This document shows positions 1 through 64,000 of a stretch of 64,000 nt of DNA, piece after piece (position 1 is the first letter of the stretch; every line of letters starts with the position of its first letter). The position numbers and the translations under genes were made by a program. A model generated the notes under the pieces. The model was not told the DNA's origin, did not search any database, and was given only the letters and a program-made list of their open reading frames with translations. This DNA is from Lytechinus pictus (lineage: Eukaryota): positions 6,388,001-6,452,000 of the forward strand of contig NC_087245.1 of the NCBI RefSeq assembly GCF_037042905.1, given 5' to 3'.

Positions 1-54
1 ACTCTACAGGATATATGCATAGTTAAATTCCAATCATGTTTTGGTGTTGTGTAG

Positions 55-2717
55 ATAATGGACAGTGCCTGGAAACAACAGCTACAACCAGGTGTACTCA
101 GAAAACTTACTTTGAGAGTGATGATGAGGAGGCCTTTGCACAATGGGTCCAGGAGCAATGTAGTCCACTTCAAGATTACTTCTTTGCAGATTGTCAGGTC
201 AGTAACTCACAAATACTTTCAGGACAAATTTGATATTGATACTAAATAAGGAATGTATTGGCATTGAAAAATAATCCATGGGTCTGTTACATAATTGCAA
301 GTGTATGATTCTCAGCAGTAGTGATGTTGCAGCTACCAATCATTGCCAATTGCAAGATCACATCTGAATCATTTGTACTAAACTAGTAAAACCTATTAAC
401 GAAACATCGATACCTGTTCATGAATCTTATCCTTTTTATTAATGCCTGGATGGGCCTACTTCATCTTTCAATTCTCTAGTCTATATGCATCTTATTAATA
501 TCAAATAATTTTCTTTTATAGTGGTACTGGAAGTGCGCCACTGAATAGGCAACTAGATTGATCGGCGCCTCATAAATGCTATATATTACTGGAAGGGAAA
601 AATACTATCATGATATATGTCCTAAATGAATGATTTATTTCAGTTCACAGGGAAATAAATTTCCTCTTTTTCTTGGACACACTGTAGTGATGAAAGTATT
701 CCATTTGTTTTATCCTTCAAACAGATAGATAATGAGGCATTTGTCATTGCTTGTGAGGAAGAAGTCTGTGAGTGTGCAATGCGTGATGAAAGTTGTAGGT
801 GTGCTTCATTCGCTGCTTTTGCTTTAGAGTGTGCTCGGAATGGAACCGTGGTGCCCTGGAGGTCCCATTTTTCTTGCCGTAAGTAAAATGAAATATTGAC
901 ATGCAAACCTAGTGTGTTTCAATAAAAAAGTTTACACTCTGAAAAGTGTTTTAATTATTTCATTTTCGGACTAACGAACCTTATTTCGTTTTCAGAAAAA
1001 CGAACCTTCGGAATTACGAAATTCAACCTAATTTCGTTTTCGGATTAACGAACCTTCGGAATTAATTGAAATATTTACAACATCGGGATATTTTTCAGGT
1101 ATATACATGGGTCTCAGTCTTTTCTATCAGATATAAGTATGAATATGACCAGGATTTTCCAAGGGGGCACATTTTCTGGGGAAAAATTTGAAAAGCAAAA
1201 GAAAGTTTTTACCCCAAATTAGAATATTTTGTCCCCCAAAAAAGATATTGGCAAGCAAAGGCATAAAAAGCAAAATCACCATTTTTGAACAGGCGAAAAC
1301 AAACACACTGTGCTGTACCTGTTTCATAGTTTTATTGCATTTTTTAAAACATGGAAATCAAATTGATACATTGCAACTTGTTTGAACAACTTTGGTATCA
1401 ACATGAACAGTTTAATCCCAGGTTTCTAGCTTGTTTGTGCCTGCTACAAAATCTGAGGACATAAAATCAATGTAAACAAGAGTTCATTTCAGACATCTTC
1501 AGCATTTTTGTTGATTATTTTGATCCTTTACATTTCATACATCATTTTAAGTTATTTTTCGGTCTATTCCTACCCAAGCATGACTTAAAGGGGAAAAAAT
1601 TAAACCTATTTCATGCCGGCTATCCATAAAGCAGATATATCATGGAGGACGGGGGGATAGGCTTGTGGGAATGTATTGGACAACACAAAAATATAATCAA
1701 ATCAATCTTGTTAGATAAAATACACATACTTGGTATTACTTAACCGTTCCATTATCCATTTTATTACTTTTTACGTAAGTTATTTTTCTCAAGCATTTTT
1801 AAAGTATGGCATTCTCATTAAAGCAGAAAATTTGTTGGTAGCCATTATTGTCATTCTACTGAAGAGACTTGCACCAATATAAAGATGTTGAGAAAGTTTC
1901 ATGATATTACAAACATTTCATTTTATAGGATTTTTTTTCGATGTGTAAATTTTTTATACATACTGTAGTGATACTGATCCAGTAGATTCCTCTATCTCTC
2001 CAAAATAAAATCAAATTAACAATGCTAGCATTTCCAAGGTTCAAAGTTCCTTTACCATCATGAACTTTGTCATTGCAGCTTTTGAGTGTCCTGTCAATTC
2101 TACTAAAGTATACAATCAGTGTGGGTCTACCTGTGATGAAACACGTTGTAACTCAGTCCAGGTAGGATGTGAAACTGAGGATACAATTGGATGCCTTGAA
2201 GGATGCTACTGTCCACCAATGACCTATAAAACAATGTCCGGTGGGTGTGTCACTGTTGATGAATGTCCTTGCTCGTGGCAAGGTAACGAGTATCAACCTT
2301 CGGAACGTAACTCTGATGGGTGTAATGAATGGTATGTAATTCTTTAACATCTCATTCAGACTTCGGATGGTATTTTAAGAAAGAGTGGTATGTACAAAAC
2401 ATCAAACATTGCATGAAACTTAGTTTGCTCCTGGATTGGTCGTGTAAAAGACCCTTTAAACAAAGTCGTTTTCTGACAGTCCTGTGCTGATGTAAATAAT
2501 TTACTTCATGTGATGTTAATCAAGATCCTAGAATTTCAACATTACTTGATCATGAACTTTTCCTAAAGTACATTCAATACATTTCTTTCAGCATTGAAGC
2601 ATTAAATTATCCTAAGAACTTAACTATGAATTGATGATAACATTAATGGTCCATTTACTTTTGATTTCAGTACTTGCATGCAAGGAAAGTGGCAGTGTAC
2701 GCAGAACGACTGCGGAG
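55..2717 (+). CDS. Mucin exons 1-4: C8, TIL and E modules of the first visible D assembly
   Basis: [51 protein letters not shown] (C8, 725-878); [18 protein letters not shown]...CLEGCYCP (TIL, 2079-2331); [15 protein letters not shown] (2671-2717). Confidence 0.9.
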
Positions 2718-5700
2718 GTAAGAGATTATCTGTTCCTTGTACCTGATTTTGCACATATTCTTGCTAACTTTTATGATGTTCCTGACCTTAAGACATTATT
2801 TAGAGATATTTCACGATTATGTATTGTAAATTTCCTAAAGGAGATCAATCTTTTTATTAGATTTTAGGTGGGAAAGTGTTCGAATCCCAATCACAACAGG
2901 TATACCCTTGGGCAAGGTATTTTATTCCAATTGTCTAGTCTTTCGGAGGAGACTCTAAGCCGTCGGTCCCGTGTAAAGGAGAGTCACACCATTTGCACGT
3001 TAAAAAACCTACTCCTCTTTTCGTAAAGAGTAGGGAAGTTATCCCGGGGAAGTAGTTAACGTATTAATTTATTACTGATAATTACTAATTTATAATCCTG
3101 TTCCTTTGTAAAGTTGCATTAGGGTAATTTGTATTGTATTATAGTAACCTTTCCAGATTAACTGTCCGACACTTATATGACACGCATGTGTTGATAGTGT
3201 CGATAATTGTTATCAATCAATCAATCATGTACCTTGTAGTGGTTTACCTCGAAGTCCTCTGCAATTTGAAAGCTCCATATAATCAAATATTTAAACAAAT
3301 AAAATCAAGGTTATACATGTAGACTGATTATGAGAATAATGTTTAGCCATTCAATCATAGTTTTCCATAGAATTATCATTATCATCAATTTGAATTAGTA
3401 CTATTATTCAAATCAAATCATATATTTCCACAATAACATAAAAACATTACAAATATGTACAAAATAGGAAACAAAAATAATTGAAAAGGAAAGTGAAACT
3501 GAGTTGTTCAAAAATAATACAAATAAATGTACATTACTGTGAGGGAGCCAAAGAAGACAAAATAAGTCTTAAAATCAGGCACCCAACACAAAATAAACAG
3601 ATAACTGCTATCAAAATAGACATTTCTTAACAATATATAGCATGTGAATATGGCTCTCATTCATAACTTTCAAAATAATAGTTAAGAAAAATCAACACAT
3701 TCATTAAAAAAATAAAATAGCATTACGTATGGGGAAAAGAATTTAGAATGATAACTTAAGTAATGACGTAAACATTACACACAAAAAAAGAAAGAAAAAA
3801 AAAGATAAGTTTGATTTGTAAGCTATACTGTACTTTGTTAAATTTTAATACAGACATCTTCGATATGATATTTCCATGACATGAGTTCATCAATATGGAT
3901 ACCTAGAAATTTTGAATGATTTGTATGTAATAATTGAGTTCCATTCATGTGTAATTTAATATCCTTAATATCATAATTAATGTTACTAAATACCATAAAA
4001 TTTGTTTTAGACATATTTATAACTAATTTATTACATTTTAACCAATTGCTTAAATTTTGCAGTTCATTGTTTAAAGTATAGGTTATAAAGGAAATATAGG
4101 TTATTATCATCATAACCATTTTTTTTCACATTCACTCAATTCAATTCAGTGTTATTTTTGTCCATTGGGATTTTTTTTTACATGACATAAAATACCTACA
4201 TTACAGGATTAAATTATTCAAATACACCTGAATGAAAGGCAAATATTTAAAAAAACAATAATTTACTGAACGGAATGCATATAATCACTCTTTAAGTACA
4301 ACTATTTTCTTTTATCATTATTGTGGTAGTGATGGCATAGTAGTAGTCATAATTGCAGGAGTAGTACTGTAACATTATCATTTCCAGTTCCCACATTGTG
4401 ATTAACATCAAGATTATATCAATATCAATATTTTACAGCTACTTGTATTGTTAGTGGACAGGGCCATTACAAGACATTTGACAACCATCACTATGATTTT
4501 GCTGGAAGTGGAACATGCTCTTATGTTCTGCTAAAGGACTGTTGGAACAAGGGCAACAATTACTCGGTTAGTGTGGAAAACGCTGAATGTGGAATGGAGG
4601 CCGTATCATGTGTCAAGGCAGTAGTAATAGATGATCATAATGAAGAAGTATCTCTGAAGATTGAACTGAGAAGAGGTCATAAGGTTTTCATTGATAAGAT
4701 GGAAGAGAAGCAGTATCCCATAATGGCCAGAAACTACTATTTGAACCAACCAACTAGCTCTCAAACAGCGGTAAGCTATTCTGCTTATATATTCATAGAA
4801 AATTCAAACCAACAAACAATCTATATGGCCTAGTTTTGATTCAGAACTTTACTCTTCCAGAGACATATTCTTTGATAACATCTTGAAAGAAGAAAAATGA
4901 GCTTTTGATCCTGCTAGCGAAAACAAAAAGAGAGGTGATAAAGATGGAAGTGACAATGCAATTGGTGGTGCTGTGAAGAAAGCTGTTTTTATGATGATAT
5001 GCTTACTTGTTGTAAATCACCTTATTTAATTGGCATGGCAATTTGAAAGTGTCCTATACTTTTTAAGCCTTTAGCCTCTCCATTTGTCTATTACCTTGCA
5101 TTTGATTGCCCTCCTTAGAAACCCTTGTGTGGTAGACCATATAGATGTAGACTGGAGCTACTTATTTCTGGTGGAGCTTGGTGTTTACAATGATGGACTG
5201 AGAACTCAAAAGTTATAGTGTTGCAATTGAGTTGCCATTGGTATCCAATCTGATTCAGACATTTTATGTAGTGCCTTTTCCTTTCAGTTACAAAGCACTG
5301 CACACACACTTCTGATTTATCTGTAGAGGGTCTATGAAAGCTGTTTCTAAGTTTAAAAGTAATACAATGGAACACTAATATTGGCAACTGGACTTTGCAA
5401 ACATCACACAGTGGCTTCTGTTTTTAAACAACACATTTATCACATAGTGGGACATTTTGCTTCATGCTTTTTTCATTGTTTCTTTTAATAGATCCAAAGC
5501 AGCTAAAGATATCTATTGAATGAGCGTACCTGTCTTACTGGCTGTTCTTTACTGCATTTTTTTTGTTCCTTCTCTGTCTGTATCAGTATTGTTGTATATG
5601 TTATATAATTATTATCTCTATTATTAGTCCGGTTTATAGAAGATAAACATCTTTAAATTTCAATGCAGTATTCTTTTTTTCCTATAGGTTTCAACTCATG

Positions 5701-8700
5701 AGTCGACTTTTTTAATAGACATAGACCATGATATGAGCATCCTCTTGAAATCCAGATTAAAGGAGAGCTGAGCAACATGACTAGTGGCTCAAGACTTGCT
5801 AGGAAAATTGTTATATAAATTATGCATTTGATACTATAAAAAGTCCTTTTGAAATTGGACTTTAGTTAACCCCTTTTGTTATATGTGAGTTTTCTTTGTC
5901 TTAACTATACACAGGGCAAAAATCTATATGAATAGATGTATGGCAAGGTCTTTCCTTCACCTCTTGTAATATTATGGCCCAATGATAAGATTGGATGAAT
6001 TTCACGTACATGATACATAGATCCTTGGGCCTCCTATAGGAGCAGATTCTACCATCCTATATACTTGCACTATTTGTCTTTGTTTCAAACAGGTCATTAT
6101 GCCCAATGGTATAACTATACTGTTTGATGGTTATGACCAAGTGACATTAATGGCTGATGAAAGGCACCTGAATACTACATGCGGTCTCTGTGGTACATAC
6201 AATAACAACCATCGTGATGACTTCTACACTGATGCTGGTGCGTATATGAATCTCAATTTAGTTGATATTTAAAACGTGTGAGTGGGTTGCGAGGGTTTGG
6301 ATGTGAACGTGTTTGGGGGTGGTGTGAGAGTGTTTGTGTCTGTACAATGGGGTGTTTTTTATATGTTTGGATGCCAATATATGTGGGGTGTGTGTGTGTG
6401 TGTGTGTGTGTGAGAGGGGAGTGTTTTAGTGCAGGGGGGGGGAGGGAGGGCTGTAGTTTGTGCAATGTGGGTGAGTTCGTACGTGTAGACGAATGCATTG
6501 TTTTTTAAATCATGACATGTTATATATGAGATTTTCATTTAATTTAGGCATAAGCTTTACTGCCTCTCCAAGTATTTATGTTTGCTGTATAAGACGTTTA
6601 TGTCTATTAAAGTTAATGTAGTTACAATGGAGGCATTTCCTTCACCTGAAACTAGATGACATCAGTCTGTAGAGGCTGGATAGAGGTATCATATTGCATA
6701 GTCTGTGACTATACTTGGATGTTCATGTTCTTTAATGTGTGTCTTTTGTTAGGTGATGTTGAAACTAATCCTACCTCGTTTGGTAACAAATGGAAGGCAT
6801 TATCCTGTCCTGATGCTAAAGACGACACCATACCTGATCCATGTGATCTCTACTCACAGAAAGAATTCTTTGCTTCTAAAGAATGTGGTCGACTCCTCTA
6901 CGATAATTCATTTGCATGTACGTAGTTTCTTTACCTGTATTTAGTTTTTATTATCAGTATTGTTCTTATTGCTATTAAAGAATGATTTATGAGGGTCAGG
7001 AAATAGTTTCAAAATAATTTAACCCATGAACTTTGAAATGATGTGAGCCTGTTTTGTGTAGGGCATTTTTTCTTTTACTTCGCTAGATAGATTAACTATA
7101 AATGGAACTGTTTATTTTTCTGGTTGTTGATAACTTTCATATGAAGTCATATTTTTTTAGAGAGATATATACATTGTAACACTCCTATCAGAGGAACCAC
7201 TGATCCCTTTCACTAAAAATATCTTGAATTTTTTTTTTGAAGGTACATTAACTCTCTTTAATTGTGAATATACTTTAATTTTGTATAACATCTTCATATG
7301 GTTTTGCTATGAGCAATTTACATTTAGATCAGCTGATAGATAACCCACCATTGTGCAATGTTACTCCTAAGATGTTTATACATACTTCTGGAAAAAGAAG
7401 AAGAAAAAACATAGAAGGGGAAGAAGAGAAGAACAACAAGAAGAAAATAGAAAGTAACTAGTAGGGTGACTTTTTTTTTAAATTCAAGTTTTAGAATTTC
7501 CTTTTAAAAATCTAATCCTAAGTCCAAAGCTAAATCTCTGCCTCAACCCATTCAGATAATTTCTCATATCTGGTACAGATTGTCGTCAATTTGTGGACCC
7601 TTGGGAGTACTATGATAAATGCCGTCATGATGTTTGTAACTGTTTGAGCTCCGACAATTGTGAGTGTTCTGTATTTTCCATGTATGCTGCTGAATGTGCA
7701 CACAGAGGTGTAGTAATCGATTGGCGGACTTTTACTCCAAGTTGTGGTGAGCTTTTAACTTTGATTATTTTAAGCTTTATTGTCCACATGTTTGTGGTGT
7801 TTGAGATATCATTGAATGGATCACCTTGCTGTGAATATGCAATTCAGAATTTGACGTAGGCCATTCCATCTCCACTCCTCAAAAATATCAAGTACACATT
7901 TGATTTTGTTTGACATCTTAGGCGCTTCACATAACAAGGTGACTTGTTTGAATGCCCCTAGATGTTAATCGCCAATGGAACCGATGCTAGTTGTTGTGGG
8001 TTGTAATAATTCTTTGAAATGCTTTGAGAAGACGTTGACGATGTCAGAGCTGTACAATTATGTTGTTAATTGTTTTAAATAATATACTCAATAGAGCACA
8101 AAGCTGGTTCTCATCATCCAGGTACTAAATTCAACCTGTATATGATTTCAAATTTCACAAAACGATCAGTGAATTGTCTGGTATAAGATCATTGCACGAG
8201 GTTGCATGGTTTTAGCTTAATGCCTCCTCCTCAGAGGTGTAATTTTTAATTCCCATATTTATGATGTACTGGTCTGTATCATTTTGTTGATTATCCTACT
8301 GTAAGTATTAATAAGTGTACTCCAACCCTGGTTCATTAATTTCTGCAGAGATGAAGTGTAAGGCTGGAATGATATACGAACCATGCCATCCAATGTGCCA
8401 GACATCATGCAGGGCGATTTCATTTGATGACACTGTCTGCAGTGATACCTGTATTGATGGATGTGCCTGTCCTGATGGTTATGTCATTGATGAACGTGGG
8501 GAATGTGTACTAAATGATCATTGTGGTTGTCTTGATCATGACACAAGAGTGTTTCACACTCACCAAGCACAGTTTGACAAAGGATGTGGTAGCTGGTAAG
8601 TAGATTGTTGATACCCCAGGGGTCTGTAATACAAAGATTTTTATCAATTGCAAGTGTCGTTTCAAAATGTAGGTAGTCATTTTTTTCCAACCTAGGAAAC

Positions 8701-10724
8701 TGAATTAATTTTACCATACATTAAGAACACACAATGTGGCTATTCAGAAAGAAAATAATTTAGTTCAATAGCGATTTCAGTTCCAATTAGAATTGATAAA
8801 ATAATGATGCAATGGTGTTATCTGAGATTATACTATTAAATTTGTGTTTGATTGGTTTAATAATGTAAGATGCAGGGGTATTAAAAGCAACACATACTTT
8901 TAAGGAATCTATCTAAACTATAGTGAATGCTTTCCTATTTGAAGGGAATAATGACAGTAACCGCTCCCCCCCAAAGTTTTTTCATGATTTTAGCCTAGGA
9001 GGGAAGATGTACTTTAATCATTTTAGATCAGCTTGTCCGATCATATCCACCAGCCCTACAAAGTTACAAACTTAACAATGTAAAAACTACTCCCTGTGTT
9101 GTCCAAATGTGTTTAGGGTTTTTTATGGAGTATTATGTGATTCTGTAATGGTAAACCCCAATACATGTACATTCTATATTTTTTTCAACATTAATGTAGG
9201 TCTATGATTTGCATTTAAAAAGATATATGGTCGTAGGATTGTAGTTGTAATTAACATTCAACTTTGGATCACTAAAATCATTACACCATAGTAAGTTAGT
9301 GGTGTCTTCATCTCAGTATGTGACAACTCATTTAAAAAAGAAAAGTCACCTGATGGTTTTTACTTAGCTGTATGCAGAACAAGTAGAGATATGATGAGAT
9401 TTTTTAAGGGGCATATGGGGAAAAATGAAAGTATGTAAGCGCATAAAAATTGTATAATTGATTATTGTAGGCAAATAAATGTGTAATAAGATTACTGCTA
9501 TTATCATCATGATTATTACATGTATTAGTAGCACATGTCATAACTTTGTGCTTCAAAGTAAATTTGGAAAGATAAACATGCAAATAAATCATGTACATAG
9601 TCCTTCATTAGATCAATATATTTTCCATCCTTGTTTATTATGTATGATTTATTTTATGTATTATATTCATGCATTTATTCAATATCTATTGTATACAGCA
9701 AATGTCTATCTGGAGAGCTCAACTGTACAGATGTTGACTGCCCAAGCGATATGTGCTCCTTCAATCAAGAGTATGACCCTTGCCCTCGTCCATGTGAGAA
9801 AACATGCCAAAACATGCACAATTTTGATGATTGTCAGATCACCTCATGCCAAGGAAGGTGTGTGTGCACTCAAGACACAGTATGGAATGGAACTAACTGC
9901 ATTGAGCCATCTACCTGTCCTTGTCACCATGGTGGTCAAAGTTATCCTGAAAACCACATCATTAACACATATGATTGCCGCAAATGGTACGTTATTTAAC
10001 GGTCGTAGTAAACCGGGGAACACTTGTCAGATTATGACAAACATTGATAGAGAACCACTTTTAAAGTACATGTATAACTCACCATTTGTAAACATTGAAT
10101 TCCTCTTAATAACTGAAAAGCTGACATTGCACTGAACGTGCATACGTTGCATATCATTAAAACTATTTCTAAATCTACTTTCCTGAGAGACTTCAATACT
10201 TCAGAATCTCCCATAAATGTTTTGTAGATAATGACCGTGATGCTTGGGGTTATCATATAATCCGGTAGTGCTATTTGTTTTTTATGTTGAACCACTTCTG
10301 GTCATAGTGCTTTTTCTTCTTATTGCAATACTTCTATCATATGTACATGTACATTCACACCCTTACACAAACATATATATATATATATATATATATGTAC
10401 ACGTAAAAGAATTCAGCCACAGGCCATTAGGCCTATAGACATACAATTGAAAGCTACGTCTAGTGTCCATGCCTGAATTCTTTTACGTCTACATAGACAC
10501 GATGTGCAAAGGGCCCTCTTCCTTATGTATGTATGTATGTATATAAAATATTATCAACATACATATTTGAGTATTGATTTTATAGAATTTTATGCTATAT
10601 TTTAAATTGGTTTACCCTTTTGTCTTGGTCTAACAGCATTTGTGTCAATAACAAATGGGAGTGTGAAGAATTTTCTTGCTATGGTAAGTTAAGTGTGTGG
10701 GTGCATGTGTTTATATATATATAT

Positions 10725-10767
<43 letters not shown>

Positions 10768-13700
10768 ACAAAAAAAGTAAGTCCCCCCTTAAACAAACAT
10801 CAATAATTTCCGAACCAATGCGAGTTTTTAATATATTTTTACATGAGCGTGTAGGTAATTTTATAAGCTACCCTCTGAGTAAACGTTATGGACGTATTTC
10901 ACTTCATGCTTCAGTGAGCACCGTCAGAAGGCAAAAATGTCACTTTTCAAAAGTCACAAGCCAAATATCATGACTTTGATTCTATTTTATTGGAACTAAT
11001 TCCACATTCTCATGATAAAAAATAGTCAGAAGGCTTTTAAAAGGTACTCTCTAAAAGACGATACAACTTTTTTTGCTTAATTTCACGGTTGAATAAACAC
11101 AAGTCCAAATTTGCTATAATTGGATTTTTTACACATTTATATCAATAAAAATGATAGAATATGATGACAGTTATTTTTGGAAGAGTTTCTTCAACAATAT
11201 TCATCGTTTCACGGTTCAATGAACATTTATTGAAAACAAAAAATACGATTTTCAAATATCATAGGCAAGTATTGGTTCATTTTGGGAACTGAAAATGATA
11301 TTTTCTTAACTTTTTCGTTATGTTCATGACCAATTAACATGCTTCAATGATTCAAAGGCGTTTAATCAAATATCCACGCTTGAATGAACATGTGGAATGC
11401 GATTAGCTCTTTTTTATGTTATTGGAAAAAATGCAATTTGTTACTATGGATATCTGTCACAAACTTCCTTGCATAGTTCATTTGATTTGATTTTTATGAA
11501 AATCCCGATGTTTAATGCATCAGTGAGCACACAATATTCGAAAATTATGCAAATGAGAAGAAAGTTCAAGGCCTTGGCCGCACTCTGTGTCGTATCGAAT
11601 GGTTATTTTGGTGTGCGCGCCTTTTGGATAGTGTTACTCTGAAGCCATGTACGAAATTTCATGAAATAACTATTGGCAGAAGTAACAAAAACCGTCCATG
11701 AAACAAACCCTCATTTCATATTTGTTAAAATGTTGACTTCGTCTCTCATAGACTTGTGTACATTATGGGTGCACATGTTTAAGAATAAGTAACCCCTTAT
11801 TCAATATGGTGGAACTTTTTTTCACGGCTGTCTTTAGCAATGACATTTGACAGTAATGTTTATCAACCTATGGGCAGAATTCTGTGCAAAAATGAAATCG
11901 ATTTGTTTATTCATGGATGAGTGAGCACGCATCAAAGTGGGAAAATTTGTATTTTCAATGTCACAGACTCATTTTAAAGGGTAATAAAGTGAATATTGGG
12001 GGCAAATTCGGTTTCCAATAAGATTTTAATTCTATTGTTTTTATCATCCATCATTTCTATCACCACACACTTTCCGAACTTTAATCATTTTCATGGTTGA
12101 GCGAGCACATTCGAAAACTTAGGAATGAATACTCTTTATACTGCATAAATGTATTCTTTTCCTAACAATTTCTCATGATCAGTTTAATTCATGGACAAAT
12201 CAGTGGTGGGTCCAGAATTTTAAAATGGGGAGCCACCAACATTTTCAAATTTTAACATGATCTAACAAGTTGTAGAGGATACTACCATAAACCCCTATGA
12301 TGATACGTCACAATACAGGGGCCGGGGAAGGATTTTCAAAGTGGGGGGGGGGGGGCTGACCATGCAAAAAATCACAATCGTATGGTCATTTTTACATTTT
12401 TGTACATGCTTTTGGAAAAAGGTGGGGGGGACTGAAGCTCCCCGCCCAGCCCCCCCCCCCCCCCCCGCCCCCGCAATACATTGTGCTCACTCAACCATGA
12501 AGATATGATATCAAAATTGTGTGTGGAGCGGCTAAATGATGGATAGTAAAACAGCATAACACCATAAAATTCACCTAAAGACAACATTTGCCCAACTTTG
12601 TATTTGCACAATCTGAAAAACGACTCTTGTGACTTTCAAAAATGGTCATTTTTAATTCAATCTTTAATTACTCATGCATGACTCAACCGATCAATCTTAT
12701 TTTTCCCCAGGAGTTGCTTAATGAGTGTAGAAAACCACCTACGGAATATCATATCTCAAAATAATTCCGTTCAAAAGTTACAGCAATTTGATTTAGGGGG
12801 GACTTACTTTTTTTGTTGTGTATATGTATATATTATTGAATAAATGAGGTGAGATTGAGAGGCACTTACTGAATTAATGCCCCTCCAAGGTGTCTAATAT
12901 CCCTCGGTAGTACATGGTGTCCAGCACGGTCTGGAGGTCCTGACTGTTGCTGCTGAACACGTACTTGACTAGACCTTAACTCTCCAGACACAGAACTCTC
13001 ACTGATTAACCTTGACACTGACTGACTCATAATTGGTCATCGGGGTACATATTTGGGGGTATTGCGGGCGCGCCGTGCGTAATGTTCACTCATGCACGGA
13101 GGTGAGTGCAGGGCTATTAATTGTCTATGTGGCCGGTTAAGCCCAGGCGACATTGTTTAACGACCCTTTATGCAACAATATATATATATATATACTTAAT
13201 ATGGGATTGGTTTGAGGTTTCCAAGAGCGCTCATTGTAATTCTACAACAGTCACATGTATTACATAATTAAATGATTGTGCAGGGAAATATGATATGAAA
13301 CTTCCGTTTTATATGATATAGCTAAACTTATTACTCAGAACTATTGCCAATAAATCTTGTCATATATGACTGAAATGAAATTGTTATTATATTTGATATA
13401 GAATATTTTTATATCAAAGTGTGTGAAAGTCTACAGGCTTGAGCTACTATATACTGTTATGTCACCTAAATCATGTTACTTTCGCAAGATTCAGAGAATA
13501 CCTTTATTCATGTTCAAGAGAAATGATGAAATACTTAATGTCAGCCTCTGTATGACATGTTTCTTTCATAACATCTGACCACGTTAAGCCACTCTTACTA
13601 TTCTTTTCTAAATATTCTTTCTAGGTGTCTGTACTTCATGGGGAGATCCTCACCTTTTAACGTTTGATGGGAAACACTACGACTTCGAGGGGGATTGTGA

Positions 13701-16700
13701 ATACATATTGGTTATGACCAATAATTTAGACCCGGAATATGACAGCCCCTCTTTCAGCATCATAACTTCTAACGTGCCGTGTGGAACGACTGGAATAACC
13801 TGTACAAAGTCTATAACTTTCACCATTAGTGAGTCTGATCCTCTGATGTCTTAATAACTTTACCCAGTTTATGCTCAGTTGACACAAATAATCAGGTCTT
13901 AGATCAAAATTTAAAGGAAAATAATAGATAAACCTGTCAAAATTTATAATGATTAAATAATCTGGAATGATGATATCATAACATGAAGGAATACTACTAC
14001 TACTGCTGCTACTGATAATAATAATAATAATAACAACAATTAATTAATAATGATGATGGTGATGATAATATTAGCTGGATGTATGAAGTGTTTTTGCTTG
14101 AGGATACAAAGGACAACAATTATTACCCTGGCTTTAGCTCAAGCTACCATTTTTGTCTCACCTGCATAGCAGAGTGAGACTATAGGCGCCGCTTTTCCGA
14201 CGGCGACGGCGGCGGCGGCGGCGACGGCGGCGTCAACACCAAATCTTAACCTGAGGTTAAGTTTTTGAAATGACAGCTTAACTTAGAAAGTATATGGACC
14301 TAGTTCATGAAACTTGGCCATAAGGTTAATCAAGTATTACTAAACATCCTGCCTGAGTTTCATGTCACATGACCAAGGTCAAAGGTCATTTAGGGTCAAT
14401 GAACTTAGACCATGTTGGGGGAATCAACATCAAAATCTTAACCTAAGGTTAAGTTTTTGAAATGTCATCATAAATTAGAAAATATATGGACCTAGTTCAT
14501 GAAACTTATACATAAGGTTAATCAAGTATCACTGAACATCCTGCATGAGTTTCACGTCACATGACCAAGGTCAAAGGTCATTTAGGGTCAATGAACTTTG
14601 GCCGAATTGGGGGTATCTGTTGAATTACCATCATAACTTTGAAAGTTTATGGATCTGATTCATGAAACTTGGACATAATAGTAATCAAGTATTACTGAAC
14701 ATCCTGTGCAAGTTTCAGGTCACATGATCAAGGTCAAAGGTCATTTAGGGTCAATGAACTTTGGCCAAATTGGGGTATTTGTTGAATTACAGCCATAAAT
14801 TTGAAAGTGTGTTGGTCTAGTTCATAAAACTTGGACATAAGAGTAATCAAGTATCACTGAACATCTTGTGCGAGTTTCAGGTCACATGATCAAGGTCAAA
14901 GGTCATGTAAGGTCAAAGAACTTTGGCCACGTTGGGGGTATTTGTTGAATTGCCATCATATCTCTATAAGTGTATTGGTCTAATTCATAAAACGTGGAAA
15001 TACGAGTAACCAAGTATCACTGAACATCTTGTGCGAGTTATAGTAGTTTTCAAAATCAGCACTGCTGCTATATTGAATCGCGTGATGCAGGTGAGACGGC
15101 CAGAGGCATTCCACTTGTTTTCATCAGTGCTTGGGCATTGAAGGAATGAATCCTGCCAGGTGCCTAGCTACCATTTTTTCATCAGCGCTTTGGCATTGAA
15201 GGAATGAATTCTGCCAGGTGCCTAGCTACCATTTTTTCATCAGCGCTTGGGCATTGAAGGAATGAATCCTGCCAGGTGCCAAGCTACCATTTTTTTCATC
15301 AGCGCTTGGGCATTGAAGGAATGAATCCTGCCAGGTGCCAAGCTACCATTTTTTCATCAGCACTTGGGCATTGAAGGAATGAATCCTACCATTTTTTCAT
15401 CAGCGCTTGGGCATTGAAGGAATGAATCCTGCCAGGTGCCTAGCTACCATTTTTTCATCAGCGCTTGGGCATTGAAGGAATGAATCCTGCCAGGCGCCTA
15501 GCTACCATTTTTTCATCAGCGCTTGGTCATTGAAGGAATGAATTCTGCCAGGTGCCGTGCTACCATTTTTTCATCAGCGCTTTGGCATTGAAGGAATGAA
15601 TTCTGCCAGGTGCCTAGCTACCATTTTTTCATCAGCGCTTGGGCATTGAAGGAATGAATCCTGCCAGGTGCCTAGCTACCATTTTTTTCATCAGCGCTTG
15701 GGCATTGAAGGAATGAATCCTGCCAGGTGCCTAGCTACCATTTTTTTCATCAGCGCTTGGGCATTGAAGGAATGAATCCTGCCAGGCGCCTAGCTACCAT
15801 TTTTTTCATCAGCGCTTGGGCATTGAAGGAATGAATCCTGCCAGGTGCCAATTCATCTCACCATGGGTCCAGCACAGTCTGGATAAAATTCTTGCTGAAT
15901 GAAACACACCATGGCTAGGATTCGAACCCACTAACTCTATTTGAAGACCAGACTCAGAACCACTAGACCACGATGCACCCACAATCGAATCAAAATATTA
16001 ACAAAAAGAATAAAGTTAGGAGTGTATGTGGGGGTGTGTGTACATGACATTGTATATCCTCTACAAAGTGTATTATAGGAAAAAAATACAAAGGTACATG
16101 TAAATATCATGAAAGGCTTTATTTTGATTGGCTGCAATGCCTTTAATAACATATGAACTTTGATTTTACAGATCTTTGATTCATCATGATTTCATAATTT
16201 ACTCTAACAGCAAAGTTAACATAGTCATTCTTTATAAATCATGTCTTGGGTAAGTTTGTTTTAAACACATTGTTAATGTTCACACCATTTACCACCTGAG
16301 GAGGGGCATATATGGGTTTTTTTTTGTTTATGTTGCACAGGTCTTTACCTAAAATGAGTAAACAGTTTTTTAGTAGCTCCTTTTACTCATCAGTTGTGCT
16401 TAACAAAGATAAATTTTAATCTGGTGAATATTGGAAGACCTAACATACATGTTTTCATTACATATTTTCCATGCATTTTTTTTTAAATCAGAAAATGCAG
16501 ATAACTCTAAAGAGAAACTTCATCTGGTCAAAGGAAAGGAAGTTCCAGCTTCTGACTCGACATTTTTGATTACACAAGCTGGTGACTATGTACATGTTGC
16601 ATCAAAAATTGGTGTCAAAATAATATGGGACAGTGGCACGTGGGTCCAAGTCAAAATAGCGCCTAAATACAAAGCAAAGGTAACATATGCTTTTATTAGT

Positions 16701-19700
16701 ACATGTATCAGTGCAGCTTTTTACCCCATGATTTACTCCTAACATTACTTTCGAGCAAATTCCTTTAACTTTTGATATAGCAAATTCAATATTTGAAATC
16801 ATATCCTAATCTTGTTATCCAATCTAGATACCTGCACCTCGAGCTTTTGATTTGTTGAAATAAAAGACATCTGAATAATGCTGGACTTGTAGTAAACATT
16901 TTAACCATCGTTCTTGATAGATAGAAAACATTACAGAAAGTATGGAATATTTTGATTAGACAAGTTCTATGAATTATATTGCTCCTCTAATTGACACAGT
17001 TTGAGAAAGAGATAACAAAAGAACATGATCAGAAATATCCATTTAAATTTGGGCTGATCAATTAATATTTTGTGTACCAGAAATACAATCGGTGATGAAT
17101 ATTCACTAACTACATTGTATCAATGATTCTCTTTTCGATGGACTAATGATTAAAACCATATAAATTCATGGCTTCCCTTAATAATAAAAACGTAAGTAGA
17201 AGAAGACAAAAGCATGGTGAAATAATTGTGTTTTTCTCCCTATTGTCTTGGATTTTAGGTTGGAGGTTTATGTGGTAACTACAATGATCTAAGTGATGAT
17301 GATTTTATGTCTCCTGGTGGTGGTTTGCCAGAAACCTCCGCTCTGACTTTTGGGGACAGTTGGAAGGTAAATCAGCTTTCAAATATTCTCTACCCGTGAT
17401 AAAGTGATGCAAGTACTGATCTTGCTGTATTTGCTGAAAGATGAATTTGATTAATATCATACGCCTTTGACTTTTTTTCAGAAGTACAATTTCCTATTTT
17501 ATAAAACCTCGACATTGACATTACAAAATATCTCCAATCATTTGATGACCATAATCTCTCAGCTGAACAGTCATTACAAGTAACAAAATCAGGAATTTCT
17601 TTGGCATGAATATATTTTGGGACATATCTTTGAAAGTGTACAGGTTTTATACCAAATAATTGCAATATGATGAGTGCAACATGTCAAGGTTAAGATTATT
17701 TGATGTTAACAAATTCAGATAGAAGGTAATGTTTTATACAAAGTATGAAAGTATTTTATTAAATCTAACAAAACATGCATTTTTAGGGCCAGGTGGGAGG
17801 GGTGCTATCTGAATGGTCAGTATAGTCTCCCTTGTACACCATGCTACCCACAATAATTTCGTTGACAATATCTGAAGCCCTCAGAAGTCCCTCCAAAACT
17901 TTAAGTCTAGAATCATGCCTGAATGAGCTTGAGATTTGGTGACATATTCAGTTAAATTAAATTCATAATACAGGTCGATGATTACTGCCCTAAGCCACCT
18001 TCCCCAATCTCGCCGTGTAGGAGAAACCCTCATCGCCGTGGTTGGGCAATGCGTCAATGTAGCGTGATCAAATCGGATGTCTTTGAGCAATGTTTTAGCC
18101 AGGTCTACTACCGACTATATTTTCTTAAATGCATCTACGATTCATGTGCTTGTGATTCGGGAGGGGACTGTGAGTGCCTCTGCTCTGCCATCTCAGCTTA
18201 TGCCAAGGAATGCTCTGCTCATGGCGTTCCAATCAGGTGGAGGACCAATGATCTCTGTCGTATGTATCACTTTCTTTCCAATAAATGTACCAACATATAC
18301 TTCTGCCCTCACTTGAGGATCATTACCTATCATCTGTTAGTCTGCAATTGTTTGTACCTATATGGAGAGATAGTATTACTCTTTTGCATCTAGAATTGTA
18401 GGATTATTTTATGTCTATGAAATTCATGTCATACTCCAGAAACAATGCCTAAATCATATAAAAATTATGCATCACCATTGGAAACACCAAAAAAAAAGTA
18501 ATCAAAAAGACATTTGACAGATTTTATATTTAAAAAAAAATTATTTTCTAGTCAGAAATATGTCTGCTTTCCTTCAAACTAACGAAACAAGATATGTTTT
18601 TCTTTTCTAATTATTGCACCCCCATTGCCATTTAACACATTTAATATTGGAAATGAATTTGTGGATTGTATGTGATCTTATCCCCCCATTTTAATACTAT
18701 GAAAATAAACTCATGGGTTTTGAAGGGGTACTATGGGCTGAAAATGTTTATAAAAGAGTAAAATTCAGAGAGCAAAATGCTGAAAAGTTCATCAAAATCT
18801 GATAACTCTGCTAACAAATAGGGAAGTTATTGAAAATTCGATTTCAGTAATAGACAGTGGGTATCAATAAAAAGTTTACACTTAGAAAAAGTTCTGGGAA
18901 CTGAAAAATATACAACATGGGGATAAATTTTTTCACATATAATCTTGGGTTTCGATCTCATCTACCACATGAAAGTAAACATTTTGACAGAATGTTACCC
19001 TTAAGTGAGCTTGCAGAAATGCTTATTTTCATGTCAAAGAAAATAGGCGAAAACAAACTGACCTTGCAGTACATTACTCATACATTTCTTTTGCATTTTT
19101 AGCCAATTGAAATAAAACAGATACATTTAATAACTTGTAACATCTTTGCCACCCAAATTAACATTTTAACCCTAGGTTAGCCCAACCTTTACCATTTTTT
19201 ATGCCAGCTGGATCTGAGGACATAATTAAAATGGAAATAAAAGTTTATTTCACACATCTTCAGTATTTTTTCACAAAGTTTTTATCATTTAAAGTGGGTT
19301 TAAATTTCATATTTCATTTAATAGTTGTTTCTCCATACTTCTGCCAAGCTTGACATTGATTAACAGAAGAAAAATCAAGCCTAAGCCATTTCATGTGAAT
19401 CACAGCTCTGTGTTGAGCAGATATCATCATAGCTTCGATGGATGGTGTGTGAGGAGGGGAGAGGCGCAATGGCGCTCTATGAAGTGTTTTGGGCAAGGAA
19501 ATAACTTAAAAAGTTAAAAATTGTCTTTAAATCAATCTTCCCATTAAAGTAGGTTCTTCATGATCAATGTCTACTTTTATTCATATAACTAATTCCGAGT
19601 TCTGCGCAAGTATATAAGTTATATGATAATTTCTAAGTGTAAACTATTTTTGATATGCACTGTATTGTGAAAATAGTTTTATGCACTTCGTCATGAATAT

Positions 19701-22700
19701 TCATCAGTGGGCTGATGATTTCACACCCCACTTTCCTTTCTCTTATGTTATTACATGAAATCACAATTGTCTTATTTTTGCATACATGTGTGAATGATGT
19801 GCCTTCCCTATAATGAAATAAATTGCAGTGCCCAATGAATATCTAATGCACTAAATCAGTTGTCAATCCATTTTTTTAGTTTTTGGATTAAAGAATTTGA
19901 ATAAACCTAATTTCATATAATGAAATACAAAAGAACAAGTGGGGATAGGACATCAATTTGCTCATTGAATATTCATGAAGACATGCATATAATTGTTTTA
20001 ATGGAATTATGAAAATCTTTAAAATGCCATTACATTGTTATACCTTGTCCGATTTGTGATAAAAATTTTCAGTTATTTGTTTGATTTTTTTAATCTGTTC
20101 AACAAAATCATTTAAAGTACCCCTTTAAGGATGTTCCACAGTTAAAGTGAAATCTATGTCATTTTCACCAAACTTTGCACATAGATACTTTAGCACCTGA
20201 ATATTTCAAATGTGCAAAAATTAATGTGGTTTATGTGCTTGATTTTTTGCTATAGAACTTCAAAGTTCACCCAAATGGATGTTCTTTAGAATTGCGTGTT
20301 CAATAGAATTTGGCATTTTTAGACCTCACAAGATCACTACAATGAGTATGAACACCTATCAGTGCTATTTGCTTTTTTAAGTCCAACAGCACTGTCAGTT
20401 CCTTAAAATGGTGTGAAAGATAACAAAAACCCAATTTCAAAAATGTGAAATTTCAATAACAAACTTGAAAAGTACAATAAATCCTGCACTTTATTCAAAA
20501 CCCATGTCATTTTCACCAAACTTTGCAGAGTTGTAGAGGAAGGTATACCTAAGAGGAGCAAACATTAAAAAAATAGGGGTTCATGTACTTTTTTTGAAAC
20601 TATCAGCACTTTTATGAGAGCAAATGTGCTTTTTAAAACACCAAAACGTGCCAAACTCTTTGTATCTATGTGAGGAAAAATTCCAAACCACTCTACCATT
20701 TATTCAAACTCGGGGTCATATTCGTCATACTTTGCAGAACTGTAAAGTATTTCAAAATTGGAGAGGGATTAAAAAGAAATGGTCAATGGAATAATTCTAG
20801 TTTATGAGCTTCATAAAATATCATGTCGGATCTGCAGTTAGAGTGTAGTTAATGAGAAAATACAGCTTATACATGTACCTACAACTGATTAATCACTTGT
20901 TCATCCATTGTGACGTCAGCACGCAGAGTGTGAAATATGCGCAGATCATGATGAGCACAAACATAACTGTGGAACGTCCTTAAATGATTTCTCCTTTTTT
21001 GTAGCTATGCAGTGTGATGGATGCCGGGAATACGATCCCTGCATTGAACTTTGCTACACCTGTGGCCATGAGAACGATTGGGATGAAGACGGGAACTGCC
21101 CTCATACATGTTTCGAGGGATGCAGTTGTCCCAGTGGACAGTTTTACTATGGAGACCAATGTGTTGACAGTTGCCCAGTAGCCACAACTCCATGCATTGA
21201 CCACACCACAACTACCCCTCACACTACAAGTAAGTATCTCCTGAACACAACTCAAACAAAACATTTGATTGTAGGACTAAGATTGCGTTGATTATTATGT
21301 GCAATGAAGTGAACATATAAACTGAACGATCAATTGCTAATAATTAGGAAAACGTGAAAAAAATCTAAAACAGGAAACAAAGAAACAAGCACACGACTGC
21401 TAAAAAAATGACAGGCCCACCAGAATCTTACACTCTACCTCTTAAATAATCAACAGTACCACAGGGAACTACCACTCAACCCCCTGAAACAACAACAGGT
21501 CTGCCGGGTACTACCAGTCTTTCCCCTGAAACAACAACTTCGCTCCCGGAAACTACCACTCAACCACTTGAAACAACAACAGGACCACCAGGAACTACAA
21601 CTCAACTCCCTGAAACAACAACAGGTCTGCTGAGAACTACCACTGTTCCCCCTGAAACAACAACAGTGCCCCAAGGAACTACCACCAAACCCCCGGAAAC
21701 AACAACAGGACCTCCAGGAACTACCACTCAACCACCTGAAACAACCACAGGACCGCCAAGAACTACCACTCAACCACCTAAAACAACAACAGGACCTCCG
21801 GGAACTACCACTCAACCAATGGAAACAACAACAGGACCACTAGGAACTACATCTCAAACACCTGAAACAACATTTCCCCCAGGAACTACCACCAAACCTC
21901 CGGAAACAACAACAGGACCTCCAAGAACTACCACTCAACCACCTAAAACAACAACAGGACCTCCGGGAACTACCATTCAACCACCGGAAACAACCACAGG
22001 ACCGCCAAGAACTACCACTCAACCACCTAAAACAACAACAGGACCTCCGGGAACTACCACTCAACCAATGGAAACAACAACAGGACCACTAGGAACTACA
22101 TCTCAAACACCTGAAACAACATTTCCCCCAGGAACTACCACAAAACCTCTGGAAACAACCACAGGACCACCAAGAAGTACCACTCAAGCATCTGAAACAA
22201 CTACAGGACCTCCGGGAACTACCACTCAACCACCGGAAACAACAGGACCACTAGGAACTACATCTCAACCACCTGAAACAACGTTTCCCCCAGGAACTAC
22301 CACCAAACCTCTGGAAACAACCACAGGACCACCAAGAAGTACCACTCAACCACCTGAAACAACAACATTGCCCCCAGAAACTACCACCAAACCTCTGGAA
22401 ACAACCACAGGACCTCCAAGAACTACCACTCAACCACCTGAAACAACAACATTGCCCCCAGGAACTACCACCAAACTTCCGGAAACAACAACAGGACCTC
22501 AAGGAACTACCATTCAACCACCTGTAACAACTACATTGCCCTCAGGAACTACCACCAAACCTCCGGAAACGACCACAGGACCACCAAGAAGTACCACTCA
22601 ACCACCTGAAACAACTACAGGACCTCCGGGAACTACCACTCAACCACCGGAAACAACAGGACCACTAGGAACTACATCTCAACCACCTGAAACAACGTTT

Positions 22701-25700
22701 CCCCCAGGAACTACCACCAAACCTCTGGAAACAACCACAGGACCACCAAGAAGTACCACTCAACCACCTGAAACAACAACATTACCCCCAGGAACTACCA
22801 CCAAACTTCCGGAAACAACAACAGGACCACCAAGAACTACCACTCAACCACCTGAAACAACAGGACCACCAGGAACTACATCTCAACCACCTGAAATAAC
22901 AACATTGCCCCCAGAAACTACCACCAAACCTCTGGAAACAACCACAGTCCCCCTAAGAACTACCACCAAACCCCCGGAAACAACAACAGGACCTCCAGGA
23001 ACTACCACTCAACCACCTGAAACAACAACATTGCCCCCAGAAACTACCACCAAACCTCTGGAAACAACCACAGGACCTCCAGGAACTACCACTCAACCCC
23101 CTGTAACAACCACAGTCCCCCTAAGAACTACCACCAAACCCCCGGAAACAACAACAGGACCTCCAGGAACTACCACTCAACCACTTGAAACAACAACAGG
23201 ACCTCCAGGAACTACAACTCCATTCCATGAAACAACAACAGGGCCCCAAGCAACTACCACCAAACCTCTGGAAACAACCACAGGACCACCAAGAACTACC
23301 ACTCAACCACCTGAAACAACAACAGGACCACCAGGAACTACATCTCAACCACCTGAAACAACATTGCCCCCAGAAACTACCACTAAACCTCTGGAAACAA
23401 CCACAGGTCCACCAAGAACTACCACTCAACCACCTGAAACAACAACATTGCCCCCAGGAACTACCACCAAACCTCCGGAAACAACAACAAGACCTCCAGG
23501 AACTACCACTCAACCACCAAAGACAACAACAGGACCACCAGGAACTACATCTCAACAACCTGAAACAACAACATTGCCCCCAGGAACTACCACCAAACCT
23601 CCGGAAACAACAACAGCACCTCCAGGAACTACCACTCAACCACCTGAAACAACAACATTGCCCCCAGGAACTACAACCAAACCTCTGGAAACAACCACAG
23701 GACCACCAAGAACTACCACTCAACCACCTAAAACAACAACAGGACCAACAGGAACTACATCTCAACCCCCTGAAACAACGAGAGTGTCCCAAGGAACTAC
23801 CACCAAACCCCCGGAAACAACAACAGGACCTCCAGGAACTACCACTCAACCACCTGAAACAACAACAGGACCTCCAGGAACTACAACTCCATTCCATGAA
23901 ACAACCACAGGACCACCAAGAACTACCACTCAACCACCTGAAACAACAACATTGCCCCCAGGAACTACCACCAAACCTCCAGAAACAACAACAGGACCTC
24001 CGGGAACTACCATTCAACCCCCAGAAACAACAACATTGCCCCCAGGAACTACCACCAAACCTCCAGAAACAACAACAGGACCTAAAGAAACTACCACTCA
24101 ACCACCTGAAACAACAACATTGCCCCCAGGAACTACCACCAAACTTCCGGAAACAACAACAGGACCTCCGGGAACTACCATTCAACCACCTAAAACAACA
24201 AAATTGCCCCCAGAAACTACCACCAAACCTCTGGAAACAACCACAGGACCGCCAGGAACTACACCTAAACCACCTGAAACAACAACATTGCCCCCAGAAA
24301 CTACCACTACACCTCTGGAAACAACAACAGGACCTCCGGGAACTACCATTCAACCACCTGTAACAACTACATTGCCCTCAGGAACTACCACCAAACCTCC
24401 GGAAACAACCACAGGACCACCAAAAACTACCCCTCAACCACCTGAAACAACAACAGGACCTCCAGGAACTACCACTCAACCACCTGAAACAACAACAGGA
24501 CCTCCAGGAACTACAACTCCATTCCATGAAACAACCACAGGACCACCAAGAACTACCACTCAACCACCTGAAACAACAACATTGCCCCCAGGAACTACCA
24601 CCAAACCTCCAGAAACAACAACAGGACCTCCGGGAACTACCATTCAACCCCCAGAAACAACAACATTGCCCCCAGGAACTACCACCAAACCTCCAGAAAC
24701 AACAACAGGACCTAAAGAAACTACCACTCAACCACCTGAAACAACAACATTGCCCCCAGGAACTACCACCAAACTTCCGGAAACAACAACAGGACCTCCG
24801 GGAACTACCATTCAACCACCTAAAACAACAAAATTGCCCCCAGAAACTACCACCAAACCTCTGGAAACAACCACAGGACCGCCAGGAACTACACCTAAAC
24901 CACCTGAAACAACAACATTGCCCCCAGAAACTACCACTACACCTCTGGAAACAACAACAGGACCTCCGGGAACTACCATTCAACCACCTGTAACAACTAC
25001 ATTGCCCTCAGGAACTACCACCAAACCTCCGGAAACAACCACAGGACCACCAAAAACTACCCCTCAACCACCTGAAACAACAACAGGACCACCAGGAACT
25101 ACATCTAAACCACCTGAAACAACAACATTGCCCCCAGAAACTACCACCAAACCTCTGGAAACAACCACACGACCTCCAGGAACTACCACTCAACCACCTG
25201 AAACAACAACAGGACCACCAGGAACTACCACTCAACCACCAGAAACAACAACAGGGCCCCCAGGAACTACATCTCAACCCCCAGAAACAACAACAGGTCT
25301 GCAGAGAACTACCACTATTCCCTCTGAAACAACAACAGTCCCCCTAAGAACTACCACCAAATCCCCGGAAACAACAACAGGGCCTCCTGGAACTACCACT
25401 CAACCACCTGAAACAACAACAGTCCCCCTAAGAACTACCACCAAACCCCCGGAAACAACAACAGGACCTTCAGGAACTACCACTCAACCACCTGAAACAA
25501 CAGGACCTCCAGGAACTACAACTCCATTCCATGAAACAACAACAGGGCCCCCAGCAACTACCACCAAACCTATGGAAACAACCACAGGACCACCAAGAAC
25601 TACTACTCAACCACCTAAAACAACAACAGGACCTCCAGGAACTACATCTCAACCACCTGAAACAACAACAGGACCTCCAGGAACTACCACTCAACCACCT

Positions 25701-28700
25701 GAAACAACAACAGGAACTACAACTCAATTCCATGAAACAACAACAGGGCCCCCAGGAACTACCACCAGACCTCTGGAAACAACCACAGGACCACCAAGAA
25801 CTTCCACTCAACCACCTGAAACAACATTGCCCCCAGGAACTACCATTCAACCACCTGAAACAACAGGACCTCCAGGAACTACAACTCCATTCCATGAAAC
25901 AACAACAGGGCCCCCAGCAACTACCACCAAACCTATGGAAACAACCACAGGACCACCAAGAACTACTACTCAACCACCTAAAACAACAACAGGACCTCCA
26001 GGAACTACATCTCAACCCCCTGTAACAACAACAGGACCACCAGGAACTACATCTCAACCACCTGAAACAACAACATTGCCCCCAGAAACTACCACCAAAC
26101 CTCTGGAAACAACCACAGGACCTCCAGGAACTACCACTCAACCCCCTGTAACAACAACAACAGGACCACCAAGAACTACCACCAAACCTCGGGAAACAAC
26201 AACAGGACCTCCAGGAACTACCACTCAACCACCTGAAACAACAACAGAACCACCAGGAACTACATCTCAACCACCTGAAACAACAACAGGACCACCAGGA
26301 ACTACCACTCAACCACCTGAAACAACAGGGCCCCTAGGAACTACATCTCAACCCCCCAAAACAACAACAGGTCTGCAGAGAACTACCACTGTTCCCTCTG
26401 AAACAACAACAGTCCCCCTAAGAACTACCACCAAACCCCCGAAAACAACAACAGGACCTCCAGGAACTACCACTCAACCACCTGAAACAACAACAGTCCC
26501 CCTAAGAACTACCACCAAACCCCCGGAAACAACAACAGGACCTCCAGGAACTACAACTCAACCACCTGAAACAACAACAGGACCTCCAGGAACTACAACT
26601 CCATTCCATGAAACAACAACAGGGCCCCTAGCAACTACCACCAAACCTCTGGAAACAACCACAGGACCACCAAGAACTACCACTCAACCACCTGAAACAA
26701 CAACAAGACCACCAGAAACTACAACTCAACCCCCTGAGACAACAACAGGTCTGCTAAGTACTACCACTGTTCCCCCTGAAACAACACTGCCCCCAGGAAC
26801 TACCACCAAAACTCCGGAAACAACAACAAGACCTCCGGGAACTACCATTCAACCCCCTGAAACAACAACATTGCCCCCAGGAACTACCACCAAACCTCCG
26901 GAAACATCAACAGGACCTCCAGGAACTACCACTCAACCACCTGAAACAACAACATTGCCCCCAGGAACTACCACCAAACTTCCGGAAACAACAGCAGGAC
27001 CTCCGGGAACTACTATTCAACCCCCTGAAACAACAACATTGCCCCCAGGAACTACTACCAAACCTCCGGAAACAACAACCGGACCTCCTGGAACTACCAC
27101 GCAACCACCTGAAACAACAACATCGCCCCCAGCAACAACCACCAAACTTCCGGGAACAACCACAGGACCACCAAGAACTACCACTCAACCACCTGAAACA
27201 ACCACAGGATCACCAAGAACTACCACTCAACCATATGAGACAACAACAGGACCACCAGGAACTACATCTCAACCACCTGAAACAACAACAGTGCCCCCAG
27301 GAACAACCACCAAACTTCCGGGAACAACCACAGGGCCACCAGGAACTACCACGCAACCACCTGAAACAACAGCACAGACTCCAGGAACTACAACTCAACT
27401 CCCTGAAACAACAACAGGACCACCAGGAACTACTACCAAACTCCCTGAAACAACAACAGGACCACTACAAACTACCACTCAACCACCTGAGACAACAGGA
27501 CCTCCAGGAACTACCACTCAACCAGTGGAAACAACAACAAGACCCCCAGGAACTACCACTCAACCACCTAAAACAACAACATTGCCCCCAGGAACTACCA
27601 CCAAACCTCCGGAAACAACAACAGGACCTCCAGGAACAACCACTCAACCACCTGAGACAACAACAGGTCTGCTAAGTACTACCACTGTTCCCCCTGAAAC
27701 AACACTGCCCCCAGGAACTACCACCAAAACTCCGGAAACAACAACAAGACCTCCGGGAACTACCATTCAACCCCCTGAAACAACAACATTGCCCCCAGGA
27801 ACTACCACCAAACCTCCGGAAACATCAACAGGACCTCCAGGAACTACCACTCAACCACCTGAAACAACAACATTGCCCCCAGGAACTACCACCAAACTTC
27901 CGGAAACAACAGCAGGACCTCCGGGAACTACTATTCAACCCCCTGAAACAACAACATTGCCCCCAGGAACTACTACCAAACCTCCGGAAACAACAACCGG
28001 ACCTCCTGGAACTACCACGCAACCACCTGAAACAACAACATCGCCCCCAGCAACAACCACCAAACTTCCGGGAACAACCACAGGACCACCAAGAACTACC
28101 ACTCAACCACCTGAAACAACCACAGGATCACCAAGAACTACCACTCAACCATATGAGACAACAACAGGACCACCAGGAACTACATCTCAACCACCTGAAA
28201 CAACAACAGTGCCCCCAGGAACAACCACCAAACTTCCGGGAACAACCACAGGGCCACCAGGAACTACCACGCAACCACCTGAAACAACAGCACAGACTCC
28301 AGGAACTACAACTCAACTCCCTGAAACAACAACAGGACCTCCAGGAACTACCACTCAACCACTTGAAACAACAGCATCGCCCCCATCAACAACCACCAAA
28401 CTTCCGGGAACAACCACAGGACCACAAAGAACTACCACTCAACCACCTGAAACAACCACAGGACCACAAAGAAGTACCACTCAACCACCTGAAACAACCA
28501 CAGGACCTCCAGGAACTACCACTCAACCATTGGAAACAACAACAAGACCACCAGGAACTACCACTCAACCACCTAAAACAACAACATTGCCCCCAGGAAC
28601 TACCACCAAACCTCCGGAAACAACAACAGGACCTCCAGGAACTACCACTCAACCACCTGAAACAACAACAAGACCACCAGGAACTACCACTCAACCACGT

Positions 28701-31700
28701 GAAACAACAACAGGACCACCAGGAACTCCAACTCAACCTCCTGAAACAACAACAATTCCCCCAAGAACTACCACTAAACCCCCGGAAACAACCACAGGAC
28801 CACCAGGAACTACCACTCATCTACCTGAAACAACAACAAGATCACTTGAAACTACCATTCAAGTGACTCAACCATCTGCAGCAACAACAGGTTTGAATAT
28901 GCATGTATGAATTATGCAAGTGCAAATCATGAGCTAAAATTTTGGAGATAAGACACAAAAACTGGGCATTTTACTTTCTTCTTGTAGTCATGAAATTAAA
29001 GCTTATCTTACTAAACACTTAATACGGTGGCGAAGTCGTGATATAGTGATATGCAAAAGGATATTTCTAGGAATTCATCAAGAAAATACACATCGCACTA
29101 ATCAAATAGTGAAGTGTGAGCCAATTTTTTTTATTCACACCTGAAAACAAACATTTTATATACATTTACGAAAATAATTAGCAGATACTTCTGTCAGTAT
29201 GTAAACCAACCATAATGCATGACTTCAAACTTTATTGTGTCCCTACCCTTATTCATTTCTTTCTTTTTTGGGGGGAGGGGAGACTTGTTGGCCTGCTTGC
29301 TTGCATGCAACTTTTTCATAGACTGTGTCCCTTAGTGTTTTCTACTCATTATACACCCCTGCATTGAATGAAAGTATATTTTTTCAATATACTCTAGCTT
29401 CCTTGCACTATGCAACATTGTAAAGTTATATAGGTCTTTAAAGGGGAAATTCCTTGTGTATGGTTTTAGCAGTTTTTGTCTAAATGAACAAATTATTACA
29501 AAACCTTACTAACAATAACACATTGCGTTTCTTCCACACACCCTGAAACCAGAAAATGTTACAACATTCACGACTGTCGCTACAACTTCATTGGTTACCA
29601 CTCTACCACCCACTGAATGCGTCCCACGTGTAATGAGTTCTCCAGCGAATGTCTCCTACAATGGTTGTGTACCTATACAACCAATTTATTTGGAAGAGTG
29701 TGCTGGAACATGTGACTCTAGTTACTCCATGGAGGTATGATTTTAACCACAATTCTAATTCTTAACTCAAATTGTACTTGTTAATACATGATTTTTGAAG
29801 CACAGTTGTCCATGGTTTATCTGTTTATATCTAATATTTTGCATGGGGAGAGCTACTCTACATTTAAATCATTTAACTCCTACAGGACTTGGAGTGCATG
29901 ATGGCCAAATTAGAGATTGAACATACAAGCATTGGAAGTCAAATGACTTTTTTTAACACTTTGAAAATACACTCATTTCATGATCAATGGCAGTTAAGAT
30001 TCATTAAGAGGTGTTTCTTAATTTGTCAATGGAGCATCAAATGTTAAAAACTTTGTTGCATCCCAAATTACCATATCCTTGTTTCGTTTTCCTTAATTAT
30101 TGCAAATCAACTTACAGCTTGGATGGACTTTATTTCTTAATTAAGGCAAAGTCCATTATCATGAATTGAGATAAAACAAACTTAATACTGAAAAATTAAA
30201 AAAGATTATAATATGAAATGGTATTTGTTATGTCAACATTTATCTTTCTGCCATTCAAGGAGCGGTATGCAAGTGATAGAGTCGATGGTATCAAATACTC
30301 ACGATGACTCCCTTCCCCCTCCCCGTGTAAGAAAGCGGTCATAACAGTGCTGTACAAAGCTGCTTTTATATTAGAAATTTGCAGTCAAACTCGAATGCCT
30401 AGTTCACACTTGCAGGCATTGTGTATGGTGCCCGTATTACCCCGCATTAATGCATGCCAGTGTGGGACAACTTGGTATGACTTACCTGTATCAGTGCACA
30501 AATATGTCCTGACACATTCACGACATAGTTGCGACATGTTTCCGCATTGCCTTGCATAATTCACGTAACATTCAAGCATTGTCCTGACATACATTCAGTG
30601 AACAATCTTGCATCCTATTATATGACGTATGGCACAAATTTCGATATTCCGTTATGGTCTTTATGTCATGTCATGACTTTGATTTGAAATTTTAATTCCT
30701 GTTCAGTAGGAAATGAATTATTGTAAAGGGTCCAATCAGGGTCCTCACAAATTCTAAGAAGCCCTTTTTATCAAACAATATGTCCTGCATATGAACTATT
30801 TTATTTCATCCATCCTAACATCAATTTCAAAATCAATGATGAAGTTGAGGATGATGAGGAGTATCTGGACCTTTCTGTCATAGCCACATCATGATCATTT
30901 ATTTCAGTTGTCTTGTTTATTTTTCTTCCATATTTCATTGCAATTATATGTTGTTAGCTTCTTATTATTTCAGAATAAAGTCAGACCAACGAACGCTGAG
31001 GGCAGCAACAATGCAAAGTGTTGACGCCCTCTATGATCATTGATCAGGATCACTTGCAGGGCTCACATGAGTAATTCAATCTGCCATTTACTTACGTGAT
31101 AAATCATATCTCATTAAAAAAATCATAAAATATCAACCCCTCGATAGATTTCCCTTTAATTCACTGATATTAATCACAATGAATAGTACAACAAAATCAG
31201 ACGTGTTAATCTGGTACTTGTCCAGCTCAAACAAAATTTAAATGGCCTGCAATAAGACTAACCATAATTTCAGTCAATTCGCTGCAAGAAAAACCGGAAA
31301 TGCAATGTGGATAATAATAATTAAAATCAAACAAAAAAATGCAGTCTAGCATCTCCAAAGGCCCTAATTATGAGTATGAGCATAGCATTATTTCTATCAT
31401 TTATATTTTGATATGCAAATATTTTGTCTATTTTTCATGATTTATTCTAATCAATAAAGTCATGTGATGTTGACTTATGCCTATCCAGAATGCATTACAC
31501 CAGTATGAATGACTCATGTGTGCCCTACATTGATCATTTGGTTTGGATATGTAACCTTTGCGCTTATCATTTCCGAACTCATTTTGCGCCAGAAAATGTC
31601 TATTTCGACGCCACATAATTGCACGTATTGGCAAAGCTATGTTGATAAGTTATGCACTGTTTACGAATAGTTCACAAATTTATAATGCATGCCCAAATTT

Positions 31701-34149
31701 TCAACATTTTGAACATTTTTGCATACATTCACTCACTGCCATGCCCGTCCCGGTAGCATGCATGATCCCTGTATATTGGCACACATGAGTGCATGCCCGT
31801 GCGCAAACTATGTGAGAATGTCTATTTGTTGGAACCATAATGCGTGCAAGTGTCAACAGGGCTCGACAAACTGACTCCTACCCTTGGTGCCATGGGCATA
31901 AAACATTCCCAATATACTTGTGTGTTAAAATGGCACTTCTATAAAAATCATAAAAAATAAATGTGAAAGTAGAGGGTCAAGTGTTTACTACCATTGGATA
32001 GGATATATATCTGACATTACATATCTGACCAGAAAAGGGTATCGTAGACAGCTCATTTTAAAAATAAACCGTCATTTATGAAGATAGCTATGATGGGATC
32101 AAATTCATCTCCTGAAACAGTAAAATAGCCCTGATTCTTCTGCCAGTCAAAAAATAGTTCCAAAGTCATTGATACATGTACATCTTCCCAATTTGGGCGA
32201 AGGTAATTCAGTAGTTACCATTTCTAGAATCAGTGTTAGATTTTCCAATCATATTCATACACTTTTGTCAGTTAGCAATATCAAATTTAAAAAAATTTGA
32301 ATGGGTTGGGTCAAACGAATATCTTTCGCCTTCCTGTTGTAATTAGGCTCATGGCACCCCTAACAATGGTACGATAGCTCCAATCGGTCTAGGGAGTGAT
32401 TTTTAGAAAAAACACTGGGATCCTTACTCTGACAAATTCTGTTTTATCTGACAGTTACTGTGGCAATAGTCAGACAGTTGTGCCTCTCAGCCAATCAAAA
32501 TCATAGAAGTTGTCAGGCAAAAAAAATGATGATGAAATGTTTTCCTTGATCCTGTTACATTGATGTGGCTTAGGTCAACATAGCTTGATTTTCCTTGAAT
32601 GATGTAAAACACAATTTGACTCCTTATACACATGTATATGAAATATTCATTTTTGACACCTTAAGTGTTATTCAATGGACAGTTTCTCTTTTTATATCAA
32701 ATGAATTCAATTTAAGAAAAAAACAATAGTGATTCAATAAAATTTGTTAATTGATTGACTCCCTCATTTCTGTACTGTACATGCTTTACCATTTATCACC
32801 ATTTCATGAAACTTAGCAGAACTTAAAAATACCAAACTTAGTGATCTTACATCCAGTTTTGATTGATTTTGGGAGACAGTGCTATGCCTCTAGTCTCGAT
32901 CTCTCTCTACCCCTCCCCCATCTCACTACCTCTTTATTAAAATTGACTTAATGTATAGATGGATTTTTTCCTTTTCACTGAACTCTCTGGCCCATATTCT
33001 GATAGCAGGTTTAACTTAAACTCAGGTTTAAAGTTGTGGTTTAAGTATTGATAGCCAATTGTTACATAAATCACTAACAGTAGAGAAATCATATTTCAGC
33101 TCATTTGGCTCTCAAATCATTCATAATTGTCTGGGAAGTATAAATAGATGATTGACTTCACCATCGATGAATCAGGGAAGAGCACAGTAAACATAAGAAA
33201 CATACAACTTAATAAATCTTTTGATACTTTTGGCTTCCCATATTTAAAGGGAAATGAAACCTTTGGAACAAGTGGGCTTGTGTGTAAACAGAAAAATCAA
33301 AGAAGAAGTTCAAAGAAAGTTTGAGAAAAATCAGACAAATAATGAGAAAGTTATGAGCATTTGAATGTTGCGATCACTAATGCTATGGGGATCCTCCGAT
33401 TGGCAATGCGACAAAGATGCGTGATGTCACATGTGAACAACTTTCCTGTTGATGGACTATAAAATACCCCCAAAATGTCTCTTTTTGTTCTTTCGTATGG
33501 TGATACCAACTCTTTTCCATAATGTATTCTTTGAAAATCTGTATTACATGCCCTCCTATAGAAAGAATACATGATATACTGATAGATGTGATAAAAGAGG
33601 CAGTTTAAGTGAAATATATACTAAAGTAACGGGAAAGTTGTTCACAAGTGACATCACACATCTTTATCGCATTGCCAATGGGAGGATCCCAATAGCATTA
33701 GTGATTGCAATATTCAAATACTCATAACTTTCTCATTATTTGTCTGATTTTTCTCAAACTTTTGTTGATCTGTTTCTTTAATTTTTCTTTTTTCACACAA
33801 GCTTTCTTGCTCCAAGGTTTCATTTTCCTTTAACTTTAAAGTTAAGTTAAACCCGACTTCAGAATATGGGCCTCTATGTCTAATGATAAAGGCCTTGAAT
33901 TGAAAATATATAATTTATTATAATATATTTGTTATAATTTCTACCCTATGACAGGTTGTGGATGGTCAGCTCAAACCACATTCCTATTGCACTTGTTGTC
34001 AACCTCACTCTGTTACAGAACAGTCCTATGAGGCATCATGTCCTGATGGGTCTAACATGACCATTTCTGTTCCTGTTATCACAAGCTGTACCTGTACTCC
34101 AATGGACTGTCCCACTAAAATCAACTTTGCATGGCTTTCACCACATTGA
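55..34149 (+). CDS. Gel-forming mucin (vWF D-assembly / PTS / CTCK), 5'-truncated by the window; 19 exons
   Basis: Exons with AG/GT borders and continuous phase: 55-197, 725-878, 2079-2331, 2671-2717, 4439-4770, 6093-6237, 6753-6917, 7579-7746, 8349-8595, 9699-9986, 10637-10683, 13625-13828, 16492(or 16501)-16679, 17259-17366, 17974-18259, 21005-21229, 21457-28890, 29553-29734, 33955-34149 (TGA). Motifs: VWD ([23 protein letters not shown]), C8 ([15 protein letters not shown]), TIL, Pro/Thr repeats, CTCK. Confidence 0.93.
910..1965. mobile_element. Tc1/mariner-like MITE (degenerate), same family as 18855-19662, with a short CGAACC repeat array at ~961-1065
   Basis: AGTGTGTTTCAATAAAAAAGTTTACAC...GTGTAAATTTTTTATACATACTG ends; internal similarity (ATCTGAGGACATAA) to 19213. 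Confidence 0.5.
2870..3227 (+). mobile_element. tRNA-derived SINE, 5'-truncated
   Basis: B-box GTTCGAATCCC at 2878-2888, CCTTGGGCAAGG core, (TCAA)n tail at ~3212-3227. Confidence 0.55.
3407..4095 (-). mobile_element. LINE (CR1/L2-group) remnant: RT C-terminal fragment plus 3' end
   Basis: ORF 3838-4119(-) [29 protein letters not shown]...[14 protein letters not shown] is typical of the RT thumb region; (ATTTG)n tail at ~3407-3420. Confidence 0.75.
4439..10683 (+). CDS. Mucin exons 5-11: VWD-C8-TIL (D2-like) plus TIL'/E' (D')
   Basis: [20 protein letters not shown] (4439-4770); [17 protein letters not shown] (6093-6237); C8 at 7579-7746; TIL at 8349-8595; second TIL at 9699-9986. Confidence 0.92.
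10764..12820. mobile_element. Non-autonomous Tc1/mariner-like DNA element inserted in a (TA)n tract
   Basis: TIR CACAACAAAAAAAGTAAGTCCCCCCT / AGGGGGGACTTACTTTTTTTGTTGTG with TA on both sides; no transposase ORF. Confidence 0.75.
13625..21229 (+). CDS. Mucin exons 12-16: D3-like assembly (VWD with GDPH, C8, TIL)
   Basis: [26 protein letters not shown] (13625-13828); [10 protein letters not shown] (17259-17366); [28 protein letters not shown]...WRTNDLC|PMQCD (17974-18259 joined to 21005-21229). Confidence 0.92.
14153..15118 (+). mobile_element. Helentron-associated (HINE/DINE-1-like) non-autonomous element
   Basis: Subterminal IR GTCTCACCTGCA (14155) / TGCAGGTGAGAC (~15086), 5' partial IR GTGAGAC (~14174), (GGC/GAC)n microsatellite, ~160-190-bp central repeats, inserted in a T run with no TSD. 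Confidence 0.7.
15119..15850. repeat. ~58-bp tandem repeat, ~13 copies
   Basis: Unit GCTACCATTTTTTCATCAGCGCTTGGGCATTGAAGGAATGAATCCTGCCAGGTGCCTA; the first copy (from 14143) is split by the HINE. Confidence 0.92.
18723..20124. mobile_element. Kolobok-like MITE with a nested Tc1-like MITE (18855-19662)
   Basis: Outer ends AAGGGGTACT...AGTACCCCTTTAA; inner CAGTGGGTATCAATAAAAAGTTTACACTTAG...CTAAGTGTAAACTATTTTTGATATGCACTG. Confidence 0.6.
20129..20979. mobile_element. Kolobok-like MITE
   Basis: TTAA-GGATGTTCCACAGTTA...TAACTGTGGAACGTCC-TTAA; ends 25 nt before mucin exon 16. Confidence 0.7.
21457..28890 (+). CDS. Mucin PTS (O-glycosylation) domain, single 7,434-bp exon of 42-nt tandem repeats
   Basis: Acceptor caacag at 21456, donor gtttga at 28891. 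Uninterrupted frame (ORF track 21666-28910). 14-aa unit [14 protein letters not shown] made of two 7-aa halves. Confidence 0.93.
29553..34149 (+). CDS. Mucin C-terminal cystine knot (CTCK), exons 29553-29734 and 33955-34149
   Basis: ECVPR...NGCVP...ECAGTCDS...YCTCCQP...SCPDG...SCTCTPMDC: 11 Cys with CxGxC, CxCC and CxC, then TGA. Confidence 0.9.
30397..31862. mobile_element. PIF/Harbinger-like non-autonomous element
   Basis: Imperfect TIR GCCTAGTTCACACTTGCAGGCATT / AATGCGTGCAAGTGTCAACAGGGC. Confidence 0.45.
32989..33872. mobile_element. Harbinger-like MITE (3-bp TSD TCT) with a nested palindromic Kolobok-like MITE (33248-33829, TTAA TSD)
   Basis: TCT-GGCCCATATTCTGA...TCAGAATATGGGCC-TCT; inner TTAA-AGGGAAATGAAACC...GGTTTCATTTTCCT-TTAA with long inverted arms. 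Confidence 0.75.
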
Positions 34150-35021
34150 TTATTTTTTACTGTGGACCACTTTTTCTCTCTTATGGTGATTGGGGCTCCA
34201 TGATCTCAAAGGAATATAATTATTGTTTATTCACAGTATTGCATTTTCAACAGCAAGTGTCAGTGATGCTCAATGAATAGCAAATAAGTCTTTTGATCCA
34301 AAGCTCTCGCGGAATTACATCGATTTTGTTCTTGCTAAATCAGATTTTTTTCCGAAATGGTTTACTGTTATCCAATATGAAACATCTTCACATTACCCAT
34401 AATGCTTCTAGCTGTCAATCTTCCTTGAAAGTCCTACATAGTCTTCGTTGAATGCATTGCATATATTGTCCCAACCTTGCATACCTTTATAATTATATAG
34501 AGAGATCTGTATCACGCTGCTCATGGAAAGAATTTGCAAGCTTATTGAAGTATTCTTGAATTATTGATAAACATATTGACCAGTTTAGAATACACTAACC
34601 CCATGAAATGAATTTATGGATATAATGTAACTCTTTTCATTGTTCTGAGCATTGAATATAAGATTATTTGTTACATCAGGTCGATTGCAATGTGTGATAA
34701 ATACGTTGCTCATAATCGTAACAATATTAATATAAAACTTACTATGAGAGAGATAATAGAAATTTCATCAATGGCGTAAATCCAAGCGGTGAAGCTATTG
34801 TTCAGGAGTGGATGAACTATTGTTTCATCCCCCCACTTGAATAGTATGACGTCATGGATTTACGCCAATGACTGATATTGATAATGATGATGATGACGAT
34901 GATGAGTACTTGATCATTTTTTTTTTCATTTAAAAATAGTTTACTGCATATTGTACCTTTCATTTTACCTAATGTACTATAGTATTATACTTTACTAATG
35001 GATCTGTAAATCATCATGAGG

Positions 35022-35027
35022 AATAAA
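35022..35027 (+). terminator. Candidate polyadenylation signal of the mucin gene
   Basis: AATAAA about 870 nt after the stop codon; no transcript evidence. Confidence 0.35.
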
Positions 35028-35689
35028 ATCATTATCTCCAAATGCATTTAGAGTCAAAGGCAGTTCTCATCAGAATTCAGCAGTCTTCTGTGCGATCTAT
35101 TCATGATGCGTTGTAGTTTGTTTGCTCGACCCTATATTAAATAATTTTACAATTTAATCCTTAGACTAATTTAAATGAAAAGAGGAAAGCAATTGAATGG
35201 TCACTGAAATGGGATAAGAACAAATGCTAGTACCGCATTTTAAAACTTTACATTTCCCCAAAGTTTGTTAACAAACTGTGTCCAGTTGATGTCCTAAATC
35301 AAAATTTATGTCTACTTTTGTCATATGACATAAATAAACTTTCTTCTCAGAAATGAAAAATATGGTAATATTGTTTGCATACTTATGAAATGTGTAAATT
35401 CATTGTTATTAAAGAAATGATAGGAGAGATGATGCAGAAATCAGGAACATTGAAAAAAAAAATCTCTGTACCTTTAATTATTATGGTGGGTTAAACAAAA
35501 CTCATAGGCCCCATAACACAAAGGTTGGTGATTCATCACTAATTTGAAATTGGCCTATCAAGATCTTTGTTGCATGCGCATTTAACTCAGTAGACTAGGA
35601 ACCAATCAGAATTGTTCTTTCAAATTAGCAATTAATCACTAACTCTTGTGTTGAGTCAGAACTCAATTCCAATATTTTAACCGTTACAA

Positions 35690-37520
35690 TGAAAACTGTA
35701 TCCAGTTAAATCAATACTTGCTGGTATTGCAGTGTTGGTTTTATAATGTTTATTCAACCATATATAGCCAATCACTTGATATCAGTCCCGGTTAAAGATG
35801 TTGACCATACTATTTCAAAATGATTTGAAATGGTAAGTTTTTCGCTTAATTTTACACTTATTTCGTAAAATTTTAATAGAACTTCACAAATTCATAGTTG
35901 TTGAATCTTTATGTTTATTGAAAGATCACTTTCTATCTGAAAGAAAAATAATACCGTGAAGCCTCTATATGATAGTGTGTTCTTGAGATGTCTGTCTACC
36001 AAGTTCAAGAGATGCTAGATCTACTATTGATGAAGATTGATTTATTGATTCGATAACAGAATAACATTCATGTCCTGTCAAGCTCTCTCTGGACAAAACT
36101 ATTTACATATCATTTATTTATTTCATTGATAAAAACCGTGTATCATAACTTAAACTTTTCATACAAGACGCTCGTGAAAACTCATCTCATCAAATTATTT
36201 TTTCAGAGTCATCGAAATGAGAATATTCCACTAGGCTTTATGATCGTGAAATTTTGTGAGATATATTCCGCTTTTGATTTTGACAAGTATAAATATGAAG
36301 AAATTAAATCTTGTTCCACACTCAATCCAAAGTTGTTTTTTCTTCTTTTATCTATTCCATCGTCTTTAAACGTGGGTTCTATTTTTATTCCTGACATTTT
36401 TAGCTCTCTGTCTAGAAAAAGCAAGTTTTATGAAATGATTGACTAATTGCTCTTTTTCTTGTTCCCCTAATTTTATTCCAATAAATAGTCCAACCTAACT
36501 TAAGTTAGACATGATTATGAAGTTAAAATACTGTAACAGCTGCTCCATAAGATCTTATGAATTTTAATTAAAACAAATAAATGACGGCGAGAAGTTTCCT
36601 TTTCCTTTTTTTTTTACAGAATCTATGTATAAATCTTAATCTTTCCAAATGAATGCGAATGTTTGATTTGTATAAACAATACCGTACAATAAAACTCCCT
36701 CAATCGGCTATTGATGTTGTCTTGGTTTAAAAAAAATCAATATCTTTATCTGCAAATCCATAATGACACCTTAATTCTTGAGGAAACGCTAGGATCATTT
36801 TGGAATTGATGGTTGTTTGTATATTTTTTTTTAAAACTGATTATAAACATGAGAAAAAGCTATACTGGAGCAATATCTTCAGGAACAATATCGCCATCTT
36901 TTTTATGTTTCTATCCAGCTGAATGGAAGCGTCTTTATTAATTCCAAGTCATTATTCAACCCTTGCTGTTAAAAGTATAAATATTATCATAAGTTCCGAT
37001 TTATGATACATTATAAGTTTTAAGACTGGATTATTCGAAGACTGGATTATATACTGGGGGTTTCAGGTATTTCAGGGGGAGAATGTAATACTGTAAAATG
37101 ATACCTTCATTGTTACATGATCACTCAGCAATATCAATTTTACTCATGTGGTCAAACCCGCAATGAGTCTGGATACTGCAAATTTAATAACTGTTGAGAG
37201 GGACGAAGTATATGAAAAGGAAAAAATAATTCGTTTGAAACGGAGGTCATCCAAATGTATAACGATACGGGACTGTGTAAAAATTGAAAATTTGAAGTAT
37301 AATGAAAGTAGGCGCTAGACAGAAAGACAAGAAATTGTAAAATTAGAACTTCAACGAAGGTTTAGTAATAGGAATAAAGATTTTACTTTCTATAGCATGC
37401 AAAAGAAGTAAACTAAAAACAATTTATACCGTTCTCTTGATGAAGGTGTAACAATCAGATCCTAAGCGTCATGGTATGAAAATAAAAGTCGAGAAAGCGA
37501 AACTGCATATTTTTTTGTTT
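35690..37520. mobile_element. Highly decayed L1/Tx1-like ORF2 fragments
   Basis: + strand RLDY...DHSAI...GYCKFNN (endonuclease end, ~37020-37190); - strand RT-like SLTGTDIK (~35770-35795) and GFTVLFF (~35945-35965). Many stops and frameshifts. Confidence 0.4.
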
Positions 37521-38439
37521 TAAGGATGTTTTTATTGTTTTCTCTCAAATCAAAATACACATTTCATAAACAAGTTCTTTGAAATACGATTATAACTTTT
37601 ACAATAAATCCATATCTCATATAATTATACATCAAACTTCAAAGATACTGGAAATTAATACTGATGCGTTTCAACAATTACACAATGAAATATTAACAAG
37701 ATGTATCAAATGACAAGAGGGAAAAAAATCAAATGACAAGAGAGAAGAAATAAATTTGAATAAATGATCGATTCCATTGGGAATATGTTCTTAATGTATA
37801 AATCATGTATAATGTATAATTGTCATTCACTTATAAAAGTGAATGACATTTAAAATCAATGGAAAAATATGGACGCTTTGAATAAAATCAGAAAAGTTCA
37901 TAACACTCAGAGGCAGGATTAAGCAATGATTTTAGGTTTCTCCCAATAATGACACTCGGGGAAAATATTGGGAAAGAATAAAGAAGAGAGAGAAAAAAGG
38001 GATAAAAAAGAGAACAGAATCAACGGAAGAGGAAGAAATGGATTCGAAAGCAAGAGAAAAGGAAAGGAGATGAAAAGGGAAAATATAATTTCCCCCTTCG
38101 TTCCGTATACACTCTTTAAACTAACCAAAGTTGACTAGATGGAAAAGGCCAACTGTATTTTAGTCATATATCATTTTTCAGTCGTATTTCACTCCTTTTG
38201 TAGTCATATTTTACTAAAACACATTCATGTATACAAAAAACATTGACTAGACATAAGCAGTACCCATCTGACCACTGATCTAGTCAATTTTGAATGGCCT
38301 ACCATTCTTCTTGGCCTTTACATTTTTTAAAATTTCTTTATTTCTGCTGATGACATTTGAAAATTTGCCCACAGCAAAATTGAACGGGAGTGTCACCCCA
38401 CACACACCCTCACATACCATGAGTTAAAATGTCAGTCGT

Positions 38440-38916
38440 CTGATGGGGTTAGGCGTCCTAGATCATCATGGTTAAACCTATTTGGTCTGCATGCAGATGG
38501 TCTCATTCTCAGATTGTCTAACACCATCATTGCTATAACCATTTGGTCTTCCAGCAGATAGCCTATTACTCAGATCGTCAAACACTATCATTGTTAAACC
38601 CACTTGGTCTACCTGTAATGAGCAGATCTAATTCTCAGATTGTCTAACACTATCATTGTTAAACCTACTTGGTCTACAAGCAAATGGTCTCATTCACAGT
38701 TCATCTAACACCATCATAGCTAAACCCACTTGGTCTACTAGCAGATGGTCTAATTCTCAGATCATCTAACACCATCATTGTTAAACCTACTTGATCTACA
38801 AGCAAATGGTCTCATTCACAGTTCATCTAACACCATCATAGCTAAACCCACTTGGTCTACTAGCAGATGGTCTAATTCTCAGATCATCTAACACCATCAT
38901 AGCTAAACCCACATGG
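38440..38916. repeat. ~59-bp tandem repeat, ~8 copies
   Basis: Unit CTAACACCATCATAGCTAAACCCACTTGGTCTACTAGCAGATGGTCTAATTCTCAGATCAT; a related copy resumes at ~42646. Confidence 0.85.
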
Positions 38917-41900
38917 TAGTGTTGTATAAAGCTCAAACCCCAAGGCCCAGCTAGGCCTTGGTATCAGTGGCGTAAAAGGGTTGCCCCCCCCCCCCCCCGG
39001 TGGATTTCACCGGGAAAATGGAAAAGAGAAAAAGGAGAAAGAATGAAAGGGAAGAGAGAAAGGGACAGGGAAAATGAAAATGAAAAGAAAGGGGAAAAAA
39101 GAAAGAACATAAATATGGAAATTGGAACGAAAGCGGGAAAAAGAAGGAAAAAAACTTGTGATGAAGTAAAGTATCCTGAAATACTAATACATTAGCATGA
39201 TTAACAAGAGAGGGATATAAAATAAAAAGATATTACTCAAGGGAAGAATGGCGGGAAAATGGTAGAAAGGGGCAAATAGAGAAAGGGGAAATGAAGTAAG
39301 AACCAAAAGCTAAATTGGAAAATCAGAATATGAAGAAAAGAGAGAAAAAAAACTTAAAAACACGACCGGGCTGCCGAGGATTGAAAAAATATAAAGAACG
39401 GGGAAAAGGTTGGATGGCGTCTGTAATAAGCTTGCTAAATTTTATGCAATAATGGCCGCAATCAGGACCAAAAAAAAAAGTCCTTATAGCCAAGGGCTAG
39501 TTATGTCTCCCTATGTTGTGCTGCCTCAAAATATTTCGTTATTATCTGCAACTGCATTGAGGTTATTATGTGTGTTGTGTATGTACCCGCGATTTGAAAA
39601 AAAAAAGTGGCCATCTGCAATTTATCAACATATCACGAGGTTCCAGACCAATGGCGGCACCAAGAGGCACGGGGGCATTTGCCCCCCAGTGAGTTGCCCC
39701 CCCCCCAAAAAAAAAAAATGGAGAAATGTATATTTATTGCTGTCTTAAGCATATACTAAAGCTGCAAAGTGCTTCAAAACGGCTTTTTCGTTCTTTAAAT
39801 TTGAAAATTTTCTCATTCATTCACTGTTAGCTCCCAACAATTTTGTCACTAACATAAATCGTTCAGGTCATTACATACAATTCAAAATTTTGCTCGCGCT
39901 CGCAGTAACTGTTGACTGAGATAAGTAAATTATCTGTTCTCATGGGGCTTTAAAAATCCAATAATATGCTTCTCGCGATTATAATTTTCATTATTCGTTT
40001 TAACGAGATACACATCCTGCGTATTTCAATAAATAAAAATTTTCAGCTCGCGCTACGAGCTCGCATCAATTGTTTAATTAGATAGCATCCAGTTCATGAT
40101 TACAAAAAGTGCTTAAAACGTCGAGATATCATCTCAGGGTATAACAAATGTTCAGCTCGCGCTTCGCGCTCGCATTATCTATTTGGTGAGATATCATCTT
40201 CGTGACCCAATGCAAACAGCTAGTCCTTAACAGGTCCCTTTTCAAGTCAGTAGGGTCTACATTGAAAAAAAAAATAGCTCGCTCGATTTTGTGAACTTCG
40301 GCAAAATATATGTGATATGCCCCCCCCCCCCCATGTTCTTTTGCCTCCCCCTAGGTTAAAAATCCTGGTGCCGCCATTGCACCGGACCCGATCCGCATAG
40401 CACTGGCCCCCAAAGTTCTACAATCGAGAAAAAAAAAACGAAAAGATATCAGGAAGGGAAATGAAAAGAAAGGAAAGGAAGATGTAAGATATGTTATTTT
40501 CTGGATACCATGTCAAAATCAATCTCAAAGTTAGATTCTCATGAAAAGGTGATTTTTTTATCGCTCGCTTCGCTCTCCCTCCGGAACTTATATTAAGCAA
40601 CTTTTTGCTGCACGCACCATGCTGTGCCCCTCTTTTTTGTACTTGTCACGCATTGAGCTAATGCTCGGGCACAATCATAAAAATCCTGTTCATACCATGA
40701 TATGACCGGGAAATTTTTGGCTCTTGCCCCCCCCCCCCGCCCCGGCCACCTATCCCTGTTACGCCCCTGCTTGATATATGTAACAATGAGCCAACAATGT
40801 TTAGGGGCAGACGGGGCAAAATGTATAAAACTGGTGTGAGCGAGCAAAAATTTCGACCTTTCTGCATGTAATACAAAATCAAATTTTCTAACATTAATTA
40901 GATATAATATTAAAATAATTTATGATAAAAGAGTTACCTTAAGTACATTTAACATATTAGGCAATTATACATTGCGATAATTACCCCCCCCCCCCCGGTC
41001 ATCCGATCCTGGCATGCCAACTTTCTCCACTCCCTTTTTTTTGGGGGGGGGGTGGGGGGCAAGAGAGCACAAAGCGCAAGTTGAAGTTTTTAAATGTTGA
41101 CCTGAAAATTAGTCATTTTAGGGACTCTTTGTCAGTTTTCATGATTCTATTTTTGCTTATAACCACTTTTTAATTTCTATTATCATTTCTTTTGTATCTC
41201 CTCCACTTATTTTACCTCAAAAACCTAAATAAGGAATACTAACAAAAATAAAGAGATATTCAAAAGGATATAGAAATAAACGGGGCTAACGCATACACTT
41301 GGTTGGGGAGGGTAAATCTTTATTACTTCTTAAAACATTAAAATTGAGTTCCCCATCAAACCATATTGACACAAAAACAAATATATACATTGTTTATTTC
41401 CTTGAAACTGTAGTGAAATGAAATTCACTGTCCATATCGATCAAAAGCAAGTAATCTTGCCAATCTGAGACACTATAGACTCTAAACAAAAGATGTAACT
41501 GCCTATCAATGTAGTACTGATTTTGCAGTAGTTACATAGATATTCTGCCCAACCATGACACCCCACCTTTCTTTCTTCCTCACGTGTGTTTTTCTCCCTC
41601 CTAATAACCTCTATCTCTGCCCTCTTTTTTTTTCTCTCTCCCCATCCCTCTCTCTCGATTGTATAAAAAAATGTCAGAACCCCCCCAAACAAAAAGGAAA
41701 GAGAGAGAGAGAAGTAGTTCCACCACCAAGAAAAAAATATTAGAAAAGGAAAGGATAGGGATGAATGTGATATTCTCTAAATGTATCGTCACAATCTATT
41801 AAAAAATTAGCTTTTTATATCAAGAGGGTGAAAAATTTTGCTCGCTCGCTTCAATCGCTTCTAACTTTTTTTACAGAAACTTTTCTTAATATGCTATGCT

Positions 41901-42645
41901 TGGCCCCTCAACATTTTTGCTCATCATGCTATTGACATAATCCATTTGAATATGAAAAAATGGAGATTGTTTTCAAGTTTATCAAATCTTTTCAGAATTC
42001 CATTGAGACTTTAAAACATTCTTGTTGGCTAAAGAAAATGATATAGAAAAAATCGTAATGGTATGGAAATCAACATTGTTATAATTCTTCTTTTTTTTTG
42101 GAGTTACGTATTTTCAAAGTAGGAAAATTGTCAAAATTCCGACAGTCAGATCTGTTGAAATTATTCCTGTCATGTTAAAAAAATAACTATTATTATCTTC
42201 ATATCATTATTACTATCATCTTCATTATTATTATTATTCTCATCATTATTATTATTATTTTTTATAATTATTATCATTTTTGTTATTATTATTATTGTTA
42301 TTATTATTATGTCATTATTACAACACATTATTGTTTTTTCTTTATTAGAAGTATGATTATAATTATTGATAATGGTGATAATTACAATTCATGGCACTGC
42401 TAGTACAATTACCAATATTGCTGTTACTGCTGACTGGTAGTATTGGCCATTATTATTATCAAATATACAGAACAATGGAACATTTACAAATGAAAATGCC
42501 TTGAAAATGCCTTGAAATTTTAAGGCTCAAAATCCTTAAGGCCAAGACCAATTAAGGCCCACCCAAGGCCAAGGCTTTGGAAGAAAATAGGCCTTGAGGC
42601 GCCTTAATGCAAATGCCGAGCATCAAGGCACTACAACACTGACTG
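38917..42645. mobile_element. hAT-like composite insertion with nested G/C-run elements
   Basis: TAGTGTTGTA...TACAACACTG ends; near-identical 8-bp flanks CCACATGG (38909-38916) and CCACTTGG (42646-42653); interrupts the 59-bp repeat. Confidence 0.45.
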
Positions 42646-42968
42646 CCACTTGGTCTAGTGACAGATCGTCTAGCATCAAGGTCAAACGCACTTGGTTATT
42701 AGTATATGGTCTAATACTCACTTTGTCTAATATTGTCATTCAGCCATGCCCATATAATAGTTTAATTTCCACGTTGCTTATCATTTTGCGCCACATGAAA
42801 ATTTGTTTCATAATGACTATGAAATTCACCATAGCATACAATGTGTGTTAGACCAAAAGGATATGATTTTAGACGAAATGGGTAAAACCTAAATCTGGAA
42901 ATTAGTCATAGTTGTAAATGGCCTAAATGGCAATTAGACCAATAGACAAATCATATTACCTATCACCA

Positions 42969-43135
42969 GGGGCCCGTTTCATAAAGCTGTTCGTAAGTTA
43001 CGAATGACTTGACGCACGTCTGGTGACCATTTTTGTGCTAAATGCTATATCCCTATGTAACCGATTTACCGCCTAAGAACAGGTTCCAGTCGTGCGAAAA
43101 GTTGTGCGTAACTTTACGAACAGCTTTATGAAACA
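42969..43135. mobile_element. Short MITE just upstream of the gene 2 promoter
   Basis: GTTTCATAAAGCTGTTCGTAAGTTACG ... CGTAACTTTACGAACAGCTTTATGAAAC inverted ends. Confidence 0.65.
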
Positions 43136-43159
43136 CCACGTACCCCACCGTACCAAGAG

Positions 43160-43290
43160 CGGATTATGACGTCACAACGTGAGTTGCGCGCGCCTTTTTC
43201 GTGACGTAAACATACGGAATTGTGACGTAACATTGTTAAATGCAAATGCGCGCCAATGTTCCATAGCTACAGTATTCAACGTATATACAA
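43160..43290 (+). promoter_or_regulatory. Putative promoter of gene 2 with CRE sites, octamer and CCAAT
   Basis: TGACGTCA 43167-43174, TGACGTAA 43202-43209 and 43223-43230, ATGCAAAT 43240-43247, CCAAT 43253-43257, TATATA 43282-43287; CpG-rich patch 70-200 nt upstream of the ATG. Confidence 0.55.
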
Positions 43291-43359
43291 TTGAAATCGA
43301 TTTATTATTTCACCGAGGATCTTTACACGTACAAGTACATGTAAAACAATAGTATAACA

Positions 43360-46300
43360 ATGGGTCTGTGTTTATTTATTAAGCCTTTCCGAAGTCTTAA
43401 AGGAAAATTACAAATTAAAGGAGGTACGTATTGCCCACATCATGGTTATAAAATTATGTTCAGGCCCATATTAACATCTTTTCATCCAGGAAAAAATGAC
43501 TACCGGAATTAATCTAAAATAAATCTTTGCTCTAACTTATTTTGTTGCATAAATGTATACAAGGGAGTCTTATAGATCTACAGGTATGGAAATATGATGT
43601 AATATAAGATTTAATTTAATAACATCAGATAAAGGAAAGTGAGGGCATGATATCATCAACCAACCTATTGCATATTTATGATGACATTCAAATAATTGAC
43701 AAACTTTAACATTTAATAACTTTATTTGTTATAAGATTTTCATTAATCTTTCAACATTTTGCTGGATGAAATTTACTCTAATACTAGATATAAGTATTTT
43801 CAGCCTGGAAAAAATATTCAACCTGTTTTTAACCTTTGCACATTTTATATTGTATTGTAATATCTGAAAATAACATTATCAAGATGTGAATATGTAATAA
43901 ATTGAACGATGGTACCAAAATAAACATTTCATTCGCTTTAGAATATCAATAAAAAAAGATAGTTTAGACATTGTAAGTAGACTTACTCTTTTACTCGGTA
44001 ATGTTTAAATTTTAAATCAAGTCATAAACTGATTTATGGAGAAGCTTGTAAATAATCGAATACATTTTTGTTTAAAAAAAATGAAATCCGAAAGAAAATA
44101 CCCTGCTGATGTAAAGAACACAGTATGATCACAGTGTGTTCATAATTTATAGTGGACTGTGGGAAAGATTCACACTGCTAAAATGCTCAAATTCAACATT
44201 GTAGATATATTTCACAATGTGGACACCCGGCTCGACAGTGTGACTGTTCAAAGCGTGTTCACATTGTCAACTATGATTTTCACTGCTGAAATTAATGCTC
44301 AAATTAAACAGTGTGAAGGTGATTTCACACCGTGTCACACTATTTTTCCAGTAAGGTAAGTCAGGCTTGCACGGATTATATATAAACATTGCTGCCCTCT
44401 ACTTTCGTTGATTTCTTGTATTTCAGACTTAAAGCGACACTCACTGACCTCTCTTGTGCGGAGTTCTTTTATTGGAGCCAGTATTGACAGGTATATTTTA
44501 CGTATATAAATAAATGAATTTATATCATTAATTTATTCATATTTATCATTTCATTCACCTACTCGTGTTTGAGCTAACTCACAATTAGTTGTCTGTAAAA
44601 AAAAAAATCTTTATTCTGTGATAAGATGATAATGATGATAATAATAGGAATATAGGCCTACATGGCCCTCTTCGTCCAACACCACCCTTTGTCCAAAGGC
44701 ACCCCCCCCCCCCCCCCCGTTTAGCCGAAAGTGCGTTGGGACTTTTTTTATACGCCATTCTTGATAGATTCAGCGAGTTTAGACTTTAAATTTAAGCCTC
44801 AAACAGCGATTTCAAAGAGGCTATCGTCCGGATATTCTTCTACGAGTTTTATTTTTGGTTTTTCAATTTTTTCTGCGTTTATTAAAAGAAATGTTGCCCA
44901 AGCGAATTTCCCCTGAAAAACAAATACACGCACATTCTGCTAAGCACGCACGCACACTTTTTTTTCCTCTTTCTCTCTCTCTCACACACACTCAAAATTG
45001 GGAGCTGACCGTGCAAAATTGACTATTTTTTACGTTTTTCGAAAAAAAAAATGGGTTTGAAGCTCGTATATACCCTCGGGGATTCCCTATTTGCGTATCC
45101 TATCACACCCATGACACCTCCCTTCCATTACTTTTATTTTTCTAACACTTTTAACATACTTATGTCTGAACAAAATTCCAGGAGGAGCCTCTATTTCCTT
45201 GGCGATGACAGTTCGCCTTACTTCACTACAACCAATGTGCATCGTAAAAATGACACGTTCATGGAATATGGGTATGAAGCTGCTTCAACTCTAGTAGATA
45301 TTTTATCATTTTAGAAGCTAGAAATACCACATCATCTGCAACTTTAAAATAGTCATGCAAGGTTTTTTTTATGACATGAGAACATTTCATATTGCAAAGT
45401 GATTTACCTCGATCAGTTTGTCTGTATACATTCCTTACACAATCCATACTCCGTTTCACTACTTTGGGATAAAGTCAAATCGACACCGTGTTTACTTTAA
45501 CGGTTCCGATTAAATCAAATCTCGCTTTATTTTATATTAAGTCGACTTAATTCGAAGGAGATTTTACAATTTTCATGTATGAGATAATCAATTCATCATA
45601 CATTGGTAATATTGATATTAATATCTATTTCAATCATTATAATAGATTATTGATGTGACAAATTCTTTTCGTTGTGTTAAGTGACAATATTTACCCTCCC
45701 TTTAAATTTTATAGAAAAAGTGACAATGAGTCAGTGGGCGCTGCAACGGCTGATGCTAAAGAACTTGAAAGGATAAAGGTAGGCCTATACATGATGTCTT
45801 TATTTCACTATTTCAAAAACTCTCCGTTGAACCATGGACCTATTGTTGAACAAAATGCAAGCAACCTTTTTACTCATTAAAGATACCAAAATCTTAATTG
45901 AAATCTTACTATAGGCCCATGATAAAAATCGTGTGGTTCAACACAACATAGGCCTACTACATCTAGTTCAAGAATTAAAATATATATGAAACATGATTTT
46001 AATACCCCATGATATTTCACACAGTTTCACTAATATTTCTCGATTTATTTTCCTTTTATGCCTTGTGTGGATATTTGGTAGCCAAATAATTGCCCAACTT
46101 TGGAAAAAAAAAATTTCTTTAATATCCTAAATGTTATTTTGATATAATGACACCAATTATAAGAAGAGTGAGCTATTTTAATGATAAACAATGTAAGGGA
46201 CCTAGAACAATGAAATATGCCAATGTGTGGCTCAGTTGGATGGGCGCAAGATTGACCTATAAGCTTTTTACCCGGAGAATAAAGCTGAGTATCATTATTC

Positions 46301-49300
46301 TCAGTAGGTCTATAAATGGGACCAATGTCAATTAGCATTCATTAACGTTATCAATAAATCTATTCTATAGACATGAAAACGCAAGTATACAGTTATGAAC
46401 ATACATGGTATGCATTTCTGTTCTTATTTTCTTCACTTTTTTTTCCGTCAGTCCGAAGCAGAAGAAGAATTGGATAGGTATTCTCAAGGAGCTGTAGATG
46501 CTGCACTATTGGTATGTATCCCAACATGCACCTAATTGATCATGGTCAATGCACCCCCCAAATCGATTACGCCTTCCGCTTGCACACATTTATTGCTTCT
46601 TTCACAACCACATCATACAATTTTATACTTGTTTTGTGCTTATATATACTTTTGTATATCACCTTTATTCGAACAAACAACAAAAAGAAGTACCATTATA
46701 ATAAGTTCAAGTTACATTTTAGGACAAAGTACATCATCAATGTCATAAGTAGTGAACTAGCGATAGACAATATGACAAGAAGATATACATAAAACGATTT
46801 TCCCCACATTAACCCTATTTTAGGCCAGGATAAATAAAAGGGGAATTTGACCCCCCCCCCCTTCAGATCTGGGCCGCTGATTGCACGATCGCCGCGGAAA
46901 TTTGCACGCGCGTAGAATCGGATGTAAAGTACAAGATCGTATAGTAAAATTTTCAAAAGATTAATTGTTTATAGTTTTAATTAATTAATCATGCAAATAA
47001 GCATATGAAATTTGCCCTAAATATGTTTTTGTACGTAGTTTTGCCTTTAACTCTCTTTATATAGCTAGTAGAATGCTAATTCATTGTAAGTGTATCAAGT
47101 TTTACATTTCTAACAAAATTTAATGTCTACAAAAAATTGCCAAAATATAATTAATTTCTTATGTATTTTATTGTTTATAAATTCTTATGTATTTCTTTTT
47201 TTCGAATATTTTTTTATTGTTTTTTCCGATGAACTTTCCCGCATAAAATAAAATAAATCCATTTAAACCAAAAAAAGTAAAGTAATCATACATTTATGAT
47301 TTTTGGTTGAAAAACACAATTGACTTTGTACACAGAATCAAGTTTTTGAGCAATTTTAGGTCTGGCATGCACTCACAAAATGATGCGTAATTTCGGAACC
47401 GCGTACCCGTGTGTCACAAAATTGGTCTTAAAAGATGCGCAAGACTTGAAAATAATATCGTCGCGGTCAAAAAATTTCGCGCGGCGGCGTAGTGACGAAA
47501 TGTGTCGAGGGGGGGGGGGGTCAAATTGACCCCCCAGTATAAGGGTTAAAAAAGGTAAGTAGTTATAGGTGAGACCTCATACCAACTTGACCTTTGACCC
47601 GGTCAGCCTTTGACCTTTAGCCCGGTCAGCCTTTGACCTTTAGCCCGGTCAGCCTTTGGCTAGGTCACCCATGACCTTTAGTCCGGTCAGCCTTTGACCG
47701 CATGACCTTTAGTCCGGTCAGCCTTTGACCTTTAGCCTGGTCAGCCTTTGACCTTTAGCCCGGTCATCCATGCCCTTTACCCCGGTCAGCCTTTGACCAC
47801 ATGACCCAATGGGTTGACCCAGACTTCCGGCCAGCCATGAAATGGTATTTTATCCACCGTGATGTCATAGAATTACCCTTATCGCACCATCGGTATTGCA
47901 CCACCGTTGTGTCATCGCCAAGTATGGATAAATTTCGGTCGACCTTATCGCACGATGCAGCGACGTTGCACGGGTATTTTTAGCATATGATACGATGCAC
48001 AAAACAGACGTATGATTTCTGCACAGTTTCCTATTGAAAAAGTGATCTTTCTCCGCCTATATACCAGCAGATATGTCAAGTGCCTCGCATGACGTCACCA
48101 TGAAATGGTGTTAGCGACGCAACCACCGTGATGTCATCCCAGGGAATTACCCTTATCGCACCGTATCGGTATTGCACCACCGTGGCGCAATCGTCACGTA
48201 TAGGATACGATGCACAAAACAGACGTATGATTTCTACACAGTTTCCTATTGAAAAAGTTATCTTTCTCCGCCTACCAGCAGATATGTCAAGTGCCTCGCG
48301 GTACACGAATCGATCGCCCCATGCACGGCCAACGCGCGTCATTGAACTTGGGAGATCATATTCAAGGTGAAAGCCGGCTCTCTCTGCCTCTTATTACAAC
48401 AATTATTGGTAATCCAACATGTGATTATAATAGTGACATCTCAAGCTCTACTCATTCCAGACTTTTACACATTAAAACTCTCTGACTTTTTCATACTGTT
48501 TTGTTCATACTTTTCATTTAACTCACATGACCTAGCTGCCCGGCTCTCTGACTCGCAAAAAGTATACTATATTGAAACCAGTAGATGACTCCTTTAAATC
48601 AACTTCATTCATCCGCAGTACAGATGGTGATAACATGAAACACTATACAGTCAAGGATGATTCTTTATTCTTATCATTTATTCTATTCCATTTCAATGTA
48701 GATAGGTTCAGATACTGTATAAACAGCAGATTTTGATACAAAGGTAAAATAATGTAAGTTATGTTCTCAAATTATGTTGTAATAACAAACTAATTGTTAA
48801 CTGTTCATTGTTAATATTAAAGTGAAGTTCTCGTTTTTCTATTTCTTCGCTTAACTTAATGGATTGTAACACATGTCTATGGATGGCATTCAGAAAATAT
48901 GAACACAATGAACTTCAAACTGTCATTTATGTTGACGGCGTTTTCTTGGATTATTATTATTTGACAAGCTGATGTCTGTGCCTTTAGTTGTAGACTCCAT
49001 CTTCACCCTCCGTTTCTTCTCCACCATCATCATCGTCATCGTCACCTTGATACTGGAATAAACCATCGAATTGTGAACCATGCCTGGCTAACACTCTCTG
49101 TACGGATTTCCGGAATTCCATGCCATTCTCTAATCTTTCCGTGAGATCGGACACGATTTCACGTCAGCGTCTTCGAGGTACACGTTCTGCTGCAAGAACT
49201 GAGAGTAAAGATCGAAAAAGATGCGTTTGACTGCCCAGAGTAGTTTCACGTGAGCCTTTAATTGCTTTAGCGTCTTCTTCTTCCATTCCTTCTGAGATGT

Positions 49301-52300
49301 ATTTCTGATATTTTTCGTCTCTCAAGTCCTCGGTGGTTGTCATGGCTTGCTCTAACCATCCTCGATAAGCGAGGTTATCTTCAGTTTCTTCCATGTTTGC
49401 TGTCATTGACGATTCGTGTCCATCGCTTTCTGATACGCTCGTTTCGGAATCATCGTTGGATTCTTCAACTCTTTGCATTTGAGAGGATGGGTCGGAGTCT
49501 TCATTATCACTCGTTTCTTCTCCAGTATCATGCTCGTTTTGTTCATGCCTCTGCATATCATACTTCCTACTAAAGGTTTTATCGCATCGTGAACAAGCGT
49601 AACGGTTGGACATATCCAACGTATTCATGTTGACTCGATGATTATTTGCTGGGAAATGAAGAAAATTAACGTTCAACCTTGTAATAATACGTAATCATGA
49701 ACTTCGATTTTTACAGATTCTTACGAATTCTATGGATTCTTACGGACTTTTACGGATTCTTACGGATTTTTACGGATTCTTACGGATTATTACTGATTTT
49801 TACGGATTCTTACAGATTTTTACGGATTCTTACGGATTTTTGCGGATTCTTACGGATCATATAGCTTACGGATTATAGCTTACGGATTTTTACGGATTTT
49901 TTACGGATTCTTACGGATATTTTACGGATTCTTACGGATTTTTACGGATTCTTACGGATTTTTACGGACTTTTGCGGATTCTTACGGATTCTTACGGATC
50001 ATATAGCTTACGGATTATAGCTTACGGATTTTTACGGATTTTTTACGGATTCTTATGGATATTTTACGGATTCTTACGGATTTTTACGGATTCTTACGGA
50101 TTTTTATGGATTCTTACGGACTTTTGCGGATTCTTACGGATTCTACAGATTAATTAATGCTTTCATAAAATCTTTCATATAATCTCAAGGAAAATATGTT
50201 CATCCACGTTGGAATGACCCATGCAGCATGGGAATCTGCAAGAATCCGTAAGAATCCGCAAAAGTCCGTAAGAATCCGTAAAATATCCATAAGAATCCGT
50301 AAAAAATCCGTAAGCTATATGATCCGTAAGAATCCGTAAGAATCCGCAAAAGTCCGTAAGAATCCGTAAAAATCCGTAAGAATCCGTAAAAATCCGTAAG
50401 AATCCGTAAGAATATCCGTAAAATATCCGTAAGAATCCGTAAAAATCCGTAAAAATCTGTAAGCTATAATCCGTAAGCTATATGATCCGTAAGAATCCGC
50501 AAAAATCCGTAAGAATCCGTAAAAATCTGTAAGAATCCGTAAAAATCAGTAATAATCCGTAAGAATCCGTAAAAGTCCGTAAGAATCCATAGAATTCGTA
50601 AGAATCTGTAAAAATCGAAGTTCATGATTACGTATTATTACAAGGTTGAACGTTAATTTTCTTCATTTCCCAGCAAATAATCATCGAGTCAACATGAATA
50701 CGTTGGATATGTCCAACCGTTACGCTTGTTCACGATGCGAAAACCTTTAGTAGGAAGTATGATATGCAGAGGCATGAACAAAACGAGCATGATACTGGAG
50801 AAGAAACGAGTGATAATGAAGACTCCGACCCATCCTCTCAAATGCAAAGAGTTGAAGAATCCAACGATGATTCCGAAACGAGCGTATCAGAAAGCGATGG
50901 ACACGAATCGTCAATGACAGCAAACATGGAAGAAACTGAAGACAACCTCGCTTATCGAGGATGGTTAGAGCAAGCCATGACAACCACCGAGGACTTGAGA
51001 GACGAAAAATATCAGAAATACATCTCAGAAGGAATGGAAGAAGAAGACGCTATTAAAGCAAAGGCTCACGTGAAACTACTCTGGGCAGTCAAACGCATCA
51101 TTTTCGATCTTTTCTCTCAGTTCTTGCAGCAGAACGTGTACCTCGAAGACGCTGACATCAATCGTGAAATCGTGTCCGATCTCACGGAAAGATTAGAGAA
51201 TGGCATGGAATTCCGGAAATCCGTACAGAGAGTGTTAGCCAGGCATGGTTCACAATTCGATGGTTTATTCCAGTATCAAGGTGACGATGACGATGATGAT
51301 GGTGGAGAAGAAACGGAGGGTGAAGATGGAGTCTACAACTAAAGGCACAGACATCAGCTTGTCAAATAATAATAATCCAAGAAAACGCCGTCAACATAAA
51401 TGACAGTTTGAACTTCATTGTGTTCATATTTTTTGAATGCCATCCATAGACATGTGTTACAATCCATTAAGTTAAGCGAAGAAATAGAAAAACGAGAACT
51501 TCACTTTAATATTAACAATGAACAGTTAACAATTAGTTTGTTATTACAACATAATTTGAGAACATAACTTACATTATTTTACCTTTGTATCAAAATCTGC
51601 TGTTTATACAGTATCTGAACCTATCTACATTGAAATGGAATAGAATAAATGATAAGAATAAAGAATCATCCTTGACTGTATAGTGTTTCATGTTATCACC
51701 ATCTGTACTGCGGATGAATGAAGTTGATTTAAAGGAGTCATCTACTGGTTTCAATATAGTATACTTTTTGCAAGTCAGAGAGCCGGGCAGTTAAAATGAA
51801 AAGTATGGAAATATGAACAAAACAGTATGAAAAAGTCAGAGAGTTTTGATGGGGAAAAGTCTGGAATGAGTAGAGCCTGAGATGTCACTATTATCATGAT
51901 TATAATCACATGTTGGATTACCAATAATTGTTGTAATAAGAGGCAGAGAGAGAGTCGGTTTTCACCTAGCTTTCCAATAGGATATCCCAAGTTCAATGAC
52001 GCGCGTTGGCCGTGCATGGGGTGATCGATTCGTGTACCGTGAGGCACTTGACATATCTGCTGGTAGGCGGAGAAAGATAACTTTTTCAATAGGAAACTGT
52101 GTAGAAATCATACGTCTGTTTTGTGCATCGTATCCTATACGTGACGATTGCGCCACGGTGGTGCAATACCGATACGGTGCGATAAGGGTAATTCCCTGGG
52201 ATGACATCACGGTGGTTGCGTCGCTAACACCATTTCATGGTGACGTCATGCGAGGCACTTGACATATCTGCTGGTATATAGGCGGAGAAAGATCAATTTT

Positions 52301-55300
52301 TCAATAGGAAACTGTGCAGAAATCTTACGTCTATTTTGTGCATCGTATCCTATACGTGACGATTGCGCCATGGTGGTGCAATACCGGGTAAATGGTAATT
52401 CCCTGGGATGACGTCACGGTGCTTATGTAGCCGGTGACGTCATGCGAGGCGCTTGACATATCCGCTGTAGGCGGAGAATGATCACTTTTTAAATAAGAAA
52501 CTGATGTCTTTTTGTGCATCGTATCGTGTGCCCGTGCAACGTCGCTGCATCGTGTGATCGACCGAAATTTATCCATACGCGGCGATGACGCAACGGTGGT
52601 GCAATACCGATGGTGCAATGAGGGTAATTCCCTGACATCACGGTGGTTGCGTAACCGTGTCGTAATACCATTTCACAGTGACATGGCTGACCGGAAGTCT
52701 GGGTCAACCCATTGGGTCATGTGGTCAAAGGCTGAACGGGGTAAGGGTCATGCGGTCAAAGGCTGACCGTGCCAAAGGTCATTTGGTCAAAGGCTGACCA
52801 GGCTAAAGGTCAAAGGCTGACCGGACTAAAGGTCATGTGGTCAAAGGGCATGGGCCAAAGGTCAAAGGCTGACAGGCTAAAGGTCAAAGGCTGACCTGGC
52901 TAAAGGTCATGTGGTCAAAGGGCCAAAGGTCAAAGGCTGACCGAGCTAAAGGTCATGCGGTCAAAGGGCATGCGGTCAAAGGTCATGGGTAAAAGGTCAA
53001 GTTGGTATGAGGTCTCACCTATAACTACTAAGGTATACATGTAGGGGGCTGCGAGTCCCTGGGCGGAGAGACCGGTGTCACGACCACAGTCATACAAACT
53101 CATATGCGGCGCACAATTGCCCTCATTTGTTGGCGATTGTATTGCAGGAAAGAAAATTGAAATGTAATTCTTTCAGTAAGTCCACCTTTGAATTTCAGTT
53201 GCTTTTAGGAAACATTTCGGCAGATTCTAACCAGAGATTACTTTGGTTGATTTTATTTTCATATTCACCAAAAGATAATAACAGATAACAAATAATAATA
53301 ATAATAAATAAATTAATAAATTAATTAATATAGATACATAAATAAAATGCATACATACTTAAATAAAAAGATTTTAATAAATATCATCCATTATTATAAC
53401 TGAAATTATTTGTCCAACAGACGATAGCTGAAGAATATTTGGAGAATTTCGCTGAAACATTTGTAACAACTATTATTAAGGTACGTACAATAATATATTT
53501 TGCAATATCTATTCATGTCCTAATTTAAGATCGGCAAAATAAAGTCCAGACATAATTTCAAAGCCTTGTACACACCAAACTTTATTATGTTGCGTTCGTC
53601 AATATTTTTCAGGAGGTGATTGTCCTCAGTTCATTATATTGAAATAATGACAATATAGGCCTACTCTCCTTTAACTCATATAGATGTAGAGATATTATCT
53701 CAGTTAAAATCCTAAAGGTGCCTCATCAAGTGCGACCACGTCATTGGCTAAATAATATTTTCTCTGATTCCTATTTCATTATAAGTGCCCAGAATACTAA
53801 ATACCTTCAATTACTTGTTCTTATTTATATCTGAAAGGGGCGCTTTCCCTTTCAAAGTGACACTACTTTCCCATTTTCTGAGTGTTTTTTTTTTTTTTAA
53901 TCTATGATGAGAGCTTTTTCATGCGCGTAGAATTGATATCAATAGCACAAGTCAAATCATTGATGGGACTACAATATTATGTCATTGTCACATTTTATTG
54001 CTGTCGTTCGTAATACGGGTCCCTTTCTTTTTCTGTAATTCATTCGTCTCGGGATCACAAGCAACCATTTACTCTATTACTTATGCAGAACACCAACAAG
54101 GAAACAGACGGCGCCAATTTAGAAAAACTGAAACAAAGGTCAACCGTTGAAGGACCTTTTAAAGTAAGCATCTATTCACACTCTAAAAAATATTGGGTAA
54201 AAGTGCTCCATGAGGGTAATTATGTGTCCAACCAACATTGGGCATTTCTTTTGGGCATTTTTATTTATCCAGTGTGATGAAAGATGTGCCCATTCTTAAG
54301 TAATTGCTGCTTATTTGTTTAACCTTACTAATATGCTTCCCGCATTGGGTAAAATACTACCCAAAAGTGGTTGGACACATAATTACTCTCTTGGTGGTAA
54401 AAAAATTCACCCAATTTTTTTACAGTGCAGTACCAAGTGATTCAGAATAAGATTACACCTCAAAATTGCCAATTTAATGAAAAAAAATGGCCGGAACACA
54501 AAACATTGATACATGTTCTAAATTGATACAACTAATTTCATGTGGTGTGTTTACGTTTAGATGATGTATTCTTTGTTGTGATAACTTAAACATGATCTCA
54601 TGGTCGCATGTACATGTATTTTGTGACGAGTGATGCATATAGGACATGCTTTGTACTATGATGTTAATTAATCTTATGTACTGTTGTGAAAGAAGAAATA
54701 AACAAACCATGAACAATATGACGTACAATTCAATTTGCACTAAAGGAAGACAGGAATGCAGTGAACGTCGTCATTATCCTTCATGATTGCAAAATCAATT
54801 TTCAGTTAAGGTGTTTATTGAACAATAATGTTAACCTTTAAAAAACAAATATCTTGCAAAAAATCTTGTAGGATTATGACATTTTGATCCATTCATTGCA
54901 ATCATGTCATTCTTTGGTGCATTTCAAATTTTAAATCACACAAAAGAATATCTCCTAATCATCCATACTTAAAGTATACCACATGGAATGATGATACGTT
55001 TTTTAGAAGGCACTATTTTAGGACATGAGGGTATTTTTTTTTAATCATTCTTAAATTGTACACATTTTCCGACTCACTGGGTGAATTCTTTTAAAGGGTG
55101 TATCAGAATGAAAGGTAATCCAAATCTACGGGGCGAATATTCAACGATTATTAAATATTCGGTTCAATTCAATTCAATTTATTTCCAAATTCATCAAAAA
55201 TAACACAATGAGAACGAAATTAAATTATAGATAAAGAAATACAGAAAAACAGAACATAACCAAACAAAAAGTGGTAATAGTAAAATAACAGTTGGCACAC

Positions 55301-58300
55301 ATGTATGACAAAATAGATGAAAAAAAAATAATGAAATGGGGCATGCACTGAAAAGTTTTAAAACGGCTTGTTGAAACGGGCATATACCAAAAATTTATTG
55401 GTCTTTGAACAAATGCATATAATCAGTATATTGTATGGCTGTGGCAAGTACCAAAGAATAAAATAATAGAAATAAGAATCGTCATTCTCCCATAAAGAAA
55501 TCACACAATTTGTAATTCATATTCTCTCGAATAAATCGCATACAATCGTCATTCCGACGCTTCGTTATTGCGAAGGTTCGTAATTTCGAAGGTTCTTTAG
55601 TCCGAAAACGAAATAAGGTTCGTTAGTCAGGAAACGAATTAAGGTTCGTTATTCCGAAGGATCGTTAATCCGAAAACGAAATAAGGTTCGTAATTCCGAT
55701 GGTTCGTTAGTCCGAAATCGAAATGAGGTTCGTAATTCCGAAGGTTCGTCAGTCCGAAAACGAAAATAATGAGGTTCGCAATTCCGAAGGTTCGTTCGTC
55801 CGAAAACGAAATGAGGGTCGTAATTCCGAAGGTTCGTTAGTCCGAACACGAAATGAGGTTCGTTAATCTGAAGGTTCGTTAATCCGAAAATGAAATAAGA
55901 TTCGTTTGAAGTACTTATTCTATTCAATCATTCCATGAAGTTCTCAAAATATTCCTTTTTAGGTCTGATCGTCAAAACTTATCAGCTGGCGCTGCGTGCT
56001 CGCATTTTCATTAGTATGTATAAACCTACTTCTCTATGAATTTTGACAAACTACTTAAAATCCCTCTTTATGACAATTTATCAAAAGTTTCAGCTCGCAC
56101 TTTGCGCTCCTAGTAATTAGTTCCATACGCGTCTTGTTCATAATCACAAACATTGCTAAGAATGTTCAACTTTCAGGACAAAATTTTCTGAACATTCTAT
56201 AAAATTAAGCTCGCTTCTCGCATTCGCATTATTCAATCAGGGATTAAATTACAATTACAGATACAATTATTTTGTTTATAAAAATAAAACTAAGAAGTCA
56301 CTGTTCGGACGACCCCTTCAAAGAAAAAAAAAAAGCTTTGATCAGCTTTCCTTTTCGGATTAACGAACCTCATTTCGTTTTCGGACTAACGAACCTTCGG
56401 AATTACGAACCTCATTTCGTTTTCGGATTAACGATCCTTCGGAATAACGAACCTTATTTCGTTTTCGGACTGACGAACCTTCGGAATAACGCCACAAATG
56501 TTCGGATTAACGTACCCTTTTTCGTTTTCGGATTAACGAGCATCGAGTTATAGGCAATTTAGGTGTTTCGGAATTACGAACCTTCGGAATAACGAACCTT
56601 CGGAATAACGAATCTTCGGAATTACGAAGTGTAACCCGAATAAATAGACCGACTCCACCATCGCGGCCTTTTAAAGGGGAAGTTCACCCTGACAAAAAGT
56701 TTATTGTAAAAATAGCAGAAAAAATAATAAAAAATATTGCCGAAGGTTTGAGAAAAATTCATCAAATAATTAAAAAGTTATTAGAATTTCAATTATTTGA
56801 TTTGTGACGTCATATGCGAGCAGCATTCCTACATAGCGAATGGTAAAAAATCAATGAAATGTCATTTTCTCAGAAAATTGGAAATGGTTTTTACTGTATC
56901 TTTTGTATATCAATAGACAAATCATTTCACACCCGATCATGAATAGAAAACAAAATTAAGTCATCAGGAACCATATAAAATTTGAAATCCATGCATTTTA
57001 TATTACATAACACATGGGGCAGCTGCTCGTTTATGACGTCACAAATCCAAAACTTTGAACTCTAATAACTATCTTATTCTTTAACGGATTTTCCTCAAAC
57101 CTTCACCAATATTTTTTACTATTTTTTCTGCTATTTTTACAACAAAGTTTTTTTCAGGGTGAACTTCCCCTTTAATAGGTCAAAATGCACTTACAACCAT
57201 CAAATAAGAAGGAGGCATGAGAGTTTGTTTAGATTCACGTTTCCGATATCCCAATCACTAAACAGCTAAATCTGATATTTGAAAGAAAAATGTGTAGGTA
57301 CAAAATTTTGAAATAACTTCTTGCACGGAAAGGATCATGCTAAAGTTTCAGAGGTCAAGTAGTACTTTGCATTGGTGAAGCTGTATATAATGTAAATCCT
57401 TACCATTTCTTACGAATCGTCCGTCTTCCTGTATTGACGGATTCTCTTGTGAAAAAGAATATTTAAAATTCCGAATAATTAATTTTTACAAATAGGAGAA
57501 GGTTTCGATTAAATTTACTGAGCAAACGGATGAGTTGTTGACGGTTTCATTTTCATTCAAATAATTATTACATCATTCGATATCGTTTTTACGACGTGCA
57601 TGACAAGACAAAAAATTCTAGCAAACACAATAAGAATATGCCTACGTAAATAGAAATGACAAAAGGTAAAATATACTTTAAATCACTACCTTTTATTGAT
57701 ACTTAAAGAGCAGTGTTAAATCAATCTAAAATGGAATGCAATAACATTGATTTGTTATTCAAGTTACAGCATCTCCAAGTCTTGTTTACAATGGATTGTT
57801 CTATGCATTGATCTTCCGTTCATGGTAGAACTAGGATTCGTCAATCAGATGCGATCTATCGAGATCGATCAGTCAAGGTTAGAGGCTCAGCAGCTATTTG
57901 ACATAAAACTTCATCTCTATTTTTCGATCCATTATCCTTCGCACAATTACGGCGAGAATATTGATCGGCCTCATTCATTGCAGCATACAATTTTTTTGTA
58001 GTGTTCACTGGCGACCTCTTAATCTCACTATCTTTGGCACAAAGCGACGACTCAAGCTCCACTGATTTCCCATCAATGTTTTCTACTTTCAAATCTGCAC
58101 TAAATTTCTCAAGTTCGTCTAAGCGATGAATGAACCTCAATAAATGATTATCGATTGCCTCTCAAACAGTCTTTTCGATTCAGATTTGAGGAAATCTTTG
58201 ACAGTCCTATGGCTGCAGCCTCTGCGGCAGGTCTTGCCTATTAAGATGATTAATTATAGCCGACATGTTGGTTCAAAGGTTGATGAAATACATTAATTTG

Positions 58301-61300
58301 GAGAAAATGGAACCAAAAGAGTCATTTTATCCGCTGCATTATTATTCTAGCGTATAGAATCGATCCTGAAAGATTTTCCCCGATAAAAGTACAAATAATC
58401 GTATAGAACTGGTACACTCCCAGAATAAGAATGATGTTGCTTGATGAACACAAGATGAACCGTAGATGCAAAGAGCTAATTCTCAGTCAATTAACAAGTA
58501 TAATCTGTTACCTGGTTTCACATGCAATGATTGGAGACATCGCATTGTAACATCAAACGACAGTTTCTCAATGTAACACACATGGGGCTATCCAATATAC
58601 AAAAAATGGCGTCATCTTTCACGACCATATACATTTTGCTTAACAATATCCATGTATCGCCATACTATTCAGCTTAAAACAATCCACAAAATGGGTTCAA
58701 GTAAGCTTCAACGTATTAATATATTACCTTTTAAATTTACCAAAATATGAAAGGCAACTACTCATCTTTATGATTACGCATACAAAAATTCAAACAAGAA
58801 ACTGTACATTGTCGTAAAAATACGTAAAAGGAAAAAAAATTAATTGAATTGAATTGAATTTATTCAAACCAGTCAAAGGAGAACAACGTACAAACAAAAT
58901 AAATGGTTACATTATAAAGAACTGAAACAAATGACAGGTTTGGGCCCCTAAAGAAGCACAGCTTGTAATCAGGGGCCCCTGCATATGATATTTTACTCAA
59001 ACATGGAATAACTATGAGAAGAAAAAAACCCAAGGTATTTAAAGATCACAACAGGAACATTACCCACACGCAAGCATACACACACTTACCCAGACAAACA
59101 CACACATTCACACTCCAAACATGTCACCCCCAGGTGCAACTAACAACTGGTCTTAAATTTATCAAGTAGGTATTCATGACATAATTTCTTAAACCGAGAC
59201 AGGGTATACTGCTACTTCTTATATCAGCAGGACACATATTCCATTCTTTAACGCAAATTGTTCTGAAGGATTTCAATGTAGCATTAATTCTAGCAAAGGG
59301 TTGGTGAATAAGATGTCTCTGACGTGTGTTATAATTAAAAAATGCTTTGTATAATTCCAGGAGTTTTGAAAATATGTAATTTACTCAGTGCTCGAAAGAA
59401 TTTTTTTTAAACCAACAAAATTTGCTTAAAAATTCCTAGTTCTCGAAGTAAAAATCAATCATCACATGTGTACATTACTTTTTTTTTTTCACACATGCAT
59501 AATTTCTAACAGTGTTTTATGTATTGGATAGCATGGTGTGTAATCAACGTGTACAATGATTAAAGTAGAGGAAACAGAGTCATGGAAGAAATATGAGCTT
59601 CTACTTCACAGTTAGCCAGTATTGTGATTGCAGAGTAATGTTAGTCGGAGTCTTGGAGACAAATACTCAAGAAATGCATAAAGTAATTTCAAGGCAAATT
59701 GAAGAATGAAATGTCCATGAAAAAAAAAAGTTTAACCCACCAGCCCTTTTATCTACTCAATTTAACTGCATATCTCTTTCGTGATTTTCAACGTTACAGA
59801 TTGAGCGCGAGTCCGGCTCCATTACAGAAAAGAATATAAATCTGTTTTCTCCCGTTGACTACACATCATTATGCGTGCCCAAGGACTACTGTATCTTCGG
59901 TAACTATGGCAACCGGTTAGACGAAACCACGAAGGAGGATCGAGAGGCTGTGCTTTTAAAACGAGGGGTGTGGCCAAGCGACGAAGCGATCGAATATCAA
60001 TTCTCATTCGTCGAAATGATGAAAGCCTTTGAGATCAAGAGAGAAACAGAAGCAGATTGTAACTTTACACCATTGTCTACATCGAGAAAATGCGATGTTT
60101 ACAATGATGATGAAAGCGACAGTGAATTCCTTGATCAAAATGACGACGAGATTTTGACGATCAATTTTGAGGTCGGACCATCCACGATCAACCGCTATCC
60201 TGACAAATCATCTCATTACCCGTCAAACGACACTGTGGTAAGTACTTCCTTGTAATTTCTTGTCGGTCAATGCACTTTATCTGTTCTTTAGTTTTCTGCA
60301 TTAACGTTAACCTTTCATTTAAATCAGATTTTATTTTCTAAGACGGTCTTAGAAAATAAATTTGATTTAAATGAAAGGGACAGAGGTAGGTGTTTCCACA
60401 GATCAATAAAAGATACACGCGAGATGGGAGACTAGTTTCCAAAACATATTACAAAAACACTTAAGTGTTGGTATTTTTATAAATGAAAAAAAGCAAACGC
60501 ATCAAATAATGAAACATGCAGACTTTCTTATCTTTAAACCCAAGATTGTATTTGATTAACGTCTTTACAGTGCTTGTTTGTTCTTTCGATATGATTGATA
60601 GGGGGAAGTGGGGTAATGACAAACACCTTTCTGATCAGAGCGATAGCAAGAATCAAAGTGAGCCTTATTCCAAAACTAGTACATAATTTGATAAAAACAC
60701 ACCATATATTGACTGTAACAACGTCTTTATTCAACATCAAGCATTCCTTTAGAATTTATAGTACAAAACGCAGATTTTCGGGATTACCCCGCACTTCCGG
60801 GCCACAGGGTAATCGCGAACGCCATTCGTGGAAACATAAACAAGTAAAGATATGTAATTTGGATTCTTTTCGATTATTCTTTAATCGGAAGAGACAAGTC
60901 AACAGATCACTGAATGGGAAGTCAGACAACATTCTGTGTTACGGCTATTATGTCGTGACAGCAGGAACCTCACCTCTCCTAGGAGATATTGAGATGTTCG
61001 GGATTACCCCGCGTTCGGGATTACCCCACTCTTCATTCTTCAATGAAGGAAACGTAAAAAAGCGAAAATCTGTCATACGCATTTTTCCCGATTATTCTTT
61101 AATCGGAAGAGACCAGTCAACAGATCCATGCATAGGATGCCAGACAACATTCTGTGTTACGGCTATTATGCCGTGACAGCAGAACCTCACCTCTCCTATA
61201 GATATTAAGGTGTTCGGGATTACCCCGCGTTCGTGATTACCCCACTCTCCCCTATAGGGAAATGACATTAAAAGAGCATCTTGGAAAATTATAATTCCCA

Positions 61301-63412
61301 CCACTATAGGTTGAACTGTAATTGTTTACCTTTTGAATTTTATTTCAACTTTTGTGAGATTTTGAAGGAAACAAACTTGAAAACCTGGAATTCGTTTCCT
61401 GTTATAAATGATCTCTTGTTCCTATATAGTCGAGTCTGTATAAAAAGATGATTTTGTATCAGAAACTTTGTTTATCTCATTCCATAGGGTGATGTTTTGG
61501 GCAATCTGGAAGAGGACGACAAAAAACATTCAACAAAACCCATACCATCGCCACCACACACTGAAAAATGGGATCGGATACCTCGATCTAATTCTGCGTA
61601 TGAACTATTATCAGCTCCTCATCGACGGGAATGTGCCTCTCCTCCTCCTCCTCCCGGCCATCCCACCTCCCAGAATGGGCATATGAAAGCCTTTCATCCC
61701 ACCATTGCTGGCCCAACAGTACGTCCCCATATGATGATGAGGCAAACTACAAGGGATGGTAGGGATCGAATGAGATATGGGTCCAGACCAGGCTGTCCTC
61801 ATCAGTGGCAGTATAGGAGATACAATGAGGTAAATTATTTTATGACTCTTAAAACAATCGCACAATGTGATCAAGTATGCATATAAGGAAATATGTAGTA
61901 TACTTACACCATGGAGCTATTAATAGCCCCATGCTTTCACCATGAAAAGACATGCAAATAGACGGCTGTGTAAGTATAGAACGATTAATATAAAGAAACC
62001 TTGAAATGTTTTAATGTGAGGAGTATGTCATAGGCCTACTAGGAGTCTTCACTGGATAATGAAGAGTGAATTAATGTCTGCAGAGGTCTGTTTCTCAAAT
62101 TAGGATGAGTTGTTATGCGACCAGTGGCAGTCATATAGGCATGGAGAAGTTCAAGTTGTCCAATCACTTTTCAGGACATTTTCGGCATGACATCAATCCT
62201 CTAATCTTTAATGATACCCGATTCTTTACAGAGTACAGCCCAACCTAACTACCGAGTACCTTCTCACCACTGTAAACCTAGTTATAGAAGTGGACAGCGG
62301 TTTGTAGGTGGATACGATCGAAGAAATGTAAGTGTAACCAAAGCAAAATCAGTTAATGTCTAGTCACTGATGGTAATTCTGATAGTGAATATGAAAGGAA
62401 AGTAATAATCGTAATTAATACACTAATGAAAATTTTTGATCAGGGCTGTTTCCATGGAAAATGGGAGAGAAAAAAATGCCATTTGACCCCTCCTCCCCCC
62501 CCCCACACCAACTCGTAACGTATGGAAAAAGAACCTCTGAATAATATGAAATCACAGTAAATCTATGACTTAGAGGGGATTCACACGCTCGCATTTTGCG
62601 TCATTGAGTGACGCGGCACTCGAATGATCATTCGAATGACGCAGTTACAGCATTTGAATGCAAATTAGCGTAATTCAAATGCGCAATTCAAATGATGGTG
62701 GTTTAGAGGTGTTTCCCAGTGACGATATTCCAGAGTGACGGAGCGAAACAGCCGTGTGAATGTTTTGACCGCCAAAACGTAATTCTGGGGGCGGAGTTTA
62801 TGGTGACCTTTCAATCACTTCCGCAGAAAAACCCGCTATTTTCTGCTCTGTGTTTGCAAATTTTAGCGATGCACGAGTGATTGACGGGGTACCAAAAAGA
62901 AGCCACACCTCTTCTTATCGGTGCGAAACGTAAAGCCGCATCCCGAATCCTCCTGAGTCGTGTGAACGGAAGATGATTCTTACAATTTGGCATTGCAATT
63001 AAGCATTCAAATGACGCAAAATGCGAGCGTGTGAAACCCCTCATAATGACAGTTGTAATGTTAATAATATCTTGTCCAATTTCAGAGTTACCATCAAAAC
63101 CATGAACAATATTACAACCAAGAGTCTCCGCCGATTGAAAGGAACCATCACCACCATCAGGTACGACCGAGTCCTTCTCGGATTCCTTACAATCCTAGCC
63201 GCCGATCAGCGCACTACGATCCAACTCCTTCTTCAATATACAGACAAAGGGATAGGTGGGATACATCCATCTGTCAACATGGTCAACTGCACATATTCCG
63301 ACAAGAATGGGACAGGTCTATGCATCATCATGATCACTTTCAACCATCGTATGAACCCAATTTCCACCGTCACCACAATTTTCGCGATAGTATGAACAGA
63401 CGACAGAGATAA
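43360..63412 (+). CDS. Uncharacterised ~529-aa protein, candidate lipid-anchored A-kinase anchoring protein; 10 exons
   Basis: Exons 43360-43423, 44427-44490, 45715-45778, 46452-46511, 53421-53480, 54089-54163, 59800-60237, 61488-61829, 62232-62327, 63086-63412 (TAA). All GT-AG with matching phases (1,2,0,0,0,0,0,0,0) and no internal stop. Begins MGLCLFIKPFRSLKGKLQIKG. Function is inferred; extra small exons cannot be excluded. Confidence 0.75.
46813..47545. mobile_element. piggyBac-like MITE
   Basis: TTAA (46809-46812) CCCT...AGGG TTAA (47546-47549); inverted subterminal AATTTGA(C)n / (G)nTCAAATT. Confidence 0.7.
48984..49628 (-). pseudogene. C2H2 zinc-finger / acidic / helical ORF, left-arm copy (finger intact, C-terminus frameshifted)
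   Basis: MNTLDMSNRYACSRCDKTFSRKYDMQRHEQNEH (CxxC-x12-HxxxxH). +1 nt relative to the right copy near 49260 and a 7-bp deletion near 49163 give a premature TGA at 49164. Confidence 0.8.
49712..50615. repeat. Inverted pair of 10-bp minisatellite arrays (TTACGGATT[C/T])n and (GAATCCGTAA)n at the palindrome centre
   Basis: Left array ~49712-50151, right array 50233-~50615, separated by an 81-bp unique spacer. Confidence 0.9.
50694..51342 (+). pseudogene. C2H2 zinc-finger / acidic / helical ORF, right-arm copy (finger frameshifted, C-terminal 192 aa open)
   Basis: ATG at 50694; 2-bp deletion at ~50740 (tgcgaaaacc vs tgcgataaaacc) gives TAG; ORF 50764-51342 stays open to ...EDGVYN*. Confidence 0.8.
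54179..54427. mobile_element. CMC/EnSpm-like MITE
   Basis: CA-CACTCTAAAAAATATTGGGT...ACCCAATTTTTTTACAGTG-CA (2-bp TSD), 15 nt after the exon-6 donor. Confidence 0.65.
55555..56638. mobile_element. Foldback-like element with inverted terminal minisatellite arrays
   Basis: (GGTTCGTAATTCCGAA / GGTTCGTTAGTCCGAAAACGAAAT)n at ~55560-55905 and its reverse complement at ~56350-56638. Confidence 0.6.
56675..57171. mobile_element. Kolobok-like palindromic MITE
   Basis: TTAA-AGGGGAAGTTCACCCTGA...TCAGGGTGAACTTCCCCT-TTAA with long inverted arms. Confidence 0.8.
57800..58250 (-). mobile_element. LINE ORF1 remnant
   Basis: ORF 57856-58140(-): coiled-coil followed by EADQYSRRNC, matching the EQYSRRN motif of CR1/L2-group ORF1. 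Confidence 0.55.
58843..59345 (-). mobile_element. LINE (CR1/L2-group) 3' end
   Basis: Minus strand reads YNTRQRHLIHQPFARINATLKSFRTICVKEWNMCPADIRSS; (TTCAA)n tail at 58843-58860. Confidence 0.65.
60850..61250. repeat. ~220-bp direct duplication
   Basis: CGATTATTCTTTAATCGGAAGAGAC...TTCGGGATTACCCCGCGTTCG at ~60871-61030 and ~61089-61247. Confidence 0.75.
62573..63042. mobile_element. MITE (Harbinger-like ends)
   Basis: GAGGGGATTCACACGCTCGCATTTTGCGTCATT / AATGACGCAAAATGCGAGCGTGTGAAACCCCTC; TSD not clean. Confidence 0.65.
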
Positions 63413-64000
63413 TACTAACAGATTTGGCAAAATTTTTAGTATGCTATCATCACTTATATTGTACTCATTCTGTGCTACAAACCCCTTCAAAAAAAGCAAA
63501 CACCAAACAAACAAAATGATGCACAGTAATGGTGGACTGACATTGCATTTAATTTTGGGTACATGTAATGAGATTAGAACATTATTGTTTTTTAATGAAG
63601 AGGAGAAGGTCCAAGAAAATAATTTCTCTCCATTAACTTGTATCGGAAGAAGGGTGCAGCTTAAAAAATTTGTGATTAAAGAGAATAGTTGTTTCTAAAA
63701 ATAAAGAGTATTGGTATGAAACTTTATAGCTGGTTGCGATGGCCTTAACTAATATGCAAGAAAGTAGAGCGATTGAGCAGGATTATCTACAATGCTTAAT
63801 TAATAGAAGCAATAACACAATGTGAACAGGGGTAAAGAGAGTTCAGATATGGTATGAACGGATTTTTAGTTTAAAGCAAATAAACTTGTAATAATTTGAT
63901 TTTATATCTATACACACATACACACACACACATACACACACCCTCACACACACATATATATTTGATTTGATTTATTTCCACGTTCCAATAACAAAAGTAT

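Follow-up and report, generated by a model that had tools for sequence, protein, structure and literature searches.

What is the 5.5-kb palindrome that lies within a 64,000-nucleotide stretch of Lytechinus pictus DNA (the window), and how did it arise? The first-pass annotation placed it at positions 47552-53035, a span comprising the element and both copies of its target-site duplication, and interpreted it as a Polinton end copied back on itself. The element proper covers positions 47558-53029 (5,472 bp) and is a near-complete palindrome, with inverted similarity spanning its entire length. With a probability of roughly 70% we regard it as one of the old, no longer active members of a palindromic (fold-back) family of non-autonomous Polinton/Maverick derivatives, putative satellites that would be mobilised in trans and copied via a hairpin.

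The window element and its family

The element is composed of the following features (window positions, strand where assigned):

47552-47557: target-site duplication AAGGTA, left copy
47558-50146 (+): left arm, 2,589 bp
47558-47595 (+): left terminus, 38 bases, (AGT)2 start, perfect inverted match to the right terminus
47587-47798 (+): left subterminal array, ~23-bp repeat, TGACC-rich
48987-49628 (-): left gene copy (zinc-finger/helical-domain), reading outward from the centre, frameshifted
49706-50144 (+): left 10-bp repeat array, some 44 copies, from the start of the gene towards the centre
50147-50238: central spacer, unique, non-palindromic, about 92 bp
50239-53029 (-): right arm, 2,791 bp
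50232-50616 (+): right 10-bp repeat array, inverted relative to the left array
50694-51342 (+): right gene copy, reading outward, frameshifted
52715-52999 (+): right subterminal repeat arrays with 23-, 31- and 46-bp periods, TGACC-rich
52992-53029 (-): right terminus, 38 bases, (ACT)2 end
53030-53035: target-site duplication AAGGTA, right copy

The window copy starts with AGTAGT and ends with ACTACT, i.e., (AGT)2//(ACT)2, the 38 terminal bases of each side are perfect reverse complements and the AAGGTA duplication is present, all as described in the first-pass annotation. The inversion had also been reported to run through gene-bearing arms of ~2.6 and ~2.8 kb, in agreement with arms of 2,589 and 2,791 bp carrying one ORF copy each. 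When the left arm is aligned to the right one, 2,401 positions match and 102 do not, with a further 374 gap columns; identity over aligned pairs is 95.9%. The spacer, originally given as 81 bp, amounts to about 92 bp of unique sequence, its edges being blurred by the inverted 10-bp repeat arrays on both sides. The right subterminal arrays are longer than the left ones and only 77-80% alike, and within the first 300 bp of the left end TGACC words reach 40 per kb, compared with 0.6 per kb inside. The zinc-finger/helical-domain protein is encoded by the only gene found. Polymerase, integrase, ATPase, protease and capsid domains, already noted as missing, were found by Pfam neither in the ORFs of the window element nor in those of intact relatives. 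In the left gene copy 4 bases are inserted near codon 122 and 7 are missing near codon 154; the right one has a 2-base deletion at codon 16, within the zinc finger, as well as two in-frame 3-base changes. The arm tree does not join the window copy's two arms as sisters, and the states by which they differ are shared with two different subfamilies. The window copy is an old, decayed, dead and chimeric family member.

Genome-wide, a 23-base terminus pattern has 146 matches (79+67) vs 0 for the reversed control, and the terminus matches form at least 35 plus/minus pairs lying 2.6-6.9 kb apart. Target-site duplications of 6 bp, perfect and every one different, were present in 12 of the 13 copies checked, which together with the 146 vs 0 terminus matches excludes a chance origin. 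Inverted coverage is at least 0.91 in nine of twelve elements. A single-copy central spacer of ~90 bp is conserved in 10/13 elements checked as well as in a 26-kb composite (target-site duplication TACATG) and a tandem array, and because of this common spacer the copies checked derive from one founding palindrome. The data support a real multi-copy family integrated as palindromic units, and the family postulated earlier is borne out by the same spacer occurring with different 6-bp duplications across loci. The family also forms long perfect palindromes, tandem arrays and composites of 26-49 kb. Literature searches, with Repbase and Dfam outside their scope, returned no published description of such a palindromic, Polinton-ended, gene-bearing family.

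Ends shared with a resident Polinton

The same genome harbours a Polinton, hereafter the helper, at C6:1299810-1316732 (16,923 bp, duplication CATATT). Pfam identifies its protein-primed polymerase (DNA_pol_B_2, E 2e-34), its integrase (rve, 1e-10) and its A32-type ATPase (Pox_A32, 1e-7), and the integrase recurs at two further loci with 99-100% identity. The polymerase frame is in pieces (C6: 1,249 + 261 aa; C17: 894 and 286 aa; C21: 510 aa), and intactness was not demonstrated in any of the three helper copies. The terminal repeat of the helper is 540 bp long at 97% identity and is devoid of the arm gene; comparing the 150 scored gene matches with 36 protein-primed polymerase matches gave no autonomous relative already holding this ORF within both natural terminal repeats.

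The helper matches the 23-base terminus pattern of the fold-backs, and 37 of the first 42 bases of the window copy's left terminus are identical to the helper's right terminus. In helper and fold-backs alike, the terminal 300 bp hold 33-77 TGACC words per kb vs about 1 per kb inside. Termini of the form (AGT)2//(ACT)2 together with 6-bp duplications correspond to a vertebrate Maverick end motif published in PMC8097293, and a short terminal tandem repeat is named for Polinton/Maverick ends (PMC4196379). This motif match and the presence of a helper with the same termini support the assignment of ends and duplication to the Polinton type made in the first-pass annotation.

Beyond the ~40-base end motif, the window copy shows only short blastn matches to the helper (58-87 bp at about 82%). 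A part of the family shares far longer segments: seven relatives carry about 0.7 kb of the helper's right end at both of their ends with 98-100% identity, including 156 bp specific for the right end, i.e., lying beyond the helper's terminal repeat. Genome-wide, this 156-bp segment is found singly in the three helper copies and as inverted copies within the seven fold-back loci (22/22 candidates scored); a left-end-specific control sequence was found in helper copies only (4/4) and never in fold-backs. Both ends of the 26-kb composite correspond to the right-end-specific bases 544-699 of the helper at 155/156 positions, with no left-end match. The ~2-kb arm interior shows no similarity to the helper by blastn or tblastx, and the element is therefore not simply a folded-back Polinton end. 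The claim that one Polinton end was copied back on itself is partly supported: it fits the outer ~0.7 kb of the seven relatives, but extends neither to the window copy beyond its 37/42 terminal bases and short matches nor to the arm interior of any copy. As for the suggested autonomous Polinton collinear with an arm, the 16.9-kb helper shares the termini, but the arm interior is not collinear with it.

As a whole, the fold-backs share with Polintons/Mavericks the (AGT)2//(ACT)2 ends, the 6-bp duplication and terminal inverted repeats, their termini being common to a co-resident element that bears polymerase, integrase and ATPase. They differ in lacking polymerase, integrase, protease and capsid genes, in their size of 5.5 kb compared to 15-20 kb, in consisting almost entirely of one palindrome, in having, among the relatives described above, the helper's right end on both sides, and in carrying a gene that is absent from the helper.

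The arm gene and its packaging-ATPase relatives

In the arm gene product a C2H2 zinc finger is joined by an acidic linker to a five-helix domain. Among 107 full-length matches at ≥92% identity, 98 contain no stop (150 of 341 candidates scored), and dN/dS has a median of 0.44 over 35 pairs from nine elements; these sequence comparisons indicate that the arm gene is under purifying selection and is not junk. RNA-seq reads fall mainly on the gene in all three raw runs, albeit at low depth, with 7-26 reads per run, many of them partial matches and strand unresolved, counted on the relative L022 and not on the window copy. Several diverged gene families arranged in inverted pairs occur in the same genome.

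Searched against Pfam, the fold-back protein matches zf-C2H2 alone, with 23 bits and under the cut-off, and the P-loop core of Pox_A32 is absent. A profile search with the arm protein (library of 1.84 billion) identified 882 relatives, 36 of them at E ≤1e-30. Six relatives possess an ATPase core in front of the module (P0074, P0094, P0099, P0114, P0145 and P0146), with profile E-values for the ATPase-bearing relatives ranging from 1e-17 (P0074) to 4e-14. The arm protein aligns to the portion of P0074, P0094 and P0099 that follows the ATPase core, and in BLASTP its residues 11-199 match residues 199-353 of P0074 (9e-18) across finger, linker and helical domain. For P0099 the ATPase half matches the Polinton ATPases of this genome, and the tail half matches only stand-alone genes. 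Judged by these alignments, the arm gene and the C-terminal half of long A32-type packaging ATPases from other animals are homologues. The tail module is absent from the helper's own ATPase (247 aa), and three helper ORFs compared by profile with the fold-back protein gave no match. The helical domain is predicted with a pLDDT of 94 and has no clear known fold in this model. The family carries its own conserved gene akin to a Polinton packaging-ATPase module and is thus more than the 'defective' genome of the first-pass annotation.

Origin of the palindromes

In the arm tree, both arms of one element are sisters in 10/14 groups, with stems of 0.013-0.024 and tips of 0-0.003, and several pairs carry the same stops or truncations in both arms. 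Arms of the same element thus evolve in concert, whereas different elements have grown apart. Gene conversion between arms within the chromosome explains the concerted arms equally well as copying linked to replication, and the tree cannot separate the two.

Under the reading preferred here, the Polinton integrase would insert the fold-backs in trans and the Polinton polymerase would copy them from their two identical ends. Replication might proceed via a single strand that snaps back to a full-length hairpin, or via a nascent strand that switches onto itself. In each round one arm would be re-copied or corrected from the other, and symmetric stops, symmetric deletions and a symmetric uptake of Polinton end sequence would follow from this. 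Adenoviruses form defective genomes with inverted repeats, and hairpin or palindromic derivatives exist of the yeast linear plasmid pGKL1. Snap-back genomes have been reported for AAV (PMC8235507), and the features defining snap-back and copy-back defective viral genomes, as set out in PMC13506859, include the lack of an own coding capacity. The fold-backs may be likened to these genomes in forming a palindrome of nearly full length around a short centre that is not complementary, in having the same replication end on both sides, and in their putative dependence on a helper. They differ from them in being integrated in chromosomes and multiplied as a family, with copies lying millions of bases apart, in carrying a conserved gene in each arm, and in that demonstrable helper sequence is confined to the outer ~0.7 kb of relatives.

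Several other origins have to be weighed. A plain deletion derivative would have come from an unsampled or extinct Polinton with gene-bearing terminal inverted repeats of ~2.6 kb that lost everything in between except about 90 bp, its arms being kept alike by chromosomal gene conversion without any snap-back. Such repeats have precedents, since butterfly Polintons with terminal repeats of about 2 kb holding whole genes (hexon, adenain) are on record (bioRxiv 10.1101/2025.02.07.637071) and PMC3573991 refers to Polinton inverted repeats that expand; moreover, the arm tree is as compatible with in-situ conversion as with copying linked to replication, and a gene akin to a Polinton gene module could once have sat inside a Polinton. 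Terminal repeats that first expanded, with an internal deletion afterwards, could likewise have given the palindrome. However, no Polinton of this kind turned up, not one of the 36 protein-primed polymerase matches has any of the 150 scored gene matches within 20 kb, and the helper's terminal repeat is short and gene-free. Seven fold-backs carry right-specific helper sequence on either side at 98-100% identity, which points to a recent symmetric uptake and not to an ancient inherited repeat, and decayed copies like that in the window show that in-situ conversion does not hold arms alike indefinitely. We therefore consider this origin unlikely, although it is the strongest competitor of the snap-back reading.

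Far less probable is membership in another superfamily of fold-back transposons (Foldback/MuDR-like, P/Galileo-like or hAT-like), in which case a cut-and-paste transposase would have moved the element and its Polinton-like ends would reflect coincidence or capture. Modular fold-back 'TU' elements were reportedly described in sea urchins in the 1980s. The present family resembles Foldback-type transposons (Drosophila Foldback, Galileo) in its long, internally repetitive inverted repeats, its modular and size-variable copies, chimeras, and composites enclosing large DNA segments; such repeats with subterminal tandem arrays are a hallmark of elements of the Foldback type, Galileo among them (PMC3573991). 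According to the same paper, Galileo, a member of the P superfamily, generates 7-bp duplications, and its chimeric copies have non-matching flanks, whereas 12/13 fold-backs have 6 bp and the chimeric window copy still has a matching duplication. Neither a P-type nor any other transposase domain was found in any element ORF tested, the termini equal the Maverick motif (PMC8097293), and up to about 700 bp of end sequence is 98-100% identical to a Polinton bearing polymerase and integrase. A fold-back artefact of the assembly, or host DNA duplicated locally in inverse orientation, can practically be dismissed. Long palindromes are a known product of errors in long-read libraries and assembly, but dozens of copies on many contigs have different perfect 6-bp duplications, the arm gene has relatives in other organisms, and the 102 substitutions and 374 gap columns between the window arms count against an artefact, as already argued from arm differences in the first-pass annotation. 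The artefact reading is refuted by copy number and duplications.

Returning to putatively trans-mobilised Polinton derivatives, the Polinton-type ends and the ATPase-tail gene in each arm make the family look like satellites of a virus-like Polinton, as far as sequence can tell. The arm protein may act together with the helper's packaging ATPase, perhaps via the TGACC-rich subterminal repeats; in that case the family would be a Polinton satellite and not a plain deletion product. Phage satellites (SaPI/PICI) carry their own packaging-specificity subunit, a small terminase. The parallel would be one of working principle only, in that a small helper-dependent element encodes a homologue of an accessory part of a helper-type packaging enzyme and not the enzyme itself; the host is eukaryotic and the proteins are unrelated to those of SaPI/PICI. 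Mobilisation in trans, replication via a hairpin, a snap-back origin and a hijacking of packaging are all inferred. A more far-reaching version, which we offer tentatively and rate as somewhat improbable, describes the family as a satellite 'mini-virus' of the Polinton: a ~2.7-kb hairpin genome (end, packaging/origin repeats, one gene, loop) would alternate with a 5.5-kb palindromic duplex inserted by the helper integrase, and the protein would be the detached DNA-recognition tail of a packaging ATPase that redirects the helper motor, perhaps also the polymerase, to the TGACC-repeat ends.

Replication and particle formation of Polintons/Mavericks in animals have been argued mostly from gene content, and the fold-backs represent natural experiments on both. 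From elements that have retained nothing but the ends one can read which sequences are sufficient for insertion, and the symmetric uptake of one helper end together with the concerted arms provides a readable trace of a replication intermediate, a panhandle or hairpin. Natural fusions tie an arm protein of unknown function to a packaging ATPase, making it a candidate packaging-specificity factor. Furthermore, genome instability and exon capture are likely to arise from the palindromes, tandem arrays and 26-49-kb composites. If the satellite reading is true, the family would correspond, in animals, to phage satellites and to parasitism of the virophage type, recorded in the chromosome, and the diverged gene families in inverted pairs would represent a whole radiation of such satellites.

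The palindromic element and its family

The element under study is inserted in the window between two exact copies of a 6-bp target site and its features are as follows:

Features of the window element (window coordinates)
47552-47557 and 53030-53035: target-site duplication AAGGTA
47558-53029: element proper, 5,472 bp, starting with AGTAGT and ending with ACTACT
Each arm, from the end inward (1): 38-bp terminus
(2): about 200-300 bp of tandem repeats with periods of 23-46 bp
(3): about 1.2 kb without long open reading frames
(4): one open reading frame, the arm gene, oriented outward to the terminus
(5): about 400 bp of a 10-bp repeat
(6), 50147-50238: unique centre of about 92 bp

The outermost 38 bases at each side are perfectly reverse-complementary, and inverted similarity covers the whole element. 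The AGT-type ends, the 38-bp terminal match and the 6-bp duplication described in the first-pass annotation were all confirmed, its self-comparison check returned inverted similarity from end to end, and its 81-bp spacer with 2.6/2.8-kb arms proved correct, given that the repeats blur the edges. The arms measure 2,589 bp (left) and 2,791 bp (right); aligned globally, with the right one reversed, they gave 2,401 matches, 102 mismatches and 374 gap columns. The divergence is clustered in the subterminal repeat arrays, in the central repeats and at 750-1,000 bp from the end.

The subterminal repeats (window 47587-47798 and 52715-52999) consist, as at the ends of all copies and of a 16.9-kb Polinton of the same genome, here called the helper, of TGACC(T)/AGGTCA words, often arranged as GGTCAAAGGTCA, which we take to be the direct-repeat-1 form of nuclear-receptor half-sites. 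In adenovirus, sites for host factors adjoin the origin. A hexamer at terminus positions 9-14 (window 47566-47571 and 53016-53021) sits between two conserved blocks and occurs in at least 10 variants among the copies; it is always identical at both ends of any one fold-back, and the two ends of the helper on contig C6 carry different variants. Just left of the insertion, window 47508-47538 holds a short palindrome made of a G run, then TCAAATTGA, then a C run, which may be the end of another repeat. Elsewhere in the window, a 7.4-kb array at 21450-28910 (42-bp unit, 177 copies, 75% matches) lies within a single plus-strand open frame of 2,486 codons and is extremely skewed between the strands (GC skew about -0.53, AT skew about +0.58); its sequence resembles a giant repeat exon of the Thr/Pro-rich mucin type.

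A degenerate 23-base terminus pattern, searched with at most one mismatch in the 812-Mb assembly, gave 79 forward and 67 reverse matches compared with none for the reversed pattern used as control, and at least 35 plus/minus pairs spaced 2.6-6.9 kb were counted among the matches listed. The same pattern had no match in viral contigs. Thirteen elements were examined at both ends: the two 23-base termini are identical within each of them, and 12 have a perfect 6-bp duplication, each a different one, the rearranged copy L035 being the one without. The symmetric inverted match covers at least 91% of the element in nine of the 12 tested for self-complementarity. Copy L022 has an off-centre insertion and still carries two inverted gene copies, and copy L023 has a single gene copy in 3.1 kb. 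Ten of the 13 elements have a single copy of the central spacer, which is also found in a 26-kb composite and a tandem array (88-99% identity). Since the spacer is common to copies with different duplications, the fold arose once and then spread by insertion as a palindromic unit; the family claim of the first-pass annotation, for which this combination had been proposed as the check, is thereby supported.

Two simpler ancestors were rejected. L023 as an ancestral monomer lacks the spacer and is nested among palindromic copies in the arm tree, and is thus a derived deletion; for a head-to-head dimer of a simple element, the arms are without internal termini or TGACC clusters.

Larger arrangements also occur. 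The tandem array (G000:C17:8134560-8181441, sampled as L052-L056) spans 46.9 kb with about 11 tandem units at a period of about 4.1 kb, each unit being a fold-back with the right arm truncated about 920 bp before its end and the next full terminus following without a gap; inverted termini and the 6-bp duplication ATACGC delimit the array, and the outer flank recurs in some of the internal units. The composite (G000:C6:21765963-21792011, L049-L051) measures 26,049 bp, has fold-back termini and the duplication TACATG at its bounds, and contains two copies of a 5.2-kb fold-back unit (99.3% identical), which enclose about 13 kb of other DNA. Distant terminus pairs of one variant, similar to the composite, lie at C8:29.71-29.76 Mb and C5:48.69-48.73 Mb.

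A helper Polinton and its right end

A Pfam search for the protein-primed polymerase family gave 36 genome matches, one of which lies between two terminus matches at C6:1299810-1316732. This helper is 16,923 bp long, is flanked by the duplication CATATT and has terminal repeats of 540 bp (97% identical), and its open reading frames match DNA_pol_B_2 (E 2e-34), rve with a chromodomain (E 1e-10), Pox_A32 (E 1e-7) and a PC4-like domain in Pfam, a further one matching the polymerase tail; neither capsid nor protease was recognised in the remaining frames with Pfam and PHROGs. Its integrase recurs at 99-100% identity at C17:12.80 Mb and C21:5.80 Mb, both loci having the terminus pattern or end-specific segments, and this identity indicates at the sequence level that the helper is a young Polinton family of at least three copies. 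The polymerase frame is fragmented, with piece sizes that differ among the three copies, and no intact copy was found among them. In the second copy (G000:C17:12792967-12809161), an integrase fragment (residues 46-380) stops exactly at the start of a plus-strand terminus, 12796767; this copy seems to have a nested or duplicated end.

By manual count, 37 of the first 42 bases match between the helper and the window element: the first 8 bases are common, the variable hexamer follows at 9-14, then a conserved block from position 15 and then TTGACCTTTGACC. TGACC words reach 33-77 per kb in the terminal 300 bp compared with about 1 per kb inside, in the helper and the fold-backs alike. (AGT)2//(ACT)2 ends with perfect 6-bp duplications are a Maverick signature according to the available part of PMC8097293, and the general definition of Polintons used here follows the available part of PMC4196379. 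The assignment to Polintons is thus supported by the published signature of ends and duplications and by a co-resident helper with matching termini.

Beyond the terminal bases, the blastn matches of the window copy to the helper were all short (58-87 bp, about 82%). In the composite flanked by TACATG, each end follows the right end of the helper for about 700 bp, including helper bases 544-699 from the right terminus (155 of 156 matching), a segment that is specific for the right end, lying beyond the 540-bp repeat and having no left-end counterpart. All 22 genome matches of this 156-bp segment were scored: each of the three helper copies has one, invariably at the right end, and the other 19 are found at seven fold-back loci in inverted orientation (minus at the left, plus at the right) with 98-100% identity; at one fold-back locus only 41 bases of the segment are present. 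The control, a 160-bp sequence specific to the left end of the helper, matched helper copies only (4 of 4). With the right-specific segment inverted at both ends and the left-specific one confined to helper copies, these seven fold-back loci carry two Polinton right ends. The proposal that one Polinton end was copied back on itself therefore finds support in the outer part of these relatives, though not in the arms of the window copy taken as a whole. The near-identity of the ends to the helper, compared with a divergence of 7-9% among subfamilies in the arm interiors, speaks for recent exchange between fold-backs and helper, as far as sequence comparison goes. As the right-end segment is present at both ends, sequence gained by one arm must be copied to the other.

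Concerted arms and a decayed window copy

A maximum-likelihood tree was calculated from a 1.5-kb arm segment of 34 arms, with 15 redundant rows of the tandem array excluded. In 10 of 14 groups a branch sets the two arms of one element apart from all others, with stems of 0.013-0.024 and tips mostly of 0-0.003, and deeper branches are common to all four arms of two elements at separate loci (L029 with L031, L022 with L030). Exceptions are L030, which the tree does not resolve from L022, the window copy, and the composite, where the four arms of the two duplicated units form one clade. Moreover, the same stop is present in both arms at C6:25.76 Mb and C1:14.30 Mb, and the same truncation in both arms at C5:41.06 Mb and in L031.

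In the window copy both genes are broken: the right one lost 2 bases at codon 16, within the zinc finger, and the left one gained 4 bases near codon 122 and lost 7 bases near codon 154. The tree separates the two arms, placing the left one with L025 and L034 and the right one with L024; in the outer part of the 1.5-kb segment their differences are states common to the L025/L034 and L024 groups, and in the gene region the changes are private. The window copy is thus old, dead and chimeric. Galileo chimeras that arise from ectopic exchange have non-matching flanks, as stated in the available part of PMC3573991. The window copy differs in that its duplication is intact, and the mosaic therefore formed before or at insertion, or by conversion without crossover.

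Two processes could keep the arms alike, and the tree fits both: the arms may be corrected against each other within the chromosome, or one may be re-copied from the other during replication. Re-copying is favoured, since the published Polinton model, in the part available, passes through a single strand with paired terminal repeats, since the single strand of a palindrome must fold over its full length, and since dead copies such as that in the window do drift apart. By re-copying, a single palindromic strand would fold end to end in a snap-back stage and one arm would be copied anew from the other, and this stage would keep the arms of the fold-backs alike.

The arm gene and the nature of the family

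In intact copies the arm gene encodes a fold-back protein of about 216 residues from the first methionine, consisting of a C2H2 zinc finger, an acidic serine-rich linker, a helical domain of about 115 residues and an acidic tail. A genome search scored 150 matches among 341 candidates; these 150 include at least 107 full-length matches at 92% identity or more, 98 of the 107 being without a stop and 19 lying in one tandem array. The median dN/dS is 0.44 over 35 pairs of nine independent intact copies, a value biased downward by the selection for intactness. In all three raw RNA-seq runs, of which about 6% each was read, 21, 7 and 26 reads matched the right arm of L022, mainly on the gene, many of them as partial matches and with strand not distinguished. 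Three NCBI gene models (P0011, sialyltransferase-like; P0013, hydroxylysine kinase-like; P0001, dentin-matrix-protein-like) begin with 28-57% of the fold-back protein at 88-98% identity, reflecting either exonisation of the arm gene into host transcripts or mis-joined annotation.

Pfam recognised the finger only, under the cut-off, and a PDB sequence search likewise returned C2H2 fingers only and the protein atlas small zinc-finger clusters only. The whole-protein model is poor (pLDDT 55), and Foldseek matched it to zinc fingers only, at E >0.6. The model of the helical domain is confident (pLDDT 94, pTM 0.77); it had no match at E <=0.001 in PDB or BFVD, and VIA-align gave generic helical matches only (best Z 7.1). 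In viral contigs, 426 pattern matches to arm-gene relatives yielded no confirmed one.

A profile search of 1.84 billion representatives identified 882 relatives at E <=0.001 and 36 at E <=1e-30, most of them 150-250 residues long. In six longer relatives (P0074, P0094, P0099, P0114, P0145 and P0146) an ATPase precedes the module of finger, linker and helical domain. The Pox_A32 match is over the cut-off for P0099 (27.7 bits) and under it for P0094 (20.8 bits), and all six align to the helper ATPase along its length at 31-43% identity, followed by finger, linker and helical domain; by BLASTP the fold-back protein matches P0074 from finger through helical domain (E 9e-18). The six include an uncharacterised protein from the scallop Argopecten irradians, and several of the others come from contigs whose length, 1.7-2.5 kb, would be compatible with transcripts. 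In the Lytechinus pictus genome the two halves of P0099 match separate genes: the ATPase half matches Polinton ATPases (that of the helper at E 1e-35) in open frames of 215-264 residues without the tail, and the tail half matches stand-alone genes only. If natural fusions are a guide, the fold-back protein should work with the packaging ATPase, and the arm gene would be derived from, or common to, an accessory tail of Polinton packaging ATPases. Profile comparison of the fold-back protein with three helper frames gave no match, and a complex prediction of the helper ATPase with the helical domain, run without controls, scored 0.00, which has no bearing either way.

A second gene family, at 72-78% protein identity, has about 24 matches at 89% identity or more, among them five inverted pairs in divergent orientation, two convergent pairs and single genes. 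In a third class, which shares about 28% identity with the P0099 tail, about 11 genes are single and six further divergent inverted pairs are found, 1-1.5 kb apart:

Divergent gene pairs of the third class
C14:13691446/13692859
C6:1966477/1967788
C18:7173395/7174917
C1:8758554/8760408
C2:42182489/42183523
C6:24554751/24556177

The recurrence of the head-to-head gene pair across families suggests, from gene positions, that the palindromic design is old and was kept, and that the third-class pairs may be further, older palindromic families.

The family is most likely a fold-back, helper-dependent Polinton derivative that behaves like a satellite, a mechanism that we infer, in which the Polinton ends would serve for insertion and replication. 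It works like both an autonomous Polinton and a classical snap-back defective genome. However, it has none of the core genes of the former and, unlike the latter, it codes for a protein and its interior is not helper sequence. The label "defective" given initially was replaced by "gene-bearing satellite-like", because the arm codes for a protein. The chief alternative is that a Polinton whose long terminal repeats contained genes underwent a plain internal deletion, and butterfly Polintons with such repeats provide a precedent according to the available part of bioRxiv 10.1101/2025.02.07.637071; however, no such long-repeat parent was found in the Lytechinus pictus genome, none of the 150 scored arm-gene matches being closer than 20 kb to one of the 36 polymerase matches. 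No description of palindromic Polinton derivatives or of the arm-gene module was found in full-text literature searches, which worked mostly at the level of titles and abstracts. TU fold-back elements of sea urchins, the subject of papers in the 1980s, may bear on novelty, as may entries of Repbase and Dfam. The family provides a sequence-level handle on the replication and packaging of Polintons.

What the first reader, a model, noticed from the sequence alone, without database searches (positions are those of the whole stretch)
48984..51342. Two outward-facing zinc-finger ORF copies with complementary lesions reconstruct one ~216-aa protein
Seen: the left copy (-, 49628 to 48984) keeps the C2H2 finger YACSRCDKTFSRKYDMQRHEQNEH but frameshifts near 49260. 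The right copy (+, 50694-51342) loses the finger through a 2-bp deletion at ~50740 but keeps the C-terminal 192 aa. Joined: finger, long Asp/Glu/Ser tract, helical domain (WLEQAM...DEKYQKYISEGMEEEDA...LLWAVKRIIFDLFSQFLQQ...VLARHGSQFDGLF), acidic tail. Inference: this is an accessory DNA-binding or chromatin-type protein of the parent Polinton and the only gene the mini-element kept. Intra-palindrome gene conversion could restore an intact copy.
Basis: partly seen in the sequence, partly recalled or inferred. Interest (0 to 1): 0.72.

Follow-up and report, generated by a model that had tools for sequence, protein, structure and literature searches.

The report
Decayed gene pair in palindromic Polinton
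A 5.5-kb mirror-image fragment of a virus-like Polinton transposon in a sea-urchin intron carries two broken copies of a small zinc-finger gene, and that gene is a free-standing version of the tail found on these elements' DNA-packaging motors.

Summary
The two ORF copies are real (0.5% substitutions) and sit in a 5,472-bp palindrome with AGTAGT ends and a 6-bp target duplication. The damage is not cleanly complementary. The left copy has two frame breaks. The right copy has the finger break plus an in-frame insertion and a substitution at a near-invariant position, and both arms depart from relatives at the same site. The gene belongs to a family of 121 clusters, with intact multi-copy members in Lytechinus pictus. 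It aligns along its whole length with the C-terminal extension of zinc-finger A32-type Polinton packaging ATPases (HHalign 99.7%). One metagenomic contig shows a candidate end, then an outward-facing relative of the gene, a short-repeat array and the ATPase, which is the layout of one arm here. Best reading: a fold-back satellite copied one Polinton end twice, carried the terminal gene along by position, and both copies then decayed. Rescue by gene conversion has no support. No Pfam family or fold match was found for the helical domain. A satellite-encoded packaging decoy is not excluded (about 10%).

The parts
47552..47557 (+). Left 6-bp target-site duplication (AAGGTA)
   Evidence: identical to 53030-53035
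47558..53029 (.). Whole element, 5,472 bp, palindromic, 5'-AGTAGT...ACTACT-3' ends
   Evidence: end motif as in PMC8097293 section 7
47587..47798 (+). Left terminal tandem array (23-bp unit)
47835..48300 (+). Left subterminal long repeats; the right arm (52041-52682) has about 167 nt more, one extra unit
48984..49628 (-). Left gene copy: finger intact; frame breaks at ~49260 and ~49163; reading stops at 49164
49706..50144 (+). Left 10-bp tandem array (about 44 copies), 78 nt upstream of the start codon
50145..50231 (.). Non-palindromic centre, 87 bp, unique in the window
50232..50616 (-). Right 10-bp tandem array, inverted (about 38 copies)
50694..51342 (+). Right gene copy: frame break in the finger at ~50740; in-frame 3-nt insertion at 51051-53; substitutions at 51100 and 51113; helical domain otherwise open (domain HMM E 1e-44)
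52715..52999 (-). Right terminal tandem array, rearranged relative to the left
53030..53035 (+). Right 6-bp target-site duplication (AAGGTA)

Best explanation
The element is a non-autonomous fold-back derivative of a Polinton/Maverick. SHOWN: Polinton end motif on both sides, a precise 6-bp target duplication, two inverted arms of about 2.6-2.8 kb around an 87-bp centre, no replication, integrase or capsid gene, and both gene copies broken. INFERRED: during protein-primed strand-displacement replication the polymerase switched template in or near the 10-bp array upstream of the terminal gene and copied one end twice. The product has two origins and two integrase ends, and a helper Polinton integrated it into a host intron. 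The gene came along because it is the outermost gene of that end, and the two copies then decayed separately. For the intact protein in the parent, SHOWN: finger + acidic linker + five-helix domain + acidic tail, collinear with the C-terminal extension of zinc-finger A32-type packaging ATPases. INFERRED (about 40%): a nuclear DNA-binding partner of the packaging motor that recognises the element's own repeat arrays. A transcriptional regulator of the divergent promoter is about as likely, and the two roles are not exclusive.
For: Ends and TSD match 5'-(AGT)2//(ACT)2-3' and 6-bp TSDs in PMC8097293. Arms exceed the TIR ranges given there (46-1,447 bp) and in bioRxiv 2023.08.22.554363 (100-1,500 bp). 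phmmer with the window's own right-copy piece reached ATPase fusions (P0119, P0074, P0104). HHalign of solo versus fused profiles gave 99.7%, E 1e-26, 179 columns. In 5 of 11 metagenomic loci the domain lies in the same ORF as a Pox_A32 ATPase above Pfam's cut-off; in L002 an rve + chromo integrase follows. L008 shows AGTAGTTA at 93, 22-bp repeats at 179-253, the solo relative pointing outward with its stop 1,261 bp from that motif (window: 1,426 and 1,687), a 9-bp array, then a divergent zinc-finger ATPase. One contig in run X10 appears to hold part of the centre between the two arrays (two joints of equal depth), a hint of another palindromic copy. Template switching yields subgenomic molecules in protein-primed phi29 (PMC4974454 passage).
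Against: No full-length parent of this family was seen, so long gene-bearing TIRs are not excluded. L008 is one distant relative (23% identity). Its end is only a candidate: the 8-mer has a 6% chance in that stretch, also occurs inside L001, and shared 7-mers were 28 versus 19.7 shuffled, reached by 100 of 1,000 shuffles. The 11 loci were fetched with an ATPase-fusion query, so they are not an unbiased sample. The outer arms differ more (4-8%, repeat-rich) than the gene region (0-1.4%), which one fold-back does not predict by itself, although a test for clustered substitutions was not significant (p 0.79). The X10 joints have only 22 nt on the short side. No evidence of binding or function exists.
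Confidence: 0.6

Rival explanations
1. The parent Polinton has unusually long TIRs that include this gene at both ends, and the element is a plain internal deletion joining the two TIRs, before or after integration.
For: Outer arms differ in repeat number and sequence more than the gene region does. Two 99%-identical L. pictus gene models with consecutive LOC numbers lie on one contig, and two relatives have consecutive XP numbers; this fits paired copies under either model.
Against: Needs TIRs near twice the published maxima. No parent was seen with the gene at both ends.
Confidence: 0.2
2. Palindromic satellites keep this gene on purpose: an ATPase-less copy of the motor's tail recruits or jams the helper's packaging machinery, as Rpp does for phage satellites. 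This insertion is simply a dead copy.
For: The only gene kept is collinear with the packaging ATPase's tail. 33 of 34 solo forms with an H-x4-H finger group together (support 91/73, not strong). Six near-identical intact 225-aa gene models exist in L. pictus. Low-level RNA reads from relatives are denser over the ORF than over the 3' flank (depth 5-10 versus under 2). Precedent: PMC6739421 abstract.
Against: Both copies here are broken. The genomic context of the intact relatives is unknown. In L008 the solo gene sits beside an ATPase, so it can be an ordinary gene of a helper-type element. Position explains retention without selection.
Confidence: 0.1
3. Some or all lesions are consensus artefacts from polishing a long palindrome with reads of both arms and of other family members, and the real locus has at least one open copy.
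For: Indel events match or outnumber substitutions inside the ORF (4 gap runs versus 3 substitutions). Five of the ORF's events cluster in about 110 nt. Both arms carry similar short A/T-rich insertions a few bases apart. None of the rows shown from the 4 runs supports the window's own state at the listed sites (tables were truncated).
Against: The 7.46-kb mucin frame is unbroken. A 7-nt loss is not a typical read error (general knowledge). None of the runs is known to be the source individual, so disagreement is expected for other copies. Most Mavericks are decayed (96% of vertebrate loci, PMC8097293).
Confidence: 0.1

Closest known systems
Polinton/Maverick elements (polintoviruses, adintoviruses; PMC8097293, PMC11071296)
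   Same: AGTAGT//ACTACT ends, 6-bp TSD, an accessory-type gene near the end; distant relatives of the gene are fused to the A32-type ATPase, in L002 followed by an rve + chromodomain integrase.
   Different: 5.5 kb rather than 12-25 kb; no polymerase, integrase, ATPase, protease or capsid gene found; arms of 2.6-2.8 kb make up nearly the whole element.
Non-autonomous Polintons (Kapitonov and Jurka 2006 / Repbase; recalled, not read) and the gene-less palindromic Polinton satellites noted elsewhere in this scan (unchecked AI notes)
   Same: Polinton ends, short TSD, whole-element palindrome, presumed dependence on a helper.
   Different: This one carries a protein-coding gene in each arm; the three palindromic families from other genomes are described in those notes as gene-less.
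Zinc-finger A32/IVa2-type packaging ATPases of invertebrate Polintons (P0119, P0104 from Argopecten irradians, L002-L006)
   Same: Finger, acidic linker, five-helix domain and acidic tail are collinear with the ATPase's C-terminal extension.
   Different: No ATPase core. The finger ends H-x4-H like the ATPases' N-terminal finger (5 of 5) and unlike their internal finger, which ends in Cys; HMM scores did not separate the two clearly.
pm gene of vertebrate Mavericks (PMC8097293)
   Same: Conserved ORF of uncertain function lying next to atp, the position the domain occupies in the fusions.
phi29 subgenomic template-switch molecules (PMC4974454) and PICI Rpp (PMC6739421)
   Same: The first is a precedent for subgenomic molecules made by template switching in a protein-primed replicon; the second for a satellite protein that redirects a helper's packaging.
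   Different: Both are bacterial, with no sequence relationship shown; they are analogies only.

Membership tests
Polinton/Maverick lineage (derivative) | 5'-(AGT)2//(ACT)2-3' end motif | tested here: met
   Ends AGTAGTTA / TAACTACT; motif in PMC8097293
Polinton/Maverick lineage (derivative) | 6-bp target-site duplication | tested here: met
   AAGGTA on both sides
Polinton/Maverick lineage (derivative) | Terminal inverted repeats | tested here: met
   arms longer than the published 46-1,500 bp
Autonomous Polinton/Maverick | Encodes pPolB, rve integrase, ATPase, protease and capsid proteins in 12-25 kb | tested here: not met
   5,472 bp; longest frames are the two gene copies (214 and 176 aa stop to stop), with no room for the core genes
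Fold-back (one-end) satellite | Both arms derive from one end of a parent with short TIRs | tested here: inconclusive
   Layout of one arm resembles L008; no full parent seen; no own genome held
Fold-back (one-end) satellite | Multi-copy family that moves as a palindrome | tested here: inconclusive
   Relatives in runs of three organism labels; one weak centre-spanning contig
C2H2 zinc-finger protein (PF00096) | C-x2-C...H-x3-5-H finger above the family cut-off | tested here: inconclusive
   All four ligands present in the left copy; 23.8 bits versus cut-off 25.2; modelled as a beta-beta-alpha finger at pLDDT ~95 in natural relative P0003
A32/IVa2 packaging ATPase | P-loop ATPase core | tested here: not met
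   No ATPase family hit for either window piece or P0003; only the C-terminal extension is shared
Vertebrate Maverick PM | Sequence homology to PM | not tested
   No PM sequence at hand; positional resemblance only
Packaging-redirecting satellite protein (Rpp-like) | Binds the helper's packaging machinery and the satellite's DNA | not testable with these tools
   Needs biochemical work

The most novel reading that the evidence does not exclude
Palindromic Polinton satellites of sea urchins encode a free-standing, ATPase-less copy of the helper's packaging-motor tail (finger + five-helix domain) that binds the satellite's repeat arrays and diverts the helper's packaging. That would be a eukaryotic counterpart of phage-satellite packaging piracy, with the gene held in two mirror copies that back each other up.
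Probability: 0.1. Interest if true: 0.8.

Novelty: new variant of a known kind. Interest (0 to 1): 0.4.

Why it matters
The locus itself is a dead insertion. Its value is as a pointer. First, it defines a Polinton protein module with no Pfam family or fold match found here, which occurs both fused to the packaging ATPase and as a separate gene. Maverick packaging has never been seen at work, and this small soluble domain is a concrete handle on how the motor might find its genome. Second, it adds a gene-bearing example to palindromic Polinton satellites, whose shape is what protein-primed strand-displacement replication would produce. Third, it explains several odd L. pictus gene models in which the front of this gene is joined to host enzymes.

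Tried and rejected
Own-genome search: no genome held. Locus scans that found nothing: viral contigs with A2, P0074, A6, A7 and an end pattern; metagenome contigs with A2. Two alignments were too divergent to scan with. A search for longer homologues found 0 of 8,000 candidates of 666-2,000 aa (weak). P0119 against phage records: no match.

Fold searches: BFVD gave no match at E <= 0.001 for either model; PDB by VIA gave best Z 7.3 and 7.1 over 62-64 residues, unrelated helical hairpins. This shows neither a new fold nor absence. ESM Atlas gave only generic finger clusters or nothing. Homodimer prediction for the domain returned no verdict. Rfam: no match in the element. Run search listed no holder on record as RNA.

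An arm-divergence gradient was tested for clustering and not supported. An N-terminal versus internal origin of the solo finger was not resolved by HMM scores. The L007 upstream ORF has a DTDS motif that I recall as PolB-like, but Pfam and PDB searches gave no hit, so it is not counted. dN/dS was not computed because no DNA of the intact relatives was available.

Literature: ten searches listed no paper describing palindromic non-autonomous Polintons or this domain. I saw listings and abstract starts for most; Kapitonov and Jurka 2006, Pritham 2007, Starrett 2021 and Repbase were not read, and no supplements were opened, so prior description is not excluded.
Full report
1. What is in the sequence. 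The finding lies inside one element at 47558-53029 (5,472 bp). It begins AGTAGTTA, ends TAACTACT and is flanked on both sides by AAGGTA. The (AGT)2//(ACT)2 motif and 6-bp duplications are the commonest Maverick end signature (PMC8097293, section 7 and passages read). The element is a palindrome. From each end inward come a 23-bp tandem array, subterminal long repeats, a non-coding flank, the gene pointing outward and a 10-bp array; an 87-bp unique centre joins the arms. It sits between two 60-nt AG...GT segments with open frames (46452-46511 and 53421-53480), so most likely in a host intron. The closest named relatives are Lytechinus pictus proteins at 92-96% identity, so the host is inferred to be a sea urchin.

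2. The lesions. The picture is less tidy than described. The left copy has a second break, 7 nt short at ~49163. At the 49260-69 / 51051-60 site both arms depart from the family: the right copy has 3 extra nt that listed relatives lack in all 4 runs laid, and its spacing in this motif is one residue longer than in 39 of 39 relatives matching the motif. The site lies between two of the three columns that are at least 90% conserved in a 64-sequence alignment. The right copy also changes the third such column, conserved in 62 of 64, and one more residue. So neither arm holds a family-typical C-terminal half. Whether the lesions are real could not be settled, because none of the 4 runs laid (of 24 listed) is known to be the source individual. 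A 7.46-kb repetitive mucin frame in the window is unbroken, which argues against frequent indel errors, but long palindromes are a special case.

3. The protein family. Searching with the unaltered right-copy piece gave 11 hits among 114 candidates and 121 clusters at 50% identity, 55 of them at E <= 1e-10. Intact 225-aa relatives about 67% identical occur as 6 RefSeq models on at least 4 chromosome-scale contigs of L. pictus, 99% identical to each other, as expected of a young mobile family. AlphaFold2 on the natural relative P0003 gave a finger (pLDDT ~95), a disordered acidic linker and a five-helix domain (pLDDT ~97); the domain alone in P0007 gave the same helices. Several relatives have a PPSKKQRV stretch in the linker that resembles a nuclear localisation signal (recalled). 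No Pfam family covers the helical domain.

4. Link to the packaging ATPase. The unbiased phmmer list contained proteins in which the domain follows an A32/IVa2-type ATPase or its C-terminal half (P0119, P0074, P0104); P0104 is from the scallop Argopecten irradians. Profile comparison aligns the solo protein from finger to tail with the ATPase's C-terminal extension at 99.7% probability over 179 columns. A metagenome scan with an ATPase-fusion alignment returned 11 loci from 321 candidate stretches. Nine of the 11 contain the domain: 5 in the ATPase's own ORF, 3 in a separate + strand frame, and 1 (L008) as a separate gene on the opposite strand. Pox_A32 scores pass Pfam's cut-off in 8 of the 9 ATPase ORFs scanned, and in L002 an rve integrase with a chromodomain follows, the adintovirus integrase type (PMC11071296, passages read). 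These loci were found through ATPase motifs, so they show context and not frequency. Of 249 sequences held, 103 had a near-complete domain: 13 with ATPase motifs upstream, 36 with an H-x4-H finger and no ATPase, 3 with a Cys-ending finger, and 51 with neither, many probably truncated gene calls. The tree used the first three classes (52 rows, 50 distinct; the 51 left out); 33 of 34 solo forms grouped with support 91/73.

5. Position in the parent. L008 has AGTAGTTA at 93, a 22-bp repeat at 179-253, the solo relative at 1354-1971 pointing outward, a 9-bp array, and a divergent zinc-finger ATPase from 2437. One arm of the window element has the same order up to the array and then turns back. The stop codon is 1,261 bp from the motif in L008 and 1,426 and 1,687 bp from the ends here. 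This is one distant relative and its end is a candidate only (8-mer chance 6%; shared-word test p about 0.10). It also removes the need for selection to explain why this gene alone is present.

6. Mechanism. Most likely (0.6) the polymerase of a replicating Polinton switched template near the 10-bp array and copied one end twice; a helper's integrase inserted the product, leaving the 6-bp duplication; both gene copies then decayed. Template switching producing subgenomic molecules is reported for phi29 (PMC4974454, passage read); that those molecules are palindromic is recalled. Arms of 2.6-2.8 kb exceed published TIR lengths. One contig in run X10 appears to carry 22 nt of the centre between the two arrays, a weak sign of another palindromic copy. 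Unchecked notes from this scan describe a 4.3-kb Polinton-ended palindrome in this genome and gene-less palindromic families in other genomes; I did not test them. Rivals are internal deletion of a long-TIR parent (0.2), selected retention of a packaging decoy (0.1) and consensus artefact (0.1). For the intact protein my best guess is a DNA-binding partner of the packaging motor (about 0.4), with a transcriptional role about as likely. Adenovirus IVa2 combines both jobs (recalled). RNA run X23 laid 500 reads on the 6-kb stretch, 461 of them under 95% alike; depth was 5-10 over the right ORF and under 2 over its 3' flank. That hints at low expression of relatives and says nothing about this locus.

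7. Comparison and novelty. The element belongs to the Polinton lineage by its ends and fails the test for an autonomous element. The protein is not an ATPase and not a multi-finger transcription factor. It may be related to the pm gene that lies next to atp in vertebrate Mavericks, which I could not test. Ten literature searches listed no description of palindromic non-autonomous Polintons or of this domain. Papers seen: PMC8097293 (section 7 and passages), bioRxiv 2023.08.22.554363, PMC6431247, PMC4974454, PMC11071296, PMC11131425 and PMC3671162 (passages), PMC6739421 (abstract and outline). The founding Polinton papers and Repbase were not read and no supplements were opened; they may already list such elements or ORFs.

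8. Verdict. Observation partly confirmed, interpretation partly supported. The headline idea of complementary lesions awaiting repair does not hold up. What remains is a decayed gene-bearing palindromic Polinton derivative and a module shared with packaging ATPases for which I found no annotation. New variant of a known kind; interest 0.4.

Noticed in passing
window 46813-47545: A 733-bp element with TTAA on both sides and CCCT...AGGG ends (piggyBac-like, label recalled) ends 6 nt before the Polinton's left TSD; very high depth over its laid part in runs X2 and X10.
   Followed up: partly
window 46452-46511 and 53421-53480: Two 60-nt AG...GT segments flanking the element encode amphipathic-looking helices resembling AKAP RII-binding segments (recalled); Pfam gave no hit at E <= 5. 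Further small candidate exons near 44428-44489, 45710-45780 and 54086-54140.
   Followed up: partly
window 4402-28910: Gel-forming mucin-like gene: VWD (4402-4830), C8 (17956-18390) and a 7.4-kb Thr/Pro exon of 177 copies of a 42-bp unit.
   Followed up: partly
window 55546-56628: Foldback-like arrangement of 16/26/42-bp repeats in inverted orientation around a ~440-bp core.
   Followed up: no
window 33247-33831 and 56667-57179: MITE-like inverted repeats with arms of 239 and 158 nt at 83-85% complementarity.
   Followed up: no
P0011, P0021, P0001 (L. pictus gene models), P0058, P0090: The front of this gene is joined to a hydroxylysine kinase-like (P0011) or sialyltransferase-like (P0021) model, repeated in tandem (P0001, P0058), or joined to ubiquitin-like domains (P0090); annotation chimeras or true exonisation.
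   Followed up: no
L001 128-1587 and 2676-3029; L002 1449-2603: Polinton neighbourhoods: a two-finger C2H2 ORF and a second unannotated ORF divergent from the ATPase and a broken rve integrase in L001; an intact rve + chromo integrase after the ATPase in L002.
   Followed up: partly
window 49701, runs X2 and X9: Contigs from two organism labels both stop matching at 49701, just before the 10-bp array, with 69-79 nt left over; relatives may differ upstream of the gene.
   Followed up: no
window 50717-51319, run X23: First mates lie mostly on the coding strand of the right copy, which in most stranded libraries would mean antisense RNA; depth is low and library strandedness unknown.
   Followed up: no
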